This document shows positions 1 through 64,000 of a stretch of 64,000 nucleotides of DNA, in pieces. This stretch comes from Eledone cirrhosa (Eukaryota), in assembly GCA_964016885.1 (NCBI GenBank), contig OZ024745.1, positions 30,814,001 to 30,878,000 of the forward strand, in the 5' to 3' direction. Within the stretch, counting starts at the first letter, position 1, and each line of letters opens with the position of its first letter. The notes under the pieces were generated by a model, which was not told the origin of the DNA, ran no database searches, and saw only the letters and a list, made by a program, of their open reading frames with translations. Both the position numbers and the translations under genes were made by a program.

Positions 1-305
1 ACCGTCGAACAGAAGTTGTGAGTTCGATTCTCGGACCGAGTGATGCGTTGTTTTCTTGAGCAAGACACTTTATTTCACGTTTCTCCAGTTCATTCAGCTG
101 TAGAAATGAATTACGACGTTACTGGTGTCTAGCAGTATCAGCCATCGGCCTTCTCTTGGACAACATTGGTGGTGTGGAGAGGGGCGACCGGTATACATCA
201 GCGACTGCTGGTTTTCTACAAACAAACTTACCTGAACTTGTGCCTCGGTGCAAATCTAGTTGCATATCCCATGATCATTCATGACCGAAGGGGGGCTTTA
301 ACCTT
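1..305 (+). mobile_element. tRNA-derived CORE-type SINE, 5' end cut by window edge
   Basis: B-box-like GAGTTCGATTC followed by TTCTTGAGCAAGACACTTTATTTCAC...CAGCTGTAGAAATG. Homologous copies at ~14718-14962 and ~31470-31620. Confidence 0.7.
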
Positions 306-371
306 ACACACACATATAGTTAAAAGTTAGTGCCCGACGACTGAGCTCATGTATATATATATATATATACT

Positions 372-1086
372 CCCAGTTCCCATTAAAATGCCCAGTGCCC
401 CTCAGACCAAAAATGAAATCAAAATATAGGACAGATAATCAAAAGCGAAAACAAATTCATTTACGACAGAATATTTTTGATGCATTGGTCAGGCGAAAAA
501 ATGTTTGTCAGAGAAGTTGAGTATTGCTATAAGGAAAATAATAGAAACCCCATTAGGGGGTTTCATTGCTGAAAAGTTGTAAATAGGTATCATATCTTGT
601 CATTTACCTATGGTTTAAATTTCATATAAATCGAAAGGAAAAAATTTCACCGGGGTTTTGTGCCCCGGGGAACCCTTTGATTAAAATGAAATATACTTAT
701 CCAAGTACCCTGGGCAATGTAGTTTCAGAATATATATGGTTATGGGGGTCTATCTCCCAAACCATAGAAGGAGATCGTGAAATCTTGTTCCATTTATTGG
801 CCAAAATTTTCACTATAGGGGTTTTAACCCCCATTAGGGTGTCTTATTATAATTGAAATTTTGTGAATAGGCATCATATCTTGTCAATTTCATATAAATC
901 GAAGGGAAAAAAAATCAAGCGGCGGTTTGAACCCCGGGAAACCCTTTGATTAAAATGAAATAAACGTAAGAAATCAAATGGGCATGAGCCCCACACACGT
1001 GTCAAGTTTCATCAAGATCTGTTTGGTAGTTTTTTAGTTTTAGGTTCACAAACAAACAGACAGAAATTGCTATTTATGTATATAGA
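372..1086 (-). mobile_element. Non-autonomous Helitron-like element
   Basis: Minus strand starts TCTATATACATAAA, a Helitron-type 5' TC end similar to that at 20443. Internal ~270-bp direct duplication. 3' end not clearly seen. Confidence 0.45.
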
Positions 1087-1087
1087 T

Positions 1088-1135
<48 letters not shown>

Positions 1136-1151
1136 TAAAATAACAGATTAA

Positions 1152-1202
1152 AATTTAAGCAAAGAATCACTGCTTTCACCCTTAACGGGATCTTCTGAAA
1201 CA
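1152..1202 (-). ncRNA. Degenerate copy of CAGAAGA-variant hammerhead (PLE pLTR-like family)
   Basis: Same sequence as 15425-15475 with a few substitutions. Confidence 0.5.
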
Positions 1203-1304
1203 TTTGCTCTAGGGTTCTTATATATTTGATATATACTTATCCTTATCGAGCCCTCTTTGGATTTTAGTCTTCAAATTTATTATTACTATATATACACATA
1301 TATA

Positions 1305-2412
1305 CAGTCGAGTCCGCTTCAGAGTATATCGGATAAGAGTATAGACCGCTTAAGAGTATAGCATAATCAATTCCCGAATGTATGTACTATGTTTTGTACA
1401 GTGCATGGGTCCACTTAAGAGTATAGTTCGCATAAGAGTATAGCATAATCAATTCCCGAATGTATGTACTATGTTTTGTACAGTGCATGGGTCCGCTTAA
1501 GAGTATAGTTCGCATAAGAGTATAGCATAATCAATTCCCGTTTATATATTTTCTATATAATTTAGTCCGAATAAGAGTATAATGAATACGGTAAAGTAAA
1601 TTGGGCTTATAATGTAACATAACCATTTTAAAACAATTCAAAATGATAATAGAAGAGGAGGAAGAAGAAGATTATATTGAAACCGAATTAACTAGAAAGG
1701 TTAGTATGTATTCAAAAGTAGAAACAATTATTTTTATATTTATAATATGAATGTGCATAGGTAACTAACATAACTTTAATCATTTATCAATATTTTGTTG
1801 GCAGTATCGGTAGAGAGTCGGATGCCATGCTTTGCAGCAAAGAGTTACGGCCCTTTATGATCTGAGTTCAAATCCCGCGAAGGTTAACTTTGCCTTTCAT
1901 CCTCACGGGGTCGATAAAATAAAGTACCAGTCACGCACTGTGGTCGATTTAATCGACTTTCCCCTCCTGTGCCTACATAAGAAACCAATATTTTAGATCT
2001 CTGGAAAAGAAGGAATAAATACTTTGTTGACTGTACGGTCCTATATGATGCAATGTAGAAAATTATACTCTGTCTGAGATCGAGGAATTGATTGAAAAAA
2101 AAATTGCGAGCAATCGAGTGCAAAAAAGCATTTTGGACTATTTTTAGGAAATAATAATTGCATACTAATATGTTAAAATATTGCTTAATTTATCTATAAT
2201 TTGCAATAATTTTTGTTAAATTTTTTGGTGTAACTTTCAATTTTTCTACTTATAAATGCATTTTAAACGATAATAAAGCGATTTTTAATCATTGAAAGAC
2301 TCAAAATATTAATACTATGGAATATTTTTACTTAGTCCAGATAAGAGTATAGTCCGGTTAAGAGTATACTATTTTCCATTCCCGAGGGTATACTCTTAAG
2401 CGGATTCGACTG
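1305..2412. mobile_element. Tc1/mariner/pogo-type MITE with nested SINE
   Basis: TIRs CAGTCGAGTCCGCTTCAGAGTATA / TATACTCTTAAGCGGATTCGACTG flanked by TA. Subterminal TAAGAGTATA repeats and an internal tandem duplication at ~1350-1540. Confidence 0.8.
1798..1990 (+). mobile_element. tRNA-derived SINE (Meta-like core), family 1
   Basis: TGGCAGTATCGGTAGA (A-box-like), GAGTTCAAATCC (B-box), GCCTTTCATCCT..GGGGTCGATAAAATAAAGTACC core. More than 15 copies in the window. Confidence 0.8.
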
Positions 2413-2665
2413 TATATATATATACACATATACATATACATATATATATATATATATATATTCATATATACATATATATACATATATATACATATATATA
2501 TATACATATATATACATATATATATATACATATATACATATATATACATATATATATATACATATATATACATATATATATATACATATATACATATATA
2601 TACATATATATATATACATATATATACATATATATATATACATATATATATACATATATATATAT

Positions 2666-2718
<53 letters not shown>

Positions 2719-2883
2719 TATATGTATATATATATACATGTATATATATACATGTATATATATACATGTATATATATACATGTATATATATTCATATATA
2801 TACATATATATATATACATATATATATATACATATATATATACATATATATATACATATATATATATACATATATATATATAC

Positions 2884-2917
<34 letters not shown>

Positions 2918-2948
2918 TTCGTTTCTGAATTTGACCCTCCCAAAGTAT

Positions 2949-3023
<75 letters not shown>
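2413..3023. repeat. Compound (TA)n/(TACA) microsatellite
   Basis: Directly visible. Source of the spurious IY-repeat ORFs. Confidence 0.95.
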
Positions 3024-3753
<730 letters not shown>

Positions 3754-3841
3754 TAAGATCTCGTTAAGGGTGAAAGCAGCGATTCTTTGCTTACACTTTA
3801 ATCTATTAATTTAATAAATATGTAAATATATATATATATAT

Positions 3842-3936
<95 letters not shown>

Positions 3937-4001
3937 GAAAAATTGAACAGGGACAGAACAGAGAGGCAGTACAATAAATGTTTATTAAATTCGCGCTCAG
4001 G

Positions 4002-4051
<50 letters not shown>

Positions 4052-4794
4052 TAAATTTATAGAAGAACACCCCTCTCAATTTTAGTGGGAAATGATATTT
4101 TTCCTCGTTTTTTCTCCTGTGCTATCAACTAATATGACCTTCCACAAAGGTCTTTTCCCTCGGAAAATGGAGCGGGGACACCAAACCGTAATCCGGGATC
4201 ACTTTAACCCTAACCCTCACCCACTTCCACTTTATGCGGAAAGACAACCTTTGCGGAAGGTTTGGAGGTCAGATTTGTTGGTAGCACACGAAAAACAAAA
4301 CAAAAAAATAATAAAAAAAATAAAAATCTGAGAAGAAATTATTTGCCACGAAACGTGAGGGGTGTGTAGATTAGCGAAACACCGATGGCCTTTCCGACTC
4401 TCCTCCCTCTCTACAAAACTAATCGTTTCCGACAGGTTTGGAGGTTATATTCGTTGATACTATGGCCGGGGGGGGGGGGGGAGAAAACTCCGTGTATGTG
4501 AGGAAGGGCATGGCTTTTAATAAGCTCAATCTAATGTTCCATGCACACCCTAGATTTCTTCAACACGCCAAATGACGTAATATAAATTCTATTTATTCTC
4601 TGTGCAAGCTCATAACTGTAATTCCATTGAACATTATCACGTGGAGCCGTTATGTCTTTCTGTATTTAAATGATATTTGCTTCTAATATTTCGAAATATT
4701 TTATCTGCGTTCACAGATTGTAGAATGTCTGAGTTTCCGGTGATCTCGAAAATAGGGTGAAAGAATTTGTTTACTTAAACTTTTAATCTTCCTT

Positions 4795-5160
4795 TAATGG
4801 TTTCTGATTTAGACACATGCCCAGCAATTTTGCGGGGAGGTGAATGTAGATTAAATCAACTTCAGTGCATTACTGGTATTTTATTTTATCGACCCTCATA
4901 AGGATGAAAGGCGAAACTAACCTCGACAGGATTTGAACTCATAGCGTAAAGGGCCGTAACTCTATGCCGCAAAGCATATTGTGAGACTCTCTACCGACAC
5001 TGCCTTTCCACCACGCTTTAAGAATGGTTTCTGATTTGGGTACAAGACCAACACTTTTAGGAGAGGGGAAAGTCGATTAAATCAACCCAGTGCATTACTG
5101 GTACTTTATTTTATCGACCCTCTAAGGATGAAAGGCAAAACCAATCTCGGCGGGATTAAT
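4795..5160 (-). mobile_element. Two tandem SINE family 1 copies
   Basis: Reverse-complement core GGTACTTTATTTTATCGACCC..GGATGAAAGGC occurs twice. Confidence 0.75.
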
Positions 5161-5215
5161 ATTAAGGATAATAATGATTTCTTTATTCAACACAAAGGAC
5201 ACATGACGAAAACAT

Positions 5216-5313
<98 letters not shown>

Positions 5314-5429
5314 TGTGTGCGTGTGTGTGTGCGCGCGCTTATGTCGACGTGGGTTTTGCGTGTAAACAAGTTTAACAATAGTAAAAAAATAAAAGATAAT
5401 AAAAAAATCTAACAATAGGAATTCTTCAA

Positions 5430-5910
5430 TAGGGCTGCTCATAGAAAAAAATCCTTTAAAACCACGGGTGTCAGATCTCTAGAGCAAGTGCCTTGTCCCA
5501 GTTGTCCTCTTCTAATCTACAGGCGCACACTTAGAGCAGGTCCATTCACTCGGGCCATGTTTGCCTCTCTCCCACCACCTTTCAACAAACTGACTGGAAG
5601 ACAACACTTCCCTCTCTACCAGAATTTTCCTATTCAAGTGAAACCTGAAAAAGTTATAGTCAGCCTGAAAATTGAGTCAGGGTGACAGTACTGCTCAGCA
5701 AAGCCCTTGACTTCAAGGTACGGATGATCTTCCTTGACCCGGCCGGTAAGTTGGTGGTTCTGGATGTGAATGATGGCAAAGGTGGTGTTTTCAGGCTAGT
5801 GGCTGTCTTCGCCCCAACTTAGATAAGACGGCTGGATTTCTTCAGGCGTTTGGAAGTCTTTCTTGGAATATGTCACTCTTCTCTGTTAGCGGGGGACTGA
5901 AACAGTATCT
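5430..5910 (-). mobile_element. Degenerate LINE fragment (possibly Tx1/L1-like)
   Basis: Shares sequence with 16400-16580. No intact ORF. Confidence 0.35.
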
Positions 5911-6499
5911 TGGATGAACAGATGTAAAATTTAGAAAAGCAACATACAACAAACAGACATTATTTCCGCCTTGAGGCCATGAACTATATTTTATCACGAA
6001 CAGACCGGAGGGAATTACCTCTATGTTCTTGTGGAGACTTCCTAGAAACTCTATGCTACTATTTGCTCCAGTATAAACACTCAGTTTGAGAAAGAGAACA
6101 TCGTGAAACTGGTCCTTAAAAAAAATATCAAGATTGAAGATACAATGTATTGTGAAAGATCTACCAACTATAAATAAGAACTTTGAGTACATAAAAGCTA
6201 TGGAAAGATTCAACAACAGAAACTTTTAGTTTCTTTATAGCTTCCCTTCTTTTTCCTTTTTATAAATATCATTTATGCTACTTTTGCCTCCCGTTGCCTC
6301 TTATCTCTCTGTCTATCTTCCATTTGTTTCTTAACTAGGAGGGGTACCTGATATCCTGCCTAATCTGTTATGTCTTACTAGCTCTATACAGATGTTGAAT
6401 AAATGAATAAATAGATTAATTTTGACAGGAATGAAAATCAGTTCTGCGAAGACTACACACTCGTCCTCTCAACGATACCTGTGCAGTGCACTCTACATG

Positions 6500-6740
6500 T
6501 GATTGGCGTTCCACTGAAGAATGTGGGGAAGTTCAAGTATCTCTGAGTTGTTTTCACGAGTGATGGAAATTAGGACGCTGAATTAAATGCAAGAATAGCA
6601 GGAGCTGGTGCAGCAATGCGCTAACTGCAACATTCAGTCATCAGAGTCAGGGAAGCAGTTGTAAAGGCCAAACTCGCTATCTTCAATTAAATATTTCTGC
6701 TAACTCTTATATATGTTCATGAATCGCTCGTATACGGCCA
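6500..6740 (+). pseudogene. RTE-type LINE RT thumb-region fragment
   Basis: Translates to LKNVGKFKYL*VVFTSDG..DAELNARIAGAGAAMR*L..KAKLAIF, a typical RTE motif, with stops. Confidence 0.75.
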
Positions 6741-6783
6741 TTTATCGCTCGTATACAGGAAACTGACTGGTCAGTCTGCTGAT

Positions 6784-6857
6784 ATGCAAATCTGGCTAAT
6801 CGGTGGTTCTGCTAATATGCAGATCTGACTGATCAGCCAATCTGCTAATATGCAAAT
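6784..6857 (+). promoter_or_regulatory. Three tandem octamer-like motifs upstream of a hammerhead
   Basis: CTGCT(G/A)ATATGCA(A/G)AT repeated three times. Two contain a perfect ATGCAAAT (6784-6791, 6850-6857). Confidence 0.45.
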
Positions 6858-6934
6858 TAGGCCGATCAGTCACTGTTTATTTTTGAAAATAGCATATATT
6901 TTCACTAGCTCTGACAGTTTGGCAGGTGAAGAGT

Positions 6935-6984
6935 GAGCTGTACTGATGAAGGGTGATACCCAGAAACATTAATGTCTGCAGTTC
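6935..6984 (+). ncRNA. Type I hammerhead ribozyme (solo relative of the 474-bp unit)
   Basis: GAGCTGTA-CTGATGA-A-GGGT gat ACCC-A-GAAA-CATTAATG-TC^TGCAGTTC. Helix I 8 bp, palindromic helix III ACATTAATGT, extension TTGGCAGGTGAA/TTCACATGCCAA. Confidence 0.85.
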
Positions 6985-7102
6985 TGTTCACATGCCAACA
7001 CAAGAGCAAGAATGAAGGGTTCATTCTACTGACATGGCTATAAAATTGAGGCTTGTTTGCATAGTTGCAAACGAATCGAATGTTATTATTAATATTCGAA
7101 AA

Positions 7103-7289
7103 TAGGGCGGTGAATTGCCAGTATCGGTAGAGGGTCGGGTGCCATGCTTTGCAGCACAGTTACGTCCCTTTACGGACTGGGTTAAAATCCCACCGAGGTT
7201 AACTTTGCCTTTCATCCTTACGGGGTCGATAAAATAAAGTACCAGTAATGTACTGGTTAATTGCTGGCCTTGTGCCAAAAGTAGAAACA
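7103..7289 (+). mobile_element. SINE family 1 with 18-bp target-site duplication
   Basis: ATTATTAATATTCGAAAA at 7085-7102 and 7290-7307. Confidence 0.85.
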
Positions 7290-8336
7290 ATTATTAATAT
7301 TCGAAAAACTAAAATTAAATTTATTGTATTCAGCCATGTAGAGCGAAAATTTTCTTATTTCTTCGAATTATTTTGTATCAAGCTTTCGCAGATTAGCTTT
7401 AAAGACAATAAGAATTCCTCCCAACAATTGCCAAAAATTTCAATTACTGATCTTATTAGAGTTATCTCCCTTTTGTTTTTGTTGAAATGTCTTTATTTTT
7501 TATGATTTATATTTACTGAAAAATTAAATTATTAGTTTTAGAGTTATCTCTCTTGCACTTTTTTCTTTTCTTTCTTTTTATCATGCTTATCTGACAAACA
7601 TTTTAAATACTGATCATATTAGAGTTGTTTCCCTTGTTCTTTTGGTTTTTGCTTCTTTCAATTTCTGTAATTATATTTGCTAATTTCAATTATTCATTTT
7701 ATTAGACTTAATTCCCTTGCATTTTCATTTTTTTTTTCTTTTTTCATTATCCCACCAGATATTAAACACTCTTAGATGCACCTTTTGTTTAATAACGGCC
7801 TGGATAATTTCAGTTAATCAAAATGTTCACCTCATTACATTTACATAAGTGAGTGCCTACCATATACATGCACATTATAATACTGACACGAGGTCATATC
7901 TCTGCTAGTCAAAAGAAAGTTATTTTCTTTTCTCATAGACAGAAGGCCACGTCTCTCTCGAGGGAGTCTTCACTTAACAGAATCGACCGCATGTATTTGA
8001 AACCACGTAGTAAAATTACAACTGTTTTATAATTTGCACTTTCATCAAATTTGTTTTATTCATACATACTTATGAGTTTCTTGCAGTTTGTTTGGAATGG
8101 TAAAATTTCCAAATCCATCAGTAATGTTTCTAGATCTTCACGATCACATCATCTAGATGAAGTGAATTTCGTGGTCACTGCTGATATCTTATGCCATAAA
8201 CACGTAAACAAACCACAATAGACGAATGTGATTCAAAGAATAATCCCAAACGTGTATGTACATATTCACTGATACTAACATACATACATACATACATACA
8301 TACATACATACATACATACATACATACATACATACA

Positions 8337-8939
8337 TGGTGGCTGCCAACTCGTTTTCAAGTACGGCCACTACTTTATATCCATGTAGGAGAACCCCTAC
8401 CAATGCGCTGAACGAGTGTCACTTTTTAGTCCAGCCAGCAACTTGAAAACTCTGGTACAAACACTACACTTGTGACAATTATTGACACATGGGCCCATGG
8501 TATCATGTGACGACAAGTGCAGAGAGATCTCCAGATATAAAGCAATGCCTGTGCCGTGAAGCTTTTATAGTGAGCAAAGGCACTGTACAAAGCCAGTCCC
8601 ACTCTCTTAACAAAGATGATATTTACCAAAAAGAAGAACAAGTCAACATCATTGGATACCATCAGGGTTGCAGGTGTTATATCAGAGTTTTCCTTCTCGT
8701 AGAATTCTGCCTTGACAAAGGCTGAGGGGTCATCTCTCCCGGTGATTTTGGACAGTCATTGACTCTTAAGAGCTCCTTTGCCTTTTGACAGGTTTTTCTT
8801 TTAGTCCTGCAGGATGTCCAAAGTCACCCTCCTCACCAAGAAACCTTGATGGGGTTGCCAGTTTAGTCGCCAACGACCCGACCATGAGACAGGTTGTACT
8901 GGGATACATGTTACCAGTAGCACCAACTGGTGACCTGAC
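8337..8939 (-). mobile_element. Retroposon family A copy
   Basis: Near-identical to 3024-3632. (CATA)n tract at 8280-8337. Confidence 0.75.
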
Positions 8940-8962
8940 ATATATATATATATATATATATA

Positions 8963-9062
<100 letters not shown>

Positions 9063-9101
9063 CATACATATATACATATATATACATATATATATATATA
9101 T

Positions 9102-10020
9102 GATGGCTGCCCCCTTGTTATCGAGTATGGCCATTGCACGAGGAGAAAAAAAAAACATACATACATACATACATACATACATGCATGCATGCATGATGGC
9201 TTCCCCCTCGTTATCGAGTATAGCCGTTGCAAGATATAGCATTATTAATAATTATTAATTAATTGTATCTACTTTAGGCACAAGGCCAGCAATTACCCAG
9301 TGCATTACTGGTACTTTATTTTATCGACCCCGTAAGGATGAAAGGCAAAGTCAACCTCGGCGGGATTTGAACTCAGATCGTAAAGTGACGTAACTATGCT
9401 GGAAAGCATGGCGTCCGACCCTCTACCGATACTGCCAATCCACCGCCCTTATAATAATAATTATTAATTAATGCTATCATGTAATGCCTGTGCGTGAAGA
9501 TATTTTTTAAAGTGAGGAAAGACTGTACACTGAGCTAATCCCACTCTCCGAGCGACAGTAGCTATAACCCGCAAAGAAGAAAAGATCAACATCACCGGTA
9601 ACTACTGAGCCGCAGGTTTTATGTCGGAATTATCCCAGTTTCCTGAGTTGCCTTCCCCTAGAAGAATGCCCTGAGAAAGGCTAGGGGTCCTTCACTCCCA
9701 GAGGTTTAACCGCGCGATCGGGTATCCAGCCCAACTACTTCTATGTCCCCGCGCTTATACATACACATGCACACATGCATATACATATATACATACATAT
9801 GTACATGTGTATATACATATTTACACACTTTTCGATGGCCGTTGACTCTTGAGTTCTTCTGCCCTTTGTCAGGTTTTGTTTTTTGTCCTGCAGGGTGTCC
9901 AAAATCACCCTCCTCACCAAGTAAACTTGGTGGGGTTGCCGATTTAGTCGCCGACGACCCGACCATGCGACAGGTTGTACTGGGCTACATGTTACCAGTA
10001 GCACTCAAGAGTGACCCGAC
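9102..10020 (-). mobile_element. Retroposon family B (related to A) with nested SINE at ~9262-9450
   Basis: 5' part homologous to family A. Body matches 26137-26560. 3' end CGATAACGAGGGGGCAGCCATC plus ATGT tail, duplicated. Confidence 0.7.
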
Positions 10021-10064
10021 ATAACATACATACATACATACTAGACTCTCTCTTTCACTCAGGT

Positions 10065-10301
<237 letters not shown>

Positions 10302-10707
10302 TGTGTATCTATTTCTCTCTGGGTGAAATTTAACAAGGATGTAAAGAAGCAGTAAAGGTGATCGGAAGGAAAGTAATTAGTAATTAATATGAGAAAATAG
10401 CCGCCATTTGTCACCATGTGGAGCTGTATGTTGTTTGCTGTCAATGAAATGAACTGTATTGAAATATGCACGAAAAGAAAGCAAAACAAAAACAAACAAC
10501 TGTGGGAAACTATGAGATAAAGCAGCGTGACTATAGAGCGCTGCACATATTTTTACCCTCTCCTGGGGGTTATATGCCTAACTACTCGTTAGACGATTTT
10601 TCATAGTAAAAAAAACATGCAAAGTAGCTGCTAGCTTTACGTTAGCATGAAAACTAAAAATCCGTAACTCGCTCAGCAGTTCCAAAATTCAATTGTAGGT
10701 ATGTATG

Positions 10708-10739
<32 letters not shown>

Positions 10740-10961
10740 GTTCCCCAGTAGTTCCCCATATAGTTCCCCATATAGTTCCCCAGTAGTTCCCCATATAGTT
10801 CCCCATATAGTTCCTCAATTGTAGGTATGTATGCACACACACACACATATATACAGTTCCCCAGTGAATTAACAACCCAGCAAGGAACTGGGCATATCAG
10901 AGTATTGACAATATCATACACCTAAACAACATATGTACTTGTCTATACCATACTAATTCAA

Positions 10962-11016
10962 ACTGCCTGAAGAGGTCACAGCCAAAGATGGCTGTCACTG
11001 AAATATATATAGCAGT
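10962..11016 (+). ncRNA. Type I hammerhead ribozyme followed by AATAAA (PLE pLTR-like)
   Basis: ACTGC-CTGAAGA-[ggtc ACAGCCA aaga TGGCTGT cact]-GAAA-TATATA-TA^GCAGT-AATAAA. Confidence 0.85.
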
Positions 11017-11060
11017 AATAAACGAAGCTAAATTTTAATCATTTGACTTTTATTTAACTT

Positions 11061-11093
<33 letters not shown>

Positions 11094-11119
11094 AGTTTAT
11101 CCCGGGTTCAATCGGGGGG

Positions 11120-11328
11120 TAACCACAGTAAGAAAGGTACTCAATACATAGCAGAGTATAAATATTTAATATAGAAATAGCTTCTACAGGACTAGAACTG
11201 TTTCATTCGGGAGAATGAAGCCTCCTGATGATTTCTCCCGAATGAAACAGTTCTAGTCCTGTAGAAACCATTTCTATATTAAATATTTATACTCTGCTAT
11301 GTATTGAGTACCTTTCTTACTGTGGTTA
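11120..11328. repeat. ~95-bp-arm inverted repeat of a pLTR-like fragment
   Basis: 11120-11215 is the reverse complement of 11233-11328 apart from 2-3 mismatches. Confidence 0.9.
11220..11268 (+). ncRNA. Type I hammerhead ribozyme, helix I partly mutated
   Basis: GCCTC-CTGATGA-T-TTC tccc GAA-T-GAAA-CAG ttctagtc CTG-TA^GAAAC (GAAGC in other copies at ~14485-14526, 49235-49278 and 52869-52900). Confidence 0.7.
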
Positions 11329-12397
11329 CAATAGAGTGCTCGTGATTGTTGTTCAAAAATCACGAGCACTCTATCTCAAAATTATTTTTGAAAAGCATTA
11401 GAAATGCGCAACCGGTAAAAACTTAAAACTAAAACTGAATACTAACTAATATTATTACTAATTTATACTTATTCCTAATTAAACTATTTTTCACTGGGAA
11501 AAATTTGTCAGCATTTTCTTTTCCTTTTTACTTATATATATAAACAAGAAGTGTGAGTTAACAGATTAAGATTAACTCATTTATTCATATTCTCTGTTAT
11601 ATATATTGCTTCTCTGAGTTATTTCATTCATAGAGATGTTTAAGCATTAGAGACTAATTAACCTTTAATTAATATTAAATTCCTTAATTTATCGAGTTGT
11701 ATCAGACGGTCTTTTGGTTGCTTTGTCTAGAAGAATTATAAGCCTGCTGCAATGTCCTAATATGTTAAGACATCTTTTTATTACGTAATAGTTCAAATAT
11801 ACAACGTGCGTTTTTGTTCAGCATACTGCCTCGGTAAATGAAACAGTATATATAATTTCTTGGTCAATATTCTTTTAGCTTTTGAAGAATTTAAACTCCC
11901 CTGAAGAGTATTGCAGATTCTTCAATTATAGGTACAAAATCAAAGTTAGAAGAAAAAATGTAGATAAACATACCAAATAGATAATTTATTTTTTTTTGTC
12001 TATCTGGTTTGTACTCCCATAAATATAGTTCTGTGAACGCAGAAGTGAATATTTCAAAAAACGTTGCAACCGGAGGGAGACAGGAAGACGATACTTTGGC
12101 TCGTGGAAACGTTCCCTGGCAAAGAACGGGAAAAAACGAATATAATACCTCATTATTTGGAGCGGTGAAAAACAATTACACGCAGACAAAACCACGTTTA
12201 TGGTATAAAAGAAGTCGTAGACTAATATATATATATATATAATTCAATAGCCGAGCTTTACGATTTAGTCGTTTTACAAATCAATTTTCCCCATTGAAAT
12301 TAATTAAAATATAAAAATCCGATCCAGCCCCCCCCCCCCCCTCATATTTTATGGGTTTTCTTCTACTAATTATTATAAAAACGCACAAATAAAAAAA

Positions 12398-12636
12398 AAC
12401 AAACACTGAGAAAACACTGAGAAACTCGTTCGTATTGCGGATTTACACTCGTACTGTAAGACAAAAATTCGCAATACAGCAAATTTCTCGTATAATGAGG
12501 CATTCGTACTGCGAGGGTCTACTGTATATATATATATATTATACGAACAATTTGCTGTATTGCGAATTTTTGTCTTACAGTACGAGTGTAAATCCGCAAT
12601 ACGAACGAGTTTCTCAGTGTTTTCTCAGTGTTTGTT
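12398..12636. repeat. Inverted repeat (~88-bp arms) around a short TA tract
   Basis: AACAAACACTGAGAAAACACTGAG...CGCAATACAGCAAATT is mirrored at 12549-12636. Confidence 0.9.
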
Positions 12637-12649
12637 TGTTTTTTTAAAT

Positions 12650-12708
<59 letters not shown>

Positions 12709-12724
12709 TAAAATAACAGATTAA

Positions 12725-12775
12725 AGTTTAAGCAAAGAATCGCTGCTTTCACCCTTAACGGGATCTTCTGAAACT
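12725..12775 (-). ncRNA. CAGAAGA-variant hammerhead
   Basis: Reverse complement of 15425-15475. AATAAA lies downstream on the minus strand. Confidence 0.65.
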
Positions 12776-14440
12776 AACAAAGTCAATCTGTAAACGCAGA
12801 ACTGGATATTTCAAAAAACGTTGCAACCGGAGGAAGACAGGAAGACGATACTTTGGTTCGTGGAAACGTTCCCTGGCAAAGAACGGCAAAAAACGAATAT
12901 AATACGTCATTAATAGGAGCGGTGAAAAACAATTACGCGCAAAGACAGAAACACGTTTATGGTATAAAAGAGGTCGTAGACTAATGTTCTCTTCGGTGGT
13001 GCATAGAGACGTTCACTGGCAATGAACGAAAAAACGAAGATAATACGTCATATGTGGAGCGTAGAGAACAATAGCACGCAAAGACAAAACCACGTAAATG
13101 GTATAGCAGAAGTCGTAGACTAAAATTCTAACAAGGAGACCAAATGAATCTCCGCTATAGAGTTAAGAACCAAGTAAATAAATACAATACAGAAGTAATA
13201 GAAATAAATAAATACATACACGCAAACAAATACGTACATACACAAGCATACGCAAAAACTTACCATAGGTATACAAAACCACGGACATATAAATGTGTGT
13301 GTGTATGCGTGTATACAAATAAATAAATAATTATATAAACGTATATAAATAAATAAATACGTATATAACAAGCGCACACACATACCTACATATAAATACA
13401 CGAATGTTCGGAGACGTAAGTCAACTAAAACAAGAAGTACACATATACACACACCCACCATACGTACGAACCTGCATACTCACACAGACGCAAAACTCCC
13501 GTATACACATAGCCAAACCATATGTACCAGAATATATAAAATTATACGCCATAACAATCAAATATACGTACGAGAAGGTATACGTACCTTCACAAAACAT
13601 ACGGGTAATATATACTTACCTATGCAAATAAGTAAAGGAATAAACAAAACATATACTTAGCTCCCACATCAAGACGTAAAATATCCACGTACAGATCGTA
13701 CTATCCGTTAGGGTATAACGTGGGGCTGTAATACAGGAAAGTTTTGTGCAATTTATGTTTACAACCCGAAATTGCCTCAGATTTTTTGTTTAAGATGTGG
13801 TCTGTGGCGTAGAGTATTTCCAGGGCCTCAGCGGCGCAGAGGTCACATATGCCGAGGGTAGAGATATTTTGATGATTTTGGTATGTTTATGTACATTTTT
13901 TCCTTCTAACTTTGATTTTGTACCTAATTATGTATGGTTAACTATATGTCTAGTCAATTTCTACAGGCTATCAGAAATACTAGGTAAATTTTCTGTAGCC
14001 GTGAGTCGCGGATAAAAAGCTATATTATTTATCTATTGTTTCTTCATAAGTATATTTTAAATTTATAGCCTCGTTTAAGTGATTTTTTGTGTGGTTGATT
14101 TATGCTGATTAGGAGAAGAAATACTGTATATATTTTATCTACTAATGATTCTATGGACTTACTTTATATATATATATATACATATATATGATTTCGGATT
14201 CATAGAAACACTTTAGACGTATATCGTTTGATTTGTCCAGGTGTATCTTTTAACCTGTTAGTTCTTTCGTTACTTTGGTATTGTGTGGTTGGGTTTTGCC
14301 TACCGCAATGTTCAATTTGTCAAGCTATTTAAACGTATGTTATTACTCTAAGGACCCTTATTGAGTGCTTTACTAACTCATTCCTATTGTAGGTCGACTT
14401 TGCTTGCCCACAGCCAAAGCTTCGATTTTACTAAGCTTTC

Positions 14441-14484
<44 letters not shown>

Positions 14485-14632
14485 GATGATTTCTCCCGAA
14501 TGAAACAGTTCTAATCCTGTAGAAGCCATTTCTATATTAAATATATATATATATATATATATTGGGTCGTCAAGTATGAAATTTGTAGGGAAAAAAAAAC
14601 AAATTTGTAAAAATTTCATACTTGATGACCCA

Positions 14633-14717
<85 letters not shown>

Positions 14718-14720
<3 letters not shown>

Positions 14721-14962
14721 ACTTTATTTCACGTTGCTCCGGTTCACTCAGCTGTACAAATGAGTGGCGACGTCACTGGTGTCAATCTGTATCGGCCTTT
14801 GCATTTCCCTTAGGACAACATCAGTGGCGTGGAGAGGGGAGACTGGTATGTATGGGCGACTGCTGATCTTCCACAAAAATTGCCCGGACTTGTACCTTGA
14901 GGGAGAACTTTCTAGGTGCAAAACCCATGGTCATTCGTGACTGATTGGTGTCTTAACCCTTT
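14718..14962 (+). mobile_element. CORE-type SINE, 5' truncated
   Basis: Homologous to 60-305. Confidence 0.7.
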
Positions 14963-15355
14963 ATATATGTATATATGTGTGTATGTGTGTATTTATATAT
15001 TTAGAGAGAGAGAGACCCATTCATTCACTCCTATCTTTACACACGCCGTCTCCCAGTTGAAATGTACGAAAAATAATTCTCTTTGTCACAAGAAAGCTTT
15101 CTGGTTCACATGTTTGGAGGGAGGCGTGGGGGAGGTCTTTGTTGTTTGTTTTTGTTTTGCTTTCTTTTCGTTCCTATTTCAATAAAGTTCATTTCATTGA
15201 CAACAAATAACATACAGCTCCAAATGGCGGCTATTTTCTCATATTTCCTTTGTTGACATAACACGACAGTTAGTTGTGTTAGAGAAGAAAGAGGTGTATT
15301 CTTTACATGGACATGCGTGGGCTGAAATGTTCATTAGATTATCGTCCCAGCTTCA

Positions 15356-15410
<55 letters not shown>

Positions 15411-15424
15411 ATATATATATATAT

Positions 15425-15475
15425 AGTTTCAGAAGATCCCGTTAAGGGTGAAAGCAGCGATTCTTTGCTTAAACT
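15425..15475 (+). ncRNA. Hammerhead with variant core CAGAAGA
   Basis: AGTTT-CAGAAGA-T-CCC gttaa GGG-T-GAAA-GCAG cgattct TTGC-TT^AAACT, with AATAAA ~16 nt downstream. Confidence 0.65.
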
Positions 15476-15571
15476 TTAATCTGTTATTTTTAATAAATAT
15501 TTGCTCTACGGTTCTTATATATCTGATATATATTTATCCTTATCGAGCCCTCTTTGGATTTTAGTCTTCAA

Positions 15572-15607
<36 letters not shown>

Positions 15608-15773
15608 TTATCCCCAAGAACTATGCCTGTAAATAATATTATTCTTTCTTTCCCATTTCCTTAACATGTTCAACATCACATTATCTTCTCTCAAACATTT
15701 TATACCAATACAAATTCCCCCCTTTGATAATGCATAAAATGCTGAAACCGGTAATAGACAATTATTAAATATA

Positions 15774-15804
<31 letters not shown>

Positions 15805-15953
15805 ATGCCATTATTAATTAATAAATAAATTAACTCATACCTTAACACTTCACACAAAGTAAAATACTTTGTTTTAAACTTTTTCTAACCCAGAAAAAAA
15901 TAAAATAAAAAATGTTGTTTTTTTCCCTAATAATCGTCTTTTTCTCCCTATTT

Positions 15954-16009
<56 letters not shown>

Positions 16010-16210
16010 TTTCTGTTTTAGGCGCAAGGCTAACAATTTTGTGGAAGGGGGAAGTCGATTAAATTGACTCAGTGTGTTACTGGTACCTTATTTTATCGAC
16101 CCCGAAAAGCAAAGCTACCTTCGGCTGATTTCAACTCAGAACGTAAAGGGCCGTAACTATATGCCACAGAGTATGTTGTTCGATGCTCTACTGATACTGC
16201 CAATCCACCA
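16010..16210 (-). mobile_element. SINE family 1
   Basis: Core and B-box on the minus strand. Confidence 0.7.
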
Positions 16211-16269
16211 AATAATAATGATAATAATAATAATGATACCTTTATTAGCCATGCGAGGCTCCCATTAAG

Positions 16270-16760
16270 AAAACATTAAGGACGGCACAGAAGGTACAGT
16301 GTAGGTTTTGGTATGTAAAAAAGTTTTAAAACAAAAACAAAGAAAACATGCAAACATTCAAACAAAATAGCGAGGGATTTCCTAGGATCACACATAGAAA
16401 ATACCCACAAAAAGCCATGGTCACTCTGGTCACTAGGGCAAGTGTCTTCTCCCAGTTGCCCCCCTGCAATCTACAAGCCCACGCTTACCTCTTTAACTCA
16501 TCTTTCAACAAATTGGCTGGAAGGTAGCACTTCCCTCTCCACCCTGATTTTCCTTAAGTGAAACCTGAAAAAGTTAACGAGGGTTTCGCCGAAAAGGAAA
16601 GTGCTTGTCTCTAACCTTTTCAAACTCGTCCACCACACGACTTCCTTCGCCATAACCGCCAGGCAAATAAAAAACTGCCTGCCCTTCCTGGCTAAAGGAA
16701 GGCGGTGGTATGACTTTCACGGTGGTATGGACTCAACTGATAGTCGGATCCTTCCTACAC
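16270..16760 (-). mobile_element. LINE 3' fragment (Tx1/L1-like)
   Basis: Minus-strand translation ..FICLAVMAKEVVWWTSL.. resembles the C-terminal region of Tx1/L1 ORF2. Confidence 0.4.
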
Positions 16761-17084
16761 ATGATACTCCAAAATAAACCACAATTTTTAACCAGCTATA
16801 ACACTACTATAGCTTTCACACCATTTTACTACCTATGTACAGTGTGCTGGTGGTTAATGCTATTTCATAGATGTCCAATTCTAGGTGACTCGATTATTCA
16901 ACCTAGGATTGCTACCTTGTTTTAGTTACTTCACTTACTCTACAAATACCCGTTAACAGGGTAAGTATTCTATATTTCCTCATCCAATCTTCTTGAGCCA
17001 TTAAGGTGAAGAAACCCATTGATATCTATATCTGATTACGTTAATTGAAACAGGTCACACTACTGCTCGAGTGCGTGGGATATT

Positions 17085-17495
17085 ACTTTTGTTGTATTTG
17101 TTGTTGTTGTCATTCTTCATGTTATTGACCTTGCTGTTTATTGTTGCTGTTGCTGCTGTTGTTGTTTCTGCTGCTGTTTTGTTACTGGTGCTGTTATTTT
17201 TGCTGCTGCTGTTGTTGCTGTTGCTGTTTCTGCTGCTGTTGTTGTTGTGATTGTTGCTGTTGCTGCTTGTTTTGATGTTGTTGATGTTGTTCTTGTTGTG
17301 TTCTTGATGATATTGTTGTTGATGTTGTTGCTGCTGGTGTTGTTACTCTTGATGTTGTTGTTGTTGTTGTTGTTTATGGTGCTGTTATTGTTGCTGGTGG
17401 TGTTGTTGTTGCTGCGGTTACTGCTATCGATGTTGTTACCGCAATTGTTGTTGTGGCCGTTGTTGTTGTTGTTGTTGTTGCAACTGATGTTGTTG
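17085..17495. repeat. Degenerate (TTG/CTG)n trinucleotide repeat
   Basis: Directly visible. Confidence 0.9.
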
Positions 17496-17578
17496 TATCT
17501 GCTTAACGCCAAGGAGACGGGATAAGTACCGGCCAGATGAGTCTCCGGCCTTGGGGCAGACTTTAGGCTTTCTTCATT

Positions 17579-17629
<51 letters not shown>

Positions 17630-17633
<4 letters not shown>

Positions 17634-17742
17634 GAAAATGCATGACCCCGACGGCAGAGCTCAAGCCGTTTCGACGGCTATTTCGTCCAGAAATAGCCGT
17701 CGAAACGGCTTGAGCTCCGCCGTCGGGGTCATACATTTTCCT
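17630..17742. repeat. Palindromic pLTR-like fragment
   Basis: GGAAAATG..ACCCCGACGGCAGAGCTCAAGCCGTTTCGACGGCTATTTC gtcca GAAATAGCCGTCGAAACGGC..CATTTTCC. Confidence 0.9.
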
Positions 17743-17820
17743 ATTACCCACTCTACTACCCTAAGTATTGAGTACTCTGGTGCGTTATGATCCATCTGGT
17801 TCCTTACCACAACTCCTTTG

Positions 17821-17862
<42 letters not shown>

Positions 17863-18452
17863 AATATAAAGAAATACACGGATACATGCGAACACATACA
17901 TATACATGAATATATCCACATATATCTCTGAATTTGTGTGGTGCCAACCTTAACCATTGTTGCTCTATGAATAACTGGGACAAAATAATCCGAATGGATT
18001 AGATTGATTTATAACTCCCTATGGTAGAGTAACCACTGAAGTGTAGTGACTGCTGGATAGCTTTCATTACTCAAACTTCTCGCCCTCCTAACCATCTCTT
18101 CTGCGGCCTTGACATAGATACCCCCTCCGCCTTTTGTGGTATTTTTTTCTTGGTTGTAAGAGGCTTAGCTCTGTTTCTTGACCGCTGTATCACGTGATTG
18201 ACTCCCCCTCCGCCTTTCGGGATTCTATCTTGCGTCCTACGGACGTGTCTTGAAACTCTAAATGAAGTATCCCCTTGATAAGTCGGCAAACCTCACAAAA
18301 ATACAGCATCTCTGTGATGTAGAGTTTTTGCATAATAAGTCACGAAACTACGTAGTCGAGGAGTAATAAAGAAATTTCAGTATGGTATATCTTATTAATT
18401 ATATCTAATGTTTCTTCTTTCTTTATAATGTATTATATATACATATATATAA

Positions 18453-18533
<81 letters not shown>

Positions 18534-18575
18534 AGAAAAAAAGAGAATCAGTGTTGCGACGAATTGAATTTATTG

Positions 18576-18671
18576 GACATATTACAATCGTTTCTCTGGC
18601 GACCAGCTCGAGGCACGATCGATGTGATGATCGAACCTGACTCTGAAAATCGCAAGGTCCTCAGATACGTC
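18576..18671 (-). ncRNA. Type I hammerhead with long (~63-nt) helix II
   Basis: Minus strand: GACGTAT-CTGAGGA-[long hairpin GCGATT..CGATC atcacatc GATCG..GGTCGC]-GAAA-CGATTG-TA^ATATGTC-C-AATAAA. Confidence 0.75.
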
Positions 18672-18714
18672 TTGATTCTACGAAGAATCATTCTTCGTAT
18701 AATCATCCAACACC

Positions 18715-18774
<60 letters not shown>

Positions 18775-18785
18775 ATTAGCATAAT

Positions 18786-18976
18786 AATTGTTTCTACTTT
18801 TGGCACAAGGCAAGCAATTACCCAGTGTATTACTGGTACTTTATTTTATCGACCCCGTAAGGATGAAAGGCAAAGTTAACCTCGGCGGGATTTGAACTCA
18901 GATCATAAAGGGACGTAACTCTATGCTTCAAAGCATGGTGTCCGACTCTCTACCGATACTGCCAATCCACCGCCCA
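18786..18976 (-). mobile_element. SINE family 1 with TSD
   Basis: Full-length. CAATTA(G/C)CATAATAAT on both flanks. Confidence 0.85.
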
Positions 18977-19172
18977 TCAATTACCATAATAATGATCTAA
19001 TGAAGCCAACAACCAAATCTCTCTGAAACCATTCACTATCGTCTGAAGAATGGGAAATAAAAAATATGGCGTAGTTGTTAATTATATATATAATTTGGAT
19101 CTAGCTGTTGAAACGGCCGTAGCGCAGCCGTCGGAGTCTTGAATTTTTCATATATATATATATATATATATA

Positions 19173-19839
19173 CTAGCTGGCCCGTCCGGCTGACGTCTGG
19201 CTAGGTATACCGGCATTTTATATTTTCAGGAATCCCCCTCCACTGCAGTGCAAAGATACCGCACGCCCTCTCAAGTCAGCGAGGGGAGGGGGAACGTGCT
19301 CTGATGTTGGGTTTGAATATTTTTTAGGATTCCTCAGTTGAGCAGCCAGTACGTTAAAGAAAATTGATAGTTACAACAATAAAGGTTGAACAGAGAACAC
19401 ATTTTTTTAACAAACTTTACAATAATTTGTACAACCATAATGGAAATTCCAAGTAACAGAAAATACATAAATTACATTGTTAGAGCCTCCGAGTATACAA
19501 TATTTTTTGTTCGGCCCTCGGGTAAAAGATGAAGAGATTGTTTGGCGAGCTCACCCTAGAGCATCCTACATACAATTATTCATGGGAGAAGCAGGCTTTT
19601 ACCAGATGAAGGCCAGCCACTTTTAGGGTTTGACACTGAGCTTTGTTGATGGTAATCGCGAAACTTAGTCTCTCTATTGCTCTCGTAACATTTTTTCTTC
19701 GGGAAAATCTGATCTTGCGGCCAGGCTGGGACATTTTGGGTGGCATATCGGCAGTAACAATGATGATAAGCCGTCTGTGCTTTCGTGAAATAAATACGTT
19801 TTGTTTTTGTGTATGCAAAAATATCTGTACGCGAATATA

Positions 19840-19897
<58 letters not shown>

Positions 19898-20443
19898 TAA
19901 CAAATTAAAGTTTAAGCAAAGAATCGCTGCTTTCACCCTTAACGGGATCTTCTGAAACTAAAAAAAATCAATCTGTGAACACAGAAGTAAATATTTCGAA
20001 AAACGTTGCAGAGTGTACGGTATCTTTCCACTGAATTAATTAAAAGTTGCTTAGAACCGAAGTCAATGCAGACAGACAGCCAGACAGACATATATTATAA
20101 GCGTGTGACGTTATAGCTTTGTATCTAATGCAGACAGCCAAACATACAGAGACATATTATAAGGGCGCGACGTTATAGCTATGTATCTATCTAAAAAGAC
20201 AGACTAAGAAAGATAGAGGAATGTCGTATAACCGGAAGTGTTGACATTTGAAAATTTTAAAGAAGTGAATATTTAAATAAACGATAAAATATCTAATCTT
20301 TTAACGAAATTTAGAAGACAAAAATACCCTCACTTTCTTACTTGTAAAAAGTTACATCTATGGTGCAAATTTGGTGCTTTTTGGTCCAGCCATTTGGCGA
20401 AAAGTTTCTTACATACATACGGCCGTCAGCTTTATAATATAGA
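19173..20443 (-). mobile_element. Internally deleted Helitron with PIF1-helicase C-terminal remnant
   Basis: 5' TC end (TCTATATTATAAAGC at 20443). 3' hairpin CGTC-agccg-GACG followed by CTAG|T at 19173. 19480-19675 translates RLSFAITINKAQCQTLKVAGLHL..FSHE*LYVGCSRV..TKNIVY. Confidence 0.85.
19909..19959 (-). ncRNA. CAGAAGA-variant hammerhead, nested in the Helitron
   Basis: Reverse complement of 15425-15475. Confidence 0.65.
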
Positions 20444-20682
20444 TATATAGAGAGATATACAGGGGCGGAGGAAGCATTTTTGAATTGGTGGGGACAAACT
20501 TGGTCAATTTAGCTGTAGAGCACAACACAAAATGTTTTCTCAGAAACGAAAGTCTATGTTTATAGCTGTATGTGCATTTTAATGTTTCACCAACATAAGT
20601 AAATTGCAGTTTGAATTGAAACAAATATAGACACACGCACACATACATGTGTGTGTGTATATATATGTGTGTGTGTTTGTAT

Positions 20683-20684
<2 letters not shown>

Positions 20685-20777
<93 letters not shown>

Positions 20778-20778
20778 T
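20685..20778. repeat. (GATA)n microsatellite
   Basis: Directly visible. Confidence 0.95.
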
Positions 20779-22479
20779 AGTTATGTACACGAGCGGTGGA
20801 AGCATTTCTGAATGTGAGGAAGGGGGGCAATTTGCTCAATTTAGTTGTGGTGATTAGTTTAGCTCTTTGTCCTCTAAAGTGGTCGGAAAAGTTCAATATG
20901 CGATAAACATAACATGTACATAAATTATAGCAATATCCAAATAAATGTGTTTTGGTAGTTTGGGGAGAAACTACCAAACTCTCTTCCATTCCCCCTCTAT
21001 ATATCAATTAACACCAAACTCTTCCCCTCTCTATATCTACTACGCGGAACTCTCTTCCAAACCTCTTCTCTATATCTACTACACGGAACTCTCCCCCTCT
21101 CTATATCTAATATACAACACACTCTCCCAACCTTCCTCTGTATATCAATTACCACCAAACTCTCCCCCTCTCTATATCTATATCTATCTCTCCCATTTAT
21201 CTCCACGTAACATGTACATAAGTTCTAGCGCGCATATACAAATAGATGTGTGTTTTGGTAGTTTGGGGAGAAAAATATAATTATTGGGGGGAGGGGCATG
21301 TCCCCCTTCACCCCACATCCACAGCCCCTTATATGTTTATATATACATATTATACTATATTATATTATATTATATTATATTATATTTACTTTTTATATTC
21401 ATAGACGGAACAAAAGCGGTACTTCAAAGGCCAATATTGACCCCATCTACAGAATGTAAGGGGGATTAAAATTGTGACCTAATGTTCAGGTGCTTATACG
21501 AGTTTATAATGTCAATGAACATAAATAAATAATATATTTCAGCCCTCCACCCGATTGAGCATTGATTTTCTCATATATATATATACGGGATAACAGGTTA
21601 TCGTTATAGGCAGTCCACTTAGATGTAGTCCAGTTGGAGTACTCCGTGTAGTGGATAGTATTAACGTGCGGCTTAGTTTGACTCAACAAGACGTTTCCAT
21701 AGTGATGCTGCGAGTTCGCGGTGATTTCTATGTAGTTTATACTTGGAGTAATAATAATTCAAGAAAGAAGAGTGACATGGTTCGCTATACAATAAGGGCT
21801 TTATTTACATTGCTGACAATTGTTTCTTTGATCTGGTAGGTCTAGAGTTCGCTATCCGCCTGATTATGCGCCAATCGAACTCCAATACTTTGTTTATAAC
21901 CAGTCGTTTTCATCAGAGCAGGTGAAATGAAGAAGATACACAAGGCGTGGTTTTTATATAGGTGTGGTATTAAACCAGAACAATAATATCAATAATAAAA
22001 TAAAATAACTAGATAGCAAATAGTTAAAATAATAACATCAATATAAGTAAAAGATAGAGTATAATGAAGAATCTAGCATGTTAAACAAACTGATATGATA
22101 CAGATGTATGGAATTGACATGTGAAAACTGCTATAGGGTACATTAGATATAGCGATGGGGTGGCGACAATATAACAGTAACCACTAAAATGTACTTGGAG
22201 ACAGAATTTATGAGGTATCCACTGTGCTGTCGGTATTCTGGCAATAAACCGGAGATTTACTTATTATTTGACAGATAAACATTTTCGTTTTATTAATTTA
22301 TTTAGTGAGGATGATAGTTTTTATGTGGTGTTAAATGGAGTTGTAGATTCGTTATTTAAGTGGCCTATACTAAAGGTAGGGATTGTTAGTTTGAATCGTG
22401 GGGGTTTAGTTTTCACAGCATCAATAACAAATCGTGTATAAATAAGACAGTAATAACAACAATAATAGAAACAATAAAG

Positions 22480-22564
22480 GTAATAAAATAGTGAAATGTG
22501 CATGGTAGATATATTATTCATTATGTTCTATATATCTACCATGCACATTTCACTATTTTATTAC
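22480..22564. repeat. Short perfect inverted repeat (~34-bp arms)
   Basis: TAATAAAATAGTGAAATGTGCATGGTAGATATA / TATATCTACCATGCACATTTCACTATTTTATTA. Confidence 0.9.
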
Positions 22565-23949
22565 CTACAACAATAGCAACTAGCCTTAAACAACAAGTAA
22601 TATTGTAATAAACCGAGTTCACATGTCAGATTTCATTCCCAGTTTTAGCTATGTTACTTCACACACGCCACTAATACCTTTGGGAAATTTGCAAGTGTCA
22701 GTTCTTTATAGCCTTATACTTAACTAGAAAATCAATAGATTGCTACAAGGTCGTAAATGTTTCGTTAAAGAAATGTTTCTTGCAAATGTAATGTTTTATC
22801 AAGATTAATTAGTTGGGTATATGAAGTTAAATAGCTCAAACAGAAATCACAACTGGTTGTTGCTTCTTTGTGTGTACATGCGTATGTATATATGATCTGG
22901 TTAAGCTAACAACGTATTTAAAATTGAGTGGCACAGCTTCAAGTGTTCGGAAATTTTTAGTCAACTTAATCAGTGAAACAATTGTTAGACTGTAAATAAA
23001 ACCCTTTTTGTACTGTTGACCATGTTATTCTTCACACTTTCAATATTATTACTCCAAGATAAACAAACAAGCTTTTTGAGTAAAATTGGATAGACAGAAA
23101 CTATGCGGAAGCCCACCAGGTTGATAGTATCTCATATGTTGCGATTTCTTCTCCCCGTATAACAGGACTGTAATGGCCATGGACACTATCTTGCTTCCTC
23201 TGCCTAAACCACAACAAACCTGTCTTATACTTATTCTTTTCGTTTTCTTATCATTTATTTTTAGTCGTGTATAAATTTGAAGTATAAAAAATGTGGACAA
23301 AAGAATAAAAATATGATACACTATTTACAAAGAAGAGAATAAAAAGATCTTAGGAATGGAATGAAGTGGTTCATTATTGAGAATGTGTAATCAGGCTAGT
23401 GAAGCCACCGAAAAGGATTATAGTAAAATAAACTATCATCCCTTTCATGATGGCCTGTAAAAGGAGCACTTTATGAAAGTCAGAATTTTTTTATTTACAA
23501 ATTTTGAAATATATATATTTTTTTAATGTTACTAAAAATGGTAGGGTATAACCAGAAACAGGTTTTTTAATTACTCAACAGAAGAAATTAAATACATTAG
23601 TCAGAGTATTTGGTTTATTGCAGGTATCTTTTTCATGGAAGAAATTTTAACTGAACACCACAACCTAGCGAAACAATCGGTAGTTATACAGTATTCGTCT
23701 CTCGTTACAGGTGTGAACTGCACTCTAACCTGATACATATATACGACTATTAGGAGGAGGGAACAAACAGTAGTTAAATACCTTTACCAGAAACTTATAG
23801 AAATACCAGTAATGAAACACGAACGACAAACACTTACCACCTAATGACTTGGCCATCTGCTATCATCAATCCGTTTAATCAACGTAATCAATGTTTCCTG
23901 TTTGGAAAAGAAATTTGGCGCTATATGTCATTATAGTAGACAGCCCCCT

Positions 23950-24165
23950 AGGGAGGTTGATTGGTAATATCGGTAGAGCGTCGGGCATGCTTTGCAGCAT
24001 AGAGTTACGTTCCTTTACGTTCTGAGTTCAAATCCTGCCGAGGTGAGCGTTGCCTTTCATCCTTACGGTGTATATAAAATAAAGTACTAGTAACGAACTG
24101 GCGTTAATTTAATCGACTTTCCCCTTCCACAAAATAGTCGGCCTTGTGCCCTAAAACAGAAACCA
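23950..24165 (+). mobile_element. SINE family 1
   Basis: A/B boxes and core. CATTATAGTAGAC on both flanks. Confidence 0.8.
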
Positions 24166-24599
24166 TTATAGTAGACTGTCCCGAGTTTCAATAAGCAATC
24201 TTTTCATAGGAAACGGTAATCTCAAAAGCGAGCCTAGATGGCGATTCCGTTTCGATATTTTGTTGAAGCCTTATTTAACTTTCTGTTTAATGTCTTTGGG
24301 AAATCATTGAGCACCACAAATTCCCATGTAACTTCTCTGTAAAGTATAAGAATAACTTTATTGCTGCTAGAGCTAGAAGCAAACAAATTTTACGATTTCT
24401 CGAGTATGATTTAAAAATTGAAATGTTAAAACCCCAAAACAGATCCGCTACAATGATAAAAGCGTTAGAAAATTGGGTAAAATATATTTAAGGGCATGAA
24501 ATAAGTGGACAGCAGCTACTACAGAGTATGATTCTTATAATGGCAGCTGGACCAATCCCACTCTCTGAACAACAGAGACAAGTATCCAAAAAGAAGAAC

Positions 24600-24930
24600 A
24601 AGTTAGTATCATTGGTTGACATCTATCCTGATAGACGAACTTATCCACAACCTTCAATATTTTCCTTTTGACAGATATGGATGATGCAATATATGGCTTT
24701 CTGGGTGCATGGTAGTACATTCCCACTATCTTTTATCTTTTTCATGCTGATTGTCAGCCCAAACTCATCAGACGCCGCCAAGAAGTAGTCAGAAGCTGAA
24801 GGTCTTCTTCCGTGTGGCTAACAAAATCAAAGTCGTCTGCATAAAGATCTCGTATCAGTGCAATATATGTTTTTGATGCAGTAAAGAATCGTTGGATGTT
24901 AAAGAATCTTCTTGTTGTTCGATAACGTAT
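24600..24930 (-). pseudogene. RTE LINE RT catalytic-region fragment
   Basis: LIRDLYADDFDFVSHTEEDLQLL and LKVVDKFVY, frameshifted. Confidence 0.75.
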
Positions 24931-25024
24931 GCATATGCCACATACATACATGATGGCTGCCCCCTCGTTATCGAGTATGGCCATTGCACGAAAAAAACAT
25001 AATAACGACAATAATAATAACAAC

Positions 25025-25067
<43 letters not shown>

Positions 25068-25094
25068 TATATATATATACACACACACATACAC

Positions 25095-25162
<68 letters not shown>

Positions 25163-25168
25163 AAACAG

Positions 25169-26050
25169 TTAACAGCGCTGCGATCGAATGTGGCTTTTTA
25201 GCCCAGCCAATGGTCTGAAATGTCTTGCACAGAATTGGCAAGCAAAACATTCACTGGGAATAGCCGGCTGTGGTTGGGGTTCGTGTACTTTTACAGGTCG
25301 TTTGAGCCCTCCTGCTGATTTACATTCTCTACCACATGCTTGGCAAGCATGATGAGTAGCATCTCCAACAGCAGCCTGGTAGTTAACCACTGGTCTCACT
25401 TTATGACTACGAAGATGACTTTCGAGTCCAGCTTTGCTGAGGCAGAGTCTCGCACAGCCGCTGCATGTTAGCGCCATAGGAGGACCTTCGCTGTCTGGAA
25501 ATGCAACAGTAATGCCCTTCCTCACATCCCTCTTTACTTCCTCGTATGCGATTCGAGAGGCATCAAAGGCAACTTTCCCCTCATATACAGTCTTTCTCCA
25601 TTTATTACAATCAGCAGCAACATTTTCCCATGTATCAGCAGAGATGTTAGCGTCTTTCAAAGAGGCTTTCAACGAATCCTTATACCTCTTTTTTGGTTTA
25701 TGTAGAGGTCGTTTTCCTTTAGCTAACTCTCCATAAAAGAGTTGTTTTGGTATTCTAGAATCTTTCATCCTGGCAAGGTGACGACTCCAACGGAGTGTTT
25801 GCTTAAGCACAAGAGCTTCTATACTGTCGCACAGAGAGCTTTCCAAAATCTCGACATCACTGATATGGTCTCTCCAGTGAACGCCATGGATCCGTCTGAG
25901 ACACATCTGGTGGAAACGCTCCAATTGTTTAAGGTGGTGTCGATATGTGACCCAGGTCTCGCAAGCATAAAGAAGAGAAGAGAGCACACATGCCTTGTAC
26001 ACCTTTACCTTTGTCTTCTTGCAGTCTCGCCGACTCCAGAGTCGCCTTTC
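25169..26050 (-). mobile_element. RTE/BovB-like LINE 3' end: RT thumb plus three C2H2 zinc fingers (5' truncated)
   Basis: KVKVYKACVLSSLLYACETW..ERFHQMCLRRI..LRWSRHLARMKDSRIPKQLFYGEL..KRYKDSLK, then CxxC..GLxSHxRSH three times (the middle one degenerate). The N-terminal ~20 aa of the ORF are microsatellite. Confidence 0.9.
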
Positions 26051-26136
26051 ATATATACATACATACATACATACATAACATAACATATATATATATATAT
26101 ATTCTCTTATATTCATACATACCTACATAACTACAT

Positions 26137-26560
26137 GATGGCTGCCCCCTCGTTATCGAGTATGGCCATTGCACGATATACCATTATTAATAATTATTAA
26201 TTAATTCTATCGTGCAATGCCTGTGCGTGAAGATATTTTTTAAAGTGAGGAAAAACTGTGCACTGAACCAATCCCACTCTCTGAGCGACAGAAAAGAAGA
26301 AAAGATCAACATCATCGGTAATTACTGAGCCGCAGGTTTTATATCGGAGTTATCCCAGTTCCCTGAGTTGCCTTCTCCTAGAAGAATGCCCTGACAAGGG
26401 CTAAGGGTCCTTCACTCCCAGTAGTTTAACAGCGCGATCGGGTATCCAGCCCCTTTATTTCTATGTCCCCGCGCATATACATACATATGCATACACATAT
26501 ATACATACATACATACATATATACACATGTACATACATAGGGCAGAAGAACTCATAAGAG
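26137..26560 (-). mobile_element. Retroposon family B copy
   Basis: Homologous to 9195-9860 without the nested SINE. Confidence 0.7.
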
Positions 26561-26984
26561 TCCAAAAATGTGTAAATATGTATACATACCTACCTACCTA
26601 CCTACCTACCTACCTACCTAACTACATACATACATACTTACATATTTTGAGGTAAATGTACTTACTACTAATATTTATGTATACATATATTTAGAGTTAA
26701 GTGTAAAGTGCGATTGAAAGATAAGTTTCGCTGAATGCAACCCAGTTTTTCCGTTATCGAGAGGATATACGAGTGTCGAGGACGCAGCTGTTGACGAATG
26801 GAAATCTAACAACATAACTAATTAGAAACTCAGCTGTTTTTATATAATACAAACACTGTCATTTGTACTGCTATATAATCAGTACTATAACCCATACTGT
26901 AACACATACTGTAACATATACAATGTCGATAGCGGAGACGTGTAGCTGACCATGTTTACACTACTACTACTACTTCTGCTGCTG

Positions 26985-27043
<59 letters not shown>

Positions 27044-27084
27044 GTTGCTACTACTACTAGAGAAAAGAGATAGGAAAAGAATCG

Positions 27085-27250
27085 GCCTCCAGTAGTGGAC
27101 TGGTACTTTATTTATGGACCTCGACTTGATGAAAGATAAAGTTGACCTCGGCAGGATTTGAACTCTGAGGGCAGAGATTCAGAAGAAAGATAGCAATTTT
27201 TATTGTTTTAATATTTTTTCACGTTCTAACGATATTGCCAATTTGTCACC
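27085..27250 (-). mobile_element. Diverged SINE (family 1-related)
   Basis: TGGTACTTTATTT..GATGAAAG..GGATTTGAACTC. Confidence 0.6.
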
Positions 27251-27262
27251 AACGCTGACAAA

Positions 27263-27678
27263 CGAGGCTCAGCTGAAAAGTTCATAGGCTGATTATGAAG
27301 GAATGATGCTAGAGCTGTGAAATCTTGCATGCACTTATTTCAACGATTCTTATTGATAACTGCATTTTTTTCTTTCCAGGGACTATGTTGAAAAATAAAT
27401 CTCATTTGGTCATTCCATGAGAGTATCTTGGTCAGCCTATGAACTTTTCAGTCTAACTTTTCATACTCACTTTTTAATCAGTAGAGAAGAGACTTAACCC
27501 CACAGTTACAAGTGCAAAGATGGGAAATAAAAGTTGAATAAACAAGATTTTGTTTTAAATAGACAAACAAAAAGAACTGCATTGTTTCTTTCCAGGGACT
27601 ATTTTGAAAAATAAACCTCATTTGGTCATTCCATGAGAGTATCTTGGTCAGCCTATGAACTTTTCAGCCAACCCTCGT
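27263..27678. mobile_element. Mariner-type MITE with internal duplication
   Basis: TIRs CGAGG..GCTGAAAAGTTCATAGGCTGA / TCAGCCTATGAACTTTTCAGCCAACCCTCG-TA. Related copy at 51590-51788. Confidence 0.75.
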
Positions 27679-28329
27679 ATATTAATGGTTTTGTGAGGCC
27701 AGAGTGAAATATCTTGTAATATGATTTAGACATCATACAGTTAAAATAGCAAAACTTGTCCCTTGCTACTTTCAATTACAGATTGACACGGTATTTAATA
27801 TGTAATCAGCACAATACTAGAGTTCATAAACAATTTTTCAGTCGGTCCCCTGGTCTCTTCCAATCTGGTCTCTTCCAATCCTCATTACTGAGGGTCAGGG
27901 ACTATGGACAGTTAATTGCACCAATACTCATCTATATGATGCTGTATGTCCGTGATTCTCATCGGGAAAAAATATGACGCCGCTGGGTCCCTAATCCCTT
28001 CCTTCATGTTAACATATGTAAGCGTATGGAAATTTATTATATCTCATAGGAATTCTTTAGTAAATATTTAAATATGATGTCTTTATAAAGTAACCTAATA
28101 CCTTGTTTTCTTAAAATATATTCAAGCAACTATCAACAGAAAACCTGTTAACGATATATACCAATTAGAAGTCTTTATACTAAATAACGATAATAATACT
28201 TCCATTAAGGATACTTAGTGGGAAGTGGTATTTATGAAATATTTACAAAGGCTTCTTCTTCTTCTTCTTCTTCTTCTTCTTCTTCGTCCACTTGTTACTG
28301 AGGGTCCTGTGGTAAGGTTTATGCTAAGT

Positions 28330-28790
28330 GTCTGGCAACGAAATGTAGGAATGTTGTTGAGCAAGCTAGCTGATGAACACAACGGGAAGTCTTCAAGAAA
28401 TCGTGGGAGTAGTGTCAAGAGGTGTATGGTTGTTTCGAAGATTTGGAAAAGGCAAATGACTGCGTTCCACGGAACCTTTGGGGGAATATTCTGCAAAAGT
28501 GTGGGTTCCATGGACAACTTCTTAATGCTCTGAAGTCTCTATACGAATGCCGGATAAATGGTACTCACTCGAAACCATTCAATGTGGGTATCGGACTCCG
28601 CCAAGAGTGCGCACTGTCTCCTCTCCTGTTCATAATCTTCATGAATGGGATTGACAGCGCAGCCGGGTTGGAAGTGGTATGAAAACCGGTGGGTTTAGAA
28701 TCAGTCGGCTGGAATTTGCAGACGACATGGTACTACTTAATAAGTCGGAAGGTGATCTCTGGCATACACTGGAAAGGTTTGCTGCCCCCC
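28330..28790 (+). pseudogene. RTE-type LINE RT fragment
   Basis: CFEDLEKANDCVPR..GLRQECALSPLLFIIFM..LEFADDMVLL across frameshifts. Confidence 0.8.
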
Positions 28791-28894
28791 AAAAATGAAG
28801 TTTATATAGGTTTAATAGGTATATCAAAATTTGATATTAATACTGATACAATTGACATATTGACATATTCGTTAGAACGTCAATTGACATATTG

Positions 28895-29180
28895 ACATAT
28901 TCGTTAGAACGTCAGATAGAATGCTTTCCAGTATTCGTTCCGACTCTCGGCTCTCTCAGTTCAAATCCCGCCAAAGTCAACTTTGTCTTTCATCCCTTCA
29001 AACTCGATAAAAAGGCACATTCTAGTACTGGGGTCGATTCTTCCTCAATATTTCTTTCTCACTTCCTTTCTCTCATTCTCTGGAAGAAATCTGCTGTATT
29101 CAGACCTGGAGAGGAGATGGGCTCCGCCAGGTTTTAAAATGCCTTAGAAACGCTATATATCAATGTGGCGCCCCTATTCC
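28895..29180 (+). mobile_element. Diverged SINE plus adjacent shared repeat
   Basis: Homologous in reverse orientation to 44655-44940 and 54660-54945. Confidence 0.6.
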
Positions 29181-30270
29181 ATCAGGGTCCATACATATTG
29201 ATACAACGAGTCAAAGAAAAAGCCTGTATGTAATTATATGACATGCTAGAAGTAAGACAAATGTCTCTTAAATAACTTTACATCATACTAATAAAAACGT
29301 TGAACATATTGGATGAGGCAGTTCTAGATACGGTGTGTGTGAATATATGTCAGATGGTCATGTCTGAAATATCGTTCATAATAGAGATATACCAGCTGAA
29401 TTAGATTTGACGTAGAGGTTACATAACAGTTTCAATACCAGTTATAACAACAGAAACAATAACAACAACTTCATTACAGTCAACAACAACAACAGTTGCA
29501 TCACAGACAACAGCAATAACTATATCCATGGTTATTAACTATGCAAAAATACCAAGTTCTGTTGATGAAATTCTCAACAGGAAAACATATATATATATCC
29601 TCCTGTTTAGAAACCACATGCTGTTTATTAAATTTACTTTTCAGGACAGGATGAATATTGTGTATTTTGCGAGACGTTTTAAGGAATCAGTTTTACTAAT
29701 ATATTTTTTGACAATTTTAATCTAAATATCATCTTGATTACCGTATCATTTGTCAGAAGATGCTGTGACCTGTTTATTTATTTGTTAGACATGTAAATAA
29801 GGTGGGAGGCAGTGACCATGACCTCAGCAGACTTAATTAACCAGACTAGTAATATAAATACAGTTGATATTCAATTTGATTGAGGTGGTATATATTTCAA
29901 ACGGTTCTTATAGCGATTCTAGAGCTAAATTATGCAAATGATTACAGATCACACATGGGAGTCGGATCAAACAATCACCAGGAAATTAAATCCAAACACC
30001 GAATCGCTACACTGATAATGTCGTTAAAAAATCGGGTAAAAGATCCTTTGTGGACAGAATATAAGTGGTCAGCAGCTACTACAGAGAATCGAACTCTGTA
30101 TCATCATCACAATGCCTCGTAAGATTTATTCACTAGAAATTTAATTTGAGGGAAATTTTTTTATTTTTTTTTACTAATAGTTTGGTTAAAATCGGAAATG
30201 CGACACCTGTAACTTATTTGATGACAAGAAGAACTGGAAGGAAATATAGGATACGTGTAGGGTACTTCAA

Positions 30271-30316
<46 letters not shown>

Positions 30317-30657
30317 CAAATCCCGACCGCAGGGCCAAATGGGTTGGGCTTGTGTGTTCAGCAAACCTTTCCAAAGTTGTTGAATTTTTGCAGGGTGTGT
30401 AAAAATAGGTTGCTAATGATTGTAGGGTTGTGGTCAAATTTGTTACTGTGGTAAGCTGGGCTGATGAAGAAAGTGCATATAAGACAAAATGGTGTACAAA
30501 CTTAATTCCAGCAAGAAGAGGAAGCACAAAAGAAAACAGATAGTCATTGAGAAAGTCACGGAATGTGTGACGAAAGCATAAAGATAAAGTGAAAATCATA
30601 TGGGACGTGATTTTCTTTTTATTTGCGATAGTAGCAACATGACCATCCCCAAATATA

Positions 30658-30744
<87 letters not shown>

Positions 30745-30886
30745 TCTTTTACCCTTTTACCTGTTCCAGCCATCCGGCTGACGCCATGCTGGGGCACCGC
30801 CCTTGAATATATATATATATATATATATATTCATATATGCACATTTAAATATATCTATCTATCTATCTCTCTCTCTCTATATATAT

Positions 30887-30942
<56 letters not shown>

Positions 30943-30943
30943 T

Positions 30944-31000
<57 letters not shown>

Positions 31001-31032
31001 TGAGCTCTTTGTATACTGTATATCAAAGGCAA

Positions 31033-31066
<34 letters not shown>

Positions 31067-31469
31067 CGCGCGCACGCACATGTTTTAATGAACCAGGTTC
31101 AGTCTTGTGGAATAGTTTATTCAGATATAGCACGTAAATAAATGTCCCATTCAACATTTGTAAAGGGCGCAAGACTAATGTTTGTACGTCGCCATTAATG
31201 CTCCACCTCTTTATACAGTTCACCGGCACACGCTACAAAAAGCCAGGCACGTACATTATAAATATGTATACACATATAATATAAATATATGCATATATAT
31301 AAATAAAAATATAGAACCATCTCAAATAAGGCTCAGTGTTGACCGAAGAGAAGATCGCAGTAAAGTACTTTAAAATAAAGAAAGCTTATAAGCGTCTCAC
31401 GCCAGGGGTAAATTTCTTGTCAAGCGACCTAAATCTAGAGATCTGAATATATATATATATTTATCCCTA

Positions 31470-31800
31470 TGGAGGCACATGGCTTAGTGGTTAGAGCATT
31501 GGCCTTGCAATCAAAAGGTTGTGAGTTCAATTCTCGGACCAGGTGATGTGTTGTTTCCTTGAGCAAGACACTTTATTTCACATTGCTCCAGTTTACTCAG
31601 CTGTAGAAATGGGATGATAGGGACTGGGGTCCCGCTGCAAAGTGGTCGTGGAGGTGCCACGGCAAAAAAAGCACCCAGCACTCACTGTAAATGAGGTTGG
31701 TGTTAGGAAGGGCATCCAGCTGTAGAAATCAAGCCAGAACAGAACCAGTTCCCGTCCCACCCTTGCAAGCAGGGAAAAGCAGTCGTAAAATGATGATGAT
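31470..31800 (+). mobile_element. tRNA-derived CORE-type SINE with (GAT)n tail
   Basis: TGGCTTAGTGGTTAGAGC A-box, GAGTTCAATTC B-box, CORE-like TTGAGCAAGACACTT. Confidence 0.75.
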
Positions 31801-31820
31801 GATGATGATGATATAGACCA

Positions 31821-31880
<60 letters not shown>

Positions 31881-32048
31881 ATATGTATATAGGAAAAGAG
31901 TGAGGACCCGACAGCTAGATCCCAACTAAGCCACTAGGAGCTCAGCCGTCGGGGTCCTGACTCTTTTCCTATTACCCACTTTACTACCCTAAGTATTGAG
32001 TACTCTGGTGCGTTACGGTCCACCTGGTATCTTACCACACCCTCTTTG

Positions 32049-32104
<56 letters not shown>

Positions 32105-32329
32105 AAATGGCGTGCTGCGTTGTTGCAAATGGGATACATATGAATAAAATTAGAACAAGAAGACAGGACTTACATCATCAGTGATCTTCCAGCCATCATC
32201 GGTATTTCTTCGCATTGTGTGTGTATGTGCGTAATTATGTATATGTGTGTGCGTGTATGCATGTGTGAATGTATGTTTGTATGAATGTGTGTGTGTGTGC
32301 ACGCGTGTGTGTGTGTGTGTGAATGTTAG

Positions 32330-32705
32330 TTACATTGTTAGAGCTGATGTTAGCGGAATCCCAAAGCAAGTCCTTTATAGCGAATTAATATCTGGTGCAG
32401 GACCATAAAACAAACGAAAACTGTGTTTTATGGATTGTGTGAAAGATTCCTTAACAGTGCAAAATTGACTCATTTCACTGGGAGGTCATGGCATCAGATA
32501 TAACAAGTGGTGCACCGTTATATCTACTGGTGTAATACATTATCAGGAATCTGCTTCAGAATGGGCAATCATTAAGTGGGCAGCTAGGAAAGGCCAACAT
32601 ATGGAAACCTCTGTATCTCAGTTTGTAAGCAATGTATATGTCCGAATATGCTTGTCAAAAGTTGGCTATACAAGCCATCTACGTAAGCATGTAGAAATAT
32701 CATTC
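32330..32705 (+). pseudogene. Degenerate RTE 3' fragment
   Basis: RIPKQVLYSELI..RKLCFMDCVKDSL..W..MASD..KW..CLSKVG..SHLRKH, similar to 25169-25800. Confidence 0.65.
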
Positions 32706-33328
32706 CTAACATCCAGTTCGACATGATATATATATAGCAGAGGATTTTAGAATAAGAAAGAACTTACAATACATAATCATGATTCGGATTAGACTGAAGA
32801 GCCGAATGATGGAAGGAGTGAATTCCAATGCAATAAAGTATGCAAGTCCCGAGCAATCCTTAAAAGCTACTACAGGTCTGACAACTACTGTTAGAGATAT
32901 ACTATTTGTCAGTGATGATCTTACTCGTTTAACGAGTAAGGCCATTATGTATGTATGTATGTTTTTTTATGCATGTATGTATGAACGTGTCTATATATGG
33001 GTGCATAAGCAAGGAATATGGGATTCATTAATACAAATGAGTATCGCAAGCCGTCTTAGTGAGATTTTGTCATAAAGATTGGAACAGCAGATATAGTGGT
33101 ATGGTTTCTTGTTACAATTGTGTAGATGTAGGTAAGAGAGGAATTTGAGTGTTTGTAAGAGTAGAGGAAATTCATGTTTAGTTGTTGAGAGACTGACAAC
33201 GGAAGTCAAGAAAAATAGTTTGAAATGGCGGATGATATTTGGCCCAGCGAATTAGCAAGCCGGAAGTTTTCCACACTGTCTGTCACACATGCCACCTCAC
33301 GTATCTCTACTAACCAATACACACATAC

Positions 33329-33381
<53 letters not shown>

Positions 33382-33421
33382 TGAATGTATGTATATATAT
33401 ATATATATGTATGCCTGCGTG

Positions 33422-33525
<104 letters not shown>

Positions 33526-33657
33526 GTGTGTGTGTGCGTGCGCGTGTGCGTATGTGTGTGTGTGTGCATGAATTGTTGTAAGCTTAAAATAAGCTACTTT
33601 CAACGTGTTTTTTCGACTGTGAAAAATAGTTGATGTCTTAAAGTATATTCATGCGTG

Positions 33658-33689
<32 letters not shown>

Positions 33690-34097
33690 CGTGTGTGTGT
33701 GTATGTGTGTGTGTAGTTAAATCTTAGACAGGAACAAAAACAGAGAGGCAGTACAAATAGTAGTTTGAGAGTGTGTAGGGGGGGGGCGTTTTGGGCATAT
33801 ATATATATACATATGAATATACATATACATATATATATATATGTGAGTGTGTGTGTGTGTGCAAAATAATAAAGATTTGAAGACGCGCCTAATGTTGTTT
33901 ATGTACGTACATGTTTACAATACACAATGAAAAGAAATAAGTTCATACAAAATATATTTTAGCTTTTTTTTCTAAAAATTGTAGCTAGGTTTTCAAAAAT
34001 AGTCATATATTTACTAACATGTTTATCTGTGTGTATGATTTCGCTACATATATATGTCTGTGTATGTAACTCTGAATAATTGAATAAATGTGTGTGT

Positions 34098-34242
<145 letters not shown>

Positions 34243-34566
34243 TGTGTGTGTGTGTGTGTGTGTGCGTGCGTTTGTTTGTTTGTGTGTGTATAAATACCGC
34301 GACACAATACTGTTCATTGTTACGGGCGTGCTAGGCAGACTTCTTACAGCAGTCCCAGTAACAAATACAAGGACACCACCAGTAATCACATCAATATAAG
34401 TCAATGGAATTAAACAAACTACACAGACGAAACGTGTATGAGTGAAACAGACAGTCGGTGATATCGTAGACAAACTACGACCACCCAGTGTAGGTATCTG
34501 TAGAATTATATAGGAAACAAAACGATTTTTATTGGAATCGAAGTTATATATATATATATATATATA

Positions 34567-37500
34567 TAAATGTAAGTATGCATGTATACGTACATACATA
34601 TATGTATACAGACGTACAGTAGCATGCACATATATATATATATATATACATATATACATACATATGCATACAGGTACACATACATATATGCACGTATCAG
34701 TTTAGCGGCGCTTATTATAACGTCGCTTTGTTCGTTTGTAAACAAACTGAAAAGCCTGAATTTATGCCATACGGTGTTAAGGCAACCACGTCACCTTTTT
34801 GTTCAACACTGACACAGGAACGATGTACTAGTTTCAAGCTTGTTAGCTATCATCAGCACCGTTTACCCATCTGCCAGATAGTTGAACGTTCGAAAGTATA
34901 TACTTTCCTTATGAAAATTAACGGCTGAGCAGCCTAATTTGCATATTGAGTGAGTTAAATCGGTCAGGCATACCGAAAACGATAAATTGAAACAAAATGA
35001 AAACGAAATTTCATTTCTCACTCTTAGTATGGCACTTACTTAAATGTAAGTATGCATGTATACGTACATACATATATGTATACAGACGTACAGTAGCATG
35101 CACATATATATATATATATATACATATATACATACATATGCATACAGGTACACATACATATATGCACGTATCAGTTTAGCGGCGCTTATTATAACGTCGC
35201 TTTGTTCGTTTGTAAACAAACTGAAAAGCCTGAATTTATGCCATACGGTGTTAAGGCAACCACGTCACCTTTTTGTTCAACACTGACACAGGAACGATGT
35301 ACTAGTTTCAAGCTTGTTAGCTATCATCAGCACCGTTTACCCATCTGCCAGATAGTTGAACGTTCGAAAGTATATACTTTCCTTATGAAAATTAACGGCT
35401 GAGCAGCCTAATTTGCATATTGAGTGAGTTAAATCGGTCAGGCATACCGAAAACGATAAATTGAAACAAAATGAAAACGAAATTTCATTTCTCACTCTTA
35501 GTATGGCACTTACTTAAATGTAAGTATGCATGTATACGTACATACATATATGTATACAGACGTACAGTAGCATGCACATATATATATATATATATACATA
35601 TATACATACATATGCATACAGGTACACATACATATATGCACGTATCAGTTTAGCGGCGCTTATTATAACGTCGCTTTGTTCGTTTGTAAACAAACTGAAA
35701 AGCCTGAATTTATGCCATACGGTGTTAAGGCAACCACGTCACCTTTTTGTTCAACACTGACACAGGAACGATGTACTAGTTTCAAGCTTGTTAGCTATCA
35801 TCAGCACCGTTTACCCATCTGCCAGATAGTTGAACGTTCGAAAGTATATACTTTCCTTATGAAAATTAACGGCTGAGCAGCCTAATTTGCATATTGAGTG
35901 AGTTAAATCGGTCAGGCATACCGAAAACGATAAATTGAAACAAAATGAAAACGAAATTTCATTTCTCACTCTTAGTATGGCACTTACTTAAATGTAAGTA
36001 TGCATGTATACGTACATACATATATGTATACAGACGTACAGTAGCATGCACATATATATATATATATATACATATATACATACATATGCATACAGGTACA
36101 CATACATATATGCACGTATCAGTTTAGCGGCGCTTATTATAACGTCGCTTTGTTCGTTTGTAAACAAACTGAAAAGCCTGAATTTATGCCATACGGTGTT
36201 AAGGCAACCACGTCACCTTTTTGTTCAACACTGACACAGGAACGATGTACTAGTTTCAAGCTTGTTAGCTATCATCAGCACCGTTTACCCATCTGCCAGA
36301 TAGTTGAACGTTCGAAAGTATATACTTTCCTTATGAAAATTAACGGCTGAGCAGCCTAATTTGCATATTGAGTGAGTTAAATCGGTCAGGCATACCGAAA
36401 ACGATAAATTGAAACAAAATGAAAACGAAATTTCATTTCTCACTCTTAGTATGGCACTTACTTAAATGTAAGTATGCATGTATACGTACATACATATATG
36501 TATACAGACGTACAGTAGCATGCACATATATATATATATATATACATATATACATACATATGCATACAGGTACACATACATATATGCACGTATCAGTTTA
36601 GCGGCGCTTATTATAACGTCGCTTTGTTCGTTTGTAAACAAACTGAAAAGCCTGAATTTATGCCATACGGTGTTAAGGCAACCACGTCACCTTTTTGTTC
36701 AACACTGACACAGGAACGATGTACTAGTTTCAAGCTTGTTAGCTATCATCAGCACCGTTTACCCATCTGCCAGATAGTTGAACGTTCGAAAGTATATACT
36801 TTCCTTATGAAAATTAACGGCTGAGCAGCCTAATTTGCATATTGAGTGAGTTAAATCGGTCAGGCATACCGAAAACGATAAATTGAAACAAAATGAAAAC
36901 GAAATTTCATTTCTCACTCTTAGTATGGCACTTACTTAAATGTAAGTATGCATGTATACGTACATACATATATGTATACAGACGTACAGTAGCATGCACA
37001 TATATATATATATATATACATATATACATACATATGCATACAGGTACACATACATATATGCACGTATCAGTTTAGCGGCGCTTATTATAACGTCGCTTTG
37101 TTCGTTTGTAAACAAACTGAAAAGCCTGAATTTATGCCATACGGTGTTAAGGCAACCACGTCACCTTTTTGTTCAACACTGACACAGGAACGATGTACTA
37201 GTTTCAAGCTTGTTAGCTATCATCAGCACCGTTTACCCATCTGCCAGATAGTTGAACGTTCGAAAGTATATACTTTCCTTATGAAAATTAACGGCTGAGC
37301 AGCCTAATTTGCATATTGAGTGAGTTAAATCGGTCAGGCATACCGAAAACGATAAATTGAAACAAAATGAAAACGAAATTTCATTTCTCACTCTTAGTAT
37401 GGCACTTACTTAAATGTAAGTATGCATGTATACGTACATACATATATGTATACAGACGTACAGTAGCATGCACATATATATATATATATATACATATATA

Positions 37501-37836
37501 CATACATATGCATACAGGTACACATACATATATGCACGTATCAGTTTAGCGGCGCTTATTATAACGTCGCTTTGTTCGTTTGTAAACAAACTGAAAAGCC
37601 TGAATTTATGCCATACGGTGTTAAGGCAACCACGTCACCTTTTTGTTCAACACTGACACAGGAACGATGTACTAGTTTCAAGCTTGTTAGCTATCATCAG
37701 CACCGTTTACCCATCTGCCAGATAGTTGAACGTTCGAAAGTATATACTTTCCTTATGAAAATTAACGGCTGAGCAGCCTAATTTGCATATTGAGTGAGTT
37801 AAATCGGTCAGGCATACCGAAAACGATAAATTGAAA
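34567..37836 (-). mobile_element. Left arm: ~6.9 tandem copies of a 474-bp hammerhead-containing unit (ribozyme on minus strand)
   Basis: Exact 474-bp period (ORF track repeats at 34582, 35056, 35530...). HHRs at 34819-34863, 35293-35337, 35767-35811, 36241-36285, 36715-36759, 37189-37233 and 37663-37707. Confidence 0.95.
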
Positions 37837-37888
37837 TTTGTTTCAATTTATCGTTTTCGGTATGCCTGACCGATTTAACTCACTCAAT

Positions 37889-37896
37889 ATGCAAAT
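37889..37896 (+). promoter_or_regulatory. Octamer motif ATGCAAAT, present in every 474-bp unit
   Basis: Perfect octamer starting 88 bp before CTGATGA. Context is conserved with 6847-6869. Confidence 0.45.
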
Positions 37897-37969
37897 TAGG
37901 CTGCTCAGCCGTTAATTTTCATAAGGAAAGTATATACTTTCGAACGTTCAACTATCTGGCAGATGGGTA

Positions 37970-38014
37970 AACGGTGCTGATGATAGCTAACAAGCTTGAA
38001 ACTAGTACATCGTT
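37970..38014 (+). ncRNA. Type I hammerhead ribozyme (representative of 12 copies)
   Basis: AACGGTG-CTGATGA-T-AGCT aaca AGCT-T-GAAA-CTAG-TA^CATCGTT. Helix I extends over 37946-38032 (ATGGG/CCTGT, CTGGC/GTCAG, GTTCAAC/GTTGAAC). Predicted cleavage after 38007. Confidence 0.88.
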
Positions 38015-40215
38015 CCTGTGTCAGTGTTGAACAAAAAGGTGACGTGGTTGCCTTAACACCGTATGGCATAAATTCAGGCTTTTCAGTTTGTTTACAAACG
38101 AACAAAGCGACGTTATAATAAGCGCCGCTAAACTGATACGTGCATATATGTATGTGTACCTGTATGCATATGTATGTATATATGTATATATATATATATA
38201 TATGTGCATGCTACTGTACGTCTGTATACATATATGTATGTACGTATACATGCATACTTACATTTAAGTAAGTGCCATACTAAGAGTGAGAAATGAAATT
38301 TCGTTTTCATTTTGTTTCAATTTATCGTTTTCGGTATGCCTGACCGATTTAACTCACTCAATATGCAAATTAGGCTGCTCAGCCGTTAATTTTCATAAGG
38401 AAAGTATATACTTTCGAACGTTCAACTATCTGGCAGATGGGTAAACGGTGCTGATGATAGCTAACAAGCTTGAAACTAGTACATCGTTCCTGTGTCAGTG
38501 TTGAACAAAAAGGTGACGTGGTTGCCTTAACACCGTATGGCATAAATTCAGGCTTTTCAGTTTGTTTACAAACGAACAAAGCGACGTTATAATAAGCGCC
38601 GCTAAACTGATACGTGCATATATGTATGTGTACCTGTATGCATATGTATGTATATATGTATATATATATATATATATGTGCATGCTACTGTACGTCTGTA
38701 TACATATATGTATGTACGTATACATGCATACTTACATTTAAGTAAGTGCCATACTAAGAGTGAGAAATGAAATTTCGTTTTCATTTTGTTTCAATTTATC
38801 GTTTTCGGTATGCCTGACCGATTTAACTCACTCAATATGCAAATTAGGCTGCTCAGCCGTTAATTTTCATAAGGAAAGTATATACTTTCGAACGTTCAAC
38901 TATCTGGCAGATGGGTAAACGGTGCTGATGATAGCTAACAAGCTTGAAACTAGTACATCGTTCCTGTGTCAGTGTTGAACAAAAAGGTGACGTGGTTGCC
39001 TTAACACCGTATGGCATAAATTCAGGCTTTTCAGTTTGTTTACAAACGAACAAAGCGACGTTATAATAAGCGCCGCTAAACTGATACGTGCATATATGTA
39101 TGTGTACCTGTATGCATATGTATGTATATATGTATATATATATATATATATGTGCATGCTACTGTACGTCTGTATACATATATGTATGTACGTATACATG
39201 CATACTTACATTTAAGTAAGTGCCATACTAAGAGTGAGAAATGAAATTTCGTTTTCATTTTGTTTCAATTTATCGTTTTCGGTATGCCTGACCGATTTAA
39301 CTCACTCAATATGCAAATTAGGCTGCTCAGCCGTTAATTTTCATAAGGAAAGTATATACTTTCGAACGTTCAACTATCTGGCAGATGGGTAAACGGTGCT
39401 GATGATAGCTAACAAGCTTGAAACTAGTACATCGTTCCTGTGTCAGTGTTGAACAAAAAGGTGACGTGGTTGCCTTAACACCGTATGGCATAAATTCAGG
39501 CTTTTCAGTTTGTTTACAAACGAACAAAGCGACGTTATAATAAGCGCCGCTAAACTGATACGTGCATATATGTATGTGTACCTGTATGCATATGTATGTA
39601 TATATGTATATATATATATATATATGTGCATGCTACTGTACGTCTGTATACATATATGTATGTACGTATACATGCATACTTACATTTAAGTAAGTGCCAT
39701 ACTAAGAGTGAGAAATGAAATTTCGTTTTCATTTTGTTTCAATTTATCGTTTTCGGTATGCCTGACCGATTTAACTCACTCAATATGCAAATTAGGCTGC
39801 TCAGCCGTTAATTTTCATAAGGAAAGTATATACTTTCGAACGTTCAACTATCTGGCAGATGGGTAAACGGTGCTGATGATAGCTAACAAGCTTGAAACTA
39901 GTACATCGTTCCTGTGTCAGTGTTGAACAAAAAGGTGACGTGGTTGCCTTAACACCGTATGGCATAAATTCAGGCTTTTCAGTTTGTTTACAAACGAACA
40001 AAGCGACGTTATAATAAGCGCCGCTAAACTGATACGTGCATATATGTATGTGTACCTGTATGCATATGTATGTATATATGTATATATATATATATATATG
40101 TGCATGCTACTGTACGTCTGTATACATATATGTATGTACGTATACATGCATACTTACATTTAAGTAAGTGCCATACTAAGAGTGAGAAATGAAATTTCGT
40201 TTTCATTTTGTTTCA

Positions 40216-40261
<46 letters not shown>

Positions 40262-40877
40262 GAGAGGTATAGAGATTGTTTTAGCAAGAAGCTAACGGCA
40301 TTCTATAACATATATGCGACTATAACGTCAAGATGGGAAAAGTAGTTAACGAAAGATTTAGGAAAAATAACTCAAACTCATCTCAAAAAGAGAATCAGGA
40401 TATAAATTCATCCACAGAATTTAGTAAAATCCAGGGAAAAATCTATAGACCTTTAACTCATGATAAAATAAAGTTTGAAACACTTATCCTTCAATTTGGA
40501 ATAACATCAAATGCTCTGTATAGTCTTAAAAGACTATTTCATGAAAACTTTCAGTGGAGATGGTCACGGTTGGATTTCATTCATCAGCAGAGCTCAACAG
40601 AAACCAGGGCTCTCACAGTAGTATAATCCGAAAAAGGGAATTCTAAAACTGGCTAGTTCGCCTTCGTGTGTATTTATGAAAAAGCACATGAGGAAAAAAC
40701 CGGGGCTAGTGACGTCAGGATGGAAGTGAATTTTTATTTACAAGAAATAGCAGTCAAATACATTCTGAAAAAAACTCTACAAAGGAGTTCAGCAAAATAG
40801 CAATAATTATCACAGTTTTTATGAAAAAAACCGGGATTAGTCACAGATAGTTTAAGCACTCTAGGAAAAGAATCCGA

Positions 40878-40934
<57 letters not shown>

Positions 40935-40937
<3 letters not shown>

Positions 40938-41095
40938 ACATGGACACACTAGAAGAGGAAGACCAAGGTTAACATATGTTGATGCCCTAAGGACAGACAC
41001 TGGTCTGTTGGAGATGCAGGATATGGCAGCGATAATGAGGGACAGAGACCGCTGGAGAGAACTCGTCCATGGATCTCGGGAATTTTACCCGCCTT

Positions 41096-41096
<1 letters not shown>
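40935..41096 (+). pseudogene. RTE LINE extreme 3' fragment
   Basis: HGHTRRGRPRLTYVDALRTDTGL..MAAIMRDRDRWRELV, inserted in (TA)n. Confidence 0.75.
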
Positions 41097-41174
<78 letters not shown>

Positions 41175-41185
41175 TAACAGATTAA

Positions 41186-41236
41186 AGTTTAAGCAAAGAA
41201 TCGCTGCTTTCACCCTTAACGGGATCTTCTGAAACT
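41186..41236 (-). ncRNA. CAGAAGA-variant hammerhead
   Basis: Reverse complement of 15425-15475. Confidence 0.65.
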
Positions 41237-41327
41237 AACAAAGTCAATCTGTAAACGCAGAACTGGATATTTCAAAAAACGTTGCAACCAGAGGAAGACA
41301 GGAAGACGATATATTATTATAAGCTTG

Positions 41328-41506
41328 TGGATTGGCAGTATCGGTAGGGTCGGACGCCATGCTTTCCAGCATAGTTACGTCCCTTTACGATCTGAGTTCA
41401 AATCCCGCCGTGGTTGACTTTCCCTTTCATCCTTACGGGGTCGATAAAATAAAGTACCAGTAATGCACTGGGTAATTGCTGGCCTTGTGCCTAAAGTAGA
41501 AACAAT
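41328..41506 (+). mobile_element. SINE family 1 with TSD
   Basis: ATTATTATAAGCTTGTG on both flanks. Confidence 0.85.
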
Positions 41507-41894
41507 TATTATAAGCTTGTGTGTGCAATTAAGGATAGTTTTCCCAAAAGAGATCTGAAAAAAATACACACAGTTAAATAAGGTACTCAATACGTTAATA
41601 GAGAAGAAACATTTATTTTATATAGAAATGACATGACTTCTACAGGACAATAACTGTTACATTCGTATGTAATCATTAGTGTAAAGTTATTTATATATCA
41701 AATTATATTTTAAACAGAAAGCAATTCCAGAAACCTTTCTGAATAAAACTGAAAGAACCATGACACTCCCAATTTTGGGCGTGAAATTACCACAAAATTT
41801 GATGCTTAATTACCTCACCTCAAACTATCAAATTGTACTTCAAACATTTTTTGCATAAAACTGAAAGAAATTCCCAACACCAGTTTGATGCGAG

Positions 41895-42200
41895 TTACAA
41901 GTCGGCGTAGTTATTGTTATTGCATTTATTTTTCCTGTTCAACTTCGGTTTTCTTAGTTCTATTTCAGTTGCTTCTCTGATTTGTCTGCCTGTCGAGTCA
42001 TTTCTATGTTTAGATATTATCATCATATCTTTGCCGTGTTCATATAGTACCGAACCGTCTTTTTGTCCTTTTAGTTCACCCCAGTTTTTGTCTATTCTCT
42101 CCCCTATTCTTCGAGCTGTCTCATCTATGTATGTCGTTGTCATATTTTTACAAGTACCCTCTGTACATCTTATCCTATAGACTATATTTCTAGTTTTACA
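41895..42200 (-). pseudogene. Penelope-like element GIY-YIG endonuclease fragment
   Basis: In-frame CKTRNIVYRIRCTEGTCKNMTTTYIDETARRIGERI..SVLYEH..RQIREATEIELRKPKLNR, matching the PLE pattern (VY..C..C..YIGET.R..R..H..R..EA..I..P.LN). Confidence 0.85.
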
Positions 42201-42540
42201 ATTTATTTGTGGATTTATTCTACATATAACATATTTTTAATTAGCACAGTGGGTTTTCTTTTCTGAAATAGAACTAAGAAAAAGAAAAGTTGAACAGAAG
42301 AAATGAATGGAATAACAACAACAACAACAATACACAAAACATATTACTGACCTAAGATGAATATAAATAAATAAATATAACCACATATAAACACACGGTA
42401 GTGAACAAAGATAGAATACAAACACACACAGACTCAGACACTAACACACACCAAACAGAAAACACACACACAAACGCATGCGCAAACAGAGACAAGAATA
42501 AATAAATCAATAAAAATAAAAATGGAAGGAAACGTAATAG

Positions 42541-42584
42541 TACCACTGATGATGTCACAGGTGTGTGATGAAAGAACTTTGATA
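42541..42584 (+). ncRNA. Slightly degenerate type I hammerhead
   Basis: TACCA-CTGATGA-T-GTCACA ggtg TGTGAT-GAAA-GAAC-TT^TGATA, with one helix I mismatch. Confidence 0.6.
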
Positions 42585-42796
42585 GACTATATATATATAT
42601 ATATTCATATATATATTTTTAACCGTTGGTCAATCAATGATAAGCATTGGTTGCCAGCTAAATTAACGATAGGGATATAAAATATACAGTAGCGAAAACC
42701 AATCCAAACCAAATTGGCAATATTATAACAATATGACCCTCCCCAAATATAACAATATTTGTTTCAACACACGATTTCATATCAAAAACCATGCAA

Positions 42797-42953
<157 letters not shown>

Positions 42954-43252
42954 TATCCCCCTTGCTTCTGCCGGGCACCGCCGGGTGGTGTTAGCTGCCA
43001 GTGTGTTATTCATAGCTATGGTTTTCTAAATGTTTATTTATAAACATACCGTATTTCTTTAGAAACTCGAAATTCAAATACATAGTTGTATATAACTATG
43101 TTAGAAGCTAAATCCTAATTCTATTCTATTATAAGTTGTGCCAACTTATATAGCTTCATATGCACATGAGATAATTATCTCATTTACACAGACGAAAAAA
43201 ACTATATATTTTCGCCTGTTTTCAAAGTCGGGCAGTTGCAAGAACGGGAGAG

Positions 43253-43296
43253 ATCGTCCTGACGAGAACCAGTCGAGTTCGAAATGCATCGACTAT
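43253..43296 (+). ncRNA. Second copy of the same hammerhead, 343 bp downstream
   Basis: Identical core. 3' strand of helix I is GACTAT (one mismatch). Confidence 0.88.
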
Positions 43297-43644
43297 TGTC
43301 CACAATGCGTCTGCCGGACACTGCCTGGTGGCGTTAGCCAGCAAGACAAGATCACAAACGAGGATGTGCTTGGAAGATCCATTGCCAACCGTCAACAAGG
43401 GCAAAAAGACAGAAGAATTCAGCTACCAGGGAATGTCCTACTGCAAAATCAACAACAAAATTTATAAAAATAACAACAACAACAACAACAGCAATGACAA
43501 CAACAAATACAATGGTAACAACAACAGCAGCAATAGCAACAACATCAGCAATAGCAATGATGTCAAAATCACAATAACAAGTGAACCTGTTTCCAGTAAA
43601 GAAACACATGATAAACAGAACTATACAAATATTAACTTCTCCTA

Positions 43645-44460
43645 TCCCCCCTCCTCACTTCACTGCCCTATTACAATCTAATAAGAACACCTCTACCTGG
43701 AGATTAACATGCTAGAAATAGCAACCAAATCTCCCCTCCTCACTTCACTGCCCTATTACAATCCAATAAGAACACCTCTACCTGGAGATTAACATGCTAG
43801 AAATAGCAATCAAATCTCCTCTCATCACTTCACTGCCCTATTACAATCCAATAAGGACACATCTACCTGGAGATTAACATGCTAGAAATAGCAACCAAAT
43901 CTCCTCTCATCACTTCACTGCCCTATTACAATCCAATAAGGACACTTCTACCTGGAGATTAACATGCTAGAAATAGCAACCAAATCTCCCCTCATCACTT
44001 CACTGCCCTATTACAATCCAATAAGAACACCTCTACCTGGAGATTAACATGCTAGAAATAGCAATCAAATCTCCTCTCATCACTTCACTGCCCTATTACA
44101 ATCCAATAAGAACACCTCTACCTGGAGATTAACATGCTAGAAATAGCAACCAAATCTCCCCTCATCACTTCACTGCCCTATTACAATCCAATAAGAACAC
44201 CTCTACCTGGAGATTAACATGCTAGAAATAGCAACCAAATCTCCCTCCTCACTTCACTGCCCTATTACAATCCAATAAGAACACCTCTACCTGGAGATTA
44301 ACATGCTAGAAATAGCAACCAAATCTCCCCTCCTCACTTCACTGTGCTATTACAACCCAACAAGGACACTTCTACCTGGAGATTGACATGCTGGAAATAA
44401 CAACCAAATCACTTCACCGTTCTATTACAATCCAACAAGGATTGCCTGGAGAATTGACAT
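43645..44460. repeat. 85-bp minisatellite, ~9.5 copies
   Basis: CACTTCACTGCCCTATTACAATCC recurs at 43741, 43826, 43911, 43996, 44081 and 44166, degenerating at the right end. Confidence 0.95.
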
Positions 44461-44654
44461 GAAAAAAAAAATAGCATCCAAATCCCCCTGAAAGAAAAAA
44501 AAAATGATGGAAAATTCACCTCCACCAGTATAGGACATTGGCGTGCAGAGGGGATGATGGCTCCGGGCAGGAGGATGGAGAATCCAACCGAAGAGTCAGC
44601 TAGGATCTCTATTCAATATGCATGCATGTTCCCGTAACTCCTGAAGGAGTCGTA

Positions 44655-44942
44655 GGGTGCCGTATTGTCATACAGCGTTTCTATGGCATTTTAAAACCTG
44701 GCCGTGCCCATCTCCTCTCCAGGTCTGGATACAGCAGATTTCTTCCAGAGAAAGACAGAAGATGAGAGAAGAAAAATGAGAAAGAGATGAAGAATCGACG
44801 GGTATTTTTTTTTTATCGCCCTCGAACGGATGAAAGGCAAAGTTGACATCGGTGGGATTTGAACTCAGAGAGCAGAAAGTCGGAACAAATACTGCAAAGT
44901 ATTCTATCCGGCTTTCTAACGATTCTGCCAGTTCGCCGCCTC
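44655..44942 (-). mobile_element. Diverged SINE plus adjacent shared repeat
   Basis: GGATGAAAGGCAAAG..GGATTTGAACTC. Similar to 28895-29180. Confidence 0.65.
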
Positions 44943-45298
44943 CATCCATTATAGCTAGCCTATTAAAGGACATTGGAAAAAAACGAGATAATGATCATGA
45001 TTAGAATACGTTTGATTTGATTGATGATAAGTATTCGATTGATCGATCAACTGGACGTCCAGTTCGTGATTCGTGAATTAACGTGTAAGTGGTTGAGTAT
45101 TCCTCTGGCACCTGCATATACCATTAATGTAATTTCCAAGCCGAATCAGTGACGGGCTTCCATACAGTTTCTGTCTGCCCAATTAGATCAACACGGGTCT
45201 ATAGTAAAACATATTTTACTCAAGAAGTCACACACTGGGATCGAACTCTGTATCTCATGATTGCGAAGCGAACTTCTTAACCATTCGCCATACCTCTG

Positions 45299-45406
<108 letters not shown>

Positions 45407-46518
45407 GTGCTAAATACAGACTAAGTTGGTACTAAACAGCAACTATTGTCACACTACTTCAACGTATCCCAGTGGTGATGCCCGAAGCCAACTCCTTGAT
45501 TGTATGTCCCCAAATCCTCAGTATATGGGTTAGTACTGAGATATGTCAGCAAGGAAGTCATTTTAAATATTTAAAAACAAATGAAACATGAAATAAACAT
45601 TTCACATTAATATAGAATAACCCTCATAAATTTTGCCCAATCAAGCACATCAAATTTCGAGTTAATAAGTTTCTCAGATTTTTGATCTGGACAGAAAACT
45701 GGAGACAGATTTGGGATGGGAGAAATCTAAATGAGCACTGCCCTTAGTAGCTGGATTGTATGGAGAACCCTGTATGACACTTTGATTGTGTGCTCACAAC
45801 CACCTGCCCTGATAGAGTTTCCTAGGACTGCCACAGCCTCGGCTCCCCTCTCTGCACGCCAAATTTCCGTCTATCTTCAGTTTTACTTTATTTTCCTCCC
45901 AAAGAAGTTACGGACGAAGGAGTAAAGGAGCAAGAGTGGTGGTGGTGGGGACGGTTGTATATAGAAAAGAGCAAAAGAAAGAGAAGTAAAATGAAAGAGG
46001 AAAATAAAGGTGAATGAGTAAGAATGAGGCGGGGGGGAGAAGCGGGGTTAAGTAGAAAAGAGAGAAAGGAAGAAAGGAAAGAAAGAAAGGAAAAAAAGAA
46101 AAGAGGAATAAAAGAAAAAGAAATAAAAACGTTGGCAAAAAAATGAAGGAAAGGAAGAAAGGAGAAAGAGAGAGACAGAGAGAGAGAGAGAGAAAGCGAG
46201 AGAGAGATATATAGTAGGAGGAAAGAGAGAAGGAAAGGTGAGAAGTGGTGTGGGTGGGGGAAAGAAAACAAATTCTAGTTAATAATGATATCTCTCTTAA
46301 AACATATATTTAGAGAAACGAAGATTAAAATAACAAAATAGAAGGAGGGATTGGAGGAGGAGGAGGGGAAGGAGAGGGGAAGAGAGGAGGATGGTGGAGG
46401 GAAGGGGGAAGAGAGGGGAAGAAGGGGGAGGGGAAGAGAGGAGAAGGTTATAAGTGTGAAAAAAAAGGAGAAGAGAAGAGAAACCGCGTGAAATTGATAG
46501 CAAAGGAGAACATAAAAC

Positions 46519-46559
<41 letters not shown>

Positions 46560-46614
46560 TGTGTGAGTGTATATAGAAGTATATATAAGTATATGTATGT
46601 ATGTATATATATAT

Positions 46615-46645
<31 letters not shown>

Positions 46646-46880
46646 ATATATATATATATGTATGTATGTATATATATATATATATATATATAGGTGTGTG
46701 TGTATGTATATATATAAGTATATATGTTTATATATAAGTATATATGTATATATGTATATATGTATATATGTATATATGAGTGTGTATGTATATACACAAC
46801 GTATATATTTGCATTTACAAGTAGGGCTCACCGTTTATGAAATACATATATGTGTGTGTCTTTTTGTGTATGTATATGTA

Positions 46881-46911
<31 letters not shown>

Positions 46912-46924
46912 ATACATATATACA

Positions 46925-47138
46925 GGGCGGTAGATTGGCAGTATCGGTAGAGGGTCGGACGCCATGCTTTCCAGCAAAGTTACGACCCTTTACGATCTGA
47001 GTTCAAATCCCGCCGAGGTTGACTTTGTCTTTCATCCTTACGGGGTCGATAAAATAAAGTACCAGTAATGCACTGGGTAATTGCTGGCCTTGTGCCTAAA
47101 GTAGAAACAATTATATATATATATACACACAAATATAC

Positions 47139-47201
<63 letters not shown>

Positions 47202-47395
47202 GTATATATATAAATAGATAGATGGATAATATATACATATACATTATATATTTATATTTATATATAGAGTATACGGCCCTTGCCATTCTGAGTTCAAATC
47301 CCGCCGAGGTTAACTTTGCGTTTAATCCTTACGGGGTCGATAAAATAAAGTACCACTGGGTAATTGCTGGCCTTGTGCCAAAAGTAGAAACAATT
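46925..47395 (+). mobile_element. SINE family 1, full copy (46925-47112) and truncated copy (~47270-47395)
   Basis: GGGCGGTAGATTGGCAGTATCGGTAGAG..GAGTTCAAATCCCGCC..core..AAAGTAGAAACAATTA. Confidence 0.85.
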
Positions 47396-47431
47396 ATATA
47401 TAATATATATATATATATATATAATTGTTTC

Positions 47432-47462
<31 letters not shown>

Positions 47463-47483
47463 CATACACACCTACACACACCT

Positions 47484-47572
<89 letters not shown>

Positions 47573-48373
47573 CGCACATACATACACACGATCTCATCAA
47601 ATTCAGAAAACAACCATACAAGGCGGGGGCATGTCAAATTTGTCAATGGTTTAGAAACTAAAACCAACCAACCAAACAAGCATACAATTATAAAAGTAAA
47701 GATATATGTTAGATATATATATATATATATAAATAAGAAAATAAATAAAATAAATAATAAATGAATAAATAAATAAATATACTCTGACAAGTTCAGCGTA
47801 TCAGTCGTCCTTCTATAGCGGGGTGTATGACGGGTAAGCGGGTACCAGATATAACAATTATCTCAGTTTTTAAGGCATGTCAGCCAGTAGCAGATTGGAG
47901 AGCTTACGTGAAAGAAGCGTAAAAGGCAAAAATTAGACGCAAACTTTAATTATTATTATTATTACTGTTATCATATTCATGTTATGTAGAGAGAAGAAAT
48001 ATGATAAATAGTCTCATGAAAGGATTGAAGAATGCTTAAATACTTAAATACCACGGAAATATATATATTTCAGCTTTAATTTCAAACATTAATGATAAAG
48101 AGGATTTACAAATTATTGTGCAAACTAGAGGAAAGCTAACTGGGTATGTCTTTTTTTTAATATTCCTTTTGTTGTTGTTGTTGTTGCTGTTGTTGTTGTT
48201 GTTGTTGTTGTTGTTTTTTGTTTTGTTTTTGTTTTGTTTATTTATTTATTTTTTTACGATATTCATCATCACTATCATTGTAAGCATCACTATCAGCTAT
48301 ATTTATGATGCCCACTATCTTCGTTATGAACACACAGAGTATACATACACACACGCGCGTACATACAAGGGCA

Positions 48374-48405
<32 letters not shown>

Positions 48406-48574
48406 GCAATATATATATATATATATGTATAGGAACGAGTAGGACCCCGACGGCTGAGCACAAGCCGTTTCGACGGCTAATCCTACTCGTTCCTATTACC
48501 CACTCTACTACCCTAAGTATTGAGTACTTTGGTGCGTTATGGTCCACCTGGTTCCTTACCACATTTCCTTTGTT

Positions 48575-51010
<2,436 letters not shown>

Positions 51011-51589
51011 AATATTTATACCACGTGTTTGCATGTGTTTTGCTTTTTTTGTGTGTGGAATTATTGCTTGATAGAGACGCTTGACACATCTTACTCGCCT
51101 CCTTCCTCATACACTGGCAGAAAAATATATTTATCCTTATTTACTCTTACTGCGCCGTTTAAGAAACTGCACCTGTTTCTTTGGTACCTTATGCATACTT
51201 CACTCTGTTGCAAACATTAACCCTAGACCTCCCCTAGTTTTTCCTCCACACATTGGCTGCAGGTGTTGAATGTGGGCGCATATGCCGCCGCACCGTGTTT
51301 GGAAGGAAGGGCCAACAAAGTTAATAAACACTGCTCCTTTTGATCCCTAAACAAAACCAGCTGAATTTATGTAGGGAAGGCCAACTGCACCACGCGAATC
51401 TAAAGGAATGTATTTACTACTGACGTGAAAATATTTGAATCCAACGCGCCCGTTTTCGCGCAAGAAGTCCTGCTAATAATTCAGTATTTACATGATATAT
51501 TCAATAAATAAAATAGTATATCTCTCAATTATTTGTTTTATCATAATATATGGACGCAATATAGCTGAATTGATAAGATGTTCGCTACA

Positions 51590-51788
51590 TGAGGATCGGG
51601 TGGAAAGTTGATAGGCTGACCAAGAAACTCTCATTGAATTACCAAATGAGCTATATTTTTCAACATAGTTCCTGGAAAGAAACAATGTAGTTATTAATAA
51701 GAATAGTTGAAATTAATGCATACAAAATTTCACAGCTCTAGCATCACTCCTTCATAGTCAGCCTATGAACTTTTCACCCGACCCTAGT
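51590..51788. mobile_element. Mariner-type MITE
   Basis: TIRs similar to 27263-27678. Confidence 0.7.
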
Positions 51789-52420
51789 ATAATCATGTTG
51801 TTCCAGGTTCAATACCATTACGTTGTATATTGGGCAAATGTCTCTTACCATAGCCTCGGTTCGTTCTATTACTTGGGTAGACTGAAACTGTTTGGAAGCC
51901 CATCGAGTAGCTGTACCTGTAATTCAAATGACCAGCCTTGTGTCACATTTTGTAGCGTTGAATCTTCCTGAGAATGACGTTAAGTACACATACGTCTGTG
52001 CAATGTTCAGTCACTTAAACACACGTAATGTGTAGCACGTTCTGTTCATCGAACTACTGAAACTGCCAACGTCGGTTAATTTCACTGAAGTATTATCTTA
52101 AAACGTCCGTGTTTCCTTGAGACTCAGCCTCCAGATCTGTGAATCACACAAATGCCGCTACAGATCCACAGTAGACTTTTTCGGCTTTCACCCACTGTCA
52201 TATCGCTAGTGCCGGTCGCCTAGCACGCCTTGCTGCTCTCAACGAGAACATAATTGTTTCAACTTTTTGGCACAAGGCCAGCAATTTTCCAGTGTATTAC
52301 TGGTACTTTATTTTAACCAGTGTATTACTGGTACTTTATTTTATCCACCCCATAAGGATGAAAGGCAAAGTTAACGAGAACATAATGCACAGCAGAAGGC
52401 CAGACGGTCATCAATATTAT

Positions 52421-52495
<75 letters not shown>

Positions 52496-52723
52496 GTACT
52501 GCAGATTGTATTGCATTTGCGATGCCAGTTTGCTCAACATATCGGATGACCGATCTGTGAGACGATAACAAAACAAAGGACAGTAAAATTTACGGTTGTC
52601 TTTCGACAAAAAGGAGAGATAAATACCTGTATGTATGTATCCATGTGTGTACATAGGTAGATAGATAGATATGTCTGTATTTTTGTGTTTTTGCATGTGT
52701 TTGTTTTGTTTATTCTTGAACTA

Positions 52724-52786
<63 letters not shown>

Positions 52787-52993
52787 TTATTCCGGGTTGA
52801 ATCGGAGGTAACAACAGTAAGTAAGGTACTCAATACATAGCAGAGTATAAATGTTTTAATATAGAAGAGCTTCTACGGGACTAGAACTGTTTCATTCGGG
52901 GTCCTACTCGTTCCTATTACCCACTCTACTACCCTAAGTATTGAGTACTTTGGTGCGTTATGGTCCACCTGGTTCCTTACCACATTTCCTTCG

Positions 52994-53044
<51 letters not shown>

Positions 53045-56000
53045 ATACACACACACACTTGAATAAACGACACGACGGTCCAAATCCAACACATTGTCTC
53101 CTCTCCTGGTGTTAGTTGATCATTTATCAATTGTTGTTATAAACGTCTCCAGTGACGAAAGGCGAGAGGTGAATCAAGTCACCCTATCCGACTAGTCAGT
53201 GCGTGTGATAAATACATATTTATATCCACCTATTTGTCAAAAGGAAGTAACTTTAATCTATATGCTGTAGCTTTTGTCGTTGTCGTGGTCGATCTTATTG
53301 TTGTTGTTGTTGTTGTTGTAGTTGTTGTTGATCTTCTAGTTGTAATTAATTATTGTTTTTCGTTGTGGTAATGTTGATGGCTTAATTGCGGTGAGTTGTA
53401 GTTCATGTGTTCCTGTTGTTGTTGTTGTTGCTGCTGTTGTTATTGTTGTTGCTGTTAGTGGTGGAGGTAGTGATGGTGGTGGTGGAGGTAGTGATGGTGG
53501 TGGTGGTGGTTTTGGTAGTTCTGTAGATGCGCTACTATTCCGTTATTCCTGTTAGAGTAAAGAAAACAACAGACAAAACATTTGACACAATGACCGAATA
53601 AGGTCACTTGATTTGCAAGAAGTAGCAGCCAAACCTCCTTCAAATTATTGATCTTTGTTTTATTGGCATGATCTTCAACTTGAGAAGAGAACAGGAAATA
53701 TTCCATTTCAGACTCTTCTAAAATTGGTAATATCGCCAGACGTTTTTCGTTTAACCCCACGACAGGCCTAATTGAACAGAACTGTGATAAAAATCGTCCC
53801 GGACTTGACAACTACATTTTTGTTTTCATCTATGACTCTATTTTCTATTATGTCCTTCCGTTTTTATAACGGTAATGTGGGATTTTAGGGAGATTTGACA
53901 GCTCTTTCTAGTAGGTCGAGCAACCACGTAGAGCAGTAATGAAAAACCCGTTTAGTACCAAAGTGGAAATAACATTTCATAAGAACCTAATAAGGTGCAT
54001 CTGTGCTTAGAAGGTTGGTTCTGATTTGTTTTGGTTTGTAAAATTATTATTCGTAAGTTTAGCACACAGGTGTTTCTTGGCTAAATTTGTTGAGAGAAAC
54101 TGTTGACATCTGTAATTGCTTGGAAACAGTGATGTAATATTTCATATGTGATTCCTCAAAAGTAAATAGTTTTTTCAACACCTTCATAGAATTTATATTT
54201 AAAAAAAACTTCAAAATAAATAAACTATTACATTAAAATATCAAAGTAATATCTGATTGTAAATGAATTACTTCGAGTTGTAAGGAACGAAGAGGCTTCA
54301 TCTGGCATCACATCAAAGCAAGTTTCGCATATTCGTAGTTCAAGCTGATGATTTGATAAATCTCTAAACCTCCTTTGAAATATAACCAGACGTTTCGAGC
54401 ATTTTGTAGCACCTACCACCATTAAGCTTTTAGAATCCATTTGGCAGTCCTCCAATTCTTTCTTGATTGAAGCAACAAGCCCTTTTCAGGATCCTATCAT
54501 ATAGACTGCATTGCTATCTTGTTCGTATCAAAATCATTTTTTGGTTATTTGATCCCAGCAAGTCAAATCTTCATTTCTGGTAGTCAGTCACATGCAAAAA
54601 TGTTATGTATGTATAAACTTGTAACTCCTGATGGAGTTGTAGAGACGCTAGTGTGACATATGGCGTGTCTTGTGCATTTAAAACCTGGCTGGGCCCATCC
54701 ATCCTCCGGGTCTGAACACAGGCAATTTCTTCCAGAGAAGGAGAGAGAAAGGGAAGAGAGAGAGAGGGGGTGGGGTTATAGAAGAAAAACTAACCCCAGT
54801 ACTGAACTGATTCGTTTATAACAACCTCGAAAGAATGAAAGGTAAAGTTGATTTCGGCGGGATTTGAACTGAGAGAGCAGAAAGCCAGATCGAATACTGA
54901 AAAAGAATTTTATTCGCGGTTCTAAAGACTTTTCCGATCTGTCGGCCTTCCAGAAATGTTATCAATTAATCAAGTTCCCGTAACTGGTGCATCCAGTCGT
55001 TGGGGGTGCCACTCTAGACATTTTACTGTGTGTCCGAATTTCAGTGCGTGGCAGTGATCCATCTCCTCTCCAAGCGTCCATTCCACCATTAAGTTTAGCC
55101 TGCCACAATAACAGTTCTCAGAGCATAACTGAAAAATGAACCAGAGCCAGAAGTGAGAGTCATGTGAAAACCAGTGTACCCGTTCATCCCCAAGGATGCT
55201 GCTGCTAGCCGTCAAGGTAGTCTCATGGTTTCGAGATAATGTTTCTTCAAATCCTGTATAACGGTACCTCCGATATCGCAATAACGTTTTTCAAATTACT
55301 TCACCCTATTTTCAAAAGAGCAGTATTGAAATAACGTTTCTTTAAACTGTTTCACTTTACTTTCAAAGGGACAGTGGGAAAACACGTCCTGTTTTGGAAT
55401 AATGATTCTTTAAATCCTAAAAATACCCAAGATACGCCGTATATCGGCACCCCCTATCACTCCACCTAGAATTACGGGTAAAGGAAGAGGAATGATCATG
55501 ACGTGCTGCTTGTGGAACACGACATAGGCCCTATTTATAAGACAAAGAGGCATTTGGATACTGGTGAAAAAACACATAATGAGTAACCTAAGCCAGCAAA
55601 CTCATGGGGTACTCCGACACGACTTAGCGGCTTCTCACCTGCATTGGTGAATTACCTTTAATGATTTCACTGTTTTTTTATCATTTCTGTTTGAACTACT
55701 GGATGTTTTTTTCTTTACACTATTATCTGTTTATTCTGTTTATTCTGGATGAGCTGGAGCAATGTGAAATAAAGTGTATTGCTTAAGGATACAAATACCA
55801 CCTATCATTGAACTCCCGACCTTGTAATCGCGCGCCTTTACCAAGCGTTTTCTCTCTCTCTCTCTCTCTCTCTCCTTCTCTCTCTCTCTCGCTCTCTCTC
55901 TCCCCTCTCTATCTCTCTCTCTCAAACACACACAAACACAAACACAGTGACACAAACACAGTAACACAAACACAAACACGCACACACAAACGCACGCACA

Positions 56001-56364
56001 CAAACACACACTCACACATACACACACAAACACAAACATTAACCCACACACACACACACACAAACAAACAAACATACAGTCTCACACACAAACATGCACA
56101 AAAACACACAAACTCAAACACAAAATACACACACACTCACGCACACACACAAACAAATATACAAACACACATACAAGCATTCACACACACACACACAAAC
56201 ACACATACAACAAGCATTCACACACACACATACACACACACACAAACACACATACAAGTATACACACAAACATACAAACACGCAAAAAACATTTTTTTTT
56301 TATATATATGAATGGGACATTCGTGTTAAAAGGTGTAATTAATTTTATCACTTTAATTATTATT

Positions 56365-56575
56365 TGGGTGGATAGAATCGGTAGAGCATCGAACGAAATT
56401 ATCTGCAGTATTTGTTCCGCTTCTTTAGGTTCTGAGTTCAAATCCCACCAAGGTCAACTTTGCCTTTCATCCTTCTAGGTTCGATAAAACCAAGTACCAG
56501 TCAAATACTGCGTTTACATTTCCGACTTTTACCCTTGCCCTAAATTTCTGGCCCTGTACCTAAATTAGAAACCAT
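56365..56575 (+). mobile_element. Diverged SINE family 1
   Basis: GAGTTCAAATCCCACC..GCCTTTCATCCTT..GATAAAA..GTACCAG. Confidence 0.7.
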
Positions 56576-57974
56576 TGTGATTATTATTACAGTCAGAGGA
56601 GTGGGAGGAAAACACCCGTGGCCTTTGATGGCCCTTCCCTGTCTAGCAAGATCAATGAGGCTTCAATCTTTTGTTTATATTTTCACTAGACGCATACGCC
56701 CTATATTTAACTTTGCAAAAGCTTATTATTATCAAGACCTCATCTATTTACTAGCAAGGTGCAGACATTTCTTGACACACGGTAACACCATTGTTCTTCT
56801 AACTCGATTGTTCCTTCTTATTAATCCATTCAATGCCTGTATTTGGTGACACAGTCCTATAGTTACTGGGGCATGAGGAAAGGCATATCTCGTTCATTAC
56901 AATAGAACTACCTATGCTGTTCAAAGTTCTTGTTTGCTTTCTTTCTTCTTTAGTTTGATAGTTTAAAGGTGTATCTGTTAGAAGGTTAAAAGGTTTGAAA
57001 GGTTTTTAATGTTTATTGGTTTAATGGTTTGATTGTTCAGTAGAGTTTGATTGTTCAATATGTGGCACACAAACTACTTTTCTAAGGCCCGCGGTAAAAT
57101 AATTATGCTTTCCTTGTTTTAATAATATTTATAGTATAATTTATTGCAATTTTACCCATGAAATACAATAAAATTGAAAAATAGGAATTTATCAAACGTG
57201 AATACGGAAAATGCCACACCCCCTACATTTTGTACTAATTCACATATCCCACTTACTATCATATGTGTATTCATTTTGAAATAAATAAATAACAGCCTAT
57301 CAGCTGTATTGCAGATTAGTATTATAACTGGTGAAAATCATACCCCCACCCTCATATCACATTTAGCCTGATGTGCCTCTCCCCAAGGGCGTAATGGCCC
57401 GTTTGAGTTCTTCAGTTTGAGACCCGGTTTAATAGTTTAACACATTTTATGTCTGAAACATATTAAGTTAAATTTGATGCTGTGTTAATGTTGTTGTTAA
57501 TGTAGGATTTTATTGTCACTGTTGTTAATATTATCATGTCGGACTGCCTGCCGGTTAAAGAATTGTTGATATCGCTATAATTATTATTATTTGTGTTTTT
57601 CATCTTTCAGTTTTGTTTCCATTTCTTGCCGAGTGTCTTCCCGACATCTATGGCAGAGAAACTCACTGCATACATTGGTAAGCCACAAAAATAAACGCAC
57701 CAGATTCTTCCCGTCATGCACATTACACAGTTACAAGTATATCCTTTGCTTTGTACATGTGTACAATATCTGTTTAAAATCACATTCACAACAGAATGAT
57801 ATTCTATCATATAAGAGTGCTCGAGTATTTACAACTTACATAATCATGGAGTATAATCAAATAAAGTTATGTAAAAGAAAGTACATAGAGGGTTATTATT
57901 TTCACAGCAATAGTGCTCTTCTTAATATGTTGCCATGCCAGTTAAAACAATTTTTCGCACTTCTTGTAGTGATG

Positions 57975-58800
57975 GTAAACCGGGGATCATTCTCAAATAA
58001 TTTTTGTTCCGTTTTTTATCATTCCTAGTGCTCCAACAATCACTGCTATTGTAACCACCTTGAGATGATACATTTTTTTAAATTTCAATGAGCAAATTTT
58101 TATATTTTCTGATCTTGACAAATTCTTTTGCTGCAATAATGTGATGACATTGGATACTCATATCAATCAATAAACAGACTTTATTATTTTGGTATTTTAC
58201 GATAATATTCGGTCTTTTAGCTGTGGTGGTTCGGTATGTACAGGAAAGTCCCGAAGAATCTTTATATTTTCTCCCTCAGTCACAGCCCCAGGGAAATGTT
58301 TATACCACTTATCAGCAGTTTTGAATATGTAACGCCGGTATATTAACCAGTGTAGATATTGGCCAACTCTGTCATGCCTTGATTTATACTCTACTGGTGC
58401 TAAAATTTTGCATTCAGAGATTAAGTGGTCCACTGTTTCAATCTCATCATTGCACAATCTGCTCTTTGGATCTATTCCATTTCTCATCACATTGACTTGA
58501 TAAGCTTTGAACTTGAGGAGCTAAGACAAAGCCTTCACTCACTGCCTTTAGCCGTGTTCTACGTAACCGCTGAAGTATGTGCTTCTGGTCAACGTTAGCT
58601 TGTTTGCTACGGACAACATATATGCCATGCAGAGGTTTCTGCTCCCACCACGATGCTAATTGTTTCTGTCCTTTTTTCTTAGCCCTTAATTTTACTTCCT
58701 TTGTGAGCCAAAAGCTTGCATTATTTTGCTGTCTAATTCTTTCAAGTGTCTGCAGTTATAAGCTCTCTGCTTTTCTGCTAATACTTCAGGCCACCAGTTG
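57975..58800 (-). pseudogene. RLE-type (R4/Dong-like) non-LTR retrotransposon C-terminal fragment
   Basis: SRLCNDEIETVDHLISECKILAPVEYKSRHDRVGQYLHW..ILRDFPVHT, a CCHC knuckle plus RHD motif. PDI-like and VIVVGALG-like motifs follow after frameshifts. Confidence 0.8.
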
Positions 58801-58849
58801 TTCCTCATCTTCCGAGTTTTACTTTGTAGTTTTGTCTTTGCTTCTATGA

Positions 58850-59900
58850 AGGCCTTCTCAAAAGTGTTCCTTACTTGACCCTCTGCAACAAGGCACTTCT
58901 CGTCATATACCTAGTTCTTCTCTTCAATGAGCTTGTTGATTACAGCGTCATTGTCAACAATCCAATCTTGGTAGTGTGTCTTCTTAAGACCGAATAGACC
59001 AACCCAAGCATTGTAAACAAGTATTTTGATCTGATTCCGAGTTCCACCAAAGACAATGTTCTCGAGTTCACTATGAAGAGCAACTCAAATGTGCTTTATC
59101 ACTTGTACCCTGCTACCCTGTTTCTTCTGATCTGCACCTTCATCTTGCCACGGACAAGTTTGTGGTCTGTACCACATTTATCACCACGCATTACTTTTAC
59201 GGAACAAATATTCTGGATGTTTCTTTTTCTAGTGATGATATCATCCAAGATGTGTCTGCACGTAGATCCTTGGTGTATCCATGTTGCCTTGTAGGTATCT
59301 TTTTGTTGAAAGAAAGTATTGCGCATGACCAACTCAAACTCAGTGCATAGTTACAATAGAAGATCATTGCATTCATCCTGCCCTTGCCATGAGGTCTTAA
59401 AACATGCCATGTGTTGTGGTCACTTCCCACACGTGCATTGAAATCTCCAAGCAACAATATATTCTCTGCGTGTATAATCGTTGTTATACAGCCTTCAAAA
59501 TATTGGTAAAAAGCTATAATTGATTCCTTACTACTATTTAAGGTAGGGACATACACTGAAATGACAGTTATGTAATATCCTCTTGAAAGAGGAACACTCA
59601 GATGCATAATTTGATCCCCAATACTTTCTGGTTGTTCCAGCCACATAGTAACCTCTGTCCGGAGAGCAAAACCTTTTCCTCCACCCCTTTTCACCCCATT
59701 TGGTTTACCTTTCCAGAAGAACGTATAACCAGCACCTCTTTCTGAAAGATGACGAAGAAGAGTTTCAAGGAGAGCAGTTATATCAATATTACACCTGCTC
59801 AATTCTCTGGATAAAAAAACGAGTTCTGACTTCTAGATTTGAGGATGATTCCCTGTCAATATGTGTTCTAGTATTCCATGTAGCAACATACAATGATTCT
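58850..59900 (-). pseudogene. RTE LINE APE endonuclease region, frameshifted
   Basis: ATWNTR..IDITALLET..GAGYTFFWKG..ISVYVPT..LLLGDFNARVG..NTFFQQ..ATWIH..DHKLV. Confidence 0.9.
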
Positions 59901-59909
59901 ATTCTTTTG

Positions 59910-59942
<33 letters not shown>

Positions 59943-59951
59943 AATATATAT

Positions 59952-59982
<31 letters not shown>

Positions 59983-60585
59983 CAAATATGACTGGAAAGA
60001 ACTTGTGTATATGTATATTTGTGTCTCCGTGTATATATTATACAATCATTCATAATCTATTTACCAGTGTTTACGTAATAAGATTTACATTTATACGAGT
60101 ATATTTCTCTACATGTATTCTAATAACTTCGTATATATTTGAATAACTCTTATCTTTATATATTTCATGTTTCGTGTTTCTAGGGACAATCTTTGGAGTT
60201 TAGCAGCTGTCAAAACCAACATTTCAACTGTGTTATCATTGTTTTCTCTTGAGCCAAGCAAGTATAAAACTGGATGTAAATAGGACTTACACTAACCACC
60301 AATCACTCCTACAGCGACATCACTCTATTCCACATATATATTGAATTTGATAATAATATACTCATTGTTATGGTGGTCGCCTCACGTCATACATTGTTTT
60401 TGACGTCGTAACTCCTGCCGTGCTACAAATACTTCTCAAACATCGAATATATTTCTTCATCACTAAATCTTTTAAAAACATTTTTATCGAATAAATCGCC
60501 AACATTTTTGCCAAAGGATCTTGGACATGAGATTTTGGACTATCAATTATTTTAGTTTTAATAGTTTATATATAATTGATTCACT

Positions 60586-61732
60586 ATGAATCCTGAACAA
60601 AGACATATCCCAAATTTGCGTTGTTTTGATAACTCAAATACGGAGATAGCTTCCGGCAGTAAAGATACCAACCATTCTGTTGCATTACTATACTCTGGTA
60701 AACTATCATGTTTGTCAAGGAAAATATTCCGAAGGACGAAACTTCGTCAAGCCTTAAGCAAAAGAATTAACACTTCTAATCAAATATCCCGCAACTCATT
60801 TCATTTGTGTCTGCTGGTCTTTTTATATCTATTACAACACACTTCAGCGACAGAGTGTTCTTTCATGGATGGCAAATGTACTTATAACATACGTCTCGCT
60901 CCACCTCAACCGGCGGCAGAAGGATCTACTGGAGGCGGAGATCAATGTAAACCTTACGCCCCGGCAAATATGAGACAATTCAGTGGCACACAAGAAAGCC
61001 AGAATGATTACGCACAAAAAATGACAACTATAGTAAAAGATTTTGATGTCATTAAAGATGATCATGAAAATCGTATCAAAGAACTGGAAAACTATATTAG
61101 AAAAAGTTTATCTAGAGGCGAAGAATCCGACGTGATGAAAGTGGCCGGTAATATAAAAGAGAAGATCAGGCAAGGTTCCAGTTCTGAATCAGGTGGCGTA
61201 AACGAATACGGAGTAACCGGTATTAAATTTGACAATACTGAAGACAATTTGATTACAAAACTCCACAGGCAGTTTTCAGCGATACGAGAACTCAATCGAC
61301 AAAAATCACAGTCGTTACGCGTGATACATTACAGGTTGAACGAAACTCGCCAAAAGTTAACCGATACACAAAACAACCTGCTGTCGACCACAAATCAACT
61401 TTTACAAGCAGAAGAAACTCTAAATAATTTGCAAGATGACAAGTATATTTTACAAAACCAACTGAAAGACAGGAACGAGAGACTAGAGCGAGCTGAGAAA
61501 CGTGCAGATGCGTTAGAAAAGAAAAATAAAGAAACAGATGAGAAATTATTGACACTTATTCGATCTGAGAACCTTCTAAAAGAAGAAATGTACACGGCTC
61601 AATTTAAGCTGAACGAAACTGAAAAGTTGTTAGAAAACGCTCGAAATCAGTATCGCCAATTGGATGTAGATTTTGTTCGTCTTATTGGAGAAATCGGCAC
61701 AAGAGAGAAACAACTGAAACAGTGCTATAAAG
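60586..61732 (+). CDS. Large coding exon of a secreted or type II membrane coiled-coil protein (angiopoietin-like N-terminal architecture); downstream exons not seen
   Basis: Non-repetitive 382-codon frame. Hydrophobic FHLCLLVFLYLL, then ECSFMDGKCTYNIRL, then long heptad-rich K/E/Q/L region. Donor AAG|GTAAGA after 61732 (phase 1). Possible acceptor TTTCTAG|G at 60183. Confidence 0.8.
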
Positions 61733-61884
61733 GTAAGACATTCATAAATTTCACAACTAATTGTTTTCTTGCAGGCAGAAACTACGGTAACGCTGTAAAA
61801 TTGGTATAAAAACAGTGTGTGTATGTATGTATGTATGTATGTATGTATGTATGTATGTATGTATGTATGTATATATGTATGTAT

Positions 61885-62489
61885 GTCAGGTCACCAGTTG
61901 GTGCTACTGGTAACATGTATCCCAGTACAACCTGTCTCATGGTCGGGCGTTGGCGACTAAACTGGCAACCCCACCAAGGTTTCTTGGTGAGGAGGGTGAC
62001 TTTGGACATCCTGTAGGACTAAAAACAAAACCTGTCAAAGGGCAAAGGAGCTCTTAAGAGTCATTGGCCATCCAAAATCACCGGGAGAGATGACCCCTTA
62101 GCCTTTGTCAAGGCAGAATTCTAGAAGGAAAACTCTGATATAACACCTGCAACCCTGGTGGTATCCAATGATGTTTATTTGTTCTTCTTTTTGGTAAATA
62201 TCATCTTGGTTAAGAGAGTGGGACTGGCTTTGTGCAGTGCCTTTGTTCACTATAAAAGCTTCACGGCACAGGCATTGCTTTATATCTGGAGATCTCTCTG
62301 CACTTGTCGTCACATGGTACCGTGGGCCCAGCACTATGTGTCAATAATTGTCACAAGTGTAGTGTTTGTACCAGAGTTTTCAAGTCGCTCGCTGGACTAA
62401 AAAGTCACACTCGTTCAGCGCATCGGTAGGGGTTCTCCTACATGGATATAAAGTAGTGGCCATACTCGAAAACGAGTTGGCAGCCACCA
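61885..62489 (+). mobile_element. Retroposon family A copy (intronic)
   Basis: Reverse complement of 3024-3632, between (ATGT)n tracts. Confidence 0.75.
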
Positions 62490-63649
62490 TGTATGTATGT
62501 ATGTATGCATGTATGTATGCATTCTACGCAATAATAAACGTTCACAGTACGAATCAACCAACGAAAGGTTGTTACGATTTTTTCGTTCGCTCGTGTTGTT
62601 TCACAGAACGGTAAAAACCTGATGGTCCTCGCGGACAGAATTGCAAAGACTTTCACTCGGAGAACAGTGAGGGAGGTGCATTAAAAGAAGCAGTCCAACT
62701 TGCGGAGTCATTCTTGCAGCTGGTCAAAACCATCCCAATCGCTGTAAGTAAGGAGGTAGTACGGATACCAAATGCACCAAAAGTTTCTACCTCTAAAGCA
62801 GGTGTGTCTCAAACTCAAGGATTCAAAGGGATCATTATGCCCTTGGGGTGATGCACAGTGAGCCAGTTATTATATTAATCTGTATTTTAGGCTGCTTTTT
62901 TCATCAAAATTGAATACACATATGATTGTATGTTGGATATGTGAATTAGTACAAAATGTAGGACAAAATGTAGGACAAGATTTTCGTTTCAAATTTTTCT
63001 CAAAAACTCACGAAAATGGTTCTGCCGCGGGCCAATGAAAAGTAGTGTGTGGGCCACATGTTTGAGGTCCCCACTCTATAGGTTGGGTTTATTATTTGAT
63101 CTGTTGGAAAGTGGTTGTTTGGCTTCATTTTATCACACCTCGGACTCACGGCTTTTCACGATTTTTCACGACTTTTCGCGGCTTTTCGTGGCTTTTCACA
63201 AATTTTTACGGATTTTCATGGCTGAATCATTTTAATGTTTATTAGCATCAGATGTTATTAATGAACACCAACGATGTTAGCGTTACTCGGCGCCTTCCTA
63301 TCGACATGTGGCGAATAGATGTTACAAGATAAAGTCATTGAAGATATTCTATATAATATATATATAAATATAACAAGTGTGTGGAGTGTGTGATAGAGGG
63401 GCAGAGGAATATGGTGAGGGGTGAGGAGATGGGTGGGGAGAGATGGGGATAAGGAGAGGGGGAGATGGGAGTGAGGAGAAGGGGGATTGAGGAGAGGAGA
63501 GAGAGAAGGAGATGGAGAGGAGGCAGAAGGTGAGAGAGGGGAAAAAGGAGAGAGTGGAGAGAATGAGAGAGAGGGAGAGAGGGAGAGAGAGCGAGAGACA
63601 GAGAGAGAAAGAGAGGGAGAGAGAGGGAGAGACCGGAGAGAATGAGAGA

Positions 63650-63686
<37 letters not shown>

Positions 63687-63828
63687 GTTAATGTGGTTGC
63701 CTTACAATATTGCTTTGTTTACTTGTAGAAAAAAGTATAAACGTTGATTTAGGTCAGATGTTAACGATCATGTAAACAGTTTTAACCCACAAGTACTGTT
63801 ACAGTGGAAATGTAGAATCACTCTCTCT

Positions 63829-63893
<65 letters not shown>

Positions 63894-64000
63894 TCTCTCT
63901 CTCTCTCTCTCTGTATATATATATAAAGAGGGTGTGGTAAGATACCAGGTGGACCAGCTGTCGAAACGGCCACAGCTCAGTCATCGGTGTCCTGACTCTT

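Follow-up and report, generated by a model that had tools for sequence, protein, structure and literature searches.

At positions 6735 to 7369 of the window analysed here (the whole 64,000-nucleotide stretch of Eledone cirrhosa contig OZ024745.1), a hammerhead ribozyme motif stands behind a conserved octamer block. This raises the question of what kind of unit the two belong to, how such units spread, and what the octamer contributes. An earlier note had described the locus, with an extent of 6780..7016, as a diverged solo relative of the units in an array elsewhere in the window. That interval falls within the element, but the element itself spans 6735-7369 and is split by a SINE. The reading as a relative was partly borne out; missing from it were both the class of the element, which we take to be a non-LTR retrozyme and non-autonomous Penelope-like element, and the match with host U6-type promoters.

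All features of the window copy given here lie on the forward strand. Its first part, 6735..7101, is a 5'-truncated copy of a family that we call A (unit length 437-438 bp); counted from the hammerhead cut it extends from -241 to +125, and this segment (L001, 1461-1827) is 96% identical to another natural copy. The SINE, foreign to the unit, occupies 7102..7289 between the two halves of a 17-bp target duplication (7085-7101 and 7290-7306) and has 17 further matches within the 64-kb window. The 3' remainder, 7290..7369 (+109 to +187), contains both positions at which family members end (+143 and ~+180) and a T-run at +168. The window copy has no (TA)n at its end, no ORF of 130 aa crosses 6735-7369, and the 1-kb bin that holds the copy has a GC content of 0.385. 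To the left, at 6570-6734, is a broken reading frame, which we take to resemble the end of an RTE-type LINE. The same SINE family is found at about the same family A site in 7 of 67 loci with differing truncations (window 7102-7289, L019, L023, L027, L276, L297 and L298), and this repeated insertion may reflect a target preference for the ATT-rich stretch of family A.

Three 33-bp repeats, common to family A, fill 6775..6857 and carry octamer-like sites at 6784 (exact), 6817 (ATGCAGAT) and 6850 (exact). The 12-mer TATGCAAATTAG at 6849..6860 recurs letter for letter in host U6, MRP and tRNA-Sec genes, at -76 to -79. An ATCAGT-type motif at 6865..6873, seen in family A only, resembles the -57 element of host U1/U2 genes; it is weak, its profile score being matched by 3-5 in 10,000 random positions. 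A TATA-like box, CATATATT, occupies 6893..6900, beginning 43 bp past the octamer start; it has the same place in families A-D and a weak profile score (top 2.5% of positions). Judged from this spacing, transcription would start at 6924, the A of a C|AG ~30 bp past the TATA-like box, which overlaps outer helix I. A descriptor scan places the type I hammerhead at 6919..6998, with helix I pairing 6935-6942 with 6977-6984 and extended by outer stems, the core CTGATGA at 6943-6949, helix II at 6950-6962, GAAA at 6963-6966, helix III at 6966-6975, and a predicted cut after C6976, exactly where the earlier note had put it.

The comparison with the array unit was likewise reproduced: 6847-6869 matches 37886-37908 at 21 of 23 positions, the octamer precedes CTGATGA by 93 bp here and 88 bp there, and the A-A mismatch at the base of helix II and the TGGCAG in outer helix I were both recovered. 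Homology of the octamer block to the array unit is longer than had been noticed, reaching 59 bp at 75%. The palindromic helix III, offered as part of a common design, is present in the window copy as ACATTAATGT but fails as a family trait, since 2 of the 30 family A loci have a perfect palindrome; the majority form, ACATTAGTGT (24 of 30), is self-complementary only via G-U. The TTAG after the octamer, which lifts the match to 21/23, is found in one of these 30 loci, and TCAG in 22. The perfect helix III palindrome and the TTAG are private changes of the window copy. It is extremely implausible that the host has exapted this locus as a selected regulatory RNA: apart from the intact core nothing specific speaks for it, and the copy is 5'-truncated, SINE-split, ~4-5% diverged from its sisters, and broken at a pair in the outer part of helix I, where it has G and 23 of 24 readable loci have C.

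How good is the ribozyme? The core elements CUGANGA, GAAA and NUH are present in type I order, and the pattern used finds the core unaltered in 29 of the 30 loci of family A. Across seven representatives, base pairs 1-6 of helix I, 2-4 of helix II and 1-3 of helix III are intact without exception and covary, most showing 2-4 pair types, in a count taken over representatives that are related to each other and with a descriptor that itself demanded the inner pairs. In the predicted fold of the window copy (z = -1.8) helices I and II are formed and the core is mispaired. A local Rfam scan returned no hammerhead match at the window copy, and on the array unit (family B) it gave a sub-threshold HH9 match at 18.5 of 52 bits; Rfam matches over the whole window (150 of 275 listed) were rejected as microsatellite-driven miRNA noise. 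We sampled 600 kb of the genome as 60 evenly spaced 10-kb stretches from three contigs, and this sample contains 31 hammerhead motifs, with none in its three shuffles. A linked pattern of 12-mer, 66-96 bases, core and GAAA, which omits most of family A, has 26,296 exact matches genome-wide and none in a reversed control. Because shuffles and reversed control are both empty, the motifs are not due to chance. By the linked pattern, the refuting condition proposed earlier, that no other genomic sequence would join the octamer block to a hammerhead at this spacing, did not hold.

The window copy is anything but solo. A search of the 3.0-Gb genome gave 1,634 first-look candidates, and the best 40 scored are the window copy itself and 39 further full-length matches, 95-96% identical. 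Family A occurs at five loci in the 600-kb sample, which corresponds to ~25,000 loci genome-wide (95% range 8,000-58,000). The 31 sampled motifs fall into six sequence types. An exact octamer precedes the core by 88 bp in B, 99 bp in C2 and 100 bp in D, and family C of the window has a one-letter octamer variant 99 bp before its core; in the 600-kb sample, types E, F and G have no octamer. Compared pair by pair, families A, B, C, C2 and D are 43-62% identical (81% for the C/C2 pair), and the octamer block and the core are invariant or nearly so across them. Three of the 100 listed linked-pattern matches lie outside the known families (L309-L311). We considered these as extra intact families and rejected them, none of the three passing the helix I test; since in L311 helix III is still palindromic and helix II largely kept, we read them as decayed relatives. 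A pattern scan of metagenomes gave 91 matches, none with hammerhead geometry, and thus no evidence outside this genome.

The earlier suggestion of an old, selected family whose structure is kept without sequence is therefore apt for the superfamily, given that A, B, C/C2 and D, at 43-62% identity, keep the octamer and covarying helices, and that decayed relatives exist. It does not suit the window copy, which is an ordinary high-copy member and not a relic. The selection is most simply understood as acting on the self-copying of a mobile element, and not on a host function.

Several of these families are arranged in tandem. The family B array, 34567..40221, consists of 7 + 5 identical 474-bp units placed head to head, so that it has no single strand; its two ends, at +259 and +318, differ by 59 bp and are both joined to (TA)n. 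The identity of all 12 units includes the length of an internal (TA)n, and the unit holds its own target-like microsatellite. Family D forms a run of 30 units. Twelve identical units in one inverted insertion and 30 units of D fit rolling-circle copying, which for the B array, a single insertion, is the simplest reading; local amplification or an assembly effect is the alternative. Family C is present as a partial tandem at 42910..43300 on the forward strand: its cores, at 42916 and 43259, recur with a period of 343 bp, and the second is preceded at 99 bp by the octamer variant ATGCACAT. Nearby, at 43644-44410, are nine copies of an 85-bp tandem repeat with 95% identity.

Outside the octamer-bearing families, family E has 11 tandem 310-bp hammerhead units with no octamer (L138:281-3381, minus strand). 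It shows AAACCAGT, TATAAG and, ~260 bp ahead of the putative start, a match to the distal motif of host genes, with a weak profile score, and is possibly a U1/U2-type variant. Types F and G (L113, L130, L147, L116) have a short helix I and a long helix II, stand in inverted pairs, and look like typical Penelope terminal motifs.

As for the class of the elements, the unit is short, low in GC and non-coding, with a type I hammerhead and no LTR or ORF, all traits of non-LTR retrozymes; a further trait of that class is found in family A locus L024 and in families B, C, D and E, and is absent from the window copy. Abundance, insertion marks, linked families and covariation together lead us to place the elements in this known class. 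It is very probably a Penelope-type enzyme that moves them, to judge from the marks left at their insertion sites. We mapped 66 family A segments in 37 loci (30 from the genome search and 7 met elsewhere). They form partial tandems and head-to-head inversions with a 5'-truncated arm, at (TA)n targets. In 36 of the 66 segments the end is joined to (TA)n: 20 at +141 to +148, 15 at +166 to +181 and one at +100, giving two 3'-end positions ~35 bp apart, and where a locus has arms in both orientations (21 loci), one end is short and the other long in 16 cases. Penelope-like elements are described with partial tandems and an inverted truncated arm (PMC3846280; 10.1101/2021.04.23.441226) and with a 30-40 bp tail on one end (10.1101/2021.04.23.441226), which in the anole element has been traced to two internal reverse transcriptase (RT) start sites (PMC11167929). 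The short and long ends of family A fit both this tail and the two internal starts. Read depth is 7.8e5 at the 3' end and drops to ~2e5 over ribozyme and promoter (one run, kind unrecorded), a gradient that 5' truncation predicts.

GIY-YIG domains with a Neptune-type cysteine motif (the clade name follows 10.1101/2021.04.23.441226) are abundant, numbering 10,595 candidates, of which 150 were scored, and several of these elements end in (TA)n. Inspected by eye, their ends (L061-L090, ~450-1200 bp past the GIY-YIG domain) show hammerhead-like motifs that have a U3-A8 core variant and a palindromic ACCGGT helix III; in L090 the core reads CUGAAGA and lies downstream of CCAAT and TATA boxes. The 30 of the 10,595 loci compared with 1.5-kb flanks share no sequence with A or B apart from two nested insertions, which counts against the Penelope reading. 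It counts as well against the view that our elements are orphaned pseudo-LTRs, the 5'-truncated ends of autonomous Penelope-like elements and not separate units. That view draws on the location of hammerheads in Penelope pseudo-LTRs (PMC4209133), on the truncation gradient and on the TATA boxes of pseudo-LTRs (PMC3846280). We consider it quite improbable, because the 10 family A copies that run past -410 enter another unit upstream and not an ORF, and because B and D are pure arrays of units.

The 5' ends of family A bear on whether the ribozyme cuts. Of 45 segments, inverted or unselected, a first 12 end between +28 and +140. Of the 33 left, 13 stop at +1 to +27, and then 11 of 20 within the next 141 bases. 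The stop rate just inside the cut is thus 3-7 times that on either side (p ~3e-4), in a junction list that was transcribed by hand and in which some fragments were placed by judgement. One unit upstream the pattern recurs, 8 of the 13 main copies that reach -410 stopping at -411 to -432 (6/10 + 2/3). In a second set of 37 loci, out of 40 scored matches, only two start at -8 to +3, though this set excluded starts just inside the cut. This pile-up would point, indirectly, to ribozyme cutting; it could instead come from RT stalling at helix I, and the anole element inserts in vitro with no need for cleavage (PMC11167929).

What, then, does the octamer block do? In the host, three U6 loci, U6atac and MRP share TATG(C/G)(A/T)AAT(T/G)AG at -76 to -78 together with a TATA box at -30, and two tRNA-Sec genes, examined as a test after the profile was built, have the exact 12-mer at -79. 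Over loci judged intact, with L157 and L158 counted once, the 12-mer at -76 to -79 marks 7 of 7 type-3 (Pol III) genes and 0 of 8 U1/U2 loci; the latter share TCA(G/A)T at -56 to -58 instead. Eleven further U6/U6atac matches with no promoter layout and mostly repeat or microsatellite flanks were set aside as probable retrocopies, a less clear one among them, U6_C2, having an octamer at -275. By position, the octamer 12-mer of type-3 genes (L155-L161, L307-L308) sits at -77 and the TCAGT of Pol II snRNA genes (L151-L154, L173-L178) at -57; TATA-like boxes are found in both classes, and a distal TTACCTCCCTT-like motif lies at -255 to -286 in many. The RNase P RNA gene (L159, G000:C24:12935784-12936173) has U1/U2-type and distal motifs and no octamer, unlike MRP, and may be transcribed by Pol II.

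The elements share much of the host type-3 layout. The 11-mer occurs 18 times in the 600 kb (1.6 expected); 13 of these 18 are in the elements, 11 being followed by an intact core and two belonging to family B copies with a changed core. All of A, B, C, C2 and D have a TATA-like box behind the octamer at a spacing of 41-43 bp, the box being absent in one B2 copy, and a C|AG ~30 bp past the box; this CAG belongs to helix I as well and may be kept for the RNA fold. We think it likely that the block is a promoter, and the layout suggests that the elements would bring their own rather than rely on read-through transcription. A general U1/U2-type element in the families was rejected, as its score is notable in family A only and weak or absent in B, C and D. 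The helix I 3' strand of C and E resembles the TTACCTCCCTT-like distal motif of the host, which may reflect ribozyme constraints.

It is improbable that the block is no promoter at all, with units transcribed by host read-through and the octamer kept as a DNA or RNA recognition site or as an open-chromatin enhancer. The spacing and orientation of octamer and TATA-like box are fixed in families only 43-62% identical, and the two-part layout is that of the host genes. Still, the 12-mer differs little from a generic POU site, so that likeness to U6 need not mean shared function, and family E spreads with no octamer. Retrozymes also seem promoterless in the accessible part of a review, which proposes host read-through for them (PMC7761336).

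As to the polymerase that would read the promoter, octamer-plus-TATA Pol II promoters exist in vertebrates, and together with the tighter spacing, the lack of the CCT that follows the 12-mer in host genes, the position of family B ends past T6-T9 runs and the TATA boxes of Penelope pseudo-LTRs this leads us to favour Pol II, tentatively and at somewhat short of an even chance. That the promoter is read by Pol III is possible but rather doubtful. In that case a true U6-type (type 3) promoter would have been taken from a host gene, short RNAs would terminate where the first strong T-run occurs (+168 to +178 in A), and unit-length templates would arise by leaky read-through, an account to which we would give equally modest credence. 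The identical 12-mer, its TTAG/TGAG alternation common to the elements and host type-3 genes, the split of 7/7 against 0/8 and the G that host genes and families A, B and D have in front of the TATA-like box all agree with it. Host U6 terminators, moreover, are T7-T10 (3/3), exceeding the T4-T6 runs found in A and D, and in family A the first T-run falls at the long 3' end. A Pol III promoter is cited for a hammerhead satellite of schistosomes (PMC2220036). However, the octamer-to-TATA spacing is 41-43 bp in every family and 46-48 bp in the host, and in insects Pol III spacing is nearly fixed (PMC1761439). Five of the 14 family B ends listed lie beyond T6-T9 runs, though such runs can lengthen after insertion. 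We had considered the 3' ends as Pol III terminators, a reading that is unneeded once internal RT starts, which account for these ends by themselves, are allowed.

Hammerhead, family structure, insertion marks and promoter-like module are all backed by sequence, and the life cycle set out here is our reconstruction from them. The element is probably a non-autonomous Penelope-like retroelement (a non-LTR retrozyme) that carries its own upstream-type promoter. The octamer, as a site for a POU factor, and the TATA-like box would start transcription ~20 nt ahead of the ribozyme core. Where copies stand in tandem, the RNA would continue through the promoter and hammerhead of the next unit, and cleavage would free an RNA of unit length, promoter sequence included, that probably circularises. 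A Penelope-type RT/GIY-YIG protein would then nick (TA)n, with cDNA beginning at the two internal sites ~35 nt apart. More than one round of copying would return the promoter to its place upstream of the ribozyme, and copies that stop at the cut or earlier would be promoterless dead ends. Ordinary retrocopying loses an upstream promoter; a unit running from hammerhead to hammerhead holds that of the next unit, so multi-round copying restores the order, and the long family A copies do show the promoter before the ribozyme. Against a carried promoter stand the 11-unit tandem that family E makes without any octamer, the weak TATA-like score, a spacing 4-6 bp below that of the host, and the host CCT behind the 12-mer, which the elements mostly lack. 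A more speculative pair of extensions, to which we attach a modest probability, is that a gene-external U6-type Pol III promoter drives this class of retroposon, being kept inside the cut, circularly permuted unit and rebuilt by rolling-circle Penelope copying, or that the conserved 4-6 bp shortening turns the module into a Pol II promoter, so that T-runs are read through.

This would make the element of a known kind, the new features being the promoter-like module shared with host U6-type genes and unusually clear Penelope traces. Metazoan non-LTR retrozymes, as far as the accessible parts of the sources describe them, have the same type I hammerhead with a weak, self-complementary helix III and a short, low-GC, non-coding unit (PMC7229834; 10.64898/2026.07.22.740005); they too occur as monomers, dimers and arrays, with Penelope-like elements proposed as both mobiliser and origin. 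Tandem type I hammerhead repeats are expressed as circles, in mussel among others (PMC7229834), a palindromic helix III and cleavage by dimers have been described (PMC4209133), and an origin of retrozymes from Penelope pseudo-LTRs has been argued, with one of nine tested dimers cleaved (10.64898/2026.07.22.740005). Family B has a U-U at the helix II base, as does an axolotl retrozyme family. Our elements differ in their conserved promoter-like module, which retrozymes seem to lack (PMC7761336), in their Penelope tail and inversion marks and in their unit length of 437-474 bp. The Neptune and Poseidon clades of Penelope-like elements share the partial tandems, the inverted 5'-truncated arm and the 30-40 bp one-end tail (PMC3846280; 10.1101/2021.04.23.441226; PMC11167929), as well as AT-rich or (TA)n targets and a hammerhead near a TATA box; ours have no ORF, a long helix I in place of the minimal form, and no homology to the 30 autonomous loci sampled.

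Host U6-type promoters have the same TATGCAAAT(T/G)AG, AT-rich spacer and TATA-like box; apart from spacing and CCT, the module differs in lying inside a mobile unit that would itself be transcribed. The promoter of newt satellite 2 reportedly includes an octamer as well. Newt and schistosome hammerhead satellites are cited with internal promoters (PMC2220036), that of satellite 2 being of the snRNA type (Coats et al. 1994, as cited in PMC2220036). It is cited as Pol II, whereas the motif here marks host Pol III genes and comes with a TATA-like box, and the U1/U2-type motif is seen in family A only. Among cephalopods, 235 hammerheads were counted in a squid genome and left at that in the accessible text (PMC6962438), and the word 'ribozyme' is nowhere in the available part of an octopus repeat annotation (PMC13282606); PMC10886601 and PMC13652810 provide context only. 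In the literature available to us, mostly from outside subscription journals, we found no description of an octamer, U6-type or snRNA promoter module in hammerhead repeats or in molluscs.

These results bear on how retrozymes are transcribed and mobilised in animals, where the accessible part of a 2020 review names Penelope-like elements as candidates only. Tens of thousands of copies in this genome combine Penelope tail and inversion marks, a 5'-junction excess at the hammerhead cut and a U6-type promoter-like module. The work also defines the U6-type and U1/U2-type promoter motifs of the host, which would be useful for guide RNA expression in this animal.

Follow-up and report, generated by a model that had tools for sequence, protein, structure and literature searches.

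A very young non-LTR retrozyme insertion with PLE-type ends in the genome of Eledone cirrhosa

Retrozymes are described as about 170-400 nt in size by Cervera and de la Pena (2020, PMC7229834), and family consensus lengths of 51-972 bp are given by Li, Clavereau and Pollet (2026, 10.64898/2026.07.22.740005). In the available text of such papers, the metazoan non-LTR retrozymes of coral, mussel and axolotl consist of tandem units that are non-coding and low in GC, each with a single type I hammerhead; they are present in thousands of copies alongside PLEs in the same genome. PLE-driven copying of RNA circles has been proposed for them (PMC7229834; 10.64898/2026.07.22.740005), and in the consulted parts of the papers cited here this route of entry into animal DNA is proposed, not shown. 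Tandem growth has been ascribed to local amplification (Li et al., 10.64898/2026.07.22.740005), and eight of nine Xenopus retrozyme dimers showed no cleavage in vitro. The words 'inverted' and 'target site' do not occur in the available text of PMC7229834, nor do hammerhead, ribozyme or retrozyme in that of PMC13282606. In the accessible literature that was searched, neither a retrozyme from a cephalopod nor a retrozyme insertion with two arms was described.

Several PLEs offer a second set of comparisons, as far as the accessible text of the respective papers describes them. Endonuclease PLEs with a Neptune/Nematis-type linker leave an inverted 5'-truncated copy, a tail at one end and tandem units in AT-rich or microsatellite targets (PMC8557442, PMC11167929, PMC4209133), as does the element described below. 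The Anolis PLE uses two adjacent internal start sites, cleaves both strands of AT-rich targets and is predicted to form a dimer (PMC11167929). N-terminal-EN PLEs are without canonical hammerheads, and Chlamys MRC1-type PLEs are non-autonomous derivatives found as multicopy head-to-tail insertions, as here, with a 3' end that resembles their autonomous partner, unlike here (PMC8557442). An internal snRNA-type promoter is reported for newt satellite 2 (as cited in PMC2220036), whose tandem hammerhead units cut as dimers.

In this study, an array of hammerhead units in a 64,000-nucleotide stretch of E. cirrhosa DNA (the window; contig OZ024745.1, positions counted from the first letter of the stretch) was compared with these systems. 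Our verdict is that the element is a non-LTR retrozyme with PLE insertion marks and not a retroviroid. A borrowed PLE reverse transcriptase-endonuclease probably wrote this very young copy into (TA)n. It would have primed at two fixed sites, 59 nt from each other, and is likely to have gone round one circular RNA several times.

The array consists of two head-to-head arms of 6.9 and 5.0 units of 474 bp, with 12 hammerheads and zero differences, and both arms lie within a (TA)n tract, a TA microsatellite (Table 1). Self-comparison of each arm gave a period of 474 with 0 mismatches at lag 474, and a single 474-bp unit fits both arms exactly, including the internal TA tract (span 90 in all 12 units). 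An earlier note on this DNA was thus right about 12 identical hammerhead units, a constant TA tract and the lack of a credible ORF, the longest ATG-started frame being a low-complexity one of 60 aa; its single 12-copy tandem array has to be replaced by two arms on opposite strands. The unit was said to be on the long side, which holds against 170-400 nt and is not exceptional within 51-972 bp. That note missed the strand inversion, the pair of fixed ends of PLE type, the insertion into (TA)n and the presence of thousands of dispersed copies. The flank beyond the left (TA)n remnant is single-copy among the scored candidates.

Table 1. Features of the array and its borders in the window (unit position 1 = 37837).
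Feature	Position	Strand	Basis or remark
Left (TA)n target remnant	34545..34566	.	sequence
Left arm, 6.90 units, 7 hammerheads	34567..37836	-	periodicity/sequence; ribozyme sense on minus
Left arm ends			outer (3') end = unit position 430, 'short' end; inner end = unit position 5
Right arm, 5.03 units, 5 hammerheads	37837..40221	+	periodicity/sequence; ribozyme sense on plus
Right arm outer (3') end			unit position 15 (= 489), 'long' end
Central palindrome	35456-40221		perfect, arms 2,381 bp; 4-nt loop at 37837..37840; no overlap where arms join
59-nt 'tail', short end to long end	40163..40221	+	right end only
Right (TA)n target remnant	40222..40258	.	also borders unrelated young element at 40259-40879
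Predicted type I hammerhead	37970..38014	+	7-bp stem I, U-U + 4-bp stem II, 2-bp stem III with palindromic loop
Predicted hammerhead cut	3' of A38007
Remaining plus-strand hammerheads	38444, 38918, 39392, 39866	+
Minus-strand hammerheads	34819, 35293, 35767, 36241, 36715, 37189, 37663	-
Predicted monomer or circle of 474 nt, between successive cuts	38008..38481	+	sequence and folding prediction
TA-rich self-complementary tract, long predicted hairpin	38136..38266	+	varies most in length across the family
Octamer motif, present once in each unit	38363..38370	+	unit positions 53-60; candidate internal promoter element

The paired arms, two fixed ends and (TA)n target distinguish this element from the metazoan retrozymes cited above, and the several whole units per arm and the lack of a reading frame distinguish it from PLEs. 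A short two-armed insertion later enlarged by unequal crossing-over, or an assembly artefact such as a fold-back read or a collapsed consensus, is very unlikely. The perfect palindrome and the satellite-length arrays with higher-order patterns elsewhere in the genome (L120, L123-L125) would suit such an origin, and a contig bridging the central junction was absent among the contigs listed, which is uninformative either way. Against it stand flanks that differ left from right, outer ends that both follow the short/long rule given below, two multimeric arms and an assembly that preserves 2-nt tract differences within other arrays.

Each of the 12 units contains a complete type I hammerhead in one polarity only, which, like HHR_Amex2 of the axolotl in the text available for that ribozyme, has a U-U at the foot of helix II. 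The best Rfam match, Hammerhead_HH9, scored 18.5 bits (E 0.032), short of the gathering score of 52 and hence not a curated-level call; Hammerhead_1 was missing from the output because clan overlap retains the best match only. The core was invariant in 11 hand-picked haplotypes, and covariation among these genomic copies, sister families included, comprised five pairs with double changes against 0 in 500 shuffles, most of the double changes tracing to one distant family. Cleavage would be expected mainly in dimers, since helix III has just 2 bp and a palindromic loop; dimeric action is likewise predicted for PLE hammerheads, and is predicted here where it is known in newt satellite 2. The double-hammerhead fold was predicted at -22.2 kcal/mol versus 2 x -8.1 for single ones, and is not the minimum-energy dimer (-27.7, predicted). 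The cut predicted earlier after A38007 agrees in position with the motif. Circles have been shown for metazoan retrozymes in the consulted text, whereas the circle of the window element is predicted only.

The unit has a GC content of about 36% and, by prediction, folds strongly (z -7.7, mostly owing to the TA-rich tract). It contains no RT or GIY-YIG reading frame and does not qualify as an autonomous PLE. The octamer motif is conserved: it is 97.5% identical in copies that are less than 89% identical overall, against 69-88% for 20-nt bins in positions 1-100. The promoter of newt satellite 2 has an octamer. That promoter is reported, whereas the octamer of the window is a candidate promoter element only.

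A genome search for dispersed arrays with the 30-nt hammerhead core gave 10,692 exact matches and 0 for the reversed control, and therefore the motif is not due to chance; a relaxed core pattern gave 27,760. The copies range from monomers to multimers and include diverged subfamilies and arrays with dozens of units, and of the 16 clusters with matches on both strands within the first 100, 15 were head to head. The element is one among thousands of copies, and host function is not implied; judged by its sequence, the window array is a very young insertion of this abundant repeat, which is non-coding. The identification as a very young retrozyme thus stands on exact unit identity, the 10,692 cores, covariation and low diversity within insertions. 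An integrated infectious viroid-like RNA, a retroviroid, is hardly conceivable: size, hammerhead and strong predicted folding are compatible with one, but the ribozyme occurs in a single polarity, and thousands of dispersed copies, diverged subfamilies, PLE ends and a conserved octamer are those of a mobile element of the host genome. The label 'retroviroid-like' was therefore dropped.

The outer ends of the insertions are strikingly regular. At 40 loci chosen by position, 59 outer ends were scored, with 24 at position 15, 21 at position 430, 13 others at most 8 nt from these and one elsewhere; 42 of the 59 pass directly into at least 6 nt of TA. These two fixed unit positions 59 nt apart are a PLE 'tail' footprint. 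In 54 clusters picked by intact hammerhead core on one chromosome, a script found one short and one long end in 23 of 24 two-ended insertions (p 3e-6), and the 24th was judged by eye to be short plus long as well; in 27 clusters the ends were of a single kind or unpaired, and three clusters had none. Since intact-core sampling excludes cut-monomer copies, a separate test of arm starts covered that gap. An inverted 5'-truncated copy with a tail at one end, the mark of PLE mobilisation, was thus present in 23/24 two-ended insertions, the tail being 59 nt against the 30-40 nt in the available descriptions of PLEs.

Coding PLEs (RT + GIY-YIG) of the same genome share the AT-rich or microsatellite target and showed short-plus-long pairing on (TA)n in all three two-ended copies examined, with a tail of 64 nt. 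Several of their families have a U3-A8 hammerhead variant, and the window unit is canonical C3-G8. A search of 68 distinct GIY-YIG places (75 stretches), drawn from 150 scored of 10,596 candidates, brought up no PLE terminal repeat with homology to the unit; about 13 of 20 listed clusters were genuine by eye. In Xenopus, by contrast, PLE terminal-repeat relatives of retrozymes are described in the available text of Li et al. Each unit match at these places was a nested retrozyme copy, and L097, which resembled a PLE whose 3' region contains the unit, proved to have a nested older copy in its (TA)n flank. The similarity of the tail to the best PLE candidate (family A) was not significant (254/2000 shuffles).

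The nature of the template was approached through arm starts, unit junctions and variants. Eleven arm starts lay at the ribozyme cut and 23 at a control site (18 versus 30 when TA-joined); two of 102 inner ends were near the cut, and 275 units read through it. Junctions between units were unchanged in 133 of 141, with no indels. Twenty-nine rare variants in 21 loci were common to all covering units, 15 of them spanning both arms, and diversity within seven young arrays (window, L049, L050, L053, L061, L119, L121) was 0-0.3%, some of them differing from the window unit by 1-3%. The absence of a pile-up of arm starts at the cut and the single haplotype in both arms of young insertions favour rolling reverse transcription of one circle. 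This mechanism, proposed in the earlier note, is thus preferred on genomic tests (ends, junctions, shared variants), and it is something that we infer. That cut linear monomers were copied by an enzyme jumping between them, or that the arms came from two RNA molecules, is highly improbable. L146, a sister copy 100% identical, begins 1-3 nt from the cut, and at L054 a PLE end is joined head to head to a retrozyme arm; against this, arm starts are not in excess at the cut, the 141 units have zero junction indels, and private variants are present across both arms.

A more serious contender, which we regard as unlikely, keeps PLE two-site priming and takes as template a linear read-through RNA, uncut, from another array that is young and homogeneous; the hammerhead would then be idle in copying. 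In vitro, the Anolis PLE's main substrate is unprocessed RNA and hammerhead cleavage is not needed, according to the consulted text (PMC11167929); precise junctions and homogeneity are equally expected given a new mother array, and arrays with dozens of units are available as mothers. However, these long arrays are 1.1-4.0% diverse and at least 1.8% from the window unit, and no second identical array was found among 40 of 66 scored candidates, such mother-array searches giving lower bounds. Daughter arrays would also be unable to exceed their mothers in length, and none of 30 partly shared variants was mirrored between arms (by eye, few informative loci).

The back-to-back arms, with their outer ends at two fixed sites, are likely the work of a PLE-type enzyme that used a single RNA as template, probably in circular form, and copied it on either side of a DNA break. 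Tandem units would be transcribed, possibly via an internal octamer-type promoter, and adjacent hammerheads are predicted to form a double hammerhead that releases 474-nt monomers. As in other retrozymes, monomers may be closed by a host ligase; with its helix III of 2 bp, a hammerhead on its own should be inefficient at cutting, so that the circle would persist. The observed ends suggest that a PLE dimer then cleaves (TA)n and starts one cDNA from the short site and one from the long, on opposite sides of the break. Both polymerases would continue past the ligated site of the cut, the number of rounds varying, and joining of the far ends of the two cDNAs would give the head-to-head arms seen in the structure. 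We tentatively entertain, at somewhat less than even confidence, a more specific model in which a PLE dimer holds a single small RNA circle, encoded by the host, at two sites separated by 59 nt, and two reverse transcriptases run round it from both sides of the break. Tandem arrays and palindromes of several kilobases would then arise in a single step, and the circle would mimic the PLE start signal with none of the genome's present PLE terminal repeats as its ancestor.

The insertions define a target, exact sites of initiation and a rule of one short and one long end, which a test-tube reaction can confirm or break. They point as well to two subunits dividing the work across a break, with the PLE 'tail' as the trace of this, and to ribozyme satellites that can begin as a single copying event and not by slow crossing-over.

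Some further observations were made. Comparison of the unit with contigs of four sequencing runs gave many variants in X1 and X5 and one contig each, at depth 6-7, in X4 and X6, from which no reading is drawn. MicroRNA models in an Rfam scan of 33-42 kb (150 of 200 matches listed) were all below the gathering score and on TA-rich or palindromic DNA, and were rejected. RNA-editing scars were also rejected: A>G changes accounted for 9 of the 29 shared variants and for 29 of the 284 variants confined to one unit (Fisher p 0.004), and A>G versus T>C stood at 9 to 5 (p 0.29), so a strand bias is unsupported. Counting against the preferred explanation, internal diversity was 0.7-1.4% in L011, L113, L122 and L162, and the TA tracts of L011 range from 88 to 132.

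The array was analysed at the level of its units, and its period was exactly 474 bp, with no mismatch at lag 474 within each arm. The earlier note had described a single tandem array of 12 copies; the period and the 12 hammerheads were confirmed, and the layout was revised to two opposed arms, with seven hammerheads on the minus strand and five on the plus strand. A single unit sequence (unit position 1 at 37837) fits both arms, which meet in a perfect palindrome whose loop is 4 nt, and (TA)n flanks the array on the left and right. The unit has no credible ORF, as previously claimed (no frame opening with ATG exceeds 60 aa, and that one is of low complexity), and the internal TA tract indeed keeps one length, 90, in 12/12 units.

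A 30-nt hammerhead core pattern was searched in the genome and gave 10,692 matches (control, 0), thereby revealing the dispersed copies for which a genome search had been suggested; a relaxed core pattern gave 27,760. The first 100 core matches fell into 54 clusters, comprising 27 single, 11 same-strand tandem, 15 head-to-head and 1 other. Scaling up this ratio suggests, very roughly, a family of about 5,800 insertions. Copy identity ranged from 100% to about 76%, and some arrays reach dozens of units. The satellite-length arrays are internally diverse, with higher-order variant patterns in some. A distant sister family with a 466-nt unit keeps the hammerhead and the octamer region, has a stem II of canonical G-C type, and likewise builds head-to-head arms.

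Locations of features in the window and at comparison loci (L-numbers) of the searched genome (G000)
Feature	Location	Strand	Particulars
Left arm	window 34567-37836	ribozyme sense on minus	6.90 units, 7 hammerheads
Right arm	window 37837-40221	ribozyme sense on plus	5.03 units, 5 hammerheads
Satellite-length array, 474-nt unit	L123-L125, G000:C1636 about 296-321 kb		about 50 units
Satellite-length array, 474-nt unit	L120 and L165, G000:C4 305.63-305.65 Mb		at least 39 units
Satellite-length array, 474-nt unit	L160		at least 14 units
466-nt sister family	L124:6470-9900, L163, L152, L197		
Short-ended and long-ended arms, tail to tail	L050:1206-4660		1.25 kb between
PLE family A long end meeting retrozyme arm head to head	L054:952-1620		
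U3-A8 hammerhead-like motif	3' regions of coding PLEs L086, L103, L105, L173, L176, L183, L192, L199, L204		
33-nt repeats	window 6775-6857		octamer-like motif in each
LINE-like fragment	window 25169-26122	-	judged by eye
TA-targeted element	window 40259-40879		about 630-nt unit, partial tandems, one fixed end
Different type I hammerhead, two copies	window 42909-42953 and 43251-43295	+	342 nt apart; helix III 1 bp, palindromic tetraloop
Minisatellite	window 43644-44410		period 85 bp, 9 copies, 95% matches
LINE-like fragment	window 59197-59832	-	endonuclease match
Open frame	window 60580-61809	+	409 aa, apparently coiled-coil-rich

The outer ends of the arms lie at unit position 430 (short end) or at position 15 of the next unit (long end), separated by a 59-nt tail. 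They were exact in 45/59 cases, within 8 nt in 13/59 and elsewhere in 1/59, and 42/59 passed directly into TA; inner ends were scattered across the unit. Among the 54 clusters, 24 were two-ended, 27 had one end kind or unpaired ends, and 3 had no ends. One short and one long end occurred in 23/24 two-ended clusters (p 3e-6 against independent choice), and the exception by script (L108) was short plus long on inspection. The window array follows this rule. An assembly artefact from a fold-back read would have mirrored the flank and broken the end rule, and the same assembly preserved small differences inside other arrays. Among the contigs listed for public sequencing runs, none bridged the central junction, which weighs neither way. 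The tail-to-tail arms at L050 represent either two separate events or a single event with inverted target DNA.

The hammerhead has a type I core with a 7-bp stem I, a stem II of a U-U pair and 4 bp, and a 2-bp stem III with a palindromic closing loop. Cleavage is predicted to follow A38007 (unit position 171). The Rfam scan proposed earlier, in which overlap within a clan leaves one model per site, gave HH9 as its best hit, at 18.5 bits, below the cut-off of 52. Covariance, expected by the earlier note among genomic copies, was found in 11 haplotypes hand-picked from the 474-nt and sister families: five pairs had both sides changed (0/500 shuffles; slid-pairing controls, at most 3 pairs), four of them depending on one distant 466-nt family, and the core had a single variable position. 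A short palindromic helix III is a known mark of hammerheads cutting as dimers (PMC4209133). The double-hammerhead fold was computed at -22.2 kcal/mol versus 2 × -8.1 for singles, with an alternative dimer fold lower still at -27.7; self-cleavage of the transcript is a prediction. The hammerhead pair at 42909-43295 would belong to another, retrozyme-like family.

The motif at unit positions 53-60, which we take to be the octamer motif, lies 111 nt before the cut site. Its conservation among diverged copies reaches 97.5%, higher than in the 20-nt bins around it, and the 466-nt family retains it too. It is a candidate internal promoter element. An internal snRNA-type promoter is reported for newt satellite 2 (as cited in PMC2220036).

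Retrozymes, their circles and proposed copying by Penelope-like elements (PLEs) are already published (PMC7229834; 10.64898/2026.07.22.740005); our literature search turned up no description of retrozyme insertions with two arms and a tail. PLE insertions often comprise an inverted 5'-truncated copy, a 30-40-bp tail on one side and a microsatellite bias (PMC8557442). In an Anolis PLE, the tail is what lies between two internal reverse-transcription starts, and the protein, predicted to dimerise, cleaves AT-rich DNA on both strands and extends each of them (PMC11167929). The retrozyme shares an inverted arm, a one-sided tail and an AT-rich or microsatellite target with these PLE insertions, whereas its tail is 59 nt. 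The genome holds 10,596 GIY-YIG candidates; long PLE frames contain RT and GIY-YIG, with a cysteine linker of Neptune/Nematis type by sequence features rather than by tree. Coding family A was short plus long, head-to-head and on (TA)n in 3/3 two-ended copies examined, and tails measured 64 nt in family A and about 40 nt in family C. Because the retrozyme ends match this footprint, as in coding PLEs here, mobilisation by a PLE is well supported and very probable. No terminal repeat homologous to the unit was found at 68 distinct PLE places, drawn from 150 scored GIY-YIG candidates, and similarity between family A and retrozyme tails was not significant. Tail length and L054 make family A a lead as partner enzyme source; the L054 junction may be a two-RNA chimera or nested insertion, and it could also have arisen if the two elements had inserted separately into a single TA tract. 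A hammerhead-like motif recurs in several of the coding PLE families, with U3-A8 in place of C3-G8 and with a helix III that is palindromic; in family A it precedes the short end by roughly 80 nt.

Cut monomers are disfavoured as template: they would halt arms at position 172, no more than 318 nt beyond the start, and the arms do not behave in this way. The cut site was read through in 275 units, and 2/102 inner ends lay at 168-174. Since this sample favours intact cores, arm starts were counted genome-wide, giving 11 at the cut versus 23 at a control site (TA-joined, 18 versus 30). Unit junctions were unchanged in 133/141 cases, with no indels, and mean unit difference was 1.3-1.7% inside an insertion versus 4.2% between loci. 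Of the rare variants, 29 occurred in every unit covering the site, and 15 of these spanned both arms; 284 were single-unit and 30 partly shared, with no mirroring between arms among these 30. RNA-editing scars were not borne out in this family: A>G made up 9 of the 29 fully shared variants against 29 of the 284 single-unit ones (Fisher p 0.004), but A>G to T>C stood at 9 to 5 (p 0.29), which gives no strand bias. Internal diversity was 0-0.3% in seven young arrays, 0.5-1.4% in four others and 1.1-4.0% in long arrays; the value for L162, over its covered part, was 1.2%. TA-tract length was often uniform and insertion-specific (90 × 12 in the window, 88 × 4, 122 × 3), with exceptions. Run-through of the cut, clean junctions and within-insertion homogeneity make repeated copying of one circular RNA likely, and the simplest account of variants, junctions and uniformity. 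Read-through RNA from a newly formed, homogeneous array, left uncut, would account for all these observations as well, and uncut RNA served the Anolis enzyme in vitro (PMC11167929); we consider this template unlikely. Among 40 of 66 scored candidates, no identical multi-unit mother array occurred, and the nearest sister of the window unit was a single partial unit. Overall, the window array is read as a recent insertion of a non-LTR retrozyme that bears the marks of a PLE, with a circle as the likely template. Youth and retrozyme identity stand as first proposed; rolling-circle reverse transcription is tempered to a likely circular template, judged from the genomic tests.

Elsewhere in the window, the 409-aa frame matched no Pfam family, and its atlas matches were all below 0.9. 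The TA-targeted element adjoining the right (TA)n had no Rfam match or convincing hammerhead; it is a second very young element, with 1,212 genome candidates, of which the top 40 show about 100% identity.

Follow-up and report, generated by a model that had tools for sequence, protein, structure and literature searches.

The tandem array at positions 34567-40221 of the analysed window (a 64,000-nt stretch of the Eledone cirrhosa assembly, OZ024745.1) is probably one very young retrozyme insertion produced by a Penelope-like element (PLE), with reverse transcription primed twice at fixed sites on what was probably a single circular 474-nt monomer. The array belongs to an abundant non-coding family that carries a hammerhead motif (non-LTR retrozyme), and its two-armed palindromic layout is the standard insertion form of that family rather than the product of a special giant event. 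In the proposed sequence of steps, a Penelope-like RT/GIY-YIG protein would break a (TA)n tract through both strands, and each DNA end would prime reverse transcription on the same RNA, at one of two fixed sites separated by 59 nt. The putative circle would be copied 6.9 and 5.0 times round, and the far ends of the two cDNAs would then be joined. Dual priming at fixed sites is the part that we hold with high confidence; given such priming, a single circular monomer is a likely template for this locus.

Structure of the array and its unit

The array spans 5655 nt with a period of 474 nt and contains no mismatches within either arm (sequence analysis of the window, in the assembly). Its perfect palindrome consists of two inverted arms of 2381 nt each (35456-37836 and 37841-40221) separated by the spacer TTTG. 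The array extends beyond this palindrome, with 3270 nt in the left arm and 2385 nt in the right arm (Table 1). The palindrome, its 4-nt spacer and its centre (TTGAAA-TTTG-TTTCAA, 37831-37846) had been described in a sequence-only reading of the window and were recovered as claimed, as was the statement that the spacer is itself unit sequence (U45-48, sense orientation). The ribozyme-sense strand is directed outward from the centre in both arms, again in agreement with that reading: the array contains 12 hammerhead cores, seven on the minus strand (left) and five on the plus strand (right).

Units were numbered in RNA sense, with the 59-nt tail starting at U1 (window position 40163). In this numbering, the outer ends of the array are U474 (left) and U59 (right) and the centre ends are U49 and U45. 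The predicted hammerhead cut lies after U215 and, as had been noted, no array end or centre end is located there. The centre join is blunt, with an overlap of 0 between the arms. The sequence-only reading had also proposed ATTTA microhomology with the target; in fact, the overlap at the array ends is limited to the TA or TAT (2-3 nt) shared with the (TA)n tract. The left flank (34300-34544) has one match in the assembly. The 59-nt tail has its start within the loop of a 7-bp hairpin; it also contains an 8-bp hairpin.

Table 1. Features of the array and its borders (window coordinates; U, position in the unit)
Feature	Coordinates	Strand	Remarks
(TA)11 target tract, left	34545..34566	.	Read from the sequence; unique flank stops at 34544
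Left arm, 6.9 units, 7 hammerhead cores	34567..37836	-	RNA-sense 3' end U474 (34567), 5' end U49
Perfect 4766-bp palindrome	35456..40221	.	2381-nt arms and 4-nt spacer
Spacer TTTG (U45-48), opening the right arm	37837..37840	+	Blunt head-to-head join; sense orientation
Right, tail-bearing arm, 5.03 units, 5 hammerhead cores	37837..40221	+	5' end U45, 3' end U59
ATGCAAAT (U97) and TATATA (U139) motifs, one per unit	37889..37936	+	Upstream of the ribozyme; region conserved in the sister family
Type I hammerhead motif (one of 12)	37970..38014	+	Predicted cut after 38007 (GUA)
T at U289 (G in the majority of the family)	38081..38081	+	12/12 units, both arms
TA-rich long RNA hairpin, about U340-465	38132..38257	+	Unit G vs older-copy A at U380/384/392/412/460
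59-nt tail, U1-U59	40163..40221	+	One outer end only
(TA)n target tract, right	40222..40258	.	Read from the sequence

As in non-LTR retrozymes, a type I hammerhead motif is present in every tandem unit (12/12). The motif is composed of a 7-bp stem I, CUGAUGA, a 4-bp stem II with an AACA loop, GAAA, and a helix III of 2 bp with the palindromic ACUAGU. Position 10.1-11.1 is U-U instead of the usual G-C, which may weaken the predicted cleavage. No Rfam model matched the window at its gathering score; HH9 reached 18.5 bits (E 0.07), under its gathering score of 52, and the other sub-threshold matches (by E-value) were miRNA-like and located on the TA hairpin. Stems I and II are both kept in a sister family (found in L041) by 3+3 two-sided changes, and the same family conserves the octamer/TATA-like region and the tail hairpin. 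The ATGCAAAT and TATATA motifs may form a promoter, a role that we assign by likeness to snRNA-type promoters.

The unit is non-coding, like retrozymes: its longest Met-started frames are 40 aa (sense) and 76 aa (antisense), and it lacks the ORF with RT and GIY-YIG domains that defines an autonomous PLE. Folding of the unit is strong (z -7.7), and the long TA-rich hairpin is likely to contribute much to this strength.

Insertion ends and arms across the family

A word spanning the ribozyme cut matched 11,441 times genome-wide, which puts the number of ribozyme copies at about 11,400. Exact tail-end/(TA) junctions numbered 850, compared with 4626 read-through copies at the same position, and exact U474/(TA) junctions 260; such numbers of word matches and identical end junctions are those of dispersed mobile copies, as in retrozymes. 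The first 80 of the 850 tail-end junctions, all on contig C1 and selected on the tail end, were used as the insertion sample. Two arms in head-to-head orientation were present in 65 of these 80 insertions and a single arm in the other 15, which supports the earlier proposal that both strands of a cut (TA)n tract serve as primers and that the products are joined head-to-head. Both arms were multi-unit concatemers in 15/61 loci.

In 61 of the 65 two-armed insertions, the second end was located at U464-475 and was followed by TA (U468, U471 and U474 in 11, 22 and 21 of the 65, respectively). Older subfamilies terminate in ..AACTTAT. Eleven two-armed loci that were picked by similarity, and not by their end, showed the same end pair when inspected by eye, one tail stopping at U52. 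Together, these two results indicate that the family ends are fixed and not permuted; they lie about 59 nt apart and correspond to the Penelope 'tail'. The sequence-only reading had asked whether other arrays show permuted ends, inversions and TA targets: the inversions and TA targets recurred, and permuted ends were rejected for the sampled insertions. Its proposal of different priming points on a circular or multimeric RNA stands in part, with two sites and, at this locus, monomer copying favoured; these sites are fixed rather than free points.

An inverted shorter copy, a one-sided tail between two fixed ends and a microsatellite target are what is expected of a non-autonomous element mobilised by a PLE. 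Genomic copies of PLEs are described with an inverted 5'-truncated copy, a one-sided tail of 30-40 bp and a (TA)n bias (Craig et al. 2021, PMC8557442, available text). According to the available text of PMC11167929, the purified PAc protein, predicted to be dimeric, cleaves AT-rich DNA on both strands and extends each of them, and its copying begins at two neighbouring positions inside the RNA, which delimit the genomic tail; the PLE insertion steps after priming are described there as not yet validated. With PLEs as portrayed in these sources, the 474-nt family has in common the inverted copy, the tail at one end, two fixed RT start sites, the AT-rich target and a hammerhead motif; it differs by its unit without an ORF, by the 59-nt length of its tail and by arms that can be multi-unit concatemers.

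The kinship with Penelope-like inversions that had been suggested is also borne out by protein-coding RT/GIY-YIG elements of the same genome, which share the layout. Two arms, TA ends and one-sided tails (about 35-60 nt, estimated by eye) were found in the GIY-YIG elements L188, L192, L193, L196 and L202, with Pfam matches to RT/GIY-YIG domains for L188, L193 and L196. No unit sequence shared with an autonomous partner was found in 32 GIY-YIG loci taken from 150 scored matches (10,595 candidates). Unit matches in L195 and L196 were rejected as partner sequence, as they are nested insertions.

Centres, template and alternative origins

For the centre statistics, the 15 one-armed loci of the 80 (one of which stops at an assembly gap) were excluded. 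In the 65 two-armed loci, the 5' ends of the arms were spread over all unit phases, and no enrichment of these ends was detected at the ribozyme cut (3/130 near the cut). The inter-arm phase offset was at most 7 nt in 4/65 loci, compared with 2.1 expected (p=0.15). Small offsets thus occur at chance frequency and the 4-nt symmetry of the palindrome needs no special cause; the idea of a special, giant version of a 5' inversion is not supported. A special fold-back origin of the centre was not needed either, and the neighbouring-hairpin route would also require a 12-nt deletion, as read from the sequence.

Joins with inserted bases (12/65) were excluded from the microhomology count. Among the remaining 53 clean joins, the centre overlap was at least 2 nt in 30, compared with a fraction of 0.18 among 20,000 simulated joins (p=3e-10), and seven were blunt like that of the present array. 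The two cDNAs are probably joined at their far ends, in most cases through 1-5 nt of microhomology. A tail arm of 55-67 nt was present in 10/65 loci, compared with 0.66 expected from the flanking density (p=2e-7, for a window chosen post hoc). This peak indicates that the U59-primed cDNA often ends at the site of the other primer, and hence that both primers were on one RNA. Long tail arms did not stop preferentially at the second priming site (1/47, 2.0 expected). Arm lengths were not clearly correlated after exclusion of four complex or truncated loci (rho 0.13, p=0.33; rho 0.29, p=0.05 without the short tail arms).

Insertion ends are uninformative on the choice between a circular and a multimeric template, and the variant pattern discriminates only partly. 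The 10 full units extracted from the array represent a single haplotype, absent from the 80 sampled loci. The word carrying T289 has 19 genome-wide matches: 12 in the array and seven scattered over six further arrays, whose remaining units carry G in most cases. The presence of T289 in all 12 units, and elsewhere only in scattered units, favours repeated copying of one monomer, presumably a circle. C1498, considered as direct parent, was rejected, as its tail-arm units carry A241T and 384A.

The same PLE dual priming could also have used as template a linear multimeric transcript, read through 12 or more units of a homogeneous source array, and no circle would then be needed. Among 25 other arrays with at least three full units, 15 contained one repeated haplotype, seven had all units different and three (L084, L148 and L153) carried at least two repeated haplotypes. 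Shared haplotypes are mixed in L084 and L153, and a three-unit pattern recurs in both arms of L084; this pattern needs a multimeric template, so multimeric templates occur too. In addition, PAc accepts uncleaved RNA in vitro and its authors propose a multi-copy mRNA (PMC11167929, available text), and a helix III of this short palindromic kind is known from metazoan type I motifs acting as dimers (PMC4209133, available text); the U-U at 10.1-11.1 may also make cleavage weak. For the present locus, a linear multimer would need a 12-unit source with T289 throughout, and its absence from the assembly counts against this alternative. No master array of the L084 pattern was found either (20 matches of the L084 marker), and a source with the private variant in every unit would itself require a step from monomer to array. 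We consider the linear multimer unlikely, while still the most serious competitor of the circular monomer. At the ribozyme cut itself, L114 has a 7-nt deletion ending at the cut in 5/5 units; over the loci, multi-base deletions were no commoner there than at a control site (two loci in each case).

Changes fixed in all units of a locus comprised nine A>G sites and one T>C site, compared with 9 and 12 single-unit changes, respectively (Fisher p=0.02; site 378 was polarised with older copies). This excess suggests edited RNA founders; in the hairpin alone it was not significant (7:1 vs 6:3, p=0.58), and TATG repeats could produce a similar pattern by slippage. In L035, 4/6 fixed changes were A>G, one of them at the cleavage nucleotide, but this array measures 52 kb and probably grew at the DNA level. 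A-to-I editing of RNA belongs to coleoid biology and may, on that ground, be the cause of the fixed A>G changes. In the fullest form of the circular-template model, two Penelope RTs on opposite sides of one break would copy one ribozyme-made, sometimes A-to-I-edited circle with strand displacement, leaving 12 copies in one event; we regard the arguments for and against this full version as evenly balanced.

It is also conceivable that a short two-armed insertion, or a fold-back cDNA, was expanded to 12 units in DNA by slippage, unequal exchange or conversion. The near-symmetric 4-nt centre without microhomology would fit such an origin, and so would the 52-kb L035 array, a one-way array on C3 (65 matches) that probably grew at the DNA level and suggests that DNA-level expansion also homogenises units. 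A fold-back strand, on the other hand, would have no reason to end exactly at U59, the fixed start of the family, and the symmetry of the palindrome is at chance level. Moreover, the two inverted arms do not differ, even in their unstable TA tracts, which vary between units of older arrays. Expansion in DNA is therefore judged improbable.

Read depth was assessed with a 59-nt T289 read contig, whose depth was 205 and 179 in two runs, compared with 7.8 and 10.1 for the unique flank. The resulting ratios of 26 and 18, i.e. 18-26 copies, are roughly consistent with the 19 assembled copies, and about eight would be expected if the locus held one unit; the calibration is rough, as the flank depth of a third run was 3.7 and a flank SNP may lower it. 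The sequence-only reading had named a depth not matching 12 copies as a refuting finding. It had also asked for an empty allele; the read contigs break off at the TA tract and are uninformative in this respect. Run X12 contained pieces of the unit without the flank and was left out of the analysis; of the runs under other organism codes, X4 yielded no contig and X5 one at a depth of 5.6, and neither was used to judge host range. An artefact of assembly, from fold-back reads or from a repeat that was collapsed and over-expanded, would account for 12 perfectly identical units in a palindrome of 4.8 kb, which is hard to sequence, and none of the read contigs listed bridges the centre, an observation that by itself proves nothing; the artefact is nevertheless very improbable, because the left flank is single-copy and unlike the right one, both array ends match the biological ends of the family, and the T289 depth, as a rough measure, fits about 19 copies rather than about eight.

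Known systems and significance

With metazoan non-LTR retrozymes, the 474-nt family shares non-coding tandem units, a type I hammerhead motif in each unit and thousands of dispersed arrays (Cervera and de la Pena 2020, PMC7229834; preprint 10.64898/2026.07.22.740005; available text of both). PLEs are proposed there as the mobilisers and circRNA as the template; in the Discussion of PMC7229834, copying into DNA is attributed to an RT acting on circRNA and probably derived from PLEs. Expression, cleavage and circles were shown for those retrozymes and are putative in the present family. The available text of these two sources describes neither two-armed head-to-head insertions nor fixed ends, a one-sided tail or TA targeting. 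A literature search, with most subscription journals outside its scope, returned no paper describing two-armed retrozyme insertions.

The arrangement can further be compared with L1 twin priming. In that process, a single RNA is primed by both target ends, the first cDNA halts at the second priming site and the join is made at microhomology. Dual priming on one RNA, a tail-only class and microhomology at the join are common to both; the 474-nt family differs by its fixed priming sites, the lack of poly(A) and arms that repeat the same sequence many times.

Within this family, the palindrome at 34567-40221 is a clean and very young example and adds little beyond that. The route of animal retrozymes into DNA is proposed, and not demonstrated, in the available text of PMC7229834 and preprint 10.64898/2026.07.22.740005. 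The 474-nt family offers hundreds of young insertions, fixed RT starts, a defined substrate and, elsewhere in this genome, PLE ORFs that look intact, with long ORFs in L183 and L184 as candidate host proteins, which makes both retrozyme copying and the PLE insertion steps directly testable. If two RTs do copy one circle as outlined above, the 850 or more insertions would document, in the genome itself, rolling-circle reverse transcription and RNA edits that became heritable.

Two-armed insertions in related and coding elements

The sister retrozyme family shares with the 474-nt family its tail hairpin, octamer, TATA-like box, hammerhead and two arms, and its hammerhead differs by compensatory changes. 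It sits nested in a TA tract of the 474-nt family. Five GIY-YIG-coding elements (L188, L192, L193, L196 and L202) were inserted in (TA)n as head-to-head pairs with one-sided tails; L188 and L193 formed near-perfect palindromes of 3.3-3.7 kb. The long open frames at three other loci are candidates for intact Penelope-like elements (PLEs). All coordinates are specified in the table.

Features of the window and of loci elsewhere in the genome
Feature	Position	Strand	Remark
One-way array, 474-nt family	L035; G000:C3:12272016-12324183		52 kb
Array with deletion at ribozyme cut	L114; G000:C1:184445921-184447808
Sister family copy	L041:1215	-	Layout as in 474-nt family
Sister family copy	L041:1963	+	Layout as in 474-nt family
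Sister family, piece	L195:5900-6160
Open frame, 938 aa	L183:4309-7122	-	RT matches, GIY-YIG hit (genome search)
Open frame, 844 aa	L184:2988-5519	+	RT matches, GIY-YIG hit (genome search)
Open frame, 1096 aa	L185:1775-5062	+	RT matches, GIY-YIG hit (genome search)
Hammerhead-like motif	window 6943	+
Hammerhead-like motif	window 11225	+
Hammerhead-like motif	window 42916	+
Hammerhead-like motif	window 43259	+
Hammerhead-like motif	window 49278	-
Tandem repeat	window 43644-44410		85-bp period, 9 copies, 95% matches
Open frame, 409 codons	window 60580-61806	+

Further hammerhead-like motifs in the window

Motifs 11225 and 49278 resembled the motif near the coding PLEs at L185, L188 and L192, and 42916 and 43259 form a pair spaced by 343 nt.

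Array variants and unit sequence in other runs

The one-way array, with G at the cleavage nucleotide in 65 matches and four fixed A>G changes, is predicted to be a dead-ribozyme satellite. All five units of L114, the sole array of this kind found in the genome, lack 7 nt, and the deletion stops at the ribozyme cut. Repeated haplotypes were mixed within arrays L084, L153 and L148, and a three-unit pattern recurred in both arms of L084. The centre join U232/U263, common to L107 and L134, lies over a 5-nt inverted repeat that is predicted to pair as a stem when the RNA folds.

Between 39 and 70% of the words of the 474-nt unit were present under 15 other organism codes (runs X4-X11, X13-X20), including one contig in X5 with 1 difference from the unit in 248 nt, at a depth of 5.6. 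Transfer seems a less likely source of these words than cross-contamination from a very high-copy repeat.

Follow-up and report, generated by a model that had tools for sequence, protein, structure and literature searches.

A young and abundant retrozyme family in Eledone cirrhosa with a predicted dimer-favoured type I hammerhead ribozyme

The array and its ribozyme

The window, by which we mean the whole stretch of 64,000 nucleotides of Eledone cirrhosa DNA analysed here, holds an array of 474-bp units in two divergent arms, each running out into a (TA)n tract (Table 1). The unit has 35% GC, and no frame of at least 150 aa lies inside the array. As a circle it is predicted to be 66% paired (-152.6 kcal/mol; z -11.7, 60 shuffles), partly owing to its AU tract. 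Matches to Rfam miRNA and snoRNA models were discarded, as they arise from this AT-rich tract, and the (TA)n flanks hide any target duplication. The element thus shows the marks of a retrozyme: tandem units each with a type I hammerhead, GC below 50%, the lack of coding capacity, dispersed high copy number and a self-paired circle. Judged by its sequence, it is a new non-LTR retrozyme family, young and very abundant, whose RNA stage we infer. The unit is slightly longer than the 150-450 bp of PMC7229834 and falls inside the 51-972 bp of bioRxiv 10.64898/2026.07.22.740005. In the literature searched, octopus and cephalopod work included, there is no account of this family, and neither inverted arms nor tails are reported as evidence for retrozymes.

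The first plus-strand ribozyme copy reads, in order, helix I 5' strand, CUGAUGA, U-AGCU-AACA-AGCU-U, GAAA, CUAG, UA and helix I 3' strand, with a predicted cut after GUA (38007/38008). The CUGANGA core, GAAA, the A15.1-U16.1 pair and an NUH triplet (here GUA) are all present. A preliminary description of the window had called a hammerhead at this site, and the call is well supported: the 12 copies in the window (seven minus, five plus) are unchanged, a 31-nt core pattern has 10,760 exact matches in the 3.0-Gb genome against none for the reversed pattern, and the fold scores z = -3.0 (500 shuffles). Rfam yields no match in the window at gathering level; the Hammerhead_HH9 model falls into the right register with a score of 18.5 bits, short of the 52 it requires. 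On these alignments and folds, the copy is a canonical type I hammerhead of the dimer-favoured amphibian kind, and cleavage is predicted. Its palindromic helix III, the U·U mispair, the long helix I and the hypothesis of a stable monomer circle have all been published before (Perreault 2011; Cervera and de la Peña 2014, 2020).

Natural variation was read from run X1, which comprises 3,524 contigs of unknown kind, possibly from the source sample; runs X4, X5 and X6 gave 0, 1 and 6 placed contigs, respectively. Differences inside the ribozyme in run X1 include N7 (37981), the middle base of loop II and A37970, and none is listed at 10.1, 11.1, the palindrome or A17. Within the CUGAUGA box, N7 is the only position that varies at 5% or more.

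The window has several other features. Two further repeated motif pairs are hammerhead-like, with CUGANGA and GAAA boxes (11225, +, and 49278, -; 42916 and 43259, +). An open frame of 409 aa at 60580-61809 (+) has a hydrophobic stretch and coiled-coil character, with no Pfam match. By their motifs, we take 25169-26122 (-) to be LINE-like, the end of a reverse transcriptase with zinc fingers (no Pfam match), and 59197-59832 (-) to be a LINE-like AP endonuclease. Nine tandem copies of an 85-bp unit, with 95% matches, occupy 43644-44410.

Table 1. The array in the window, its ribozyme and the three young families
Feature	Position in window	Strand	Remarks
Left (TA)n tract	~34546-34566		
Left arm	34567..37836	-	6.9 identical inverted units; short end (unit position 430) at (TA)n
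Identical ribozyme copies, minus strand	starts 34801, 35275, 35749, 36223, 36697, 37171, 37645	-	
Inversion junction	37836..37841	.	arms match perfectly as inverted repeats across 2,381 bp
Right arm	37837..40221	+	5.0 identical 474-bp units; tailed end (unit position 488) at (TA)n
Octamer ATGCAAAT	37889..37896	+	88 nt upstream of C3; shared by A, B and an older family but not by C
Type I hammerhead, first plus-strand copy	37946..38032	+	sequence reading, Rfam model alignment, folding
Helix I 5' strand	37946..37976	+	6 bp proximal, loop 1, ~17 bp distal
Loop 1, 5' side	37968..37970	+	UAA (UAU in many copies), opposite U38014
Catalytic box C3-A9	37977..37983	+	CUGAUGA
Helix II	37984..37997	+	U10.1·U11.1, A-U, G-C, C-G; loop UAACAA (or U-A plus AACA)
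GAA, palindrome, A17	37998..38007	+	G12-A14 37998-38000; ACUAGU 38001-38006; A17 38007
Helix I 3' strand	38008..38032	+	5' end of predicted cleaved monomer
AT-rich, microsatellite-like stretch	38140..38266	+	folds as long hairpin
Identical ribozyme copies, plus strand	starts 38420, 38894, 39368, 39842	+	
(TA)20 flank	40219..40258	.	right target tract
Family A			474-bp unit; ACUAGU; U·U; GUA
Family B			466-469 bp; ACUAGU; G10.1-C11.1; GUU or GUC
Family C			unit of about 310 bp; palindrome ACGCGU; positions 10.1-11.1 U·U or A-U; revealed by altered loop III pattern

Sister families and helices I and II

When helix II is left free in the search pattern, the genome matches rise to 23,594 and a second family, B, is revealed beside the family of the window (A). 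An older subfamily of A mostly has C·A at 10.1-11.1; matches without U11.1 number 708 and those with it 12,687, as counted with slightly different patterns. Older, degenerate hammerhead families with longer loop III palindromes also occur (L081-L090).

A separate ribozyme lies in two Helitron-bearing loci (L085:2990-3117, -; L084 near 3895, -). It is a complete type I hammerhead, in which helix II has a G-C pair at its base and helix III is long; it is the unconstrained best fold of its sequence (HH9 E 5e-6), and a Helitron Rep/PIF1 frame (matching Helitron_like_N and PIF1 in Pfam) stops about 35 nt before it. Its core has nine near-identical matches among the 95 rows listed, and no report combining Helitron and hammerhead was found in the literature searched by title or opening of abstract.

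Ahead of C3, at a distance of no more than 140 nt, the octamer ATGCAAAT was found in 125 of the 144 A copies examined, in 33 of 36 B copies and in none of 76 C copies (overlapping loci being counted repeatedly), and in an older family it lies at -91/-92 (loci sampled: L032, L083, L086, L087). It is a possible candidate for an internal snRNA-type promoter like that of newt satellite 2 (cited in PMC2220036); retrozymes seem to lack promoters according to a 2020 review.

Covariation was assessed in 22 distinct rows picked by hand (six A, nine B, six C and one other), leaving out degenerate or truncated copies such as L036, L037, L042 and L082. Over this alignment, 93.4% of the cells are paired, and 13 of 18 pairs show double changes, with helix I contributing eight of its 10 pairs and helix II four of its five. 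None of 500 shuffles reaches this score, a control inflated by relatedness, and slid controls give 37-51%. RNAalifold finds helices I and II unaided. The search patterns imposed the core, GAAA and ACUAGU on A and B, and the loop II letters on C and D; that these do not vary among the aligned rows is therefore no independent evidence.

For helix I, the preliminary description gave about 24 bp with UA and AG bulges and a small internal loop. Such a helix can be drawn (7+5+5+7 pairs, with a UA bulge, an AG bulge and a 3x1 loop), but only its proximal, outer and distal parts are probable: the distal 7 bp and five of the middle pairs have P 0.95-1.0, and the five pairs between the two bulges just 0.08-0.46. 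If the core is constrained to stay open, a 23-bp helix I in a different register folds best. The seventh pair, A37970-U38014, was rejected as a conserved pair, being A-U in nine of the 22 rows and unpaired in the other 13; since U38014 is invariant nonetheless, the functional feature would be an internal loop, UAN/U, that six pairs separate from the core. The UA bulge is present and is in fact the 5' side of this canonical loop 1, and the AG bulge is not kept across the families and has no claim to be a special element. Helix I keeps its length though not its sequence: it has 23 bp in the window copy, 26-27 bp in B and 24-25 bp in C. Over the 22 rows, U38014 and A37969 are invariant and U37968 is found in at least 90%, a conservation of loop residues that may reflect the proposed contact of loops 1 and 2.

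A close structural counterpart of these helices is the Schistosoma mansoni (HH9) ribozyme, in which an internal loop 1 and a hexaloop 2 are described (PMC2632901), and which shares the 6-bp helix I, internal loop 1, 4-bp helix II and A-ending hexaloop. In an equally good alternative reading, helix II here consists of U·U, 3 bp and the hexaloop UAACAA, which is the HH9 geometry. HH9 differs in having G10.1-C11.1 and a 3-bp helix III, and the window copy scores far below the cut-off of the model.

The base of helix II is U·U in the window copy, as first noticed (U10.1 is 37984, U11.1 is 37997), and so lacks the purine-pyrimidine G-C pair. Natural U10.1-U11.1 mispairs and weak palindromic stems III are reported (Perreault 2011, PMC3088659), U·U being the best-tolerated mispair; having been described in nature (PMC3088659, PMC7229834), this mispair leaves the assignment to the type I hammerheads intact. 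Its suggested role as a special, dimer-linked feature did not survive comparison, because the same palindrome occurs with G-C in family B and with C·A in the older A copies, and G-C, A-U and C·A are all found at 10.1-11.1 in the sister families. U·U was therefore rejected as the cause of dimer dependence; U10.1G/U11.1C moves the predicted dimer balance by 0.7 kcal/mol only. It is a tolerated weak variant and not a switch.

Helix III and folding as a dimer

In the monomer, ACUAGU gives one A-U pair closing a CUAG loop; in the dimer, it gives six pairs. Both inner bases of loop III are changed in 15,055 motifs, of which 14,585 have the palindrome ACGCGU, a count that reflects one event copied many times, just as motif counts in general reflect few events (three young families). 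Five further palindromes occur at one locus each (ACAUGU, AUGCAU, ACAGCUGU, AUAGCUAU and AUACAUGUAU), and nine entries are non-palindromic, two of these being a different ribozyme with a long helix III. That the palindromes of the sister families differ supports pairing between copies, and comparison of the sequences supports selection of helix III for self-complementarity across families.

The predicted energies point the same way. For family A, the double hammerhead lies below two single ones by 4.3 kcal/mol (wide flanks) or 16.1 kcal/mol (trimmed) per dimer, and for families B and C it is favoured by 8-10 or 15-18 kcal/mol. The two calculations differ in size, as the wide-flank version has truncated flanks that pair with the unit, and only the order of the energies matters, since the folding model ignores tertiary contacts and Mg2+. 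The double hammerhead is thus predicted to be more stable than two single hammerheads, and the view that the palindrome is too short for the monomer and pairs between copies is supported by this prediction together with the varied palindromes.

The predicted ground state is not one of the active folds: the free ensemble lies 3.1 (trimmed) to 12.6 kcal/mol (wide flanks) below the double hammerhead. In this ensemble, C3-U4-G5 pairs with UAG of the palindrome, in dimers too, where P(C3-G16.2) is 0.97-0.98 in both units. In the circle, this slipped pairing has P 0.98 for family A, 0.93 for B and 0.02 (at most 0.15) for C.

Newt satellite 2 and the ASBVd double hammerheads, among the closest known systems, likewise have a palindromic loop III completed by a second copy, an arrangement proposed to spare monomer circles (PMC4209133, PMC3088659), and the hypothesis of monomer-circle stability is stated in PMC4209133. 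The axolotl ribozymes HHR_Amex1 and HHR_Amex2 (PMC7229834) are also type I hammerheads in tandem repeats; the former shares the one-pair helix III with a palindromic tetraloop and the latter the U·U at the base of helix II. Here, unlike in the axolotl, both weak features occur in one ribozyme, the 474-bp unit has an AT-rich hairpin, and the host is an invertebrate; among invertebrates helix III is said to be stable as a rule (PMC7761336), although PMC7229834 may show similar invertebrate cases. Monomers of HHR_Amex1 and HHR_Amex2 cleave 6% and 22%, respectively, in an hour, and the dimers far better. Cleavage in the monomer circle, described at first as suppressed, is by this analogy probably reduced rather than abolished.

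The monomer might be substantially active if loop 1-loop 2 contacts and Mg2+ held the core with a helix III of 1-2 bp; dimers would only raise the rate, and circles would be protected by proteins or by something else than the lack of a partner. The conserved tertiary-loop residues of the 22 rows speak for this, as do most invertebrate retrozyme ribozymes, which cleave well as monomers (PMC7761336), the activity of Amex2 with its U·U, and the argument of PMC7229834 that circles are blocked in vivo otherwise than by self-pairing. Helix III here, however, is of the Amex1 type, the single fold costs at least 8.5 kcal/mol, and several palindromes would hardly persist were the monomer enough. We judge substantial monomer activity clearly unlikely.

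The slipped pairing in both units of the dimer would also suit a crippled ribozyme, in which U·U, GUA, the slipped misfold and a 24-bp helix I trapping a local hairpin leave little cleavage even in multimers without a chaperone, low activity favouring long templates. GUA is slower than GUC post-transcriptionally, mispairing of CUGAU traps hammerheads (PMC1636495), and eight of nine Xenopus retrozyme dimers showed no cleavage (bioRxiv 10.64898/2026.07.22.740005). Against such a defect stand the restriction of core variation to N7 among the contigs of run X1, the small energetic effect of repairing U·U and the good tolerance of this mispair, and we consider a crippled family A very unlikely.

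Insertion anatomy and the Penelope link

Divergent arms are not peculiar to the window. Among 100 listed of the 10,760 matches, opposite-strand neighbours within 2 kb are divergent in 16 cases and convergent in one (counted by hand). The arms have fixed outer ends: these fall at unit position 430 or 488, and (TA)n comes next. By an automatic classifier, 22 of 34 divergent loci pair a short with a tailed arm (A, 12/20; B, 3/6; C, 7/8), and the remainder comprise two tail/tail loci, two short/short loci and eight with an unclassified arm; some arms are cut by the limits of the fetched stretch, and most A loci were chosen for showing both strands. Tails are about 58, 68 and 35 nt long in A, B and C, respectively. 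Opposite arms resemble each other more than arms of different loci do (differences per 130 nt: A, 1.1 vs 3.8; B, 4.1 vs 9.7; C, 0.15 vs 3.1), with family B arms differing more from each other than those of A or C.

Penelope-like elements (PLEs) are described as marked by inverted copies with 5' truncation, by a tail on one side only and by microsatellites as targets (PMC8557442), and the array has all three: an inverted truncated copy, a tail at one end and a (TA)n target. With tandem copies added, the likeness extends to the non-autonomous derivatives of PLEs (PMC8557442; bioRxiv 10.64898/2026.07.22.740005). Mobilisation of retrozymes by PLEs was proposed in PMC7229834 and is supported by pLTR homology in the 2026 preprint. 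The array differs from PLE derivatives in having no ORF, a canonical rather than minimal hammerhead and no homology to the pLTR of L121, the single PLE family compared, for which the best filtered match has E 0.034 and unfiltered matches fall in the AT tract only. The minimal hammerhead of PLE pLTRs, with a helix II of 7-8 bp, a helix I of 4-5 bp and no helix III insert (PMC4209133), was rejected for the ribozyme, which has a helix II of 4-5 positions and a helix I of 6 bp plus extension.

A young PLE-like family is present in the same genome (150 scored matches at 95-100% identity, many with open frames, of up to 713 aa), and its copies end in the same two ways, short and tailed, in (TA)n. 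Its protein has no Pfam or PDB match; it carries what we take to be YRDD, a linker rich in Cys and, at its C-terminal end, GIY-YIG. Neighbours in the ESM Atlas carry GIY-YIG, RVT_1 and HTH_animal, and the Penelope-like assignment rests on these neighbours, the motifs and the element ends. Kinship between the retrozyme unit and this abundant family was rejected, as nothing is shared beyond AT-rich sequence. Retrozyme arrays often adjoin PLE-like coding fragments (L017, L029, L030, L035, L052, L059, L067), probably because both kinds of element insert at (TA)n.

In its terminal repeat, the young PLE-like family has a hammerhead-like motif of its own (window 41170-41260, -; also about 1197, 12770 and 19954, -, and 15430, +; L121). 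Position 4 of this motif is A rather than U, its helix II has U·U at the base, and its helix III has 5 bp. The pattern has 19,131 matches, with A4 in all 100 listed, the best fold is more stable than the hammerhead fold by 0.8 kcal/mol, and no Rfam hammerhead model matches; activity of the motif is doubtful.

The fixed ends do not coincide with the site of cleavage, and so each arm runs across it several times; this calls for a circle, a multimer left uncleaved or recurrent template jumps. The identical units within arms favour an intact circle as template, and the insertion scars point to copying of such an RNA circle by Penelope-type transposons. Arrays might instead grow at the DNA level, by satellite-type amplification or through assembly collapse, with the ribozyme a passive relic. 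The identity of all 12 units, AT tract included, may be an assembly artefact, local expansion by unequal crossover is proposed in the 2026 preprint, and one contig (C1636; L021-L025) carries a long array of ~490-bp units with recurring variant units, which suggests higher-order amplification of DNA. The matches are dispersed, however, and the loci examined have fixed 3' ends, varying junctions and divergent arms ending in (TA)n; compensatory changes across families also argue against a relic, and growth of the arrays at the DNA level strikes us as extremely improbable.

The reading we prefer, and regard as probable, is that of a dimer-favoured type I hammerhead in a 474-bp non-LTR retrozyme, with cleavage in multimers, a circle and Penelope-like copying. 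In transcripts spanning at least two units, strands of helix I would be exchanged and one ACUAGU would pair with another, forming the double hammerhead, which would cut after GUA and release 474-nt monomers. The long helix I would hold the monomer ends together for ligation, by a host ligase of the RtcB type if the analogy with other retrozymes in vitro holds. The circle, having one palindrome only, would cleave poorly, and a Penelope-like RT/GIY-YIG enzyme, priming at a (TA)n tract, would copy round it many times, leaving identical units in two divergent arms.

A stronger version, possible but rather unlikely in our view, gives CUAG a double duty: in multimers it would build the double hammerhead, and in the circle its UAG would lock C3-U4-G5, with a slipped helix I, so that the locked circle could be copied up to a dozen times per event by a Neptune-type Penelope enzyme recognising structure and not shared sequence. 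Family C, equally successful, is without the lock, and the same fold competes in dimers. If true, this version would supply the missing explanation for the persistence of animal retrozyme circles, and direct evidence, from insertion scars, of rolling-circle retrotransposition by Penelope elements.

Several young retrozyme families in one genome vary naturally at the disputed positions: U·U, G-C, A-U and C·A at 10.1-11.1, CUAG and CGCG in loop III, and GUA, GUU and GUC as the triplet. Together with a young Penelope-like family that has 713-aa frames and the same insertion ends, these sister families form a test system, which opens direct tests of dimer dependence, of circle stability and of the partnership between Penelope elements and retrozymes.
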